This document shows, piece after piece, positions 1 through 64,000 of a DNA stretch of 64,000 nucleotides. The notes beneath the pieces were generated by a model. That model was not told the DNA's origin and searched no databases. It saw only the letters and a program-made list of their open reading frames with translations. The stretch comes from Dimorphilus gyrociliatus (taxonomy: Eukaryota > Animalia > Annelida). The stretch spans positions 372,001 to 436,000 of the forward strand of contig CAJFCJ010000015.1 of assembly GCA_904063045.1 (NCBI GenBank), in the 5' to 3' direction. The position numbers and the translations under genes are program-made. Within the stretch, counting starts at the first letter, position 1. Each line of letters begins with the position of its first letter.

Positions 1-990
1 ATGTCTTTTAGATGAATTAAGAGCAATATATACAAAAAATAATAATACAAGTTGACAATGTCACATTTGTAATTTATCCAATTGAATAAAGAAATTAGGT
101 AGTTAGCTTTTTTTTCCCCTTTACTGTTGCTATGTATAATATTGATAATCGAGATTAATTTCATGTGCTTTTTTTCCCCTTATATTTTCCATTTATTGTT
201 ACTTCAGTTTGAAAATCAGAATGTTCATAATGGTTGGGGAATTTGCCATTTATCACTAAAATCTCCATTTATATCATTTACCCTCCCATTGATGGAGAAT
301 AAGAAAGCAAGTTACATGGGCGGAAGTAATTGCATTTCTAGTAATTGCTCTCCCTAACTATGGGATTCAGCTGCAATTTAGAATCCCTAGTTTTCGGCGC
401 ATACCGTACCATAAGTATAAGGGAATAAACCACGTGACCGAAGTAATTACGAGAGTATCGTACGGGCGCGCATCAGTCGCCTTTTACAGATATGGATTGG
501 AGAACGGCGAATAGATAATGATTAGTTATAACGGTAAGTACTTGTGAAATTTTCCATGTAAAAAATCAAACATCGGATACTAAAGAATAGAGAATCATTA
601 GAGAAGAATAAAGTTGTAGGCGTTGCGAAAAAAATGCAGTAGTGTTTATATAGACTGTCACGGCTTAGGCTACAGGCTACTGCATTGATTGCATTCCGCA
701 CCTGCATGGGTTATCTATTACCTGAAAAAATTCTGTGTTGGGAATGCAAAGAATTTTATACCCTGAAAATGGCCAACTGCAAGGAATTTTTCCCTGTATA
801 CAGTTTCTTTTATGTTACTTTGAGGGTTAGAATAGTTTCGAAAAATATTATTTTTATTACGATTCCTATTCACTTCGAAACGCCTATATCAAGGATCGAT
901 ATTCTTAGAATTAATATGCCGCCACCTAGTGGATAAAACGCCTCTAGACGCCGTGAGGAGAGAGACGGCGGATATCGATAGCGTCTCTCT

Positions 991-1811
991 ATGAATTCGG
1001 TGAATATCGACAGTTTTCTAGCGCCTGTTATTATTCTCAAGGAATTAGCAGTAACAATGCTAGGTAGGACCGTATTTATTATTTACTACCTTATTTACTA
1101 ATTACTCTTTTATTCATATTTTTTCCTATTTATTACCTTTTTTCCAGTTTAAAAAAAAAATGACCAAAACTGTAAAACCAAAAGAAAAAGAAAATTACTA
1201 AAGGAAAAAACAAAATGTGAAGGAACAATGATTCTTTAATTTTTAACGTTTAAAAATATTTATTCAGTCGCATGTGTAGGCCTATTTAAAAATTTATAGT
1301 CGAGATTTTATGCTAAACGGGTGCGATAGCTGTAATTAATTATTTTCCCCACAAACTATCCCTACAGCATGGACGATTTTTTTTGTTTATATTTAAAAGC
1401 GAGTCGACTATATACGCGAATTATCGATCGAGTGGAAATTAAAAGAAGCGGAATTAAAAGTTTGCGGGGTTTCGTAGAAAATCTGGAAAAAAACTTGCAT
1501 ACAGTGCACTCCAGTTAATTGCAGACTCTCAAGGGATCAAAAATAGTTTTAATAATCCAGACCGAAAGGCAATTAAGAAAGAAATTGCCTCACTTTAGAG
1601 AAAAAGAAAAAATTTTATAAAAAAATTACGAATTAAAATATTATTAGATATAATTATTTAAAGATTTTAATAACTGTGCATTAATTTTCTATAAGTACTT
1701 AATTAATTATGAATCCTTTATTAAGTAGTCATCTAATTGATATTTCCTTCTATTAATATATAATATTTAATCATATATTTTAATATACTCTTTTATACGT
1801 GCAGTATATAA

Positions 1812-1881
<70 letters not shown>

Positions 1882-4800
1882 TATAATAAACACCATTTTA
1901 ATAATCATTTAATTCTTTCTTTCTCCGATTTCAACTTTCCCCATCGGTTTTTTTTTTAATGTATCACCTTGAGGTGTATTCATTATATTTTAATTAAGAG
2001 AATTTTATCGGAGGCGGAGAGAGGGGGAGGGGAAAGGACCACTCGCATTGCATATCGAGCGGAACCTTGTGAAAAAAAATTCTCGCTTTGACGTTAACTA
2101 CTTGAGTGTATAATTCGTCTACAAATTTTCCTTTTTCTCTCCCTTTTAGAAGCCAACTCGGCTGAAATGGTAGAAAGGTCTTTGCAGACACTTATGAAGA
2201 CTGCAATGAATCCGGAGTGTATTGCGTCCTTGTTGGAAGGTTTACAACTGCATTTGGCGGCTTTGACTCAGGTTAAGGAGGGCGCTGATTCATCGCCTTT
2301 GGAACGTGCTCTCGCTCAATTATTAAATCAAATACTAAAGGTAAGGCTAACAAATTCTTTAATTTTCGCTTTCTCATTCCTCTTCTTCAAATCAATTTAA
2401 AAAATGTTAGATTAGGCCTATAAACTAGAATTTGTTGAAATTTTTCAACTCTTATTCTATTTTGTGTTTATTTAACGTTATTTTACGAAGCTCAACTGAT
2501 GGATGTATGTTAAATCAATGAAAGAATAAGTATAAAAGTTGTACAAAAGCCAAGTGTTACATACTCTGCGTACTATACTTAGGTTTTTTTTACGAGGTAT
2601 TCATACCTTACAAATTTTTACGTAATAGCAAACCTGAGTAGTATTTTTTTTAGGTTAGAGAAGAAAAAATCTGTTAATCTCTACAGTAAAAATTTTTATC
2701 TTCTCTAACCTTTTATTCTTTCATTCTGTTATATTTACATAATACTGCTTATAGCATATTATGAAGAAAAGGATGAGCTATTAATATAGAATTAATCAAT
2801 TCTTAAATTAAGTTCTGTCCACAAGTCTTTCCTCCGTATTGAATATAAACAAGTACTATTGTAATGTATATAAATATCCCGAAATATAATAAAAAAAGAA
2901 CATCCTATTTCTCTTAGTTCTTATCCAACCTGTCTTACACATTTAGAATGTCCTTTAGAAAATAATTAATATACGAAAGGCAACCGAATGCTTGACTTTC
3001 ATCTTGAATCTCAAATTTCGTAAAGTTCTTGTCTGTGAAACGTGAAAGTCTACATTAAAAGACATTGTATTATATAGTAGGTATTCAAAAGACGTTTTTT
3101 TCTCCTTCTATATTTTCATATATAGATAGTAAAAAGTCTATTTCCTACTTATCTGAAAATAGTATCACGTATTACGCGGAAGTATATCTTATCAATCAAT
3201 CTAAATGTAATCTGAAAAGATGAGTGGTATAAACTTTAACTTTATATCATTTTTATATGTTTTGGCCATCTCTCTTGCCTCTATTCCTTTCAGCACTAGA
3301 AAGAAAAAAAAAACTCTTTAATGGAATAACCATTATCTACTAAATTTAAAAATGATTATAAATACGCTATTTGGTAATACAAAACTATTATCATTTTAAC
3401 CTCTCTTTTATCCTCTTCATTCCTATTTCCCACTTCTACACCTACTATCCTTCAATCTCAAAGTTTCTACTTCATCAATTAATCAATATTTGCGTAGATA
3501 TGTAAAAATTATTATGCAGACTATATAATTTGAAATTTCTATTGGATCGATTTCTTATAATAAATATTATATAGAAGGATTTTCCTTTGATAGAATACCG
3601 AATATACTAGATAGTGATATTCATAGATGTAGTACATATATATTATATATGTAGGATATGTATACTGTTAATCCATTTTCCATTTAAAATTTAGCTATTA
3701 TTGCCGTGTTTTCTCTCATTTATTATCGTCAATAGAACTTTTACTCTTTCTCTCTCTCTCTCTCTCTCTCTCGTTCTCTCTTTTTCATATCAGGTTTTCT
3801 CTATCTCATCACCCTTCACCTCATACGCTATTTATCCATTCATTGCTTGTGATAAATTCACGAATTTAATGAGCCATTAATCCTTTTTTCATATCATTAG
3901 CGAAATTTCTTATAATCTTATTGAGATTTTCTAATTTTTTGAAACTTGACTCAATAAATATACCTCAGGGATGAGAGAAGATAAGTGGAATTTATGCTTA
4001 ATTACGTCCAAGAGCTTATCACCAAGAGATCAAAACTGAAAATATATTCGTATTAACTCGGTAAAATGAGTTTTCATTTCATAATTTTAAAATATCGAGT
4101 AACAAAGAAGGAAATACACTTATATTATGAAAAAGACAGACGTGTATATTGAGAAGCAAGCAAGCAAGGTAAAGAAACTCTGCGAAAGAGAATAAGTGAA
4201 AGCAGTGAGTGAGTGAGCGAGTGAGTGACTGAGTGAGCGAGAGAGAGAGGGCAAGAGAGACAAGAGAGGGAAAAGGGAAAAAACCTCGGTTAAGATCGAT
4301 GAATGCTCATTGTCAACAATATAGAGCGCTTAATATTCCTTTTTCAGAAAGAGAATGCTCGCTAATATCTTTAAATACAGTTTTGTATTATGAACCAGTT
4401 TCAGGAAATAATTGAGAAAGATTTATAAATCCAAGGCTTCCTTTAAATGCACTCTTCTATTATCAATGCACAGTATATAGATTTAATATAAAATGTAAAA
4501 CCTTCATAACACAAGTAGTAAAATGTATGATTTATAGTGAAGTTTCTTAAATAATTAGTTATGAGAATTCTATATTTAATGGTAAAGTAAGAGAATATTT
4601 ATGTAATTTGGAGTGACTTAAGAGATGTTTATCTGTCACTCCACAGCAGTATGTTAATGGTTTATGTCCAGAAATTTCTTTCCATCTAATCTACTTGATA
4701 TGTTTATATCTAAAAATATATAAGTATATATGCCTATATATAGATAAAGAGACATTTATATTGTTAAATAATTAAATGAAATACCGTAATAACATATATG

Positions 4801-7800
4801 TATGATAAGCAATAAAAAGAATGCATATTATAGCAAAACAAACAATAAAAAGACAACCAAAATACAATCCACAATAATAATAAAAACAAAATTTCAGACA
4901 GACTTATTTCTTGTTAATTATTTAGAATAAGGCTATAAGAATAGATTAAGCGTTTCTGTATCATTTTCATACTCATTCATTATTATATTTGCTCAATCTA
5001 GTTTAAGATGTTTGTATAAATTTCTAGCATTTGTTATAGTAAATACTATATATTTCGAAATGATCCAAGTAATGACTTGGATTCCAAGAATCGGCATTTC
5101 ATATATTCATTATTTATTTATTTATTTATTTATCCATCTATCTACAAGTATATCTACTTATCTATTCATCTATCAATCTATCTAACTGTCTATCTTTACC
5201 TATCGTCTTATTCCTCTTCGTCATCTATTATCAATCTAAGGCAAAACGACAAAATATGATTCAAGTATAAAGTATAACTATATGATCAGAAATTGTAGTA
5301 ACACTAAAACAGTGTAGACTGGAGAAAAAACACTCTATCCCAACGATAAAATAATCCTAATTAGGACAATTCGGATAACGAAAGCATCCTTTATTCACCT
5401 TTCTCTCCAGCTTTTCTTTAAGCCTTAAGGGGAGGTCTCCTCTTAATAAATAATTATATTCCCTTCATCTCGTTAACGAAGTCTTTCTGTTAAATTTTCT
5501 TTTAACGAGTATTCAATCTTAAATTAATGAGAAATAAGAAAATAATAAAAAAAACCCAGATCAAACTATTCATTACAAAGCATTAAAGCCTAATATCGAA
5601 ATCGTGTTGAAAAGAAACGCCAGAAATACTAAACTTTTCAATTAAATTTGCATAGATATGAATTTTTTAAACAATAATTGATTGAATGAATCAAGAAAAT
5701 TAATGAAAGGAATTAAATGTTGTTGTTGTTGTTGTTGTTATTGTTTTTTGTTGCTGTTGATTTTATTTCTCATTGTATCGTTGGGTTTATCCTAGAAAAT
5801 ACGTTTATATTAATATATAGTAATACAGTTGATTATTTTTTTATTACTGCACTTTTATACAGTATATACAGTATATCATTATATATTAGTATGTTGTGTA
5901 TTTCCTATAAAAGTAGACAAATTAAGCTTAAATAAAAAGAATATTAATAATCTAAAGAGAAGCTTTGCATTAAATTTCAAATAGAAAGCATTTTAAAGCT
6001 ATAGTGAAAAAACTATACGTTATTACTTATAGAGTTGGACGTTACATGATGCTTACCGAGTTCTACACTTAGACGCCCCTTAATCGATTATTTATTTTTT
6101 GATTGATAGACTTTAGACTATCTTTTGTATAGAAAGTATATTGGATTTTAAAAGAATAGCAGAGATTGGAAATAAAAGATTGAGTAAGTTAGATAATACG
6201 AAAGAGATTAGGCAGAAGGGTGGGATAAGGAGTTTAGAAAAGGGAAAAAGCGGTACAGAATGGCATTTGGTAGAGCTTATATGAAAAAAAAAGAGAGAGA
6301 ATACAATATCCAATATTATAATTGTCATTCTTTTCAGACCTGTATAGGAGAGATGCAACAGACACAAAACGGTGCGGAAAAATTAGCCATACTTCAGCAA
6401 TTATCCAAGCTTTTGCGATTGGTTGTTGCCCTGCTCAAAGGTATAAAAGTGATAATAATGATTTTATAGTCTTTGTTTTCTCATAAAAAATTTCTTTCTT
6501 CTCATTTTATAGCACATCATTCCCTTCACTTCATTGCTCTTGTTATTGCCAATCGAATAATGGATAGTTGTGTCGTAGAACGCGTTTATCATCCATGGGA
6601 ATTGGAAGATGAAAATTGCCAAGAAAAAAACGGACCGTTTACTAGGTCAATACCGCTTGATATGGGTGTCAGAACGCACTTGGATACTTTATTGGGTGCC
6701 AAAAGTCCCAAATCGACATTACGAAATTCATTTAGAATGTCTCTACATCAACAAGAAAGTACTCGGTCGATGAGATCGTCTGGTCTGGTTGAATCTGTCA
6801 GTAAAGAGGCTAGCGTTTCTGATACGGACGCTGGAACGGAAACGGAGAACCGAGAGCCTGAAACGACGCCCATTCACGAACTCAATTCAACCGATCCGTC
6901 TCCAGTAGTAGCCGTCCTTTCAAGCGCCATTCAACAGCACAAAAAAAATCATAACCGCCAAAAGTGTACGCCAAGCTTTCGACAGAGAGCTTGCGTTCAT
7001 CATTGCATTCAAATTTTATCGGCTAGACTATTGGTATTTTTCTGTCATCAGCCCAATAGTCAGCATAGGATGGTCAACGACGAACACATCCGAGCCTTAG
7101 TCGATGCCTTAGACCCTAATCACGATCCGGTTCGTAAAACCCCTTTTAACCTTTTAGTTACATTTACTCGTAAAACAAGAAAAAGACGTCTACAATATAC
7201 TACTTTAATGTATGAAAGTGACGTCGTTTGTTTGAAAATAAAAAAGCAACAAGGATTATTTATTGAGTTGTTAAATATATCTGAACTCTGTGTAAACTTC
7301 CGCCATCCGAGTGGTCTGGGCGGACGTATTAGTAATTTCATTTTTGTCTTCGCAGCATTTGCTCTGCTTGGTGCTACAAGCTTTAGCTTGCATTGCTCTC
7401 AATCCGCTCTACCATGGTGCCCTTTCCGATGCAGATATTCCAGATACGCTCATGCAGCTGCTCCTACCTTCCGACGAATGGTACTATACGAATCACAGGT
7501 TCGAAAATTATAACTTGTTACGCTCATTTATTATAATTTTAGACGCATGTTCTGTAAAGCAAATTGATTGCAAGTAGGTGATATAGGTAGATAGAATGAA
7601 TAGGTAAGAGAGTATGAAATGGAGGAGGAGGCGTTATTTTGCTATTTCCTTTACTCTTTTTTTCTCTCTTATTTACTTTGTAAGCTTTAAAAAGTTCTAA
7701 TTAACCCCACTTTATTTCTTTTAGAGCATCTTTTACCTCTCAACTTTTCAATTAGTAGGCGTAAAATTAATTTAATTTCAACGAATTGAAGGTTAATAAT

Positions 7801-9530
7801 TTTAATACTCAGGATTAATCAAGCTTCTCTAAGACTTAATTCAAATAAAAATTTTCTTGATTCCTTTAATCGTTCTTTCTTTCCCTCTTCTTTTATCCTG
7901 TTTTATTTTCCATCATCTATTTTCTATTCTATCTTTTTTCTTTCAAAAATCTTAAGAAGTGAAAGGACGTAGTATAAAACATCAATTATTAGTTCTGACT
8001 AAGCGGTAAGCGGGTAGTTTACCCTAAGAGTATTAAGGAAACTAAACGCTTACAAACATTGATCGACTTTTGTGTATTTTTAAAATAAATACAACCTGCT
8101 GATAAGACCGTTTGATGGCTTCCCTTTAGCACCAAGACTGCTTTTAAAAGAATATTAAACAAGTAACAACAAATTTAACTAGTACTTTTCTCTAATAGAA
8201 ATCCTAAATTATTCTTTTTTATTTAACTGAATAAAAGAATCCAAATGGATCAAAGTAATTCTTTTTAGACGCCACCTAACGGTAGACCTCAAAATGAAAT
8301 ATTCGTCTTTCTCTTGGGACCCTTTTAATCATACATTTTTCTTTTTTTATAACGGAAAAAGTTATCTTTTACCCATATATTTTATTACATTTAAAAGTCT
8401 TTATAGATGAGTCGTGCAATATTATGGTTGCTAATACAAAATAAGAGGAAAATCGCGTGACTAAAGTTGAAAAAGCAAGTTAAGTGTATGTTTTTCTCTC
8501 CTTACAGCACGCGCTATGCCCGCTATGTAAAATATCATGCAGCGAGAATTCTCGTTTATATGGGTTTGTTCCAACGCCTAGGCGGCAGGGTAAATCTATT
8601 TGATGCTAAAGGTAACAAACCTACAAGAAGTAATTATCGACAATTTTAAAATATTTTAGCGAATGATTATTTTCATTCTTTAGCCTTTGCTGATTTAAAC
8701 GGTCCGTCGAAGAATATGCATCACCATGGCGCGGAGGATTCGTTTATTGATCAGATGGCTATGGGTAAATTGTTACTATGTGGTCATCGCCGCCAGGTGG
8801 TCGCAGGCTCTTTAGAAGGTTTGGTTGCAGAAATAATAGCAGTAAGTTATATGAACTAAATATACACCATATATACATAGATACTGTACATACTTAAAAG
8901 ATAAAAGTTTGGTTGAAATACTAAGCATAGACCTTTTGCGGATGACTTTTCAAACTGTTTTCATGTATTTATAATACAGTATATAGCGTGAGTAAGATAC
9001 CTTAGAAGAAGGCAATAATTACCTTTTAAGGACGCAAAGAGCAGATGCAAGAAAAGTATATAAAAATTTATTTAGCTGAATACGCTTTAAGAGATATATG
9101 CGAGAAATATACCGGAAATTACTGCTTATCGATTAAATATAATTTAATTTGAATTGTTAGCTGAACACTATTTCGCGATTGACAGGAAGCTGAAAAGGAT
9201 GATGACAATCCTCATGTCTGTCAGGATTTAGCTTCTCCTCCAAGGATGCAAACAAGACATGGTTCTCTAGCTGTCGATTTCTTACCAGCTGTTCCTCAAT
9301 CAAAAAGAGCTTCAGAAGAAACACTAGCCTGCTGGGATAAGTACTTGCTGTCCAAGCTATCCCTAACTTACGCCCTACTTAATGGCGCTCCATTAGTTGT
9401 TCACCCTATCATCATTCTTCGCTTGTTATGCCACAAGGTTGGTAATTTAAATGAAACATTAAACTCTAACATATATATAAATTCCTGAATTTTATTGGGG
9501 GAAACATATAAAACTATTACAATCTTTAAT

Positions 9531-9571
<41 letters not shown>

Positions 9572-12500
9572 AGTCTCTTTTGATTTTGTCCATCTTTATC
9601 TTGCAGAAAGCTCTTTTCAATAGATCTAAACGCCGTGGAAAATTAAGTGTTGTGCGGATACAAACCAGTCTCGCGGCTAAAATAAGGGGCTTACGTCTAT
9701 TTATTAGGACTTTGCCAAAGTTATTGCACATTAAAAAAAACACTACGAACACTATATTGGCTTTTAGCACAACGAATCCACAAACATTTGCTATTTTAGC
9801 TTTTAAATGAATTTGCATATACACAAAATACCTTACATAAATTAATATATTAGAATACGGACAGTATGGAGTATATACAGTATATGTATATATGTTTGTA
9901 CGTAAGAGTGTACGTGTGTATGTGTGTGTGTGTGTGTGTGTCAGATTTATAAATACATACAGATAAGCAAATAATGTTAATACAAAGCTATAAAAAGAAT
10001 TCATCAATACACATGTCTAATACTTTCATTTATTTATAAAAAACGACTCAAGCTAGTACGTCACTTTAACAAACAAAAAAGGCATTAGTATTTACTACAA
10101 TGCTGTTATTCCTTTCCTGTTTTAATACTTTTATCGATCGTCCAGTCAAAAGAAATAAAACTTTTTTACTCAATAAACATTTTAAAGAATATAGTACTTT
10201 TTTATTATTATTATCTATTCTCATTCTTTTCACATCGTCTTTTACTTCCGTCTAGTCTCCTTTCTATTTTCTATTTTCTCTCTCTTTTTTTTTATGTAGA
10301 CTATTACTTTATTTGATATTTTATATCAATTTATTTTTCTTTAAATGATAATAAGTTTTCTTTCCCTTATTTAGTTAATTTCATTTTGTGAATCTGATTA
10401 TTTCTTGTATTAAGTGACTTAGAACTTAAGGTTTCGCCTGCATTTACCAAACACACAGTGTATTGCATATTTACTGTAGTAAACTGTATTTATATTTTAT
10501 TAATGACCTTTTTCTTTTCTATTAATTTTCCTGGAAAAATATAGATTTATAATATTTCTATCAAATTCCCCTAAAGGAGAAAGGGAGGGGAGAGTGAGAG
10601 ATTGGTAGGCGGGGTCGTAGAAGGGGACAAGGAGAAAGAATTATGTAGAGAGATTGAAAAAAAACACGAGAGGGACAGACAAGAGAAGGGAACTGTGCAA
10701 ATAGAAAGATAATGGAAAATAGTTATCATCTCCCTATTAAATTAGTTGATAAAAAATTCATTTTTATTTTGTAATAATGGAGTTTTCCTTCAGGTATTTG
10801 GTCCAATGCTTCGACGCAAAACGAATTATTCGGACAAGAACCTTTCACCTCCAGCTGTTTCTGAAAGTGATAGTTGTCCGCCTCAATTCCGTTCTCACAG
10901 CATAGCCGTTACAGATTCGAAAAAATTGCATAAAATCCAAAAGAATCGGTCCGGTAGTGTTGATAAACAGCTCTCCTACCGGAACCGGAAGAAACGCCAC
11001 GGTCGGAATATGTCACTAGCCCTACGCGATATTGGTGAAGGATTAATGACGCCCCTAGATATTCTAAACACATCGCCGTCGGATTCTTTTTTGCACCTCG
11101 ACTCTCTTGACGATGACGGTAGCCAACGTCGACGCTTCCGGTTTCCAAGTTTGAAGACTCATTCAAAGAGTCAAGGTCATTTGGCGGGTGTTGGTCGTAG
11201 TGATAGCGAAGACCGCCAGTATGAGGATAAAGATATTAAGCTAATGCAAAAGGAATTGATTAATTTACCTACATTCGTAGTAGACGCTTCCAAACATACA
11301 TCTACTCTTCTTGTATCAAGATCAAGTAGTGTTCCAGAATTGCTAAGTTCCTCCAATAGTGTTCCGATATGTGAAATAGCAGTACACGAGACCAGTGATG
11401 CTGAAAGCGTTGATAGACAAGCCTACAATTCTGCTGATCAGGCTATAGTAGTCCACTTTGCCGCTGCTTCACCCATCGATAGTCCAGCCTCCAATCGATC
11501 GTCTTTCGACGAAACAAGCAAGCTAGGTGATTCCTTAAACCCACATCACCATGTAGTCATACAACCTTTACCGAAAAATGAAAAGAGTCCATTGACCCTA
11601 ACATTCAGCAATCCTTCCAACTATTCCTTCGAAGTATTATCGTACCACAAGGGCGTTATGAAAGTAATCGATACGTGGTTAAACATTTGCCCTTTAGACT
11701 TGGAATGTTCGGCGGCGATGAGACGGGAAACTAGGGAATTTTTACATAAATTTAGTTTATTAGGACCAGAATATAAAATGTGGACTAAGAAACAGTTGGA
11801 ACGTTTGAACTTGGACGAATTCGACATAAGGCGAGCATCTACGACAGCCGTACCGGATGTAGATAACGTTAATTCCGAATATAAGAGGGTAAGTTAGTAA
11901 CAGGTGGTTGACAGATTTCACACCAGATAGCGCACTTTTTTTCATTTTATGAAAATATAATCTAACCCATTTCCATATTTTATTCATTCCTTTCCTATTT
12001 TCTCTAATTTCGATTGCTCTCCATTGAAAGAGAAAGTTAGTTATTCATATTTATGCGATATAAAATTGCTATATATTTAAGCAGGAGAGAGCAAATCTAC
12101 CTATAAAAAAAAGAGTCAGGTCGAAAAGGAAAAAGGGTTAAAAAGAATCAGAGGTAACGATAGGACGTAGGAGAAAAGGGGTTAGCTTGTTTATTAGCTT
12201 GATCTTATAAGTACTTATGAGAACATTTTCTAAGACTTCAGTTTTCTATCTCAGCACTATTTATAAGCGCTTATAAATCCCTATACAAATGTGCGATTAA
12301 GCTTCTACTATTTGTATAAGAACTAGTGGAAGTTATAGATAAACAGCTATTCTAATTCATCACAAGCTATTAAACTGTATGATTGACGATTATAAGAAAA
12401 ATTAGGAGGAGTTAAATAAACTAGACCCTTCTTAAAAGTAATCCTAAGGTAAAGTAAAAAACATTTAGAAGGAGAGGCGGGAGAGACAGACAGAGAGAGA

Positions 12501-15500
12501 GAGAGAGAGAAAAAAAAAAAGAAATGAATGAGAGAAACCACCATCAAGAAGTCCAGTGTTTAAGGTTACTATATATACCCGTAATTTGTGAGAGAGAAAA
12601 TGTTATTTAATCCAATCTTTCTAGAGATGAGCTTCGGTTAGATACGGTTATAAAAGAAAATGATCTTCTCTTAGGTACTTAAAAGATCTTTTAGATAAAC
12701 ACTGAAAAAATTGTTTTTTCATTGGATTCCATTCTGTAAATAAGCATGCAATATACGATAAAAATAAACATCATTAAAGAAACTACTTATAATATCAAAC
12801 CGATGATAAAAAATAAATATACTATAAGCCTTTAGGCCCCTATTTCTTTGATTATTTTGAAAAAAAGGAAGTGTTTTTTCACAATCTTCCTATCGCCCAC
12901 CCTCCTACCCCCGTAAGTAACTCAATATTTCATTAGCTTTCTCTTTACTATTTCAACTACCCTTTTCACCTTATATTTCCTTTCCTCTCTTCACCCACTT
13001 TTTATCTTTTTTTGCTCCATTTCTCCTCTCTAGATATTAAATATATGTATTTATGTAAATTATTTATTGTTTTGTACCCATTTCATCATTTCAATACTAG
13101 CGCCATCTATACTTGCTTCCTTGCACTCTTTTTAAATAGGGGTCGATTAATATTGAAAATTTGCATATTTTTGTAAGAAAAAAAGAGTCGTTCACTAAAA
13201 AGACCGACACTGTTCGAAAACGTTCATTATTTGGAAAAATCGAATAGAGTATTCTTAGCTTTTTCTTCCCTTTTTTATTTTTCCCATTTAAAACATGAAA
13301 TAGGCCTACTCAATTAGCAGGTATATACAAAATATTTAGTAATAGGTAAAAGCTTAGAATACAATAGTTTTTTATCGATATTAACGATAGTTTAAGGAAT
13401 TTCTTATAGATTAGCTGATGTCTTTGGAAATTAGACGTTAAATCATTAGAATTTAATAAAAGGTTTCGTTGGATTAGAAAAAAACTAGTGCTGAGAGTTA
13501 ATGTTACTGTTTATTACAAAGAGGTAATAAAGTGCGTGTAAACACTCATCCTAATCAGATATTATCTGTTAAATAAGTGTTTGTCGTCGTTGAACGCCAC
13601 CTGTTGAAGAGTTAGATAAGACTCGGAGGCGTTTGGCAAACACATGTAGAATATATCGAAAATAGTTTTTTTTTTAATACTAAGAAGAAAATATGTCTGA
13701 ATTTCAGTTGCAACATTTAGTCGTCGAAGGAGAGCTACCTTGCGAAAAGGAAGACGCAGCTATGTTAGCTGGAATTCAACAGCACCTTGAAGAAGCTTGG
13801 CCGGAAGAAGATGATAACGACGATCAAGAACAAGTAGAACAAGAATTATTAGATTGTGATTATCAAAAGAAGGAAAGAAAAGACTATCTATTAAAACACA
13901 GGTAAGAGGGGAATTTTTCTATTTTGCTAACACTTTTTTTTGTTGCTATTATGCAAGAAAATTTGCATTTATTACGTTTTATTCCGACTTTTTATGACTA
14001 TTATTCGCTTTTTTTTCAACTCTTTTTAATTACCCATAGGCCTAAAAAATTGACAAGTACAAGGAGAAAAGGAAAGTTAACTAAATCGTTGTTATGCCTT
14101 CACGAAGACGGCTTAGGTATGCCTTGCATGCAGAATGAAGAAAGTCAGGCGTTGGCAAAGTGCCTACCTCCAGAATATAGGCACGTTAAAGTAGTAGAAA
14201 AATTAGTTGAGGTAAGAAGATGATATTTAGCTTAATGACAATAGTAATAAAAGTACCTTCATTAATCATTTTCTTATAGGACAAGATGCATCGACTCTTT
14301 CATACTCCTTATTACGATAACGAACTGAAATTGAAGCAACTGTATGTTAAAATCTGCAAAAATCTTGCTGCATATGATTGTAAGCTGTATCCAGTAAAAG
14401 AAGTAGAAACGGCTCGCGGTTCTATTAAGAAGCGTACGAATCGTCTATTAGGAATAAATCCTGAAAAGTTAGTTCTATTGGATAGAAAAACAAAAAAGAA
14501 CATTCAAGTTCATCGAATGAACGAAATTACTTCATTAGAAGAACACAAATCAAGTGATATTATTACTTTAGAATTCCGTGGGTCTGCTCCATGGCGTTTA
14601 ACGTCTTCCTCTATTAGTAATTTAAAGTCAGCGCTACAGGATGTTATGGATCCAAGCGTTACCAATGCTAATATATTCCATCATAATATGCTAGAATTTT
14701 CATCAACAAATCAAGAACAAGAAATAACTTCCGATTATGCGGACGAACTGAAGCAAATGACCGATCTTTTACACTTTCCAGAGGAGGTAGCTGCTTTAAT
14801 GACCAGAAAAGAATACGAACAATTTAACAATGTTAAGCCTATATACTATATTAGGCAAGTAACTGTTGAACTAAACAAGATAATGAGAGATAGCTCAGAG
14901 CCAACAGTTCAAAATTTGGTTAATAGGTTCAACGAAGTTAGCGCATGGATAACTCAAATTATAATAGATCAACAAAGCTATGAAGATAGGAAAGCCGTTT
15001 TAACTTGTATAATACGCTTGGCCGTTACTTGTTTTACTTTAGGAAATTTTAATACCACTGTCGAAATATTAGCTGGTTTAAAATCGCATAAGTTAAAACC
15101 GTTTTGGTTATGCATTCAAGACGAAGACTTAAGTTCCCTAACTACTTTGGAAAGTGTATTGTTGACTTGTAGAGAATGTACGGACGAATATAGGCAAGCT
15201 ATCTACAGAGCTTTAGATATGCCTGGTTGTCGAGTAATACCTTTCTTCGGAAGTTTTTTAAGGGATATAAGATCAATACTTTATGGTATTCCAAGTATAG
15301 TAGTTCTACCAACAGAAGGATGTCAACATTTGGAGGTGAGAATACGCTAATTTGATTTATCGTTGATTTCGTAGTTGTTTTTACTCAAATTCCATTTCAT
15401 ATAAAAACGTATAAGGTTTCTTAAGGAAAAGTAATTGTGTCTTAAGGGGAGTTTAGTTATTGGATCTCCAATTTTTCCTAGATTAAATTTACCTGTTTAT

Positions 15501-18500
15501 ACATGTTTTGTTTATCTGATTGTAAATAATAATAAATTATCTGTATAGACTATTTAATATTAATTAGCGAATAAGAACAGGGGCGAGTTTCTCTCTTCCC
15601 TTATTATAACCAACTACTGTATATATATTAGCTTGAATGATGACTTTTATATTAAACATTATCCATTATCGTCTCTTTTCTCTTTTCAGCATATTTCTGA
15701 TTTCGCCGGTGAAGATAGATTTATGACACGTATTGGAGTTGGTGGACTAATCAATATGGAAAAAATTCAACAAAGTCATGTGATCCTTAATGATATACAT
15801 CTCTTCCAGGAGCATGCAAGGATACAGGAAACTCAAAGAATTACAGAGGATAACGATGATGAAAAAGAGGAAAAGAATATTTACGAAGATGATAGTGATT
15901 ATGATCTTAATACATCATATCATTCTTTCGCTAAGTCTACCACTAGCAATCATGGAGTTATGATGATATCTCCAAAGTCATCCAAAATAAGATTACACGA
16001 TCTACAAACTCTCTATCATGGAACAACTGTCGTTAGATGGGATTCGTCCAGTGGACAGAGTTCTATTTGCTTTCTAAAATTGGAAAATGATACAGGAACA
16101 TTGGCCTGGAGAAGGCCACCGTGGAGTGGTTTAAAAGGCGCCACACCAACTCCTCCAGGGCATCCCCAGTATATCCTAAATAGGGATATTGATTGTCCTC
16201 AAACGTGCGCATTATATGCAAGGTATAATGCTGGAATCAATGTTATAGAAGATATGGAAGAAGGTCATGTAGATTTGGCTGCAGTAAAGTCTATTACTTT
16301 AGGTAGCACAAGTGCAGATCTAAATTCTATTGCTAGGAAGCACAATATGCTATCTTTAACATCTAATAACTGCTTAACAATTATTCATGGAGCAAATTTA
16401 CCGGAAAATAGGCCTATCGAATTTATTTTTCCATCGTTAACAGCTCGAATTTGGCACAGAGCACTTAAAAGGTTAGTGCATGGTATGCAAATTCTACGAG
16501 GCAGAAATACAGATTTACGACTTCATTGGCTTAAGGAACAATATTTGCAATTATATTACGAAACGGATACACCCCGTAGGCCTATTGCTGCCGATGCCAT
16601 TAAGTTATTCGGGGGTAGGAAATGGCCAAATGAAAATACAAGATCAACATCTCAGGAGAAGGCAACACAACCGTTAGGTTTACATAGGACTAATTCCGTA
16701 TTACCAGGTCATACAAAGGCTAATAAGAAGAAGAGTGCAACGGGTGTTCTCCCAAACAGAGACACACCCAAAAAGGCAACCTTTACAACAGATTTTTCTC
16801 AAAGAAAACAAGTTGATGATAGCAAATTTAAAAAGAATTCAACAACAAAGAAATTTAATCCATCTTCGTTATTTAGGCCTAGAAATATAACGTTTAATTT
16901 TGTGTCTTTGGGTTTCAAGCCTAACGATCCAAAAAGGTTATCATTTCGTCATAAGGTTAATGAAAGAAGGCATGATAATATTACTAGAACGATGGTCTTG
17001 GATTTTTTGGACTTTGTCGAACTATTTAAAGCTTTCAGCTTAAGGTGTAGAAAGGATTTATTTCAAGAATTCGCAAGGTAATTAGTAACTAAATTAAAAA
17101 TGGTATAATGATGTTGTGTTTTTTTTCCTTTTCCTCCTTCTCACCTTTCTCTTCTTTCCGTTTCTGACTCTCGTTTCTCTTGATCAGATATGCTACTACA
17201 ACTCCAATAGAATGGAAGATGCCCAAGGAACTATTGGAATGGAAATGTGATAAGCACGAATTAGGTATCATAACACGCAATTCGATCCTAGACGAACGCC
17301 TGGAATCCCAATCAAAAGTTCAAATTGATATCATGGCTTTATCGAGTGTTATTCATAACTCAGCAACATGCAGTGTATCAACATTTAATGCTGCTCAGAA
17401 AGGGCGACAGAATGAAGGACGGTTAAGTGATTCATCAACTAATATTGCTTCGGATAAAAGTTGTATGGGAATAGCCGAGTTAAAACAATTTTTAATTAAA
17501 GAGCAGGAAGAAACAAACGTTTCAGATGAAAGATGCATGCAAATCATAGCCGTAAGTTTTATCTTTATTATAAAAATCAATAGTTTATTAAATCGATACT
17601 TATTTTTTTTAATCTATTAGAGACACGAACGAGATCCGGAATTTAGAAAGTTGTGCAAGTTAAGCGCCGAAGGTTTTGCTAGATATCTAATGGACAAAGA
17701 GAACTATGCATTTGTATCAGAACATGCAAAGCAGTCAGACGAGGTTTTTATCTTTATCCCTTACATTCGCCATTTTAACCTTTTTTTAAATATCGCTCGC
17801 TTCAATTTACCATTATCTATTAGTATAGTTGTACTTTGCAAATTGAAGAATTTATAAATAATAATATAAACGGTAGAGACATCTAGAATGGTTTCTTTAT
17901 AAGATCCATTTTTTTCTCCATCAATCCTACGCGTTTCTTTTTCGTTGTGTTAAGTAATTAACGTTGACAGAAAAAATTACTTTTTTTATGATGACTAATT
18001 TTTCCATCAGCATAATGCAAAGACATTGACTTGCTAAAACGTAATCATTGCATTCGTAGCTCATTAGACAAGTCTTTTAGCTGTTTTAGGAGAAAATAGG
18101 AGAAAAAAGAGATAGTAAGCGGGTAGATGGGATTGATATGGTAAGAGGGAAACGACGTAGAATTAATATTAAAAAAGGCTCAAATACTTTGTCAGTGTAA
18201 TAGGTTAAAGGAGTAACGGGATTTTTTCTCTACCATTCTCTATTCGCCATCTCAGTAAATTGGGGGAAGATGGTTAAGAACATAAACAAATTCAGCCTTT
18301 TCATTTTTTTTCTTATCTTCTCATTCAGTCTTAATCTTCCTTTATATTTTCCTTTTCTTTTTTAATTCTTTAGGACATGGATCATCCATTATCCCATTAC
18401 TATATTGAATCTTCTCACAATACTTACTTAACTGGCCATCAGTTACGTGGTGAAAGTTCAGTGGATATTTACAGTCAGGTTCTATTGTCCGGATGCAGAT

Positions 18501-21500
18501 GTGTTGAATTGGATTGCTGGGATGGAGATGACGGATACCCAATTATTTATCATGGACATACTCTCACCTCTAAAATATCTTTTAGGGTATGTTGGTGTTT
18601 ACAAACAAATAGGCAAAAAGAGAAAATTTTGGATATAGGTGGCAGCAATAGCTGATAGGAAAGAAAATAATTAACGGCTTTAGTAAGGCCACATGTAAAC
18701 GTAATAGAAGGTAATCAATATTTAGACGTAAAGGCAGAAAGAGGAGAGGTAAAAAAACAAATCCAAAAAGCTGGTAGGAAGGGTTCGTAATCGTATTATA
18801 TTAATAGGTTTACAAAGACGAAAGGATTCCTCGACTATTTGTAATAAGACAGACAAATAGAGAGAGAGAGAGAGAAAATAACACAGAGAGTGAGGCAGAG
18901 AAGGATGGAGAGAGGGTCAACGAAGGAAAAAGTTAGCAAAACAAAAAATTTTAGTAGATATAGAGAGATAGACAGCTATACAGCAATAAAGTAAACTGTA
19001 ATTTTCTGAAACAAGACAATTAACCAAAGTTTCTCTTTATAATCAACAAATTATTTGCAATAATGTATAGTAAAAAATTTTATTGTCTCTTTTAGAGTGC
19101 TGTTGAGGCAATCAGTAAGAGTGCTTTCATAACTTCTCCTTATCCAGTTATTCTTTCTATTGAAAATCATTGTTCACTGGCTCAACAACAGAAAATGGCA
19201 AAGATATTCATTGTAAACTATTCATTTTTTACTTTTAATACTTTTGGAAAAAAGTATTTTTATACTACTTAAAATATTACAGGATGTCATCGGTGATCAT
19301 CTTTTGAAAGACTTCCTTAGCGATTCACATTTACTGGAAGATGCTAATTTACCATCTCCTAATCAGTTGAAATATAAAATCCTTATTAAGAATAAGAAAT
19401 TACGAATGTCGGAGAACCATAATGCAAGATATAGAGCTTCTGATAGTGGGCGACCCAGTCTGCCAGCACCATATGATGACGACGATGATGAAGAGTATGA
19501 CGATGAGGATGATACTATGTGTAAGTACTAAATATTCCTGGAATTATAGAAATTGGCTTATGAACGCTTAATTTTATTCTGATAGCGAGAGACATACGTC
19601 AGTCATCGGCAGCTACACCGGAAGTGTGCGTGGAAAAATGTTCCGAGCCCAAATCCTCTCCACTCTTTAATACATTAAAGATAATGGAAGGAGAAATAGA
19701 TAGGCCACGCTCCAGTTCATTTGGTTCGCAAAAGGCCTTATCCCCTAATGGTAGACAGTCCCGTCCTAGATCTGGTTCACTTGGTAACGTCTCAGTGGGT
19801 CAAGAGAAAAAATTGGCTATAGCGACTCTGTCTCAATCGCCAAGTGATACAAATTTATATATTGACTCAGAAAAGATGATAAGCCCAGATACGCCAAGCA
19901 GTGCTAGTCGCTCTTGGTCGAGAAAAAATACGTTTAAGAAACCAAAAAGTAGTAATGAGAGTTACGATGCAAAGATTAGTAGTACTTCATCTCATTCCGC
20001 GTGTAGGGTAAGGTCTAGAGAAAGTGAAAGTGAAGCAACCTACCCCTCTAGGCGAACTTCTTACGAAGAGACCAAATTACACTCAGTTAATAGACCTAAA
20101 AGTTCGATGGATGCTTTTGATTGGCAATTCGATCCTTCCGGTCAAAGCGTTGCATCTGATCACGATTCTCCACCAAAGAATAAAAGGAAAAAAGCAGCTA
20201 TTGCCCAAGAATTATCTGATTTAGTTATATATACACAAGCTGTAAAGTTTCGAGGCGTTAGTTCGATGACAAGTAGTATTCAGAGTAAATTAAAGAAAAG
20301 TACCGGTAGGAGAAGCGGAAGTCAAATTACTCTCGAAAGTGAGAGAAGTGAATTAAGTGTTCCAACTTTTGGCAACTCGAAATTGTCCCGGATAGTGAGA
20401 AATGGACCTAATTGCTTTCAATTACCATCATTAAACGAAGGCAAAGCCAAGCAGGTGTGCAGAAGACAACCAACATTAGTAGTTACTCACACGGAAAGGA
20501 ATTTAATGCGAACTTATCCCGCCCCTACAAGGATTGATAGTAGTAACTTTAATCCTGTAATATTCTGGGCTTTTGGTATACAAATGGTAGCTTTGAACTA
20601 TCAAACGGAAGACACACCCATGCAGGTTCAAACGGCGATGTTCGAGCAAAACTGTCGTTCTGGATACGTTTTAAAACCAAGGATGATGTGGGATAAGACA
20701 CATCCGTTGTTCGGTAGATTCAATCCCTGGGATAAAGAGTTAGATGCCGTAAATGCTTGCAAATTGGAAATAACAGTTATTTCTGGCCAATATGCCTGTC
20801 CTAATAACTTTAACGGTCATCCAATGGTCGAAGTTGAAATATTTGGAATCCCTTGCGATTGTACAAAATATAAATGCAAAACAATTAAGGAGAATGCTGT
20901 AAATCCTATTTGGAATGAGAGTTGCTCTTTTCCATTGATGATGCCTGATCTCTGCTTCGTCCGATTTACTGTCATAGATACAAACGCCGGGCAAACTGTT
21001 GCCGCCCAACGAGTCATACCTGTAAAGAGGCTTAGATCTGGCTATAGACACCTAAGATTAAGAACACCTGGAAATCAGAAACTAGAACTTTCTTCACTAT
21101 TCATAAAAACCCATCAGAGAGAGTTGGATAATTTAAGCGAATGTGGAAATTTATCATTAGATAGTTACAAAACGGATAAATCTGAATCAATCAATATACC
21201 TTTCTTCCCCTTCGTAAAACAGGTAAGAGTTTTTTCAATAGCCCATCTATCTAAAGATTTCGTCTTTTTTAAGTTTTAAATTTGGTGTTGTTTCGCATGA
21301 TTTTTGTTGTACCCAAATATTGTAAAATAATACAGCAAAAGAAGTTGAATCGCTTCATTAAGTACCTATCAAGTCTACCTTCGCTCAAGAAGCAATTCGT
21401 TAGTAATTCAATGGAAAATTTGGCTAATTTTCAAAGTAGAAGATGTAGCGAACCAGTATTGCTAACGAAAAAGAAAGCTGAAACTTTTCCAAAAAGTCCT

Positions 21501-23441
21501 TTATCTACGTACAAACATACGAGAAGTGCTTCTGATACAGTTCTTAAGCACTACGACGATTTGACAACAGTTAAGAGCAAATTAGATGTTCATGATGAAG
21601 GAAGTGGAGAAGAAGCTTCTAAGCCTGTAAAAAGAGCTTTAAAACAAACTTTTAGCTGCATATTACCGAAAGTAGAACGTTCAACTCGCTATACAAGATT
21701 TGCAACGTCCGAAAAATCTATATTAAAATCATCAAATCTGGCTAAATTAAAGGAAAAACAAACTAAAGAAAAACTTAATGAAAAACCTGTAAAAACAAAA
21801 AACAATTAAAAATATAAAACGATAATCAAAGTTGAACTTTTCAAGAAAAAAAAAACGTTAAAAAAATATAAAAACAAGAACTATTTTGGTGCTATTCTAT
21901 AATTAGAGATGGCGAATTAAGGCTTATTTACGTAGATGTTGTCAACAATCCATATAAAATACACAAGGTTGTGGGAATGTTTATGTCGTTTTCGCTTATA
22001 AATTATACCCGCTTTTACCCATAAAAGGTTCGTTTTTTTTTCTCTCTATCTCTCTTTATTTATCTCAGCAAAATATTATTATTGTAAATCAAATTCGTGT
22101 ATATACTTCTTCTTATTATTATTTAGTTTAAATATTGTAAAGCACTGTTTATATATAATAAATATATAAGGGAAAAGTTCTATTATTAACAGATGACCTT
22201 ATAGAGAATTACTATCTTTTCAGAATATACCAAACCATAAAAGAAGAGGATTTCAAATCAATATCTACGGTGTAACGACTTTCGAGGAGTATACATCAAT
22301 CAAGGTTACCCAAGAGGCGACTGTTTATGAAGCTATTCAAATGGTAAATAACGCAAATAGGCTTAAAAATGAATTAAAAAGGCTTCTTATTTATTTTTTG
22401 CCCGTTATAATTTATTCTATATTTCCTCTATGAAGGTTTTACAAAAGGCAAATAAAGTTGAAGATTCTGCCGATGATTACGCTCTAATTGAGCATGTTTA
22501 TCGAAACTGGCACCGGAACGAAGCAGATCGGGGCACACAACGACTTTTAGACCCAAAGGAAAAGATAATGCTTGCCCAGAGTAAATGGAAAGGCCAAGGA
22601 CGCTTTGTTTTAATAAAGAAGAATAACGATCCAAGCACTAGAGCTTGGATAAGTACTTTTTATAAAGACCAAAAGAGACGACAAGAATCGCAAGATGGAG
22701 TTGGTCAAGATAGTGAATGGGTTGAGCAAACTAGTAATCAAATATTTATAGTGTGCATTCATAACGTTTCTGATGAACAAAAGTATACGATACTACAAGC
22801 TCCGATTACAAGTACATCTCAGGATGTTATATCACAGGTTGAATAGTAGAATAATTCACCGAGTATAAGTTTAAGTAACTTTTCTCTTTTATTCCTCTTT
22901 CGATAGGCTATTATCAAGGGACGTCGAAAAGAGCGACCGAGTCAGTTTGTCCTTGTTGAAGAGACATCTACAAATATTTCAGGGAGATCTACTCCTGCGT
23001 ACCGAATTTTGGCTGATGATGAAAATGTTTATGCAGCTCAGCAGGCCTGGAGAGCCAGTAGCGCTAATTTTGTTCTAATGGATAGAACTAAAGCATTCGA
23101 GCTGTTGGAAAAAACTCAAAAATCATCGAAATCTGGAGCGTTACAAAAATTACATATGATGAAGTTACCGTCAGCGTTCACAAAAAAGAAAAGTAGCAAG
23201 GAGAGTGATGGTAAGTTTGATTCTGTTAAGAGCAATTTGACGTCATGAGAATATCAAAATAACGTATTAACTAATATCTTTAATAGAAAATGATGCAAGT
23301 AATAGAAGAACCAGAAGTTTGCCCGAAACGGCTAATTTACAAGTTCGAATTACTAGAACAAGCGATTCCGGTTTACTAACTTCCGGAAGAAAGTCGCGTT
23401 CCCCATCTCCAAGCCTTCGATCAATGGATCGAGCACCATAG
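991..23441 (+). CDS. PLCE1: Phospholipase C epsilon (RasGEF-PH-EF-X/Y-C2-RA1-RA2), 23 coding exons, about 3072 aa
   Basis: Hand-spliced exons: 991-1063, 2150-2340, 6338-6440, 6513-7129, 7356-7498, 8508-8611, 8684-8841, 9186-9437, 10794-11888, 13708-13901, 14040-14211, 14280-15335, 15690-17077, 17188-17551, 17621-17743, 18374-18586, 19096-19212, 19283-19520, 19586-21222, 22224-22343, 22436-22837, 22907-23210, 23287-23441. All introns are GT-AG with matching phases; total 9219 nt, divisible by 3. X-box [18 protein letters not shown]...[11 protein letters not shown]...[11 protein letters not shown] has both catalytic His. Y-box ELSDLVIY...[16 protein letters not shown]...ALNYQT carries the epsilon-type internal insert. 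C2 is at about 20760-21120. A CDC25-like region ([26 protein letters not shown]...IPFFG) and two RA domains follow the expected order. The two 5'-most exons, the acceptor at 13708 and the last exon are the least certain. Confidence 0.95.
1815..1878. repeat. (TA)n microsatellite
   Basis: About 32 uninterrupted TA units, ending in TACAGTA at 1877-1883. Confidence 0.95.
3748..3771. repeat. (CT)n microsatellite
   Basis: Perfect CT dinucleotide run in PLC-epsilon intron 2. Confidence 0.85.
5718..5739. repeat. (TTG)n trinucleotide repeat
   Basis: tgttgttgttgttgttgttgtt; it explains the poly-Leu start of ORF 5717..5935. Confidence 0.85.
9535..9567. repeat. (TC)n microsatellite
   Basis: Perfect TC run in a PLC-epsilon intron; a (TG)n run lies nearby at about 9921-9940. 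Confidence 0.9.
21336..21809 (+). CDS. Candidate alternative terminal (or cassette) exon of PLC-epsilon between C2 and RA1, 157 aa plus stop
   Basis: Acceptor aatacag ends at 21335, in phase 0 with the donor at 21223. The frame stays open for 474 nt to TAA at 21807-21809. AATAAA lies at 22157-22162, before the RA1 exon. Confidence 0.55.
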   Translation, partial: QKKLNRFIKYLSSLPSLKKQFVSNSMENLANFQSRRCSEPVLLTKKKAETFPKSPLSTYKHTRSASDTVLKHYDDLTTVKSKLDVHDEGSGEEASKPVKRALKQTFSCILPKVERSTRYTRFATSEKSILKSSNLAKLKEKQTKEKLNEKPVKTKNN

Positions 23442-24776
23442 AAACAAAATATATCACAAAATAAACAAACAAAAACAACAACTACTAATATAATCTACAG
23501 AAGAATATTTTTAGGCCTAAAACTTTGATCTTTTAATTATCAAAAACACTTTTTCTATATTTTCTACACCGAGCTTTCATTAAATAATGCAGAAATTGTT
23601 ATACGAAAAAAAGACTAGAAGGAGAAGACGAAATAGAAGAGATAGAGGAGGAGAAAGAAAAAAACACAAAGAAGCAGAAGAAGCAAAGAGAAAGGAGAAG
23701 ATGATGATGTTGAAGAAGATACAGATGAGAATGACAATAATACGATAATGAGAATACGGAAAATATAACTTTCAATTAAAAGCAGAAAAAGAAAATATTT
23801 GATTTTTTTTTTGTATATTACTATGAAACTTTGAGCAAAGAAAAATGCCTCTCTTTATACATAATTATAGGGGATTTTCTTTTGTTACCATCTCTTTTTG
23901 ATAATGATAAAGCAGACGATAATTATTATAATGACGACTGTGGATAAACTTCCTATTTTGTTTAATTCTTTTCTCTTATTTTTTATTGACGTTTACATAT
24001 ATATACAGTATATATAAATTTATATATATATATAAGTAAGCATTTATTTATGGACTTTAAATGGGGTGTTTAAGCTGCAGAATGTATTAAAATTAAGTAT
24101 ACGTATATTCTATATTGTATACAATATGTAAAATTGCATATTTTTGTGCATACATCTGCAATTTTATGCTCAAACACTTGTAATAAAATACTTTTAGTTG
24201 TATAACGAAATATTTTGTATACTGCAAAAAAAAAAAGAACACAGTTTTCTATGTTGTCTCCAAAAAATACAGTTTTATTACAATGATTTTAACAAATCGA
24301 GAATAAAGATATACTGCATAGGTAATATATGGAGCATATGCACCACCACAAATTCTTGTTTCCAGATAAAGATAGAAAATAATTGTGTCCTTGGCTGCAT
24401 TCAATTATATAGTATTAGTTAAGAAGATCGCTAAATATCTCGTAAGAGTAGCAGGATTTACCAGTAAAGAGATGGAAAGGATAATGACAAAACTTTACCC
24501 CATAAACTCCTTTTCAAAATGAAAAGTTAAGCTAAAAATTAGTTTCATTACTATTTTTCTTATATAAAATAAAGCAAAATTATTAATTTTTTTGATATTA
24601 ATAATTCATTTATTAAAGAAAGCTTTTGCAAATTTTTTATGTATTTTAGTAAATTGTTTTATGTAAGAAAGAAATTATAATTCAAGCATTTATAATTTAA
24701 ATAATGCAAAATTATGAAATTGCTAACCTATTAGCAGTTTTTTCTCACTTATAGATGTAATCATACAAAAGAGAAC

Positions 24777-25853
24777 ATGTTTTCAGCATACTGTCTTTAT
24801 ATTTATCTCTTGCTATTAATTTGCGTTTGCAATATTTTCAATTATATTACCACTGATGAATGTCAAGTGAGCAAGAAAATTATCTATTCTAAACCTTCAA
24901 TTTCGAAGAAAATTTGTCATGAACAGTATAAATGTTGGGATCCACAAATAGGATGCTATTACAATAAAAATCCCACTCCTGGCTTTAGAGCTGAAGTTGG
25001 CGTTTGTCTTCATAATGTTGAAATAATTAATGTTAAAAATGACACTACGTTGTCAGATTGTAGCAGAGAATGCTTGAAATATAATAATTGTGTTTCTGTT
25101 TCATATTCTATAAAAATGAAGAAATGTAGTTTGCAAATGGGTGTGTGCAAAGATCTAAATCTTTTAATCACAGATAATATTGAACTTATTAAGATGGCAT
25201 CAAGACAAACCACATGTTTTGATCGCGATTGCCCTGAAAATGACATAACTCAAAATAAAAACAATTTCTCTCAATGTATTTCAGATTGTATGAAAACTGA
25301 AGAATGTATTGGTCTGTCATTTTTATGGTTCAATCAGGAGATTAGTTGTTTCGAAAAACGTGAAATATGTAATGTGTTTGATAAAATTGCACTAGGTTCA
25401 CCTGGAGTTCATTTCTGTATCGCTTCACCACTTACTCCGGATTTGAACGATATAAGGCAAGGTTTATTAAAAAATATTACTGATAAAAGTTCCAAGACAT
25501 GTATAAAAGTTACTATAAATAAGATATTCAATTTGAGAATTTCTTGGCCTTCTATAGGAAATCACAGTATGGATTTTAAATTAATCATTGAAGGTAATAA
25601 CTTAAAGAAATGCCTACAGTCTCAATTGGGTTTAGAGCATTTCGGAGTTATAGTTTACGTTCGTGAAGAGTTTGTTGGTGAACCTTCCTTTAAAGGTTAT
25701 TTTAAAAGTTGCGACCTAATCAAAGGGAATCATGATACTCTTTGCGAATATTTTTGTTCATGCGGAGAAGAGTTTTGTCAAGCAGTCTTTATCAAAGCTT
25801 TTGGATTAAATGAAGATAATATGGAACTATGTTCGTATAAAATAGAACAATAA
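24777..25853 (+). CDS. Secreted Cys-rich protein with two PAN/Apple-like modules and an unassigned Cys-rich C-terminal domain, 358 aa, single coding exon
   Basis: Uninterrupted 1077-nt ORF in AT-rich DNA, with a hydrophobic N-terminal signal-like segment. Two segments have PAN/Apple Cys spacing: TTLSDCSRECLKYNNCVSVSYSIKMKKCSL and NNFSQCISDCMKTEECIGLSFLWFNQEISCF. Confidence 0.8.
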   Translation: MFSAYCLYIYLLLLICVCNIFNYITTDECQVSKKIIYSKPSISKKICHEQYKCWDPQIGCYYNKNPTPGFRAEVGVCLHNVEIINVKNDTTLSDCSRECLKYNNCVSVSYSIKMKKCSLQMGVCKDLNLLITDNIELIKMASRQTTCFDRDCPENDITQNKNNFSQCISDCMKTEECIGLSFLWFNQEISCFEKREICNVFDKIALGSPGVHFCIASPLTPDLNDIRQGLLKNITDKSSKTCIKVTINKIFNLRISWPSIGNHSMDFKLIIEGNNLKKCLQSQLGLEHFGVIVYVREEFVGEPSFKGYFKSCDLIKGNHDTLCEYFCSCGEEFCQAVFIKAFGLNEDNMELCSYKIEQ

Positions 25854-28074
25854 CGATATTGAACATTAATAACTTCATACTTAGAGTTATATTAATACAA
25901 ACAACTTTTGAAAATTGACATACGTAAATTTACATTACATTATATAATACCAATAATCTATATATATACAGTATATTAGTAATTGCGTTAGATAGTCTTT
26001 TCTTGTTCAATAGATGGAGCCAGTATCTGAATTACCAGTAAATTAATACGAAAAGTTGGTAAAATGCTAATTTAATCTAAATGCTAACGTCTTTAATGGA
26101 AAATTTAAATTAAGAAAGAGTTTGGTCTGACAGAATATTACTTTATTTGAATGTTACAAGATGGTTGACTACCTGACCAGAATTTTACGTGCGGTATGGT
26201 CTCTAAATTTGTTCTTGTTACTATGGTAACAACTTAGATTTTGACTTAAAGAGTTAGAAAGGGATATTTAAGTGATTTTGATACTAATTAAAATGATTGA
26301 TTAATTTTTTATATAAATATAATTTTTATTTATATAACATATAATTTAATATATATTAAAACTATATACTGTAGTATATATGGTGTTTTTTTACTACAGT
26401 TAAATCTCTCTATTAGAATGGCTTATGAGAAGTAATATAGATTCATATATATATACTGTCTATACTTCTCCTCTTTTCCTTCCCCTCTATCGCGAAAGTA
26501 TTCCTGCTTAGTAATTAATTATAGGCGATAAGTAGCATACTATATCTACTTTACATCTTCAGTGAAAAATATTGATTAGTAATCAAATAATGGAGAATAT
26601 TTCAAATTTCTTTAACATAAAATAATCAAGAATCGATCGAAATTGGTCCCTTTTTCTTTTTGTTCTTTCCTTGAAAATAGTTTAATTCTTGGGTGTGTTT
26701 TTTTTTAGTTTTAGAGCAACGTGCTTTCCCTCACTACTTAAACATAGAATCATAGTTCATAAAACTTAAATTAAAACTGTTACCATAGTTACAGTAGTAT
26801 AGACCGATTTCGTGACATAGAAAATAAATATAAAAATTTCATGGAATAACGATATTTACAGATCTAGATTTAATGGCATTATAAAATAGAAAAGTCTTGT
26901 TATCAAACGTTAAATATAGAATAAAAGAACAAATAATATTTATAGTGTAGGGTAAATTAAATATAACTTTTTAAAATGGCGTTTTACATGAAAACTATAA
27001 CTTATGCATAAAACATAATACTTCTATGCATCTTAGAGTTATGTTGATGCAGTTTATACAGTTTTTGAAAGTGTTTTATATATGTAATTTTTTGTTTTTT
27101 TTTTAAAAAAATGACCAAAAAACCCCCAGAATTTCTTTAGAATAAATTAAGTTTTATTCAACATTTTCAACGTCATTTTTCAATTTTAGTCTACAATGTC
27201 AACTAATACTTTCTTTTGAAGGTTTTACTATATTAGTTAATTTAGTAAAAGAGGTTAATAAGGTCACATTCGAACGTTTTTACGTTAATTAGATGATTGA
27301 CGAGGTGTAATTAAATTACTTCTGTCCCTTCTTTAACGCTTTTAGGTTAATGTTAAATTTACATAAAATATTGAATGTATAGCCGTAAGATGGCGTTAAT
27401 GGAACAGTTTGGTAAAATGGATATTGTACGACCAATAGTTTTTATGAGATGGTAATAAAATGTAATGGAAAAGAGAAAGTTTTTTTGGCTTAAAAATCGA
27501 CAATAAAACCGAAATTTGTTGTATAAAATGTCGATTCAAATTGCTGTTTCAACTAGGAGAATGATTGACTTGGTAAAGTAACATGTACCGTAAATGTCAA
27601 TTTTTAGGATGCGATCTAAAGTCGTCACCATGACAACAACACCATACAGAGATTTCGTAACGTAAAGGGCAAGACACGGAAGAAGTAATAGGATGATGAT
27701 ATTTGTCGATAAAGAGTTTATAGAATACGGAAGAGAAAGGTTTTTGGCGAATAGAGTAAAATATTTCATCGATCTTAGTGTAATGAAGCTTACATTTTAT
27801 TAGGCTCTAAGTTATCAGGTTTTTTTCCGCTCTCTCATTTTATAGGTAAAATATTACGAAGAAAATCGACACTAGACCTTTATATTACAAGAAACCTCTT
27901 AGAAATGCTGCTGAAAGATTCTTGATGGCTTTCTAAGAAAAGATGGTGGTTAAGGAAAGTATCATTTATTTATTCCAATTATGCTTTTATTTGGGTATAA
28001 AAATAAATTTTTGTTTGCATTTTTATCATACAAATTAAATATTTGTTTCTCTTTTTAACAATATTTAAATGATA

Positions 28075-29247
28075 TTATTCAAGTGCTAGATATATATAGT
28101 CCGAAATGGTAGTTGGAATATAGCATAGCGGAATCATTAAATACCTGGCAGTAAAACCAACTGCATAGCGATTTTTAGGCCAAATTGAAAGAATTGCGTG
28201 TTCGTAGGCATCAACAACTTCGTAGATTTTATTAGATGCACTTACCCAGAAATCATCGTATGGTTTCAAAACTAATATGTAAAAACATATAATTTATCAA
28301 TAAATTTATAAAATTGTAAGACTTACATTCTGCAACATAATTCTCTTTCGTTGAGTACTTGTTCTTTGTCCAGTTTGATGCTCTTTCATAACTTTCTGTT
28401 ATTTCCTGTCGAATTACATTTTCATTGTGTAAAGGTGTTAAATATCTTCCTGGCTCAATGGTATGAACAGATACATTCCAACCGTATTTCTTTAATAAAA
28501 ATCTGTTTATTATCTTTTTTCAGTCTATATTCTGAATAAAGAATGAATAAATCTATTTTATAAATTACCCTAAAATACTAGAAAGACCTTCAATACCATT
28601 CTTGGTTATTCCATAAAGTAAATTTGCAACTTGAATTCTTCCAGCCATTGATGCCATATTAATAATTCTACCATTTCCCATATTTAACAAGTCCAGAAAT
28701 TTGAAACAGAGTCCTGCTGGTGCAATTGTATTTATTTTTAACATTTCTAATAAACATTTCATTTTATAAGTTTCAAGAGAACCACTTCCCATTCTACCAA
28801 TTCCAGCATTATTTACCAAGGCATGTAAACCTTTATTACCAACTTTTTTCGCTACCATTTCTTTAAGACTATCAATTTCATCTTCGTTAGCAACATTCAT
28901 AACATACGTTGTTAATTTCTGTGAACAGGAATCAGCTAGATCATTAGCACCCTTCTCCGTAAGGCATGCAGCAATAACGCGCATTCCTTTGCCGTCCAAA
29001 CGCTTAGCAAGAAGATTTCCAAAACCTGTTAAAAATAACAGGTCGAATTATGATTAATTTTTAATAAAATATGATGAAGATACAACAATAACATAACTAA
29101 AAATATATGACACTTACCAGTATCACATCCGGTTATCAAAACATACTTGTCTTTAAAATCACCAATATAAAATGATCTTATAAACCATTCTATATTCCTT
29201 AAAGTAATTACGAAGAGAATACTTCCTATAACAATTGTGAAAAACAT
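28075..29247 (-). CDS. Short-chain dehydrogenase/reductase of the SDR9C retinol/17-beta-HSD6-like group, 4 exons, 319 aa
   Basis: Exons on the minus strand: 29247-29118, 29025-28569, 28502-28327, 28271-28075 (960 nt). N-terminal membrane anchor; Rossmann motif VLITGCDTGFG split by intron 1; LVNNAGI; catalytic S (NMASMAG) and YxxxK (YGITK); VHTIEPG; C-terminal PKNRYAVG. Confidence 0.92.
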
Positions 29248-30144
29248 GATGTTTCCTCTTCAAATGGTTAGCATCGATTTAAACTTTATACAATTCACTT
29301 CCCTCTTTTTATGTGAATTTTATTATAATTAATCAAATTTCCATGCATTCCATATCTATGCATGTGTGCAATTTAAAGTCTATTGTGATATTTGATGTTA
29401 ATTTACTAAATCCTTTGTTTCCATATTATAGATGGCACATGCACACAAATTGATAGTCATCGCCTTTCTGGCTGTTTCCAAGGCAGTGTTTTTTTATGAA
29501 TATAACTTTATTATCGTTTATTGGATATTCAATATTGCTGTTAAATAATAATATATTTCAAATTATGATAAAAATATAAAGTTTCTGGCAATCATTTGTA
29601 AATATAAAGTAAAAAATTTCGTTATTTCTTCTTTTCCTTCTTCTTTTCCTTTTCTCTTTCTCTCTTACGTATCTTCTGTTGTAAAAAAAAAAGGCCATAA
29701 TAAAATTTTCCCTTTTTTTTTTAAATGATAAAGGCTGGATGTTTTTTTTTTTCTATCAACTCTTTTCAAGTCTTTCTTTTTTTTGATAAGACTCACTTCA
29801 TCTTTATCCTTCTTTTCTTTCTTTTCTTTCTTTTCTTTAGTCTCCCTCTTTATATCTTATTACTATTTTCCTCTTAAATTGATTATAATGAATGTTTATC
29901 TTGATTAATTAAACACATCTACATTTTTATTATTCTTGATGCTCCATTAAAACCATTCCATTTGGAATCATATAGTAGACTTCTTTTTTAAAAAAAAAAA
30001 GGTCGAAAGTTGATTTAATTCATTACAAATGTAATTTAAGATAAATTTTATAGATAAGTTTAATTTGGAAAACACGCAATAGATGTCGCTATTATGGGTT
30101 TTGTTACTAAAAGATAAGTGAAAGAAATAGCTTTTTTTTAGGGG

Positions 30145-30167
30145 CACGTGACTATATATCATGTGAC
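30145..30167 (+). promoter_or_regulatory. Tandem CLEAR-like E-box (CACGTGAC) and M-box-like site (TCATGTGAC) directly upstream of the HGSNAT ATG
   Basis: ggCACGTGAC at 30143-30152 and TCATGTGAC at 30159-30167; the predicted ATG is at 30172. The motifs match the TFEB/MITF consensus known for lysosomal genes. Confidence 0.6.
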
Positions 30168-30171
30168 TGTC

Positions 30172-33100
30172 ATGGAGGCGTATAAAACAAGTATTTTCAT
30201 AAACTTTATGGTTTTATTTATGTTTAGTAAGTTTTTATTGAAGGTTAGTAAAAGAAAAAAGTAACTTACTGAGTACTATATTGGAATTTCAGATCATTTT
30301 CAAATGGGCGTCTGTTCTTCATATAATAAATATGAAAATATATTATCGATATATATGCATCCTGAAGATACAATAATCCCAATACTTAAATCTGAAAATA
30401 TGGTTAAAGAAGAACTAAGTAAGAAGTTAGGCATTGATGAAGCTCGCCTTTCTATACAAAATCAAGCAAATTATGACTTAGTAATTCAATATAAAAGTGA
30501 TGAATGCTATCGTGTAAGTTTATCAGCTTGACTACTCTTTGCAATCAATTATTTAGCCCTTAAGGAATGTTGATAGTACTATAATACTCTTTAAATTTTG
30601 GTAAAATAGTGTTCATTTGAAGAAATCGGACTTGTTGCTGGCCAGTCCACATGGTCAACGACTATAGACACTAGATGGCCCGTCAAATTACTTGTACAGT
30701 CAAAGGGCAATGTGAATTGCAGGTAATAATTTGTCACAGGGCATACAAAAAATGACTTTACTAAATGTATTAATGCGATCACAGCGTTGTCGATTATCAC
30801 TTTAAGGAATATGGTGATTATTGGTGGACGTTTACCAAGAATAACTGTGGGGCTATAACTTTAAATAATTCGCCAAAGGATGCTTTCATACGTACGACCA
30901 ACACATATTCTTTATGAAGCAAGACGAAATCCGTTAGATCTATAGGCCTATATATGGTAACGCGCTCTGACAGTAGCTTAATTACAAACACTGTTAGTTA
31001 TGTTCCACTAGCAGAGTGGTGATTTAAGTAGGAAAAGCCGGTACTAGAGCTACGTGTCAATGAGTCACTAAATTAACGCTTCAATTAAAATCTGGTCGAT
31101 AGACGGCAACTAAATTCTTGGTCTAATTTAGGTTCAAATTAATTTTAAATAAGTATTCCATTATCTAGACATTTAGATAAACAAGAAGATATCTAAACTA
31201 TGATAAACATAAAGAAATATATATATATATATACTACTATACTTTATATAAATATTCTATATAATATACTATTATTAAAAGAAAAATAAAGACTGAATGC
31301 AGAAAAGGTCAAAGATGAACCATTTATCTTTAGTTAGTTTATTTCATATAAACCCTTAGAATACTTTGACTTTCTTGGGTTTATTGAAATGTTTAATTCT
31401 TTCTATTTCATTCATTAGACGCAGTAGTAGGTCTAATTCACTTACTAAAACAAATTTCGTGAAAGAAAGGGGAGGGGAAAAAACTAGGAAGATGAAAACA
31501 ACAGATGAGGGGGTGATGAAAAGGGAGAGAGGGGTAAGAAAGTGGAATAATAAAAAAAAAAAAAAACAAAACAAAAGAAAAAAGGCATTGGGGTAGTGTA
31601 AAAAATTTAATAAACAGTAGAATTGAGCTTGTCTCCAGGGGTTCTCTGATATTAACTATCTGACAGATTTTGTCTGTGATTATTACAACACTGGACATTT
31701 AATCATTTTAATACATTCATTCCAGCGATTTACATAACGTTGGGAGTATTAGTCGGAGTTGCCTTAATCTGGATAATCTTGAGATTTATAGTTCGGTTAG
31801 CATCTTGAAATTATTGTGGATTGTATTTTGTTTTTATAATATAATTGCTTCATAATTTATTTTAAGAAATTTACTTAAATATTTTACAAACATCTATTTA
31901 TATAAATAACTTTTCTCTTTCTTTTTAGGAGGGCGTTTTTTCAGTCGTTTCTTGTTCGTCTATCTAGAAATCGAAATGTCGTTATTGGTTCTGTAAGTAG
32001 TTGCTTGAAAAATTGGATTAGTTCTGACTTTTTTCTCCAACATGTTTTTCTTTTTTTTCCCCCTTTTTTCTTTCACTTTCCTAGGAGACATATGAAAATG
32101 CAGATGGACCTGAAGAAGTAGAACAGCCAGTTAGAGAAAGGCTAAAATCATTGGATAGTTTCAGAGGGTAATTGAATTTGTCGTTTCTTCCCCCTTTTAA
32201 AATAACGATAAACCGACAATTTCTTGGCAATTTAGTCCTCCTCCGGGAAAGGTGATTGATATATAAACTAATGGTAACTAACGTTATGTCGGCTACTTTA
32301 AGGACAACTTAAGGTTTTTCCTGTCACGTGATCCTTTTACGGTTAGATGAAAACAGAAAAGTACGACGAGAGTCACCGTCGCTATTGCGTGACAACTTTA
32401 ATCGAAAAGAAAAACCTTGGAGGGAGAATGAAGGGAATAAAGGGAAAATAAAGACGGAAGTGGAATAGGAGTTTTTAAGGTTGAAGAGATTTAAAAAAAA
32501 AAAAGGTGCTACTCACTCTCTTTACTTCTCCCTCCTCTCCTTATTTTTAGTATATAATTTGAGAACATATATTAAATAGTAGCCATACCGAATATTGTTA
32601 TCGTTAAAGAGGCACTCTTTTTTTCTCTCGAAATATACTCCACTTCAATCCAACTCCCATCTTCGACACTTATCCAAATAATTTACTTGATCAAGTCTAT
32701 ATTGAAAAACGGTTTTACGAAATATTTTTTTGCCTTTCTTTATTCTGAAGCTTGAAAGGTAAAACCTTTTAAGAGCATTAAATTTAACCAAATATTCGAT
32801 GCAGTCTTTTTCATTATTAGACGCCTTTCCCGGACTTTTAAGAGAATGAAGAAAAAAATGATGTTTACGAGCTTTCTCTTAAGCGGATTATAGTCTCTTC
32901 TGTTGTTTCTTTCTTTTTTAAAATACTCTCCTATTTTATGTATAAACAGTTTCAGTTTAGTGATAATGGTGGTAGTAAACTACAAAGGAGGCCATTATTG
33001 GTTTTTAAGACATTCGAAATGGGACGGATTAACCGTAGCCGATTTAGTGTTTCCATGGTGAGAATCTTAACGTAGCACTTAATTTTTTTTTTTATCCAGC

Positions 33101-36100
33101 TTCTCATTGGTTATTATGGTATTTGTGAATTATAACGGAGGGAAATTTTGGTTCTTCGATCATTCCATTTGGGACGGTTTAACTGTTGCCGACCTCGTTT
33201 TTCCTTGGTAGAGAAATGCACTTTTTTTTCTTAATTGAAACTCTCAAAGGGCAAGAAAATTGTTATAATTAAGTAGAACTTCGATTAAGGTTAAAACCTC
33301 ATTCTTTAAGTTCATTTCCGGAGATGTTTTGGTATTAGGACAATTAAAGTAAGAAATGAAAAAAAAATCGCAGCCATTATCATATCATTTAACAAAAAAT
33401 GTAAATAATGAAGAGACTGAAAAACAAACCTAATAATCTAGCTTCAAAAAGCAAAATAGACATAAAGGAATCAATGAAAAAGGGATTGAGAGAGCTAAGA
33501 TTAATAAATATTTATATAAAAGTCCAAAAGTGAGAGTTTCAATGACGGAAAATTGTATCAGCAAGCAACATGTACAGCTTCGTTTAGCTATTTTATTTTT
33601 TATAAATAATCACAATATCATTAAGATGGCTTCCCTTTTCCCTTTATTTTTCAAGATTAATAAAAAGCTACTTTTTATTATTTTGTTTGATTTTTGTAAT
33701 ATAAAAATTGCCGTTAATTTTTCAGTTTATTAACTTCATTTTCTTATTGTTTCTCTTTTTTTAAAACACAGGTTTACATTCATAATGGGTACTTCTATAG
33801 CTTTATCTTTTCGAAGCTTATTGAGGAAAGGGATATCGAGGTGGAGATTGATGTGGAAAGTATTTAAGCGCGCCCTTATTTTATTCGCAATAGGATTATG
33901 CCTTGGCACCTCGTCCGGTTAGCCGCTTATAGTATTATAGATAATGTCCAAAAGAAATATATAAGAGGATTTTTTTTATTATACATATTTATATACAAAC
34001 GTATTTATGTGTTTACATTTAGGTCCAATTAACATGAAAAACTTAAGGATTCCTGGGGTTCTACAACGATTAGCTCTATCCTACTTAGGTGTTGCCGCTG
34101 CTCATGTTTTCTGCTCCAAAGCTGAGGACACAAATAGGGTAACTAGAAATACTTTTTATAATAACTTTCATTTTAATATTATTAAATACTTAACGATAAA
34201 ACATCCTATTAAATTTACGTAATCAACTGTCTCTTCTTTTTTTCTTTCCTTTCTCTCTTCTCGTTTATCTTCATTTAGTACACCAACGTTTTGTGTATAT
34301 ATTCTGGTATTTCTATTTTCGAAAGACGAACAATACTATAATAAGTATAAGGAAACGTCTGTTTGCTTCGTTGAAGCTTGTTGTTCTCTTCATCTTTTTC
34401 TCTTTTCCAGTTTATTGTAGTTGAGAAAAAACAACGAGTTTTACTTAGGTATATTTTACATATATTACGCATTATGTGTATATATTAGTTTATGTTTGTA
34501 AAGAGAAAAACTATGCCTAAGCCAAAGCTTAAGTTCATTATTCACTATTGCTTTTATTATAAAATAAGATAAAATCATTTATTCTCTCTTTTCCCTTACA
34601 TATACTAATTGCCCTTTAATAATTACTGCATGTATAATACCTATTAAAGGATTTTCCTTTAATTAAACCCAATTTTAAGAATTTACTATATTAAAAATAT
34701 AATAATAAATTATATTATTACTATAGTCTTTTAGTTTTATTGATTGATTCTTGCTTTTACTGTCATTTTTATTAAAAGAAGTTTATTAAATGTACATATT
34801 AATTACATTTATACTTTTAGATAAATTTCATTTATACGTAATTTAATATATAAAATACAATGGTTTTGTTTAATATCACCTAAAGATTAAAATTATAATA
34901 AGTGAATAATATTTCTTTAAACAAACTGAAAGAGAGAAAGATACGTTCTCAATCTATAAAACGTATAAATATCTATATCTATGCTGTATATATTCAGTAC
35001 ACTCAATGTACAAAGATAGATAGCCCCTATTATAAACATATAGATTGATAGATAGATTTATAAATATTAATAATTTGTATTATATTTAGTTAGAAAAGAA
35101 CAAAGAAAGTATTAATATTGTTGAAAAACCTTGAAAGTAAATAATGTTAAATAATTCATAGCGATAATCATTTTATGAAGTTTATTCTTGTAAGGAAATA
35201 AAAGAAAACCTTTTATACATAAACTTATTGAGAATACATATTATGTACTTTTTATATTTTATACATAATAAGTATTATATACATTTATGAATAACAAACA
35301 TGTTTATTTCATATTTATTAAATTGAGTGTCTAAATTTTCTTTTGTCTATACGTTTTACATTAATTTTCCGTACTCTATTACTATTTATATCTTGTTTCA
35401 GTAGTTCTAGAAAGACAATTTAATAATTGTCAGCTTAAATATCATTTCTAGCTAAACTATTCTAGAATTTAAAACAAAATTTTCTTTTTAATTAGCAAAA
35501 ATCAATCGATAAAATGAAATTAATAAAAGTAGGACAACGAAGTAACCATCTAGTCAATGTAATATTAATGTATATAGTACTTTTCAATGCACACCTACTG
35601 CTGTATAAATGGTTATTTAGTTATGAAATTAGTATACATTTATTTAAATATTCTTTCTAACATGAGAAAATTAAAATATATCTTTAGTTATTATTCTGTA
35701 AACGTAAGGATAGTCCTACTAGACAATCTAATAACGACTGACTCATCAGTCATTTCCCTTCGCCTTTTTTTTTTTATTTTTTTAAACTCGTTTCGTCTGA
35801 TTTCTTATTTATTTCGTACTAATCTTTTTAGTTGTATGTTTCTCAGTTTATTTCATTCTTGTTTAAAAAACGAAAAAGAAAAGTAATTAGTATAAAAAGT
35901 AATTAAAAAGAAACTTTTAATGGTGCGAGACTAGAGTCCCATATAACTAATTAAACTTCCCATATAAGAGTAGACAAGAACATTTCTTTTTCTTATTAGT
36001 CGCTGGCTGATAATGATTTATTTTATATTTTTCTAAGGTCAAATTTATATCATAAATATAGTATGTCCTATATATTCGAGGAGAAATTCTCAACATTTAT

Positions 36101-39100
36101 ACTAAAAACAGTCATAGGTTGCGACTGTTAAAACCAAGTTTGACGCTCATTTAAATAAAAAAAATGCCGAATCAACATCTTTATTCAACTCTAGAAAGGA
36201 TTTGTTAAGGTTGTTTGCAGATAAAGTGATTCTCTACATGCTCAATTTTAAATTTCCTGAATGATCTTCAAATAAACTACATTACTTTGTACTAGTTTTC
36301 CATCCTCTCTGTCCTTACTCTTGTTATATCTTAAAAACAATTGGTTACGTTTAGTTGGCTCCTTTATAAATGGATATATATTTTAAAAAAGAAACTAGTT
36401 CGTAACAAGCTAATAAACTTAATATTTTAATATTTAATAACTTTTACGAACAAAGTTAAGATTAAAAGATAGTTAATGAGCCAATTTAGACCCTGGAAAT
36501 ACAAATTTCATGAGAATCTTTACTATTTCTATCGTTCTTTAAAGGGTAAATTATTAATCTTAAAACTTACTAAAAAGTAATTATGAATTTTACTGAAATG
36601 ATATTTTAAACTAAATTAATAATGTCTTTATACTTAAATATATCAGAAAACATAAGTAATATATATATATATACAGTATATATATATAAATTTATATATA
36701 TACTCTCCTGTATATCTATATACACATATTAATGATAAAGAAAATGGTTGGGGTTCCTACTCTTATTAATAAATACCATATTTATTGCCCTAGATAAACT
36801 AGTCAAGTTAATGAAATCGTTTAATAGCAATTTTTTTATCAATTTTTCCACTGTTTTCAACTCAACTTCATATTCTCTCTCTCTCTTTCTCTCTTTCTCT
36901 CTCTCTCTTTTTGATACCCTATTCCCTCTTTCCCAACTGAAATTAACTTTGCAATAAGTTCCAAATGTCTCCTAGGTGTTTTGATAGATATTTTATTAAA
37001 AACCTACATTTTTCTCTGAAAGCTTTAGAGTATTTTGTCATTTTTTTTATTTCTTGATTTTCTTTATCCTTTGCTTCGAGTATTAAATAGTTTCCTTTTA
37101 CCAATCAAAACTGTCGGTTTTATGTCGGAACGCCTAAAAAAGATTAACTGGCTCCTTAGAGCGTTTCTTCTGCACAAAATGCAAATAGATCACCTTTTTA
37201 CAGTTAAAAGAACAATCATTCTTTTTGTTCATTTGAGAGGGGACAGAAGGATGTTTGAGTGAATTCTTCTATAGGCTTAATTATTAGAGATTGACTAAAG
37301 AGACGCTTTTTTATCATAAATGTACAGTTAAGAGGTTTTGCAGCTCGGTAAATTTATATACGCTATACATATCAATTGTCATATATGTATAGTTATTATC
37401 CTGATCTCGTTTTAGTACACGAAATGGGGAACAATAAGAGATATACTGTTATACTGGCCGGAATGGCTAATTATGTTCGCCCTACTGGCTCTCCATCTTT
37501 GTTTAACATTTTTATTGAATGTACCCGGCTGTCCAAAGTGAGTACATGACTTTTCTTCAAAAAAAATAAAGCAATTATATTTTCTTTCCTCCTACCTTTC
37601 AAATTTTTCTCAGAGGATACCTGGGACCTGGAGGATTACACGAAAACTCGAGTTATTGGAATTGTACTGGCGGAGCTGCAGGTTATATAGATAGAAAGCT
37701 GCTTGGCGATAATCATATTTATCAGAGTCCTACAGCGAAAGTAATTTATATAGACGGCGATCTATACTGTAAATCTTTATACCGCAATATATTCCTACAG
37801 GAATTGTACAAGACGACCGTTCCGTACGATCCGGAAGGTATTTTAGGCACGTTCACGTCGATATTTATGTGCTTTCTCGGATTACAGGTTTAATCCTTCT
37901 TCTAGTGTTGTAACAATATGACAATTGTATTCTTTAGTCACTCTACTATTCTCTTTTTTTGTACACTTTATCCCCTTTTTCTTATCTTAACAGGCCGGAA
38001 AAATACTCTTACACTACACGGGCAGGGTGCACAGGATTTCTAGATGGTTGATATGGGCTGTGATCACGGTATGCATTTCTTTTTACATGGTCCAACGCCT
38101 CCTTACTCGAGCCGTGTCTAGTTCAAAGATGGCGTTAATCCGCTTATATTTTGCGTTACTAGTATTGTTTTTATACTTTTTTTTACGCAAATCTATACAA
38201 CAATTTTCTATTTTTCTTCCCTTCCTCTTTCCGTCTTCAAAAAATTCATCAATTTTTTCTAATGATTTTGTCAATAGGGTAATTAGAAAATCTCATTATC
38301 GTCGATAACACTCTCTTCACCCAACTATTTTAACTTATTTAGCCAATCATAAACATTGCGTACCCTTGTTACAGTCTGATTTATTCAAGTGTAATAAGTA
38401 TGTAAATAGTTGCAAGATGCATGAAATATTCCTGTTAGTAACCCGGATTCAATCGAATTAAGTTAATATCAGGACAAAATTCGCCTACTACGTTTTGGGT
38501 CATATAAACTCTATGAATATAGAATGCAATTATATTAGCCTTCCCGATTTTCCTCCAACTAATTTATAAGCAATTTTCATGTCGTACCTCTCTTTAAAAA
38601 TGGCAGTATAAAAATTAATTGGGTAACTCCCTTTTGCTATCATTTCACGGCATTATCACAAAGAATAGCCCTTAATTTCTCTTGGAATTTACGAAAAGGA
38701 GAAGAGAAATGCCTACTCGTATCAATACATACCTTCCATATTGCGTATGGAAGTTTATCAGCTTTAAGGATTAAAGCTTATGCCTCATTTTTGCAATACT
38801 TTCTCTATAACTCATAATAATCGACAAGATTATGCCGCAAGAAAAAATTTCAGATAACAAACATATACTTAATATATTTATAAACATATATTGACTAATA
38901 TATACAGTATATATATATATATAGTGCAATCAGCACGTATAGTAAAATTACGTGTCTATTTCTGGTTCACATGGCCAGTAGAAGAGTGGCAAAAGAAGCG
39001 AAATTAGTTTTACAATATTATAGGCTTTTAACGTAAATTTGCTAGAAATATCTAATCGTTAGTCAAGGGAAGAGGAACAGAATGATTGGTAAATTTTTAG

Positions 39101-39732
39101 ACGTTGATAGATTATCTAATCGAAAAGGTCTTTTCAATTTCATGAGTCTTCATACGAATTGTCTAAATAGTTTTTTAATAAACAATATTTTCATCGTTTA
39201 TTCAATGATTTTATATTTTTTTCCATAGGGAATAATTGGAGGAGGATTGTGCGGTTTCAAGCAATTTGGCGGTGTTATACCTTTGAATAAGAATCTATGG
39301 TCCCTGTCTTTTATTCTCTCGCTGTCCTCCATGGCATACATTCTTTTGATTTTGTTCTATGTTCTTATAGACATTAGTCGCATCTGGTCAGGATCACCGT
39401 TTATTTACCCTGGTAAGCGTCTCTTGTTTAAACAAACTAAACTCTCAACCTAACCACCCACACTATCTCTTTCCTTCCTCCTCTTTACTATTTTCCCCTT
39501 TTTGCTTTATATTTCGTTTCTCTTTTCTATTCTAATGTCAAAATCAATTCGGACAGGAATGAATTCGATAGCCGTCTACGTCTGCCATTCTGTGTTTTCT
39601 AGGTACTTTCCGGTTAGTTGGCAAGTTCCTAACAACCATACAGCACGGATGGCAATGTCAGTTTATGGCTCAGCACTATGGACTATTTTTGCTTATTTTT
39701 TATACTATAAAAAGATTTTCATTAAAATATGA
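30172..39732 (+). CDS. HGSNAT: Heparan-alpha-glucosaminide N-acetyltransferase, 16 coding exons per isoform, 617 aa
   Basis: Exons: 30172-30226, 30293-30513, 30610-30722, 30785-30891, 31726-31795, 31929-31992, 32085-32167, [32950-33057 or 33100-33207], 33772-33917, 34023-34138, 37416-37537, 37614-37740, 37801-37887, 37994-38068, 39229-39412, 39557-39732. Total 1854 nt with one alternative exon. Family motifs: [94 protein letters not shown]. Confidence 0.95.
32950..33057 (+). CDS. HGSNAT: HGSNAT exon 8A (mutually exclusive exon candidate)
   Basis: aaacag acceptor and gtgaga donor, 108 nt, phase 2-2; encodes [35 protein letters not shown](W). Confidence 0.88.
33100..33207 (+). CDS. HGSNAT: HGSNAT exon 8B (mutually exclusive exon candidate)
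   Basis: Poly-T plus atccag acceptor and gtagag donor, 108 nt, phase 2-2; encodes [35 protein letters not shown](W). Confidence 0.88.
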
Positions 39733-41850
39733 TCGTATATATGTATTAATACATATCAAGTAATTGATTATCGTTACTCCCTTGGAAGCTGTTGTATAGC
39801 CAAAAATTGTATATAAAATAACTTTGACGTCATAACAAAAAACACGTGTTTGCAGTATTCACCCTGTTTTCGTTCGATTGCCTATCGTTCCATAAAAACA
39901 CGAGGATTCCAAAACATTCCATAAGATAATTTGTTGAATGACAGCTTTGATATAAACACTTTCTATGCAAAGAATACATTGCCGAGTTGACCTTGCTCAA
40001 TATGGGGGATTATCCCCAGTGATAATCTTACAGGTTGCTCTTTAATTCTTTTAGATAAATAAGTTGGAAAAAACATTTGCAGTAGAGTTTAAACAGTATC
40101 TTTCTTTTATCTATTCAAATATCACTATTACAGCTTTAATAAAAAAACCTATCAAACAAGATCATCGATGTAAATATCACCGGCCATCACCTAATTATGA
40201 GTCTATTGACAAATTTACTAATACCACGTGACCTTACAACTCTGTTTTTTTTTCTTTTACGCCCACTCTGTTTTTTTCAATTTCATACTATAAAAAGACT
40301 AATGACTACAAAGAGATCAATTGGGGATTCGGAAAGTGTCGAAATGCTAAGTTTCTAAGTTAACGAAGGGTGGTAAGGGGAGGGAGTGAAGAAAAACACT
40401 TTTCTTAAGTATTAAATCCTTAGGCCTATTCCTTACTATTTAAAAACTGAAATAAACTTTAAAATCGTATCCCTAGAGATGAAATAAAAAACTGGATCAA
40501 TTATAGAATTGTAGTGCAATTATATATTGCATCATGACAAACGTTCTTCGACATTGCAAAACTCGGGATGTCTTCAAGCGTAAAAAAAAATTTATTGGTA
40601 CTCTTCCCTTTTTTACCATCCATTATCCTTTTTTTTTCATTTATTTTATCTCTGACCAAAGCCAACTAGAATAAGAGTTACTTTTTAATAGGAAATGTCA
40701 CATAGTCCTTTCTTCACTGTCCTATCATGAACTAAACAAGTTTAACACTGTTTACAAATCAGGCTGGGAAAGCACAAAATGATGGAAGGTTTAGCATCCT
40801 TCCACTCTTTTATAATTTAAGAGCGACAGGAAGAGAGCAAGAGTGGGTACCGAAGGGTCAGGAAAAGGAAGAAATTTCATCAGAAATGGGGGATGTAATT
40901 TTCAACAATTCAATGACTAAATACATAGCCTAAGAGGAAAAATCGTGGCAACGGCAAAAAATCGAACAGCCAATATTCACCACTGCTAGATCACATTAAC
41001 GTTTAATGCTCGACGAAAATCCTTCGATCTGTACCGGCCTATAATCCTTTACTGAGCTTTTTCTATCACATCAGCGCCCTTGACCGAAAAAGTATAATTA
41101 TACAACGCTCGTTATATACGCAATATATCGTATAATTAGAGCCGCGTTTTCGGTATCCGGCAATCAAAAAAAATTCCCTCTCGTTCACGGTTTTAATGAG
41201 AAAACGGTTCAAAGGATTACGGAAGAAATTTCTAACAGCTCCTTCAACTGCAACAAAGCTCCTTGTAAAAATAAATCATAACAAATATGTCTCATATAAG
41301 TGAGCATCTTAAAGCAATTAATTCATCTATATATCATATATAGGGCATAATGTCGAATACAGTCTATATTATATATTTTGGATGCGAGAATAGTAAAAAG
41401 ATGGAGTGAAGGAAAAGAGAGAGTGAGTGAGTGAGCGTATTTATCTATACATTATTACTTATAAAAAAGTATTTCTAAATATAGGTATTGGCATTGATAT
41501 GGATATAAAGGCTAACAGTTTCCTTTTAAGCTCATCTTTCCCTTTCTTTCTACCTGTCTGACTGCATTTTTTTTAACCAAAAGTATTTGGCCCCATAGGA
41601 ATTGATAGTATGGTCTTAATAGTACGCAAATTACCTACTCTTCTATCTAAATCTACACCACATTTTAGCAGAATCTCTATTAGGTAACGTGATTTTTCGA
41701 CTCTAAGAAATGTAACGCTATGGCTACATAAAAGAATTGAATAACCCCCTATTCATCTTGGCCTGAACTCAGGAATACTGTAGTAAATTAAGTTACTTGT
41801 CTAGCCGATTGGAAATTTATGCGTCGCTCCGCTTTATCATTTCATACAAT

Positions 41851-41853
<3 letters not shown>

Positions 41854-41891
<38 letters not shown>
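41854..41891. repeat. (TA)n microsatellite
   Basis: Perfect TA run ending in TACTGTA at 41891-41897. Confidence 0.9.
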
Positions 41892-41893
<2 letters not shown>

Positions 41894-43120
41894 TGTATAT
41901 ATTCTGTATTTCTATATATTAAGAAAAAGACAAATTGATGGTTAGTCAGTCATATACACTAGCCGAAAATGAAAAAGAGGATCGCTGCATCTTGACTTTA
42001 GTCATGAACTGTAAATATGGATCTATGAGAATTCCTTGCTTATTTCTATTTATGTATTTGCCAACGTAAAGCAAATATAAGAATTTTATTAATTAAATGA
42101 ATTCATATTTTTTATCATTATTGCTAATTTTAAAGACGAAAAAGTTGACAAGATAATATTGATAATGTATCAGTGATAATGATAATAATTTAAAAAGATA
42201 GGCATTTTTTTTATTATAATCTATAACTATAAATGACAAACATCAAAATTTAATATTATACGTAGAGATAAACAACATAAAGAAAGGGTTAAGGGGAAGA
42301 CGCAGACAGAAAAAGGGAGATAGTCAGTCAGCTTGATGGAAAGATGGAAAAAAACGGAGAAAAGAGACTGAGAGAGAGATAGGGAGAAGAGAATGAAGGT
42401 TGGGGGCAAGAACAAAGCTACTTAAGACTTATGTACATCTCCGCATGTTTCCTATCGTTTTTCAGCTCGCCCTCCCAACGAGAAAAAGTCGCTTTATTCC
42501 GAAATTTATACTATGGACTATGTGTAATAGATCTGTTGGATATAGAGTAAAAAGTTGGACAGCCAGTCAAATTAACACTATTCATACGATCTATTTATAG
42601 ATTTTTTCAAAGACTTGTTTGTTTAGAGAGGTAATAAGTATAAATGTAAAAAATATTGACAAGAATATAACTTTATGAACCTTCATTTGGATTACTATAT
42701 TGCTATACATATGCGCTTATAAATGGGAATGACTAAATCTTGTGAAGAACAATATCGAAAGAAAATATTAAGTTGCTTATTCTTCTGCGTGATTTGGCTC
42801 AGTATTGTGCTTATGGACGCATCAAATTTTACGCTCTGGTATAATTTGAATAACAAAGTGTCGCATGAGTTGTTTTCTTGTTCACATAGTATTCGATGGA
42901 ATATCTAAAGCGTCGAATAGAAATAATAGGCCTATGAAAAAACGGCGTTTTTATTGTGCGTAAAAATTGATTTGATCGACCGATAAGTGGCAACATATTG
43001 TGCAAAAATTCTCATTTAGCTAATTAAAAATTTTTCATTGGTTGAAGTCAATTTGTATATTTTGTAAAATTTTTTAGTTCATTAATTAAAAAACAAGTTT
43101 CCGTTGTTGAAAGAGGAATT

Positions 43121-45225
43121 ATGAAATTGTATTCGTTTTTAACAATAGTAGGCATTTTTATCCGATTAAACGGTAAGGAAAACGAAATTGAGCAATTATA
43201 AACATTAATAATATTAAATAAAATCTATCTTATAATCTTCCATATAGCTTATCAATTTAATTATAAAAAGGAAGGTTCGTATTAATTATCCGCTGTTTCT
43301 TTTTCCTTTATTTCTTTCCCTCAATCTATCATTCTCGTTTGGCCTCTCTCTCTCTCTCTCTCTTTTTCGTCCCTCATTCTATCTCTTTTCTTTCCCTTCT
43401 TGTATATGTATTCGATTTTCCTTTGTTTTACGTTAAAATGAAGTTTGTCTTATGCCTGTTTAAAGAATATTATACGGTATATTCTCTATATGTTTATAAA
43501 TCTTTAATGTTATGGATTTTCCTTTTTTCCCCTTTCCGCTATTCTATTTGTATATTCCATTCAAATTAAAAGTTATCCCTTTATTAATACATATTTATAT
43601 GTTTTTATTAAAAATAAAACAGGATCCGATTGGAAAGGAACCTGTGCGAATGGTGAGAAGCAATCACCAATAAATATTAAAGAGGAGGAAGCTTTTAATC
43701 TTCAAACTCCTCCTTTAAAATTTCACAATATTAAAAAGTACTTGAAGGGTTCAAGATTGATTAATAATGGAAAAACTGGTTAGTAAAAATAATATTAATA
43801 GCAGATTAATTACTATTTTGAAATTAGAACAATGCTGGCTCAGTATCAAATTTTTTATTCAACTTGATAAAATAGAATTAGTGAGATAAAAACGAAACGT
43901 GTCATTCATTGAACTCTTTTGTTACCTTATGTTCGCTTGATTAGTCATGTATAAATAATAAATATGGCGTCTCTCTTTCAAAAAAAAAAAATCGCCATTA
44001 GGAATAGAAAAAAATTTTTTAAGTAAAGTGACAGAGGTTAAATGCTTTTTCACCGCTTACTTCCGGCTTTTGGTTAAGCGTTTTAAGAGGCGTCTAATAC
44101 GAATGCAGTATATAACATATAAATCCGTTCGATATATGTTTATATTATTTAGATATAATCTAAAAGAAGAACACGCTATCTTCCTTTTAGTATTCGATTT
44201 CTTGTTCCTTAATTATGAATAATATTGATAATTATTTGTTATTAACTAATTAATTCCATTAATTTTCAGTTCGAATACATAATCAATTAGAATTTTTCCA
44301 TATATCGAATGGTGGTCTTCCTGGAAAATACAGTATTAAATACATTGATTTTCATTGGGGCAAAGGTAAAGGAAGAGGGTCTGAGCATCGTCTTTCCGGA
44401 ATCTCATCCGATATGGAGGTAACAGTTTCATATATTACTTTATAAATACGTATATACCGTACGCTAGAGTACATATCTATATGTATCTTATGCTATAAGT
44501 CTATAATAATATATTGCATATGCCAGTTGATGATATTTTAATGGTAAACATAAAACGCATATATACTATATACACAGTATTTACTGATTGTAATATACTG
44601 CTGTAATATAGCCTATACGGAATTTACTTTAGCTTTTGTACTATATTCTCTTCCTTTGGGGAAACAGATGCAAATTGTTGCTACAAAAATCGGAGGAAAA
44701 GTAAAGGATCTCAATTACTATGCCATCTTCGCCTTCTTATTCGAGGTTTTTTATTATTAACCGAATTGTGTAAACGAATCTAATTATAAATATAGTTATT
44801 TATACATATATATTCTAGGCATTTCCTGGTACCGCTAACGATCTACCTGGAGCGCTGCTCGACGCCTTTAAAAATGTAAAGCAAGTTGGAAAAAGTAGAT
44901 TGATATCGCCTATAACATTTAAATGGTTGATTGGTAAACAATTGGGAGAGTTTTATAGGTATAAAGGTAGTTTAACATCTCCCCCATGCTCTGAGAATGC
45001 TATTTGGACAATATTTAGAAAGAAACGACGTATTTCCCTTTTTATAGTAAGTGTGAATAGTGATTTTTTGCCTTTCATTTAGTTGATTTGTTACTCTAAT
45101 TCTGTTTTATTTTTTAGAAAAAAGTGCTTAATTCTATTCAATTAAAGAAGCACGAAGTTGCCAATTTTAGAAAAATTCAACCCTTGAATGGTAGAAAAGT
45201 CTATAAAAGAGTCAAAAAACGATAA
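43121..45225 (+). CDS. Secreted alpha-carbonic-anhydrase-related protein, predicted acatalytic, 6 exons, 256 aa
   Basis: Exons: 43121-43172, 43623-43778, 44270-44418, 44668-44745, 44819-45046, 45118-45225 (771 nt). Signal-like N-terminus; motifs CANGEKQSPINI, NNGKTV, GGLPGKY, DFHWG, GSEH, YRYKGSLTSPPCSE and NFRKIQPLNGRKV. Confidence 0.88.
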
Positions 45226-48200
45226 AAGTATTGCCATCTTATCTATTGTCACCTTATAATAGTAAATATGTTTGTTTTATTAAATGTACACGTTTCCTTT
45301 TGGCATGAAAATATTAATTTTTCAACTTAGATATCCAAAGTTATTCTACTGTGTATAATCCCTTTGTAATGAAATTCTTATTTAAATATCAATATCAAAG
45401 CCAATAATTGACTTGGAATTTTATTCCATATGTGAATCCTCTAATTCCTTATTCGTCCGTTTTTTCCTTCCTCCCACTTTCATTCCTCTTTATATTCTTT
45501 TCTGCTCTTACTCCATTTTTTTTAGTTTCAATCCTTTTTTCTTCGTCTTTTGTTTCTTTATTTTCTTAAAAGGAACTCTGGTCTTTTTTGTCTTTTCTAT
45601 TGAATAAATCATTCCAGTCAATGTATAATCAAATTTACATGAATTTCTCTCTTTGTTTGTTCATCAAAGAGGTAAAAAAAAAAATTTACATATATAAAAA
45701 ATATATTCACAAATAATAAGAGATACAATAATGAATGAATCTTGTTTCTCTTCCGTTAAAAAATACAAAATAAAACTACTGCAAATAAATTATATTTACT
45801 GTAAATTTTTCTAAAAATAAATACTGCTAAAAGTTGTATCGGTTGAGTTGCCGAGAAATTTTTTACCGGATATTGATTGTAGCCGAAAAGAATTTAGTTA
45901 ATGTAAACACGTTGTTGCTGTAGGCGACTGCAATGTGTAGGGTTAGTGAGAGGTTCTTGTATTTCGACTCTAAATTGTTGTTTTCCTATACAGTTTTAAC
46001 CAATTATCTTATACAAATCGAGTGTTTGGCCTACGGTTAAACGTTTGCAACATCCTTCTTCGTTTTTAATTAAAAGTATAAAGTTGTCAGTTATTTCCCT
46101 TCCTGTAATTAATCAGAGTTCCATCTAATGATATCGTATAGGCCTAAGCCCATAATTTTGTACGTACAACTCTAACCTGTTTATTGTTGAGAACACAATA
46201 ATATGTCTCACTTTTCCACTAACGAGTTTTATTCAGCAATTATATATTTCTTGTTTTTCCTAAGATACCTACATTTTCTATTAAGTATTTGTAATTGTAA
46301 ACGTTTTCCCACTTCATTCATACATTTACGTAATAGGCTTAAATTTTTTCCACGTAGTTAGCGTGCTAAAACAAATTATGCTCACCCCCAGCTGGTTAAT
46401 TAGCGTATTGCTACTTTACGCAAAAGATCCTTTTCTCAAACCGTAAATTTTTCTTTTCATATTCTCTATTCTCTGGCCTTTCCCTCCCCCGCCTTTTTTC
46501 GAGTCATTGTTGCTACTACCCTTTCCCTTCTAAATTTCACTCTCATACAACCTCCTCCCCTAAGTATACTCTTCTTTCCTTCTATTCTTTCACTCCTTTT
46601 ATATCTTCATTAATCTTTTGGCTAAGCAACTCAAGTACATTCTGGACTTGAAAGAACAAGATATAGAAATAAAAACTCTTTTACTCCATCCTATCAGGCA
46701 TTACGATTCTTATCGAACGGAATAAATGTAAATTTACATTGCCGATTAACCGTACATTTGATACTTGTATTAAAGCTTTTATATAGATAAATACACACAT
46801 TAAGCTCTAAAGTGTATTATTTAAATAATATACTCAACAGTAGTTTGTACTTAATTAGCAACCTATTAATTGAAGTATTTATTGATTCAATGAAAAAAAG
46901 GTTTTTGAGTATATAGTATATTTTATCTAAATAAATAAACATATATACAGTATATATATATATGATATATCTATATATACACTATATCTTTATGAGTATA
47001 TACAGTATATAATATGTTTCCTTGTTTCATAATTATCAAGTTTATAAAGTCAATCGAAGACTTTAGAAAGTGAAGGTGTTCACGAAGTCTATAGTTAGTG
47101 ACCGACCTAATAATTCGAACTCCAAGAATCTATATTCAATTACGAATTGCAAAAGGACACACTTAATTAATTCGTGAAACCACCACAGAAAATTTATTGC
47201 AGAAAGCGTTTCAATTAAGCAGACAAAAAAGATAAATAGACGCTTTTAATCGCTTTCCGCGCAGACACGGAAATAGAGTAGAAAAAAGGCGCAGCTGAAT
47301 CGATCGTATTAAATCCGCGAAATCATTGCCATTCCATAAGATACACTCTGGGAAGAAATTTGATTAGCAGCGACACCTGGTGAAGAATTTCTTTTAAGGA
47401 ATATCTGAGAGACGGTCGCACTATTTGTTTTTGTTAGTTGGATGGATTGACCGTCTTTGCGCATGCGGGGAAGCAGCAGGAAATGTTGCTCTACAAATGG
47501 AATATACTTCACGTGACTGGGCGTCATTAGGCCATGAATACGTGAGAGACGCTGATTTCGAAGCCCGCGTCATTTATCATTCGGCCTATCGGTTGCCAAT
47601 AGCCGAAGCAGGGGCTTGGGAAGAGACGCTTTCATGTCGGGCGTCATCCTTAAGCACGTTTACTCCGTATACAGCCTTGATGCGCCGTAATGAAGTTTGA
47701 GTACTGCAATTCGCTGGGCTTTCTACAGCAACCTACTACAAGCGCCCGCTGATAAATGAATTTAGTTTTTGGTCACGTGATATTATTTTTTTTAACTTTT
47801 TCCACGCCTATTATTTAAGTGCGCTCTGAAGAGAAACTTGTTGCTCATTTAAAAAACTGTAGTATAAACTGACTACAGAGAAAAGTCGTATAAACTTACA
47901 GTATAGCATTACGTAACGTTTAGGCAGTATTTGTAACGAATACAGAAATATAGGTGTATAGTGGCACATGCATGATTTAATATAGGAAAGGAGAACTTTC
48001 AACTAAATCAATTTCATGCTGACGCGCTCGTCGATCGTGACGAAAAATTCATCTTAACCAGTTATAAATAATTTATATATTTATAGTATTATATCAAATA
48101 GGCTTATAGTCGACGAGTTTCTTATAACAAATATTTTCCAAAAACTCAATGACTGTAAGTATTAAAAGTCTAGAAAATTAAAGAATAGAGGTGTGTAAGG

Positions 48201-49638
48201 GGAGACGGTTACATATGCTCTAAATTCTCCCCTTATACAGGCTCTCGATATACAAGATGAGATAAGGAAAAGTGATTTTATTCCGGTCTTTTGATCCTTG
48301 GAAACTCGTCACCTCTCCTTTAGAACAAGTATAATACGATGGTGTTTATATTTGTAAGGAAGCAAAAATGGTTATGTTGATTCCCTAGGAACTCTTTTAA
48401 CAAAATCAATTACAAAAAAGTATTTATAGATATATAAATTTTAATTTCTCTCTTTATATAAATAAATACATTGTATTGTTAAGATATATTTATACTTTTC
48501 GTATTGTTTCTTTACTTAAATAAGCAAATACATCATTTCTATCTTATATAACATTTCTTTTATAATTATTTAATTAGCATATGCAAAAATGTGAACGACT
48601 GACGTAATTTCTATTAAGAATTAATTAAGCGTTTGATCAAGTATGTTTTAGTATCTAATTGATATACAATTCTATTTTCTATCTTACAATACTACACCGG
48701 CCAAACTGCAACTTAATCATTAGAATCCCAAAGGATTACTCTTTTGCAGTAGAAAACAAAAAACTAAATGAAATCAAATTACACACTAGTGAATTGTAAC
48801 CTTGCGTCGAGAATGCAAAAGATTTCCATCGTGATAACTGAATTTACTTTCGGTTACATGTCTTTTCTTTATTATTTCCTTTGTTCGGTCATCATCCACT
48901 CATGACTAGAGTATAACTCTCTCAGTCTCTCTCTCTCCCTCTCTCTTCTTACCATCGTAGAAGAAAAGAGATTAGCTAATTTCCCCTTTTCGCCTATGAA
49001 ATGACATACTTGGATGATTGATGATTTTTAGTCATTCACTAGTCTGTCAAATGAATGAGTATAGAGGTGGGGAGGAGAGTGACGAAAAGAAGCGATTGTG
49101 ATAGCAATAACGAAGGATTTTTCAATAACACATCTATGCCGCTTTGTTCGTTAGTCTATAGCTTTTTTTCTTTGCTAAAAATACAGTATAATATAATAAT
49201 AAGACTAGTGGAAAGAAATGGGAACGAGGGGGATTTATTTTTGAGGATACTTTTTTTTCGCTCTTTCTATCAAAATTTACTGGAATTAGATTCGGAAGAG
49301 CCCCACAATGAAACTCTTCTATATTAGATTTTTTACGATTTATCATTCCTTCTGATTTGTAATATTTTCCTCCTCTTCTTTCCTTTGAAGGTAAAAACAG
49401 AAGAAAAATAGAATTAAATCAAAATTGTCACAGGTGCGCTCTGACCGAACATCTCACTACACCGCAATCCAATTTGTCAAACGCGAATCGACTGCATGCT
49501 ATATACATTCTCGATTTCTTCACCCTGATAATCCGCTTCTTAGCCTTTGCTAATTCATTTAAAGTCAGCCTGAAGGAAAGTAGACAGATATCACACCAAA
49601 AAGCGAGAATGAAGAATGAAGGAAAGATAGATAGATCA

Positions 49639-49644
<6 letters not shown>

Positions 49645-49677
<33 letters not shown>
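49645..49677. repeat. (AG)n microsatellite
   Basis: Perfect AG run downstream of the 5-HT7 stop codon, possibly within its 3' UTR. Confidence 0.85.
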
Positions 49678-49681
<4 letters not shown>

Positions 49682-50382
49682 TTGCATAAAAGTACAGGAA
49701 TACATAGTACAAAAAGAAAGGAAAAGAATGATAACAGATATGTAGATAAACTGAGAGAAAGAATACTCAGGAAACAATAACAATAATAATAATAATTAAA
49801 GGAAAAGATATAAAAAAAAAGAGAAGATTAGATAGATGAAGGAAAATTACCAGCAGGAAAAAAACAGATAATGTAAATTTTAACTATTCTAAACACACGA
49901 TTACGTAAGAAAGAGAGATTTTCGCGTGTATAGAGATGTTTAAAAAAAAAAAGTACATATAGGCCTATAAAAAGATCACTAACGCAACTTTTCCAACAAT
50001 TGTATATAAATATATAAAGTTTTCTCATGTTTTTTTTTTCTATACTTTGATTTTTTTTAAAAAATAAAAACATTTACAGGTAAATTTGTTTTGAGTATTA
50101 TAAAGAGATTTCTTTTGAATATGGCATTATCCACGTCCCAGGCAAAAAAGATTGCTTGCAAATAATATGCAAATTGGCAAGAACCATACAGGAAGACCGT
50201 TTCGTTTACTTTTATTTTTTTGCTGTTCCGCCCCTCCCCTTCTTTTCCGTAACCTTTCAGAGAAATAGCAGAGAATACCTCTTCTTTTGGAGATGCACGT
50301 ACAGTACATATAATTTATATATATATATTACTGTGTAAGCGTATACTGTTTGTAAAATTACACAATAAGAAAATTAACCATG

Positions 50383-53058
50383 TCACACTTTAGCCTCAGC
50401 AGATTGTATCCCATTATTTAACCTTACAACTGTAGAACCTTGACTGTTGTACTTAACGACGGTGTTATGGGGTAAGGGAGTTAGAGTAGCTGGTTCCCGG
50501 AAAGCGCCGACTTGACCAAACTGTTCTGCATAAGATTCTGATCGTAGTCTGATATTAATACCACGACAGCGGAAAAGTAATATTTCCTTGAATGGAGTAC
50601 GAAATTCCCTGTTGAATCTAGCGTAGATGATTGGATTGAGGAAGGAGTTGGCGAATCCCAACCAGTTAAAGATGGACGTTAGCCAATTGGGAATGCAGGA
50701 AGCGCACATGGGACGGATAAGAGCTAGGCAGAAGAAGGGCAACCAACATGCAGTAAAGGCTCCCATAATTACACCTAACGTCTTTGTTGCTTTACGTTCT
50801 TTCGAGCTCGATATTCGGTTCAAACGAGACTTTTTAAGAAAACCCGACCACGCCGAACGTCTAGGCTTGGACGAAAGCATTTCGACAGCAGAATTCCCCC
50901 TTGACCTTACGCAGTTCAATTCCTATTAGGAAATCAGCAATCAGAGTAACTTGATTTATAGAATTATCAATTGTCAACAATATAACATTGAGGATAAATA
51001 GATTACAACATATCAATAGCCCATTCATTTTTTTGTTTGTAAGTAGTAATCATGAATCCTAATTACTACAGGAGGCCTACGAATGCCTCTCTAATTAACT
51101 AACGTTTACCAGCTAACATTTTACATTTACCTTTCCCCCTTCCTGTTTTCCTCTCTAGCTCGCAATCCCTCACTCTCTCTCCTCTATCTATATACTATAT
51201 ATATGTTGTTTATTTCATTCCCCTATCCACTTATCTCTCCTACCTATAGCAGTTTTGCTATTTCTAGAGAATTATATGAAATATTTGAAAAATCTGTATT
51301 CGAATAAAGAGAACTCTTGCGTAAATTTTAAACCCTTTCGACACTAATCAGGAATTATATAAATGTACAGGAATTTCCTGCTCTTTTTCTTTTTCTCTTC
51401 TACCCTACTACTATAAAGTCTACGTGACTAGTAAATTGAAGTTTTAGGCCTATAGTCACTCGTTTAAAAAGCCTCACTTCAGTTATTGAACAGACGGCTA
51501 ATTTTTTGTTATTGGCAATAGAGGCACAGTTTCATTATTACTTTTTTTTCATTTGCTCTTTTTTTAGACACACTATGGAAAAATATACCAACATAAATCT
51601 TTAAATAAACGAAATATGAATATTCATAAGGATTTAAAAAAGATAGTGGAGAGAGTAAATATACAGGTTAAACTGAAATCGTGCAGCACTTGGAGTTTTA
51701 ATAAAAAGTAGGTACTATTAAAAGTTTTATTAATTACGTGAAAAGTTAATGCCTCTATTGAAATAAGCATTACTTTCCTTGTAACTATTTAATATCTGTA
51801 AAAGTTTTACTATATATCTAGAAGTGTACTTCAGTATATTATGCATACTGGGGATGTAGCTTGTTTAATTGAAGTATACAGATAAAATATGGGGGTGGTC
51901 TGGGACTAATTCCTAAACGCTTTTGTACTTTACTGTAAGATGTTAGGGGGGAATAGATCAGAATAATGATTTTCAGGCTTGCCTGCTTACTAAGAAAAGA
52001 GAAAATATCTTTCAAGAGTAAAGAATTACTATCTTCCTCCCTCTCCTTCTTTCCATATAATAGATAAGCTTATTTCTCTTATAACTTTCTTCTTCAGCTT
52101 ATACCCTACGGCTTACACTGAGGAAAGATGACGGCTGGTAAAGAACTTACGTGTAGTTTATGTGCATATGTCTATAACTGTATGTGAGGGTGTGTAGGGG
52201 TGAATAGGTTATAAATAGAGAGTGATGGTGGAGGAGAGGGAAAAGGACGAGGGGGTATAGGGGGAGGAGTCGATGAATAGGCCATATCTATGTTAATATT
52301 TTTTTTATATTTACCTGTTGTGTCTCGAAAGATCTCCGAGCAGCAACGGAATTCGATGAATGTGAAGGAGCCAAACTAGCTCCCCTGGGTTTAGATCGGT
52401 TTTCTTGTTCGGCGATCCTGGAACTAACTATATATATCCTCGCGTAAATGAATATCATAACGCCAAGTGGCATATAAAATGCTCCAATCGTTGCATAGAA
52501 TTGATAGCCAATCTCCTGCGATACTACGCATTGACCATCTTCTGTACTATCAGATTTCTTCCACCCAAAAATCGGTGGTATAGATATTGTAGCTGAAGCG
52601 ACCCAGACGACGAATATCATTAGCGCCATCCGCTTCGGCGTCCGCTTCATCGCGTAATCGAATGGTCTCGTAATTACGAGGTATCGATCGATACTTATGC
52701 AGCACAAGTTTAGAATGCTGGCCGTGCAGAGTAGGACGTCCAAGGATGTCCACGTATCGCAAAACGTTCTACCTAATACCCATCTACCTTTTATTTCTTG
52801 CACAACCGCGTATGGCATAACTAGGACGGCGACGAGTAGATCTGATACAGCTAGAGAGACGATCAGCAGGTTAGAAGGTGTCCTCAATTTTCGGACTATT
52901 GCAACAGCTAGACAGACAAGGGCGTTTCCTATTATTGTCCCGACTATCATTATAACGAGAAAAATCAGGATAACAACTGTCTGCCAGAGAGTATAAGGCG
53001 AACCAGCGCCCGATGTCGAGTTTGTGTCGTTAAGTAAAGCGTAAGAGGCGTTGAGCAT
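50383..53058 (-). CDS. HTR7: Serotonin receptor, 5-HT7 type (class A GPCR), 2 coding exons, about 427 aa
   Basis: Exons on the minus strand: 53058-52315 and 50922-50383, with a phase-0 intron in the third intracellular loop. TM1 GNALV; TM2 LAVSDLLVA; TM3 amine-binding Asp in WTSLDVLLCTASILNLC followed by DRY; TM5 YQFYATIGAFYMP; TM6 KATKTLGVIMGAFTACWLPFF; TM7 WLGFANSFLNPIIYARFNREFRTPF, a tail typical of invertebrate 5-HT7. An upstream coding exon cannot be excluded, because the acceptor at 53077 is in frame. Confidence 0.88.
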
Positions 53059-56000
53059 CGTCGTCGTCTTCCATTCCTATTTGAAAATAGTAAAAGAGAT
53101 GAAAAGAACAGAAATTAGTCGCTAAATCTTTTCATCTAGTAGAATCTATAATATCATAGAATCCCGGATATATGAAAACGGTAGTATCTTGAATTCTATT
53201 TACAATGTACACACAGAACGAACAAGAAATCTATACAGATCTATTATAATATAGAATCCTCTTTATATGTCGAATAGGATCTTGGTTGAACTCTTTTTCA
53301 TGAATATATCGTCCCAATGATTATTTTATATTAAAGGAAAAAAGTGAGGCGTTAAATAAGACGCCTAAATATCATCTTATAATATCATGAGAACATAGTA
53401 ACGGGTAACCTCAAAAAGGGGATTCGAAGGCAAAAAATTCTTTGAACTTACATCTATCGTATCATAAGATTATTTTATGATGTTTACAACACCGTCCATA
53501 CACCACCTTCTCCCTTTATTATATTCTTAAATCAAATAAAGGCATTCTTTTATAATTAAAGGCCAAAAAGGTCAAGCAAAAAAATTATCAATAGATAGAG
53601 TAACAAATTTTTTTTATAAACCGCTGAACATACCTACATCATGTATAGATGCAAATACGACTGAAAATTCTTTAGCTTTAATTAATTAAGAAAATTTGAA
53701 TTTAACGTTTGTGCAAACAATTCAATATTTTCTATTCATATATTTGCTTTTGTTTTCTTTGACCTTTTTAGAGGACAAATAATATTTTGTGCTTTAATAT
53801 ATTAGTAGCTAAATGTTGAAAAGATACAATTTAAGAGAAAACAGCACGATTATCAACTGCAATATAATAGAGTAGATATACGTGTTATATGATTTTTATT
53901 CTATCTTCTCTCTTCTCTCTCTCTCTCTGTCTTTTCTTTCCTTCTCACACTCAGTTCTTTCCTCTATTTTCTTTACATATCTGGTAACCTATTCTTATAC
54001 CTTTACATCCCTTTTGGATGATTTTTGTTATTTAATATTATTATAAATTAGTTGATATACTTCTTAACGAAGAATAGAAGAGAGTGGGGGAAAGGAGAAG
54101 GATAGTTAGGGTGACTTTTTTCTTGAGCGTTTTTTTATTATCAAATTTTGATTAACTAGAAAATTTTTCCCCTTTATAGCATCACTTAGCAAAAAAATTT
54201 TATAAAGAAGGCACAAAATTCGACCTATGGGAGGAGAGGGAGGCGGAAAAAAATGTTTTAATCGGATGATCCGAATTTTGGACAGACTAATACAGTTCAT
54301 TCCATCTTATCTCATCTTTCTCTTGCTTCGGTTTTTTAACCAAAAGCTATTTGGTAACAAATTTTTTTCCTTATCTGGAAAGAGGATATTTCACATTCTA
54401 TTATTTTTGTCATTTGTAGGAGGAAAAAAAAGTGGGTGGAGAAAGTGGGAGGAAACTCTGAGGAGGCTGGACAGAATGCCAGAGAATGGGCAACAAGAGA
54501 GAAAAGAGGGTATAATGAGTTGTGATTACAATACCATGTTCATGTAGCTCTAAAAGACAAGAAGAGACAGTTACATTTATTACCTTTAAGGTGAGATAGA
54601 AACAAATAAAAAATAAAATATTTGCTGCTTATTTTTTTCAATTCAATAAAGATCTGAAGTACTTATAGTTTTATGGTCGCGTGATTTCTTTTATTTAATG
54701 CAACGCGAAAACAAGAGTTACACGCGTAATGAATAATGAAACAAAGGGGAAAAAGGGAAAAGAGAAGGAGAAAATGAATGCTTTAGCCTTTAAATCACGT
54801 GACTCTTTCATTCCGATTTTTTTCCTCTTGCTCTGTTCGCTCCCTTTCAAATGGCCCTACGAAAAAGTCGTTAGGCAGTCCCCATACGTATATATTACGC
54901 AGATATATAATAAAGTAGAAAGGAAAAAAATGGTTAGGGTCTGGAAAGGTTACACAAAATAAGAGAATGGATAGATGGATACTGTACTGAGTGAAAAGAG
55001 AAAAAATATATAGGATATTTTAATAGGCCTATTCTGATAGTCTGTAATTTCTATACACTATTCTATTTATTTATATCGTTAAGAAAGTGTGTAGCACTTA
55101 GTGATTTAGTATTGGCAAGGAGAAATTTTTAACGTTTTTTGTAATTAAAACTAAACCTTCATTAAAGTCTATTTAAAAGTTTGCAGCTGATCCAATTTCG
55201 CGTATACTGCAATATATTTACAGTTGAAATAAACGTAAAAAATGAGGCATCACACATCTCTTCATTAATAATTGATTGGTCTTCCTTCCTGTATCGCATT
55301 ATAATGAAAGGCATCAGTGAACTATTGCATATCTTTAAATAAGCATACCATCTTGATAAGAAAGAGTGAAAGAGCGAGAAAGAGAGAAAAAAATAGAAGA
55401 AAGAAAGTCATCTCAAGCTGAAGGTTTCCGTCTATTTATTGTGTGCAATATTCTTATCAACGAACCTACTTGACTCTTATTACATAAGAAATATCTTGTG
55501 AAATAATGTCCAATATACTATATATAGAGCATACGCTACTCACTCATCCAAATAAAATGTGTATACTGTATATTGCATAATATTCTTTCTACGTATACTT
55601 ATATATTTATATATTTATATATATTTATATAATAGGTAAAGAGCTAAAAATAGTCATCAACTGACTTCAATTAAGTTAACGTTGGTGTATCCTGTTTCTA
55701 GGAGCATTTAAAATAACTGCTATAAGCTTTATCTATCTTTTTTATTTTAAATCCTATAGAAATAGGATAGTTAGTGTTAAATCTGTTCGAAAGCAAAAGT
55801 CCAGTAGTAGTAGGTGTTTCGACAAGATTAAATATTGATAGGAACCTATATCCGGTATAGAGGAAATAATATAACAGCGGGCTCGATTTCTTATTGAATT
55901 ACACACAAATACAAAATTCTTAACGGTCAAAGCTGATTGAATAGGTTATTCGACAAATTTCTATATACGTATATGGTGAATATATATAAAAGATGCGTTC

Positions 56001-58922
56001 GATTCGGTTTATCGACCGTAATTATCCGGAATGAGTTTGCTCGCGGTATTGACAAAACATTAGAGCGTTTGTCGCCGAATTGTTTGTCTATAGTACGTAA
56101 TAGTGAAAACACTCTTTAGCATTGTATAATTATAGTGTTTGATCTTTCGAAACACGCTAACTTTTCTTTTACACATTTAGTCTTCTTTTAACAAATCAAA
56201 ACGTTCTTGGTTTTATCTTCAACTGACATTTTTCTTCCTATCTGTCTGCCTGTCTCTTCCTCACTCACTTAGTCATTCTCTTTCTATTTCTCACTCACTT
56301 ACTTTCGCACGCTCTCTTTTTCTTTTAGCCTGCTTTACTTATTTTTAAAAATAAAATTGCTTAAGGCGTTACAAGCGTTCTCGTTGAATTTCAAGCGGAA
56401 TTAATGTTAAGCTACAGATGCCTTTGGCTCATTCTTTTTTTTTTGTGTATTAGTTGTATGTTGGACATATATAACAAGTTAGAGCATACGCAGGGTTCTT
56501 TTCCTTATGTATAAAAACAAGATAACTTAAAGTGATGAGATTACTATAGAACTTCTTGTGGAAGAGATGAAAACGGCAATCAGATTAAATGCCCCTCATA
56601 TCGCATTGTCAATATTTTATGTTTTATTTATACGTTGTATAATGGAGCGTTTGTCATTGAAACACTATTTACAAACTGAAGTAAATGACAATGTAAATAT
56701 AAATGATTAAATTTTACCTAACAAAAAAGAAAACATTAGGGTTTTGTTCCCTCAATCATTTCAATGGAGATAAACTAATTTTAACTGCTCAAAAGTATTA
56801 AACGGATAATTATACATAATTATCTTTAGCTGATTAAGTTGATGTTTATCCTTTCTAATTCATAGATAGTAGGGACCATTTTGTAAGAATGAAATACATA
56901 GAATCTACAGATAGACAGGCGTGAAGAAGAGAAAAAGATGAAAACGAAAGAAAACCTACATTGAAAAGTCAACTATACGTTTTCCCAGTTTATCGTTCGC
57001 ATGAGCACCTTTTTTCTATTTTTTCGGTATTATCAAGGGGGCAAAAAAGTACTAGTAACACTTATATAACCCATTGAGATATCGTCATTGCAATCAACCA
57101 AACGTCAGTAAAAATTTTGGAAGCCTGAATCCCAGTTCTATTCTACTATATCCCTTATCACTTAATTCTTTTAACAAAATACTAATGCACTTTCCTTATT
57201 TAAAATAGTTAACGTATCTCTCTGTTTTAGTTCTTCGATTATCTCGTTAGTACAACTTTGTTTCCTATTTCGCTAATATTCAAAGTAAGTGAATTAAAAT
57301 AGATTATGTTCAAATTATTTAATCTTGTTTAAGAGAAGTGGTAATCAATTGACACGCCCTTTCATGCTATAACAAATGAGTATTGGGAAAATTTAACGAG
57401 ATACAGAAAGAGAAAAATATGAAAATATAAATTCAGACTAAGAGATGTAGAGAATGGGAGAGGTGATACGTGGGGGAGGTGATGAGAGAAGGGAATGGGC
57501 AAGGGAGAAAGTGGAAAAAGGATGAGAGAAGATAAATGAGAAGGTGTATTAAAAATTAAAAATAGGCTTTAGCTAATTACTGTTAACGCTTATAGTTTTA
57601 ATTCACCATTCCATTTTTCATACAATAGAATGACAATAAATGCACCTATTTCATGCTGGATTCTCCTCTAACCTTATGTTTATTAATCTCTCTATCCCCG
57701 TTGCTAATTAGCTTTTATAATGAATCTATCTATTTATTTTCTATGAAATATTTTTTCAGTCGACCAATTGTTGAAAATTTGGAAAGGAATTAAATGGATA
57801 TTAGAAAGGAAAAGTGGATCACTAAAAGGATTAGACGTCTGTAACATGTGGTCAATGGCGATATAGTAGTCTGGTTATGCTGCAATTGATGCACTATACA
57901 AACGAGTCGTTCCTCACCTTCTCGTGTGACTGACTACAATTCGTTCAGTGGGCTAGTAACACTCTACCCCCTAAAAGTACTCTTCTATTCCTTATATCTC
58001 GTTAATTCGTAATTTTTTACCCCCTACCCTCTTTCCTCTCTTTCCCTCGCCATTTCCCAATCGATACTGCAACGGCTTGTAAAAGAAAAATAAATAAATA
58101 AATAAAAAGAATAAAAAAAAAACAAGGAATGAAAAGTACATTTTTGATATCAATCATTGTTTAACATATTTTTTACGTAATTTTATTATCCCTTAGTTAT
58201 TTAATATATTTCAAATATTTCAAATGATTACCCTAAGTATCTAATTGACTGGCAATTTTTATTTATGCAGTTGGCCATCATGAAATAAAAAAAAACGAAA
58301 CAGGCTACCGCACAGTTGCGAATATCGATCGCGTACTGCACCATCAATCATACGGTCTACATACTCGGAATATCTGCCAAACTATAGTCCGACGATTCGG
58401 TTTGTCAAGACAAACTGCTTAATCGACTTTGCCACAAGATCACGTGACTTTATACATTCAACTATAGATATCACACCCACCTCTTCTTTATCAGTCCGTC
58501 TTTCCCCTCCCTCTCTGTTTTTTTATTACAACTTAATAAAACTCGAGTCATTTTGTGATAAGATGATTTGTAAACTTATCTATTTCATTTATTCTTTTTT
58601 CCTCATTTTCTTTCAATCGTTACGTTTTTCTTCCTTCCTTTTTTTTATCAATATCCCTCTGCCGCTTTTGCCAATGAAACGTAATTAATTAGTAATTTCC
58701 GAAAGTGGCCTACTGCAACGAGAGAAAGACAACTAGAACGAGGCTTGTGATTTCTTATATTTTATTTTTTGCAGTTGTCTTGGTTATGATTCTTAAGTGA
58801 ACAAATAAGCTGTTTTGAATTTTATATAGATTAATTTACCTCTCTAGTTAAATGATGTATAGAATATATGTAGTATAGAAAAGCATATTATATTACATGT
58901 ATACAGTATATTTTATATATAC

Positions 58923-58955
<33 letters not shown>

Positions 58956-61900
58956 GTTGTACCTTCCTGATACATATATTAATTTATTAATTTCATTCTG
59001 TCTATGGACATAGTGTCTTCATGTACACTGTGCCACAAGCGGGATATGTACAATAGATTAAGAGTGTACAGAATATTAAATATATATTTGGCACCATGTC
59101 TTCTGTACTATATATTAGAACGGCTAGAATGTTAAGTATTCACTATAAAGTACTATAAACTTGTATGGAATTCATATTTTATATATTGATATGCAGCATA
59201 CATATAAATAGTCGAATCTATATTTCTATTGTTTTCACTAATTTAAGCTTCAAAACCATAAATAATCAATAAATATGTGAATATTATACCATTTATTACA
59301 TGGTGCAGTCTTTTATGTTACATACGGATTTTATGTGGACGATCAGCTATATCCGATTACGTTTCGCTGTCGCTCTTTTTGTCCGACGTTTAATAGAATT
59401 CAACTAAAAGATTGGTCCTTTCCTGACTTTCGCGCCCTCTGCTTATAGACTTTCTCTTTTTCTTTACTTTCTGTGCTCATCTACATAGTTTTTCTGCGTC
59501 TTTCTCTCTTTATTTTATTTCTTTTTTTTTTGCCCTTCAACATTTCTCTCTCCTACTCTTCTTATTTAACCTATTTTCCCTTCACTCTTACCATAATCCA
59601 TCCTAACGCATGCGCAGAAGACCGAGCTACAATATATCCTAGTAAAGTAAACTATTAATTCTAATGATTGTAAAATAGTGTTTAGAGATTTTTATATTTT
59701 TAACCATCTAGAATAAGAATTAAAAAGTAGTACAATTTCATGCTTCATTTAAAATTCCACTACGCAAACAGCGGGCGAAAATCGACTTTGCTATGTGCTA
59801 AGCGACATTAATATATTTTAAACGCCTGTCTGTCTATTCCTGACCGCCTCTTAAAGATCGGCAGAACATAGAGATATTGGTCTGTGCTGATACCAGTTTA
59901 GCTTGAGGTAAAGAGACGCTAATTTTGTGCTTAGATGTTTTATACATCCTATTCTTATATTATATTTTCTGTCTTTTTTCTCCCTTCCTCTTTATTTTAC
60001 AAAACTATGAAAAAAGAGAAGGATATAATATAAAATATCTTCTAAAAAAACAAGATAAGTAAAAGAACAAAAGCAAATTGAAAAAAATATATGAAAAACA
60101 CAGACTGACAAAGTGAGAGAAATGACACAATGCAAATGTTTGCTGTATTCGACGGCCTATAGCCGTAATTTTTTTTTCAGTCTTCGCTCATCGCCTCGGA
60201 TTTGTGTCATAAACTAGTTAATAAAATGAGTTTAATTGCTTATGACGTTTAATATATACGTGATATATATATTTATATTTGAAGTTTTATACTTAAATAC
60301 GTATTGCAAAAACTTGAAAAATTCACTTTGACGTGTTAACTAGCCAATGTCCTCTTATTTTATTTACATTGATAACGAATTACCTTTTAAAACAACGCAG
60401 AAATAATAAACCCACAGAAATGGTCAAGCTAATCTGCTTCTGACAATTAATACGTTATTTTAGATTCTTGATTGCTTTTCTTCTCTCCTTACCTTTTTTC
60501 TACTGCTTTTCAATATTTAGTTGTTACCTTCTTTCATAATCTAACTCTTTTCCTTTTCCTTTACTAACCCTACCCTAAAAATCTTTATAATACCTATAAA
60601 ATATGTTTGATGCTAATTTCTACTATTTGTGGAAAGAAAAGGAAACTATGTAGTAGAAAAAGAAAACATACCTATGAAAAAAAAATACAAGAATGTTATG
60701 GAAAACTATTAAAAAGAAATATTAAGATTTTCTATAAATTCTATAACTATATAAATTGCCTTTACCGATTTTCATACGTACTCTTTTCTTTTCTCCTCCA
60801 CAGAAAAAAGTCTAGTAATCACATTCCGAAATCCGACAGTTGTTTAATGAAAAAAAATACTGCGCAAATTGTATTAAAACAGCGAGGAACGGGTTGGAAA
60901 TCGATTGAACTCGCGTTCAATATTGAACGACAGTTCCTTTGATGAATGCAAAAAATTGATTTCGGACGAGGTTTCCTCTTCCTCTTTTTCCTCTCCTAAC
61001 CTATCCTATCCCATGAGCAAATTCATAGACGATTTATATATTAGCATAGGAAAATGCAGGTATATTTTGATAATTATTATGAAAAACATATATATATATA
61101 TATATATATGAAAATACGTGCTTACAAACTGCGTATAGTATGTATTTATTTATACATATTGTCCAAACTGCACATAGTATTTTTTTCTATATATATATAT
61201 ATTTGTGGACAATTTATATATGTGTATATATATTCTGTATATAAATATATAAATATTCTATGAATTTATATATAAATTGTCCGCAAAACAGTGAATATAT
61301 ATATATAAGTAGGTTTTATATATTTTACATTTTTACACTCATTATATTCCTTTACTGAATGTTCTATTTATATATTACTGTAAACCTGGCCTCATCGCTT
61401 TTAGCTCAACATTTTACTGACTTTCTCTTATTCGAGTTAATTAACAAAGTTAGTGAGCCGTTTGTTATTAGATGTGTTCCTTTCGAATAATAAAAGGTAC
61501 CCACAGCAAACTAGTAAAAAAAGACGACTATTTGTTAGCCGAGAGCCGAAAAGCTCGAATGTCAAGGTCATTGCCAATTGGGAAGTAAAATATTTTCCAT
61601 TTCTTTTTCTTCCCCCCTTCTATCGAAATTACATTTTATTCTCAGTTGACATCCCCTTTCACAACATAGGGGTAAGAAGTGAAAAGGAGGGTAAAGGTGA
61701 CCGAACTATAGGAAAAAGACCCAACCTTTATGTTTCCGGTATTAGCGGAAGAGGGATTACAAGATAGTGACAATGTAAAAACTAAGTAACGGCAACAAAC
61801 AAATAGATTAAATATGAAGTATAGGAGAAAAAGGGAAGAGAGAGAGAGAGAGAGGGAGAAAGAAGGGCAAAAGGGAATGAATGATAGAAAGACAAGGAGA

Positions 61901-63628
61901 GTAAAAGAAAAGAAGAAGAGAAGCAGTATCAGAAAAAGAGAAAATGAGACAGACAGAGAGAGAGAGAGAGAGTAGCAAAGAAATAAATAAGAGTAAATTT
62001 TTTACATAGGAAACAGTTGTTTTAATCGCTTTTTTTAAATAAATTAAGCGAATTCTTTTAAAGAAAAAATATGAATTATTCATAAAATAATATTGTTTTA
62101 ACAGTTTTTAAAAAATAAAACTTAAGGATCTGAACGAATAAACGATAACAATCTAGTTATTCAAATACTAATAATAATAAAGATAAAAACTTACAAGGAT
62201 ATTTAAGAGAGCAAGTTGATAAAAATTTAATAAAATATGGCAAAGTTTTTCCGAAAAAAAACAAGAATATTTTTTCCTATACCGTTGAAAAATCCGCCTG
62301 CAACGACTCGCTTTGAGCCTTCGGATTGCGACAATTGCGCCGCCTAGTGTCAAATCGAAACGCTTAATAGAATTAGACGTCGAGTGTAGGAGGGTTGAGT
62401 TTTTTAGACGTCGCAATTCGGCCGTTGGCTACCATGGAAAGGTGTCGCAAAAAGGCAGTTAGGTTACTCTCATTCTTCATTATTTTTTTATTTATTTCAC
62501 TTTTTTTCAAGAGAAAAATATTCTTTGTTTTCTCACATTTTTTCAAAGAGGACATCTAGAAAGTAGGGCAAGGAATTTTATAGATGGGAAAGGGAGGTTT
62601 GGTTGGGTTACAGGTTTATTAGAAGAAAAAGGATAAGGGTGAGAACTCTAAAGCTTAAGGGGGATCATATGCATTGTAAGAGCGAAAAAAATATTTCGAC
62701 AATCTGACGAGGAATAAGGAAAATAGATTTTGAGCAGAGGAGAGACCCAGTAACCTATGCCTATAGAACTCTAAGGTCAGGACGCCATCCCTTAAACAAT
62801 ATTCTTCGATTTTGTTCTTTTGCCTTTATTTTATGTATATATATTTATATATATTTATATATATACATAAAGGATTACTTCTTAGAATTAATTTCTTTCT
62901 TTGTACACTTAGCGTAAACTTTTCAAGTTTAAAGGACTAATGGGAATGAGAAGAGATGAAGGAGAAGGATAGATAGTTAGATAGATAGATAAATAGATAG
63001 ATAGAGAGAAAGAGAGACAGTTTCCTACTTTCCGCCTCTCGTTGATATAGTCGGAGAGCATTCTTTCTATTTCCTTCTTTTGGTTGATTTTAACGGGTTT
63101 TTTTCCCGTTGTACTTTTTTTTCAGCCTAACCTTGGTGAAAAGCAGCAAAGGCTGATCCTGCCGTAGGGTGTTTTTCAAAGTCCAGAAAATATACATATA
63201 TACGTATTACAAATAACCCAATAGCCCCTTACAATTGTTATCTGTTCTTTTCAATCTTTGAAAGATGAGCTCAGAAGGTTGAGGCGGTTAATTAGGTTCT
63301 TCTTTCTTGTAGATTTTACTTCTCCATTGATGATTATGAATATTGAAGGAGGATCAGAAATTTATCTGTTCTATACGCAAGGATGTTAGGGTCCTTGTGA
63401 TTATTATATGCTATACTATTTCGCTTATTTATGTACATATATGACAAATCTTTTATGGGCGTTTTGAGTAGGAGATCGCATCCACCGTTGACACCACGCG
63501 AATGCTTTCTGAGGTTTAGGATCCAGGATCATCATTGTAGCCGTAATGAGTCAATTCGCTGGCAACCATTAATTATGCGTAATTGGTTTGAATTAGACGT
63601 CGAATATGAGGTGCTGTTACTTCCCTTC

Positions 63629-64000
63629 TTAAAGGCCACATTCTCCACCAGCAACACGGACGTCATCGATACCGATATCAGCAAATGCACCTAGGTCCAA
63701 GATTGTCTCAAAGACAATCTTGTAACCGAACCTAGTCAGTTCGCCTGGCACGTCTATGTTCGCTTTTGTCCAGAATGTGCCTTGATTGCCATACGCCGAC
63801 CACTTTGGTGTCGGACCACTATCTTTTGTGTGGGTATACACATTTAACGTTCCTACGTTATAACCAACCATATAATAGAAGAAACTAACACAATGACTGT
63901 CCATCCCAAAATAATAGGGACTAGCAATAAAAGTTTTTTGACCTCTGTATCGACCTCTTTCTGGTGAACTACTTGCAATATGCAGAAAATAGCCTGTCGG
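63629..64000 (-). CDS. 3' end of a MAM-domain protein (partial; the gene continues beyond the window)
   Basis: The frame is open from the window edge to TAA at 63629: PTGYFLHIASS...IASPYYFGMDSHCVSFFYYMVGYNVGTLNVY...KWSAYGNQGTFWTKANIDV...KIVFETILDLGAFADIGIDDVRVAGGECGL. This matches the MAM consensus (CLxFxYxMxG, GxQGxxW, GDIAIDDV..C). Confidence 0.85.
   Translation of the reverse strand, partial: PTGYFLHIASSSPERGRYRGQKTFIASPYYFGMDSHCVSFFYYMVGYNVGTLNVYTHTKDSGPTPKWSAYGNQGTFWTKANIDVPGELTRFGYKIVFETILDLGAFADIGIDDVRVAGGECGL

What the first reader, a model, noticed from the sequence alone, without database searches (positions are those of the whole stretch)
32950..33207. HGSNAT catalytic exon is duplicated as a pair of probable mutually exclusive exons: two alternative active sites from one gene
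Seen in sequence: two tandem 108-nt exons, both phase 2-2, both open and with canonical splice sites. They are separated by only 42 nt (33058-33099), shorter than any intron in my models here (minimum about 60 nt). Branch-point-like CTTAAC (33066-33071) and CTTAAT (33079-33084) lie within about 27 nt of the exon A donor. The copies differ at many synonymous positions but at only 7 of 35 residues (V/F, K/N, H/K, Y/F, L/F, R/D, K/I), consistent with selection on both. Established knowledge: the human HGSNAT segment [30 protein letters not shown] carries N258, the acetylated H269 and D279, and a too-short donor-to-branch-point distance is a known way to enforce mutually exclusive splicing. Both copies keep N, H and D. 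All substitutions cluster around them, including a charge reversal (R vs D) just before the catalytic His and K vs I two residues after it. Inference: the gene makes two lysosomal acetyltransferase isoforms with a more basic (A) or more acidic/hydrophobic (B) luminal active-site loop. This could tune the enzyme to differently sulfated heparan chains, other amino sugars or lysosomal pH. I do not know of such a switch in HGSNAT.
Basis: partly seen in the sequence, partly recalled or inferred. Interest (0 to 1): 0.92.

Follow-up and report, generated by a model that had tools for sequence, protein, structure and literature searches.

The report
Two swappable catalytic exons in HGSNAT
This animal's gene for the lysosomal enzyme that acetylates heparan sulfate holds two alternative copies of the exon carrying its catalytic histidine; RNA from close relatives uses one or the other, never both spliced together, and snails and another worm have the same basic-versus-neutral pair, so it is a real enzyme switch whose effect is untested.

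Summary
Two 108-nt exons (32950-33057, 33100-33207) lie 42 nt apart and differ at 7 of 35 residues. Both match human HGSNAT 278-311 and keep N286, H297 and D307.

RNA contigs from close relatives (90-99% identical; none is shown to be the window's own species) join the upstream exon to A or to B, and A or B to the downstream exon. No A-to-B joint and no double skip appeared in 8 runs. Two runs also hold RNA colinear across the spacer while the long flanking introns are uncovered. This fits a spacer that cannot be spliced out.

Synonymous sites between A and B are saturated (pS 0.89, pN 0.17). In a relative, 11 of 11 changes in exon B are synonymous.

The arrangement is not unique. An annelid-like contig has the same pair with a 60-nt spacer. 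RefSeq lists equal-length isoforms X1/X2 that differ only in this exon in four gastropods. In all six pairs the first copy is basic (+2/+3, basic residue before the catalytic His) and the second neutral or acidic (-1/0).

I found no paper describing this. It is a new member of a known kind (mutually exclusive exons from tandem duplication). Any catalytic difference is untested.

The parts
32085..32167 (+). Constitutive upstream HGSNAT exon (ends ...LKSLDSFRG, cytosolic loop before TM2). Its donor at 32168 is used for both A and B.
   Evidence: Contig pieces and joints 32167>32950 and 32167>33100; the reading frame stays open.
32950..33057 (+). Exon A, the basic version of the luminal end of TM2, luminal loop 1 with the catalytic His, and the start of TM3 (motif [15 protein letters not shown]). 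Loop net charge is +2.
   Evidence: Joined to the upstream and downstream exons in runs X7, X11, X13 and X14. Charge.
33058..33099 (+). 42-nt spacer intron: GTGAGA donor, branch-point-like CTTAAC (33066-33071) and CTTAAT (33078-33083), a T-run and a CAG acceptor. If retained, TGA follows the Trp codon at once.
   Evidence: Sequence. No 33057>33100 joint in 8 runs. 100-nt contigs are colinear over 33030-33128 in X7 and X14. The stop is shown.
33100..33207 (+). Exon B, the neutral-to-acidic version of the same segment (motif [15 protein letters not shown]). Loop net charge is -1. It is closer to the common invertebrate consensus.
   Evidence: Joints 32167>33100 and 33207>33772 in X5, X7 and X14. 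In X4, 11 of 11 differences are synonymous.
33772..33917 (+). Constitutive downstream exon (rest of TM3 onward). Its acceptor is shared by A and B.
   Evidence: Joints 33057>33772 and 33207>33772, then 33917>34023; open frame.
30610..39729 (+). Approximate extent of the HGSNAT gene seen in the window. The luminal-domain exons start at about 30610 and the last coding exon ends at about 39729. The 5' end was not defined.
   Evidence: RNA contigs; tblastn of annotated HGSNAT proteins at 40-53% identity over more than 500 aa.

Best explanation
This is a pair of mutually exclusive exons made by tandem duplication of the HGSNAT exon that encodes the luminal end of TM2 (acetyl-binding Asn), luminal loop 1 (catalytic His) and the start of TM3 (the Asp of the His-Asp dyad). 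Shown: the upstream donor is spliced to the acceptor of A or of B, and the donor of A or of B is spliced to the downstream acceptor. This gives two full-length isoforms that differ at seven residues in and next to the catalytic loop. Inferred: the 42-nt spacer cannot be removed because the branch point for B's acceptor lies at most about 25 nt from A's donor (steric exclusion, as in alpha-tropomyosin exons 2/3). When both exons are defined, the spacer stays in and a TGA directly after exon A ends the frame, so only single-exon mRNAs are productive. Inferred with less confidence: the isoforms differ in catalytic behaviour. A places R before and K two residues after the His, plus K and H earlier in the loop (net +2). 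B has D and I at those two places (net -1). This should shift the pKa of the His or the attraction for the polyanionic substrate at the luminal entrance. A also keeps the Tyr that in the human enzyme hydrogen-bonds to the luminal domain; B has Phe there.
For: Anatomy and residues. Splicing: X7 and X14 each show all four single-exon joints. X11 and X13 carry contigs with upstream>A>downstream. X5 shows only B at high depth (84-232). No A>B joint and no double-skip joint appeared in 8 runs. Spacer: X7 and X14 each hold a 100-nt contig colinear over 33030-33128 (depth 5 and 8.6). In X14 the 782-nt and 564-nt flanking introns have depth 0, so this is not DNA or bulk pre-mRNA. The smallest RNA-supported intron in the gene is 62 nt. 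Selection: pS 0.89 versus pN 0.17, Fisher p 3e-10. Exon B in X4 has 11 of 11 differences synonymous. The frame is open with A or with B. Recurrence: the same 108-nt exon is duplicated in L001 with a 60-nt spacer. It is also duplicated in Physella, Littorina, Babylonia and Pomacea, where RefSeq isoforms of equal length differ only here. In all six pairs the first copy is +2/+3 with a basic residue before the His, and the second is -1/0. Structural roles: N286 holds the acetyl carbonyl, the H297-D307 dyad lowers the His pKa to about 4, and loop LL1 lines the luminal entrance and touches the luminal domain, with a Y264-S162 hydrogen bond (PMC11199644; PMC11357348).
Against: The RNA evidence comes from assembled contigs of close relatives (90-99% identical), not from raw reads of the window's own species. 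Contigs show presence, not absence, so a rare A>B joint could be missed. Contig depths do not add up cleanly, so the share of spacer-retaining RNA is uncertain. In the gastropods the two copies are 808 and 1049 nt apart, so steric exclusion cannot be the general mechanism and other controls may also act here. Some animals do splice introns of about 40-50 nt, and I could not measure this genome's minimum beyond a few introns. No enzymatic data exist for either isoform. The residue before the His varies widely among single-copy species (D, N, K, R, H, E, A, Q, S), so it may tolerate change without a large effect.
Confidence: 0.8

Rival explanations
1. The two exons are truly alternative but enzymatically equivalent. 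The duplication would persist because it splits expression between tissues or stages, or simply by drift, not because the active sites differ.
For: The positions that differ are among the most variable of this segment across animals. N, H and D and the whole TM3 start are identical in A and B. Usage differs strongly between runs: X5 shows B only, X11 and X13 show A.
Against: The same polarity appears in six of six pairs from at least three lineages: a basic first copy and a neutral or acidic second copy, with the switch directly before the catalytic His. Non-synonymous change is held far below the saturated synonymous change. The caenogastropod basic copy is nearly identical in three genera.
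Confidence: 0.25
2. Exclusivity is set mainly by something other than intron length, such as competing RNA structures or exon-specific splicing regulators. The short spacer would be incidental.
For: The gastropod pairs have 808- and 1049-nt spacers yet are annotated as alternatives. A 25-nt, 80% complementary pairing exists between 32488-32512 and the spacer's branch-point and T-run region 33072-33096.
Against: That pairing is mostly an A-run against a T-run in 30% G+C DNA, and its conservation could not be checked. The spacer is shorter than any supported intron here. Spacer-retaining RNA is seen and A>B splicing is not. L001 also has a short spacer of 60 nt. First-reader notes report other pairs in this genome with 34-48-nt spacers (unverified).
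Confidence: 0.2
3. One copy is a dead or unused duplicate (pseudo-exon), and the gene makes a single enzyme.
For: X5 shows only B at high depth. A carries two unusual residues at otherwise conserved positions: V for F at exon position 8 and L for F at position 19.
Against: A is spliced to both neighbours in four runs, and B in three. Both are open with intact splice sites and catalytic residues. pN/pS is 0.19 with saturated synonymous sites.
Confidence: 0.03
4. Both exons are normally included together, giving a protein with a repeated 36-residue segment.
For: 108 nt is divisible by three, so spliced co-inclusion would keep the frame.
Against: No 33057>33100 joint in 8 runs. The only RNA linking A and B retains the spacer, which has an immediate stop. 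An extra half-helix, loop and half-helix would disturb the membrane topology of a conserved 11-TM fold.
Confidence: 0.03

Closest known systems
Alpha-tropomyosin exons 2/3, mutually exclusive by branch-point proximity (Smith and Nadal-Ginard 1989, as cited in PMC7969005). The same criterion, donor to branch point under 50 bp, is used in the human survey PMC5740500.
   Same: Two adjacent alternative exons whose intervening intron cannot be spliced because the branch point sits too close to the upstream donor.
   Different: Here the whole intron is only 42 nt, rather than a longer intron with a distant branch point. The exons are homologous duplicates encoding an enzyme's catalytic loop. The branch point was not mapped.
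RefSeq model isoforms X1/X2 of HGSNAT-like genes in gastropods: Physella acuta XP_059165341/XP_059165342, Littorina saxatilis XP_070185610/XP_070185611, Babylonia areolata XP_076460077/XP_076460078, Pomacea canaliculata XP_025092519/XP_025092526.
   Same: The same 108-nt exon in the same phase is duplicated in tandem. The isoforms have equal length and differ only in this exon. The first copy is basic with R or K before the His, and the second is neutral or acidic.
   Different: The spacers measured in Physella and Babylonia are 0.8-1.0 kb, so another exclusivity mechanism must act there. The exon tree suggests separate duplications rather than orthology with A and B (weak data). These are database models only, and I found no published description.
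Enzyme isoform switches by homologous mutually exclusive exons, for example ketohexokinase A/C, pyruvate kinase M1/M2 and OGDH exons 4a/4b (PMC7969005); the first two are from general knowledge.
   Same: Tandem-duplicated exons swap a functional segment of an enzyme and change kinetic or regulatory properties without changing the fold.
   Different: In HGSNAT the swapped segment contains the catalytic His, the acetyl-binding Asn and the dyad Asp themselves, and the enzyme is a lysosomal membrane protein. No functional difference has been measured.
Human HGSNAT (PDB 8vkj, 8jkv, 8tu9), single-copy exon.
   Same: The N286/H297/D307 triad and the flanking TM2-LL1-TM3 segment are 70-80% identical to A and B.
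   Different: The human loop has G, K, Y, F, K, S at six of the seven variable positions, a mixture of A-like and B-like states. No alternative exon is reported in the papers I searched.

Membership tests
HGSNAT (heparan-alpha-glucosaminide N-acetyltransferase, TNAT fold; Pfam PF07786/PF16401) | Sequence similarity to HGSNAT along the transmembrane domain | tested here: met
   Exon A against PDB HGSNAT chains, E 1e-11. tblastn of annotated HGSNAT proteins covers the gene at 40-53% identity over more than 500 aa. The gene tree places it among animal HGSNATs. Pfam on single-exon pieces of 35-63 aa gave nothing because the pieces are too short.
HGSNAT (heparan-alpha-glucosaminide N-acetyltransferase, TNAT fold; Pfam PF07786/PF16401) | Catalytic His, acetyl-binding Asn and dyad Asp (H297, N286, D307) present | tested here: met
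   All three are kept in both A and B. Their roles are taken from PMC11199644.
HGSNAT (heparan-alpha-glucosaminide N-acetyltransferase, TNAT fold; Pfam PF07786/PF16401) | Acetyl-CoA:glucosaminide N-acetyltransferase activity in lysosomes | not testable with these tools
   Needs expression and an enzyme assay.
Mutually exclusive exons from tandem exon duplication | Adjacent homologous exons of the same length and phase | tested here: met
   108 nt each, 80% amino-acid and 69% nucleotide identity, AG/GT on both.
Mutually exclusive exons from tandem exon duplication | Each exon is spliced on its own to the same flanking exons | tested here: met
   All four joints are present in X7 and X14, A joints in X11 and X13, and B joints in X5. 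These are close relatives, not the same species.
Mutually exclusive exons from tandem exon duplication | The two exons are not spliced together, and not both skipped, in mature mRNA | tested here: inconclusive
   No 33057>33100 or 32167>33772 joint in 8 runs. The data are contigs, which drop rare forms. Raw-read counts were not available.
Mutually exclusive exons from tandem exon duplication | Both copies are under purifying selection | tested here: met
   pN 0.17 versus pS 0.89 between the copies. Exon B has 11 of 11 synonymous changes in X4, and exon A is identical or nearly so in X11, X13 and X14.
Steric-hindrance type of mutual exclusion | Donor-to-branch-point distance below the spliceosome's minimum (about 50 nt; PMC5740500) | tested here: met
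   The whole spacer is 42 nt, and the candidate branch adenosines lie 12 and 24 nt from the donor. The branch point itself was not mapped.
Steric-hindrance type of mutual exclusion | The spacer is unspliceable in vivo, and lengthening it allows co-inclusion | not testable with these tools
   The evidence is indirect only: spacer-retaining contigs in X7 and X14 and no A>B joint.

The most novel reading that the evidence does not exclude
The catalytic exon of HGSNAT has been duplicated independently several times in lophotrochozoans: this lineage, the L001 lineage, caenogastropods and Physella. Each time the copies sorted into a basic and a neutral or acidic version of the loop that carries the catalytic His. 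That would be convergent evolution of a charge switch that retunes the pKa of the His or the substrate preference of a lysosomal membrane enzyme, for example for different lysosomal pH or differently sulfated chains in different tissues.
Probability: 0.3. Interest if true: 0.75.

Novelty: new member of a known kind. Interest (0 to 1): 0.6.

Why it matters
HGSNAT is the enzyme lost in Sanfilippo syndrome type C. Its mechanism is still debated: a ternary complex or an acetyl-histidine intermediate, and how a His can act at lysosomal pH. Here nature supplies matched pairs of the catalytic loop within one protein background, differing mainly in charge next to that His, and the contrast recurs in at least three animal lineages. 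Comparing the two isoforms would test directly how the local charge sets the His pKa, the pH optimum and the binding of sulfated substrate. The locus is also a clean example of exon exclusion by a 42-nt spacer, with the expected dead-end product (spacer retained, immediate stop) visible in RNA. The general phenomenon of mutually exclusive duplicated exons is well known, and first-reader notes suggest it is common in this genome, so the value lies in the particular enzyme and the recurring charge pattern.

Tried and rejected
- Pfam scan of single-exon translations (35-63 aa) found no family because the pieces are too short. Family assignment rests on the PDB phmmer hit and on tblastn with annotated HGSNATs.
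- Rfam scan of 30000-40500 gave only a sub-threshold mir-297 match at 36660-36725 on the minus strand (E 0.096), taken as chance.
- Inverted-repeat scan of the two introns for docking or selector pairs: most hits are A-run against T-run. The one touching the spacer (32488-32512 with 33072-33096) could not be tested for conservation.
- A profile made of a Capitella protein plus window exon pieces, meant to pull out the window's own annotated protein or near relatives, found only relatives at 40-47% identity. I could not check whether this species' own annotation lists both isoforms.
- A search with the double-copy ORF P0001 for other read-through double copies found none.
- Loci of Lamellibrachia, Capitella, Antedon and the ENA contig L002 each hold a single copy within the stretch fetched: the whole gene, or 5 kb either side for L002.
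- P0007 and P0261 were not on record for locus retrieval.
- P0009 turned out to be a transcript contig without introns.
- A Jukes-Cantor dS could not be computed because pS exceeds 0.75.
- Assembly artefact was rejected: the copies are 31% divergent, and the A-spacer-B order is seen in independent contigs.
- Paralogous genes as the source of the A and B transcripts were rejected: both exons sit between the same flanking exons in the window and form a bubble in single runs.
Full report
**What is in the sequence**

Two 108-nt segments lie at 32950-33057 (A) and 33100-33207 (B), separated by 42 nt. Each follows an AG and precedes a GT. Both are open in the same phase and encode 35 complete codons plus a split Trp.

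- The peptides differ at seven positions: V/F, K/N, H/K, Y/F, L/F, R/D and K/I.
- 74 of 108 nt are identical. Of the 33 differences within the 35 complete codons, 24 are at third codon positions.
- Exon A aligns to human HGSNAT residues 278-311 (PDB 8vkj, 8jkv; E 1e-11). Its Asn, His and Asp fall on N286, H297 and D307.
Two details are off: CTTAAT is at 33078-33083, and the substitutions cluster around the Asn and His but not the Asp.

**Is it one intact gene?**

Proteins annotated as HGSNAT align along the window from about 30600 to 39729 at 40-53% identity. Joining the RNA-supported exons 30610-30719, 30782-30891, 31726-31795, 31929-31992, 32085-32167, A or B, 33772-33917 and 34023-34138 gives an open frame with either exon. 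The frame also stays open with both exons or with neither, because 108 is divisible by three. Reading-frame loss therefore cannot enforce exclusivity. If the spacer is retained, TGG is followed at once by TGA.

**RNA evidence**

No run is shown to be the window's own species. The runs that hold the locus are coral or marine metatranscriptomes and coded organisms whose contigs are 90-99% identical to the window. I laid eight runs on the region.

| Run | Upstream>A | Upstream>B | A>downstream | B>downstream | Contig colinear over spacer (33030-33128) |
|---|---|---|---|---|---|
| X7 | 7.0 | 3.5 | 4.5 | 14.2 | 5 |
| X14 | 6.0 | 2.0 | 4.6 | 5.0 | 8.6 |
| X5 | not seen | 84 | not seen | 232 | not seen |

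(Values are contig depths.)

- X11 has one contig running upstream exon > A > downstream exon. X13 has one running A > downstream exon and beyond. Exon A is identical to the window in both.
- No run shows 33057>33100 (A spliced to B) or 32167>33772 (both skipped).
- In X14 the long flanking introns have zero depth. The colinear contig is therefore not DNA contamination or bulk pre-mRNA. It is most simply RNA in which both exons were defined and the spacer could not be removed.
- Contig depths are noisy and do not add up, so I do not quantify this form.
- Contigs show presence and not absence, so a rare A>B joint cannot be excluded.

**Selection**

- Between A and B, synonymous sites are saturated (pS 0.89) while pN is 0.17 (Fisher p 3e-10). 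The duplication is old and both copies have been kept as coding sequence.
- A more distant relative in X4 differs from exon B at 11 sites. By my reading of the codons, all 11 are third positions and synonymous.
- Exon A has 0-3 differences per about 110 nt in X11, X13, X14 and X7. Runs X11-X14 were found using exon A words, which biases this figure.

**Mechanism of exclusivity**

The spacer is shorter than any RNA-supported intron of the gene; the smallest is 62 nt, at 30720-30781. The candidate branch adenosines lie 12 and 24 nt from A's donor. The usual criterion for steric interference is a donor-to-branch-point distance under about 50 nt (PMC5740500). The classic case is alpha-tropomyosin exons 2/3 (Smith and Nadal-Ginard 1989, cited in PMC7969005).

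Spacer retention together with the absence of A>B splicing fits this model. It is not proven. The branch point is unmapped, and in gastropods the same exon pair is separated by 0.8-1.0 kb, so other controls exist at least there.

A 25-nt, 80% complementary match links 32488-32512 to the spacer's branch-point and T-run region. It is mostly A-run against T-run and could not be tested for conservation.

First-reader notes elsewhere in this genome report duplicated exon pairs with 34-48-nt spacers. I did not check them. If they hold, this architecture is a habit of the genome.

**The same duplication elsewhere**

A profile of A and B searched against 1.84 billion representative proteins gave one protein with two full matches (P0001).

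- Its contig L001 (ENA metagenome assembly, 44% G+C) carries two 108-nt copies in the same phase, 60 nt apart.
- Equal-length RefSeq isoforms X1/X2 that differ only within this exon exist in four gastropods: Physella acuta, Littorina saxatilis, Babylonia areolata and Pomacea canaliculata.
- In the Physella and Babylonia loci the two 108-nt copies are 1049 and 808 nt apart.
- Capitella, Lamellibrachia, Antedon and contig L002 have a single copy in the stretch fetched.
- A gene tree places the window's protein with the annelids Capitella and Lamellibrachia and with L001 (SH-like support 0.85), inside a mollusc-plus-annelid clade (0.94). The window is probably from an annelid or another lophotrochozoan living with corals. 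This is an inference of modest strength.

**A recurring charge pattern**

| Pair | Residue before His, copy 1 / copy 2 | Loop net charge, copy 1 / copy 2 |
|---|---|---|
| Window (A/B) | R / D | +2 / -1 |
| L001 | H / N | +2 / 0 |
| Physella | K / A | +3 / 0 |
| Littorina | R / T | +3 / -1 |
| Babylonia | R / S | +3 / 0 |
| Pomacea | R / N | +3 / -1 |

(All values. Copy 1 is genomically first where a locus was read: the window, L001, Physella and Babylonia. For Littorina and Pomacea no locus was read, so copy 1 there simply means the basic isoform.)

- Single-copy species span the same range of charge, so the pairs capture both extremes within one gene.
- In a tree of the 36-residue exon, A and B group together, along with L001 copy 1 (ultrafast bootstrap 95).
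- The caenogastropod first copies fall in one part of the tree and their second copies group together elsewhere.
- Physella's second copy groups with another heterobranch.
- This suggests several independent duplications. The segment is short, however, and gene conversion could mimic the pattern, so one ancient duplication with losses is not excluded.

**What the difference may do**

In the human structures N286 holds the acetyl carbonyl. H297 with D307 forms a dyad that lowers the His pKa to about 4. Loop LL1, which carries the His, lines the luminal entrance and contacts the luminal domain, including a hydrogen bond from Y264 (Y292 in the longer numbering) to S162 (PMC11199644; PMC11357348).

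Six of the seven A/B differences lie in LL1, and one lies in the last turn of TM2.

- A puts R before and K two residues after the His, and keeps the Tyr.
- B has D and I at those two places, and Phe instead of the Tyr.

A shift in His pKa, and so in pH optimum, or in attraction for sulfated chains is a reasonable inference. It is untested.

B is closer to the common invertebrate consensus, and A sits on the longer branch.

**Novelty**

Full-text searches for HGSNAT with "mutually exclusive" or "exon duplication" found nothing relevant. The single co-mention in an alternative-splicing paper uses Hgsnat as a qPCR reference gene. The human MXE survey does not mention HGSNAT.

The isoform pairs do exist as RefSeq models in gastropods. 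This is therefore a new, apparently undescribed member of a well-known kind, not a new kind.

**Verdict**

- Mutually exclusive use is supported by RNA of close relatives (confidence about 0.8).
- Steric exclusion by the 42-nt spacer is likely (about 0.65).
- A catalytic difference between the isoforms is plausible (about 0.4).
- Interest is moderate to high for HGSNAT enzymology and as a clean splicing example.

Noticed in passing
window 32121-32452 (and 32657-32778): RNA contigs in X5, X7 and X8 (depths 19, 6.8, 11) run from inside the upstream exon through its donor at 32168 and about 280 nt into the intron. X14 has no cover there. This may be intron retention, an alternative 3' end or a separate transcript. 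Rfam found nothing.
   Followed up: partly
window 32944-32955: There is a tandem acceptor, aaacag|tttcag, at the start of exon A. Using the second AG would remove six nt (Phe-Ser) in frame. The RNA contigs use the first one.
   Followed up: partly
L008 18437-19413 (Babylonia areolata HGSNAT-like gene): A tandem array of 13 copies (period 76/148 nt, 92-97% matches) repeats the acceptor region plus the first 47 nt of the basic exon copy, ending at the real exon. Predicted proteins P0002, P0003, P0055 and P0076 from other sources show similar partial repeats of the same exon start. This spot seems prone to tandem duplication.
   Followed up: partly
window 33854>34022 joint (run X14): One contig skips 167 nt from inside the downstream exon to the next exon, with non-canonical ends (GG..TA) and depth 6.6. 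It may be an assembly branch artefact or a minor alternative donor.
   Followed up: no
L001 4678-5412 / protein P0001: The public gene call reads straight through both exon copies and the spacer. It evidently treats the TGA after each exon as Trp, because standard translation shows stops there. This prokaryote-style call on animal DNA happened to expose the duplication.
   Followed up: yes
window 34139-37415: The intron of about 3.3 kb after exon 34023-34138 holds stretches covered by unrelated high-depth contigs in several runs, for example 35622-36015. These look like repeats or other organisms' sequences.
   Followed up: no
L003 1-861: The transcript contig that encodes P0009 (634-aa HGSNAT) also carries the end of a second 629-aa product with a weak DUF5009 hit upstream. 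This could be tandem paralogues or a chimeric assembly.
   Followed up: no
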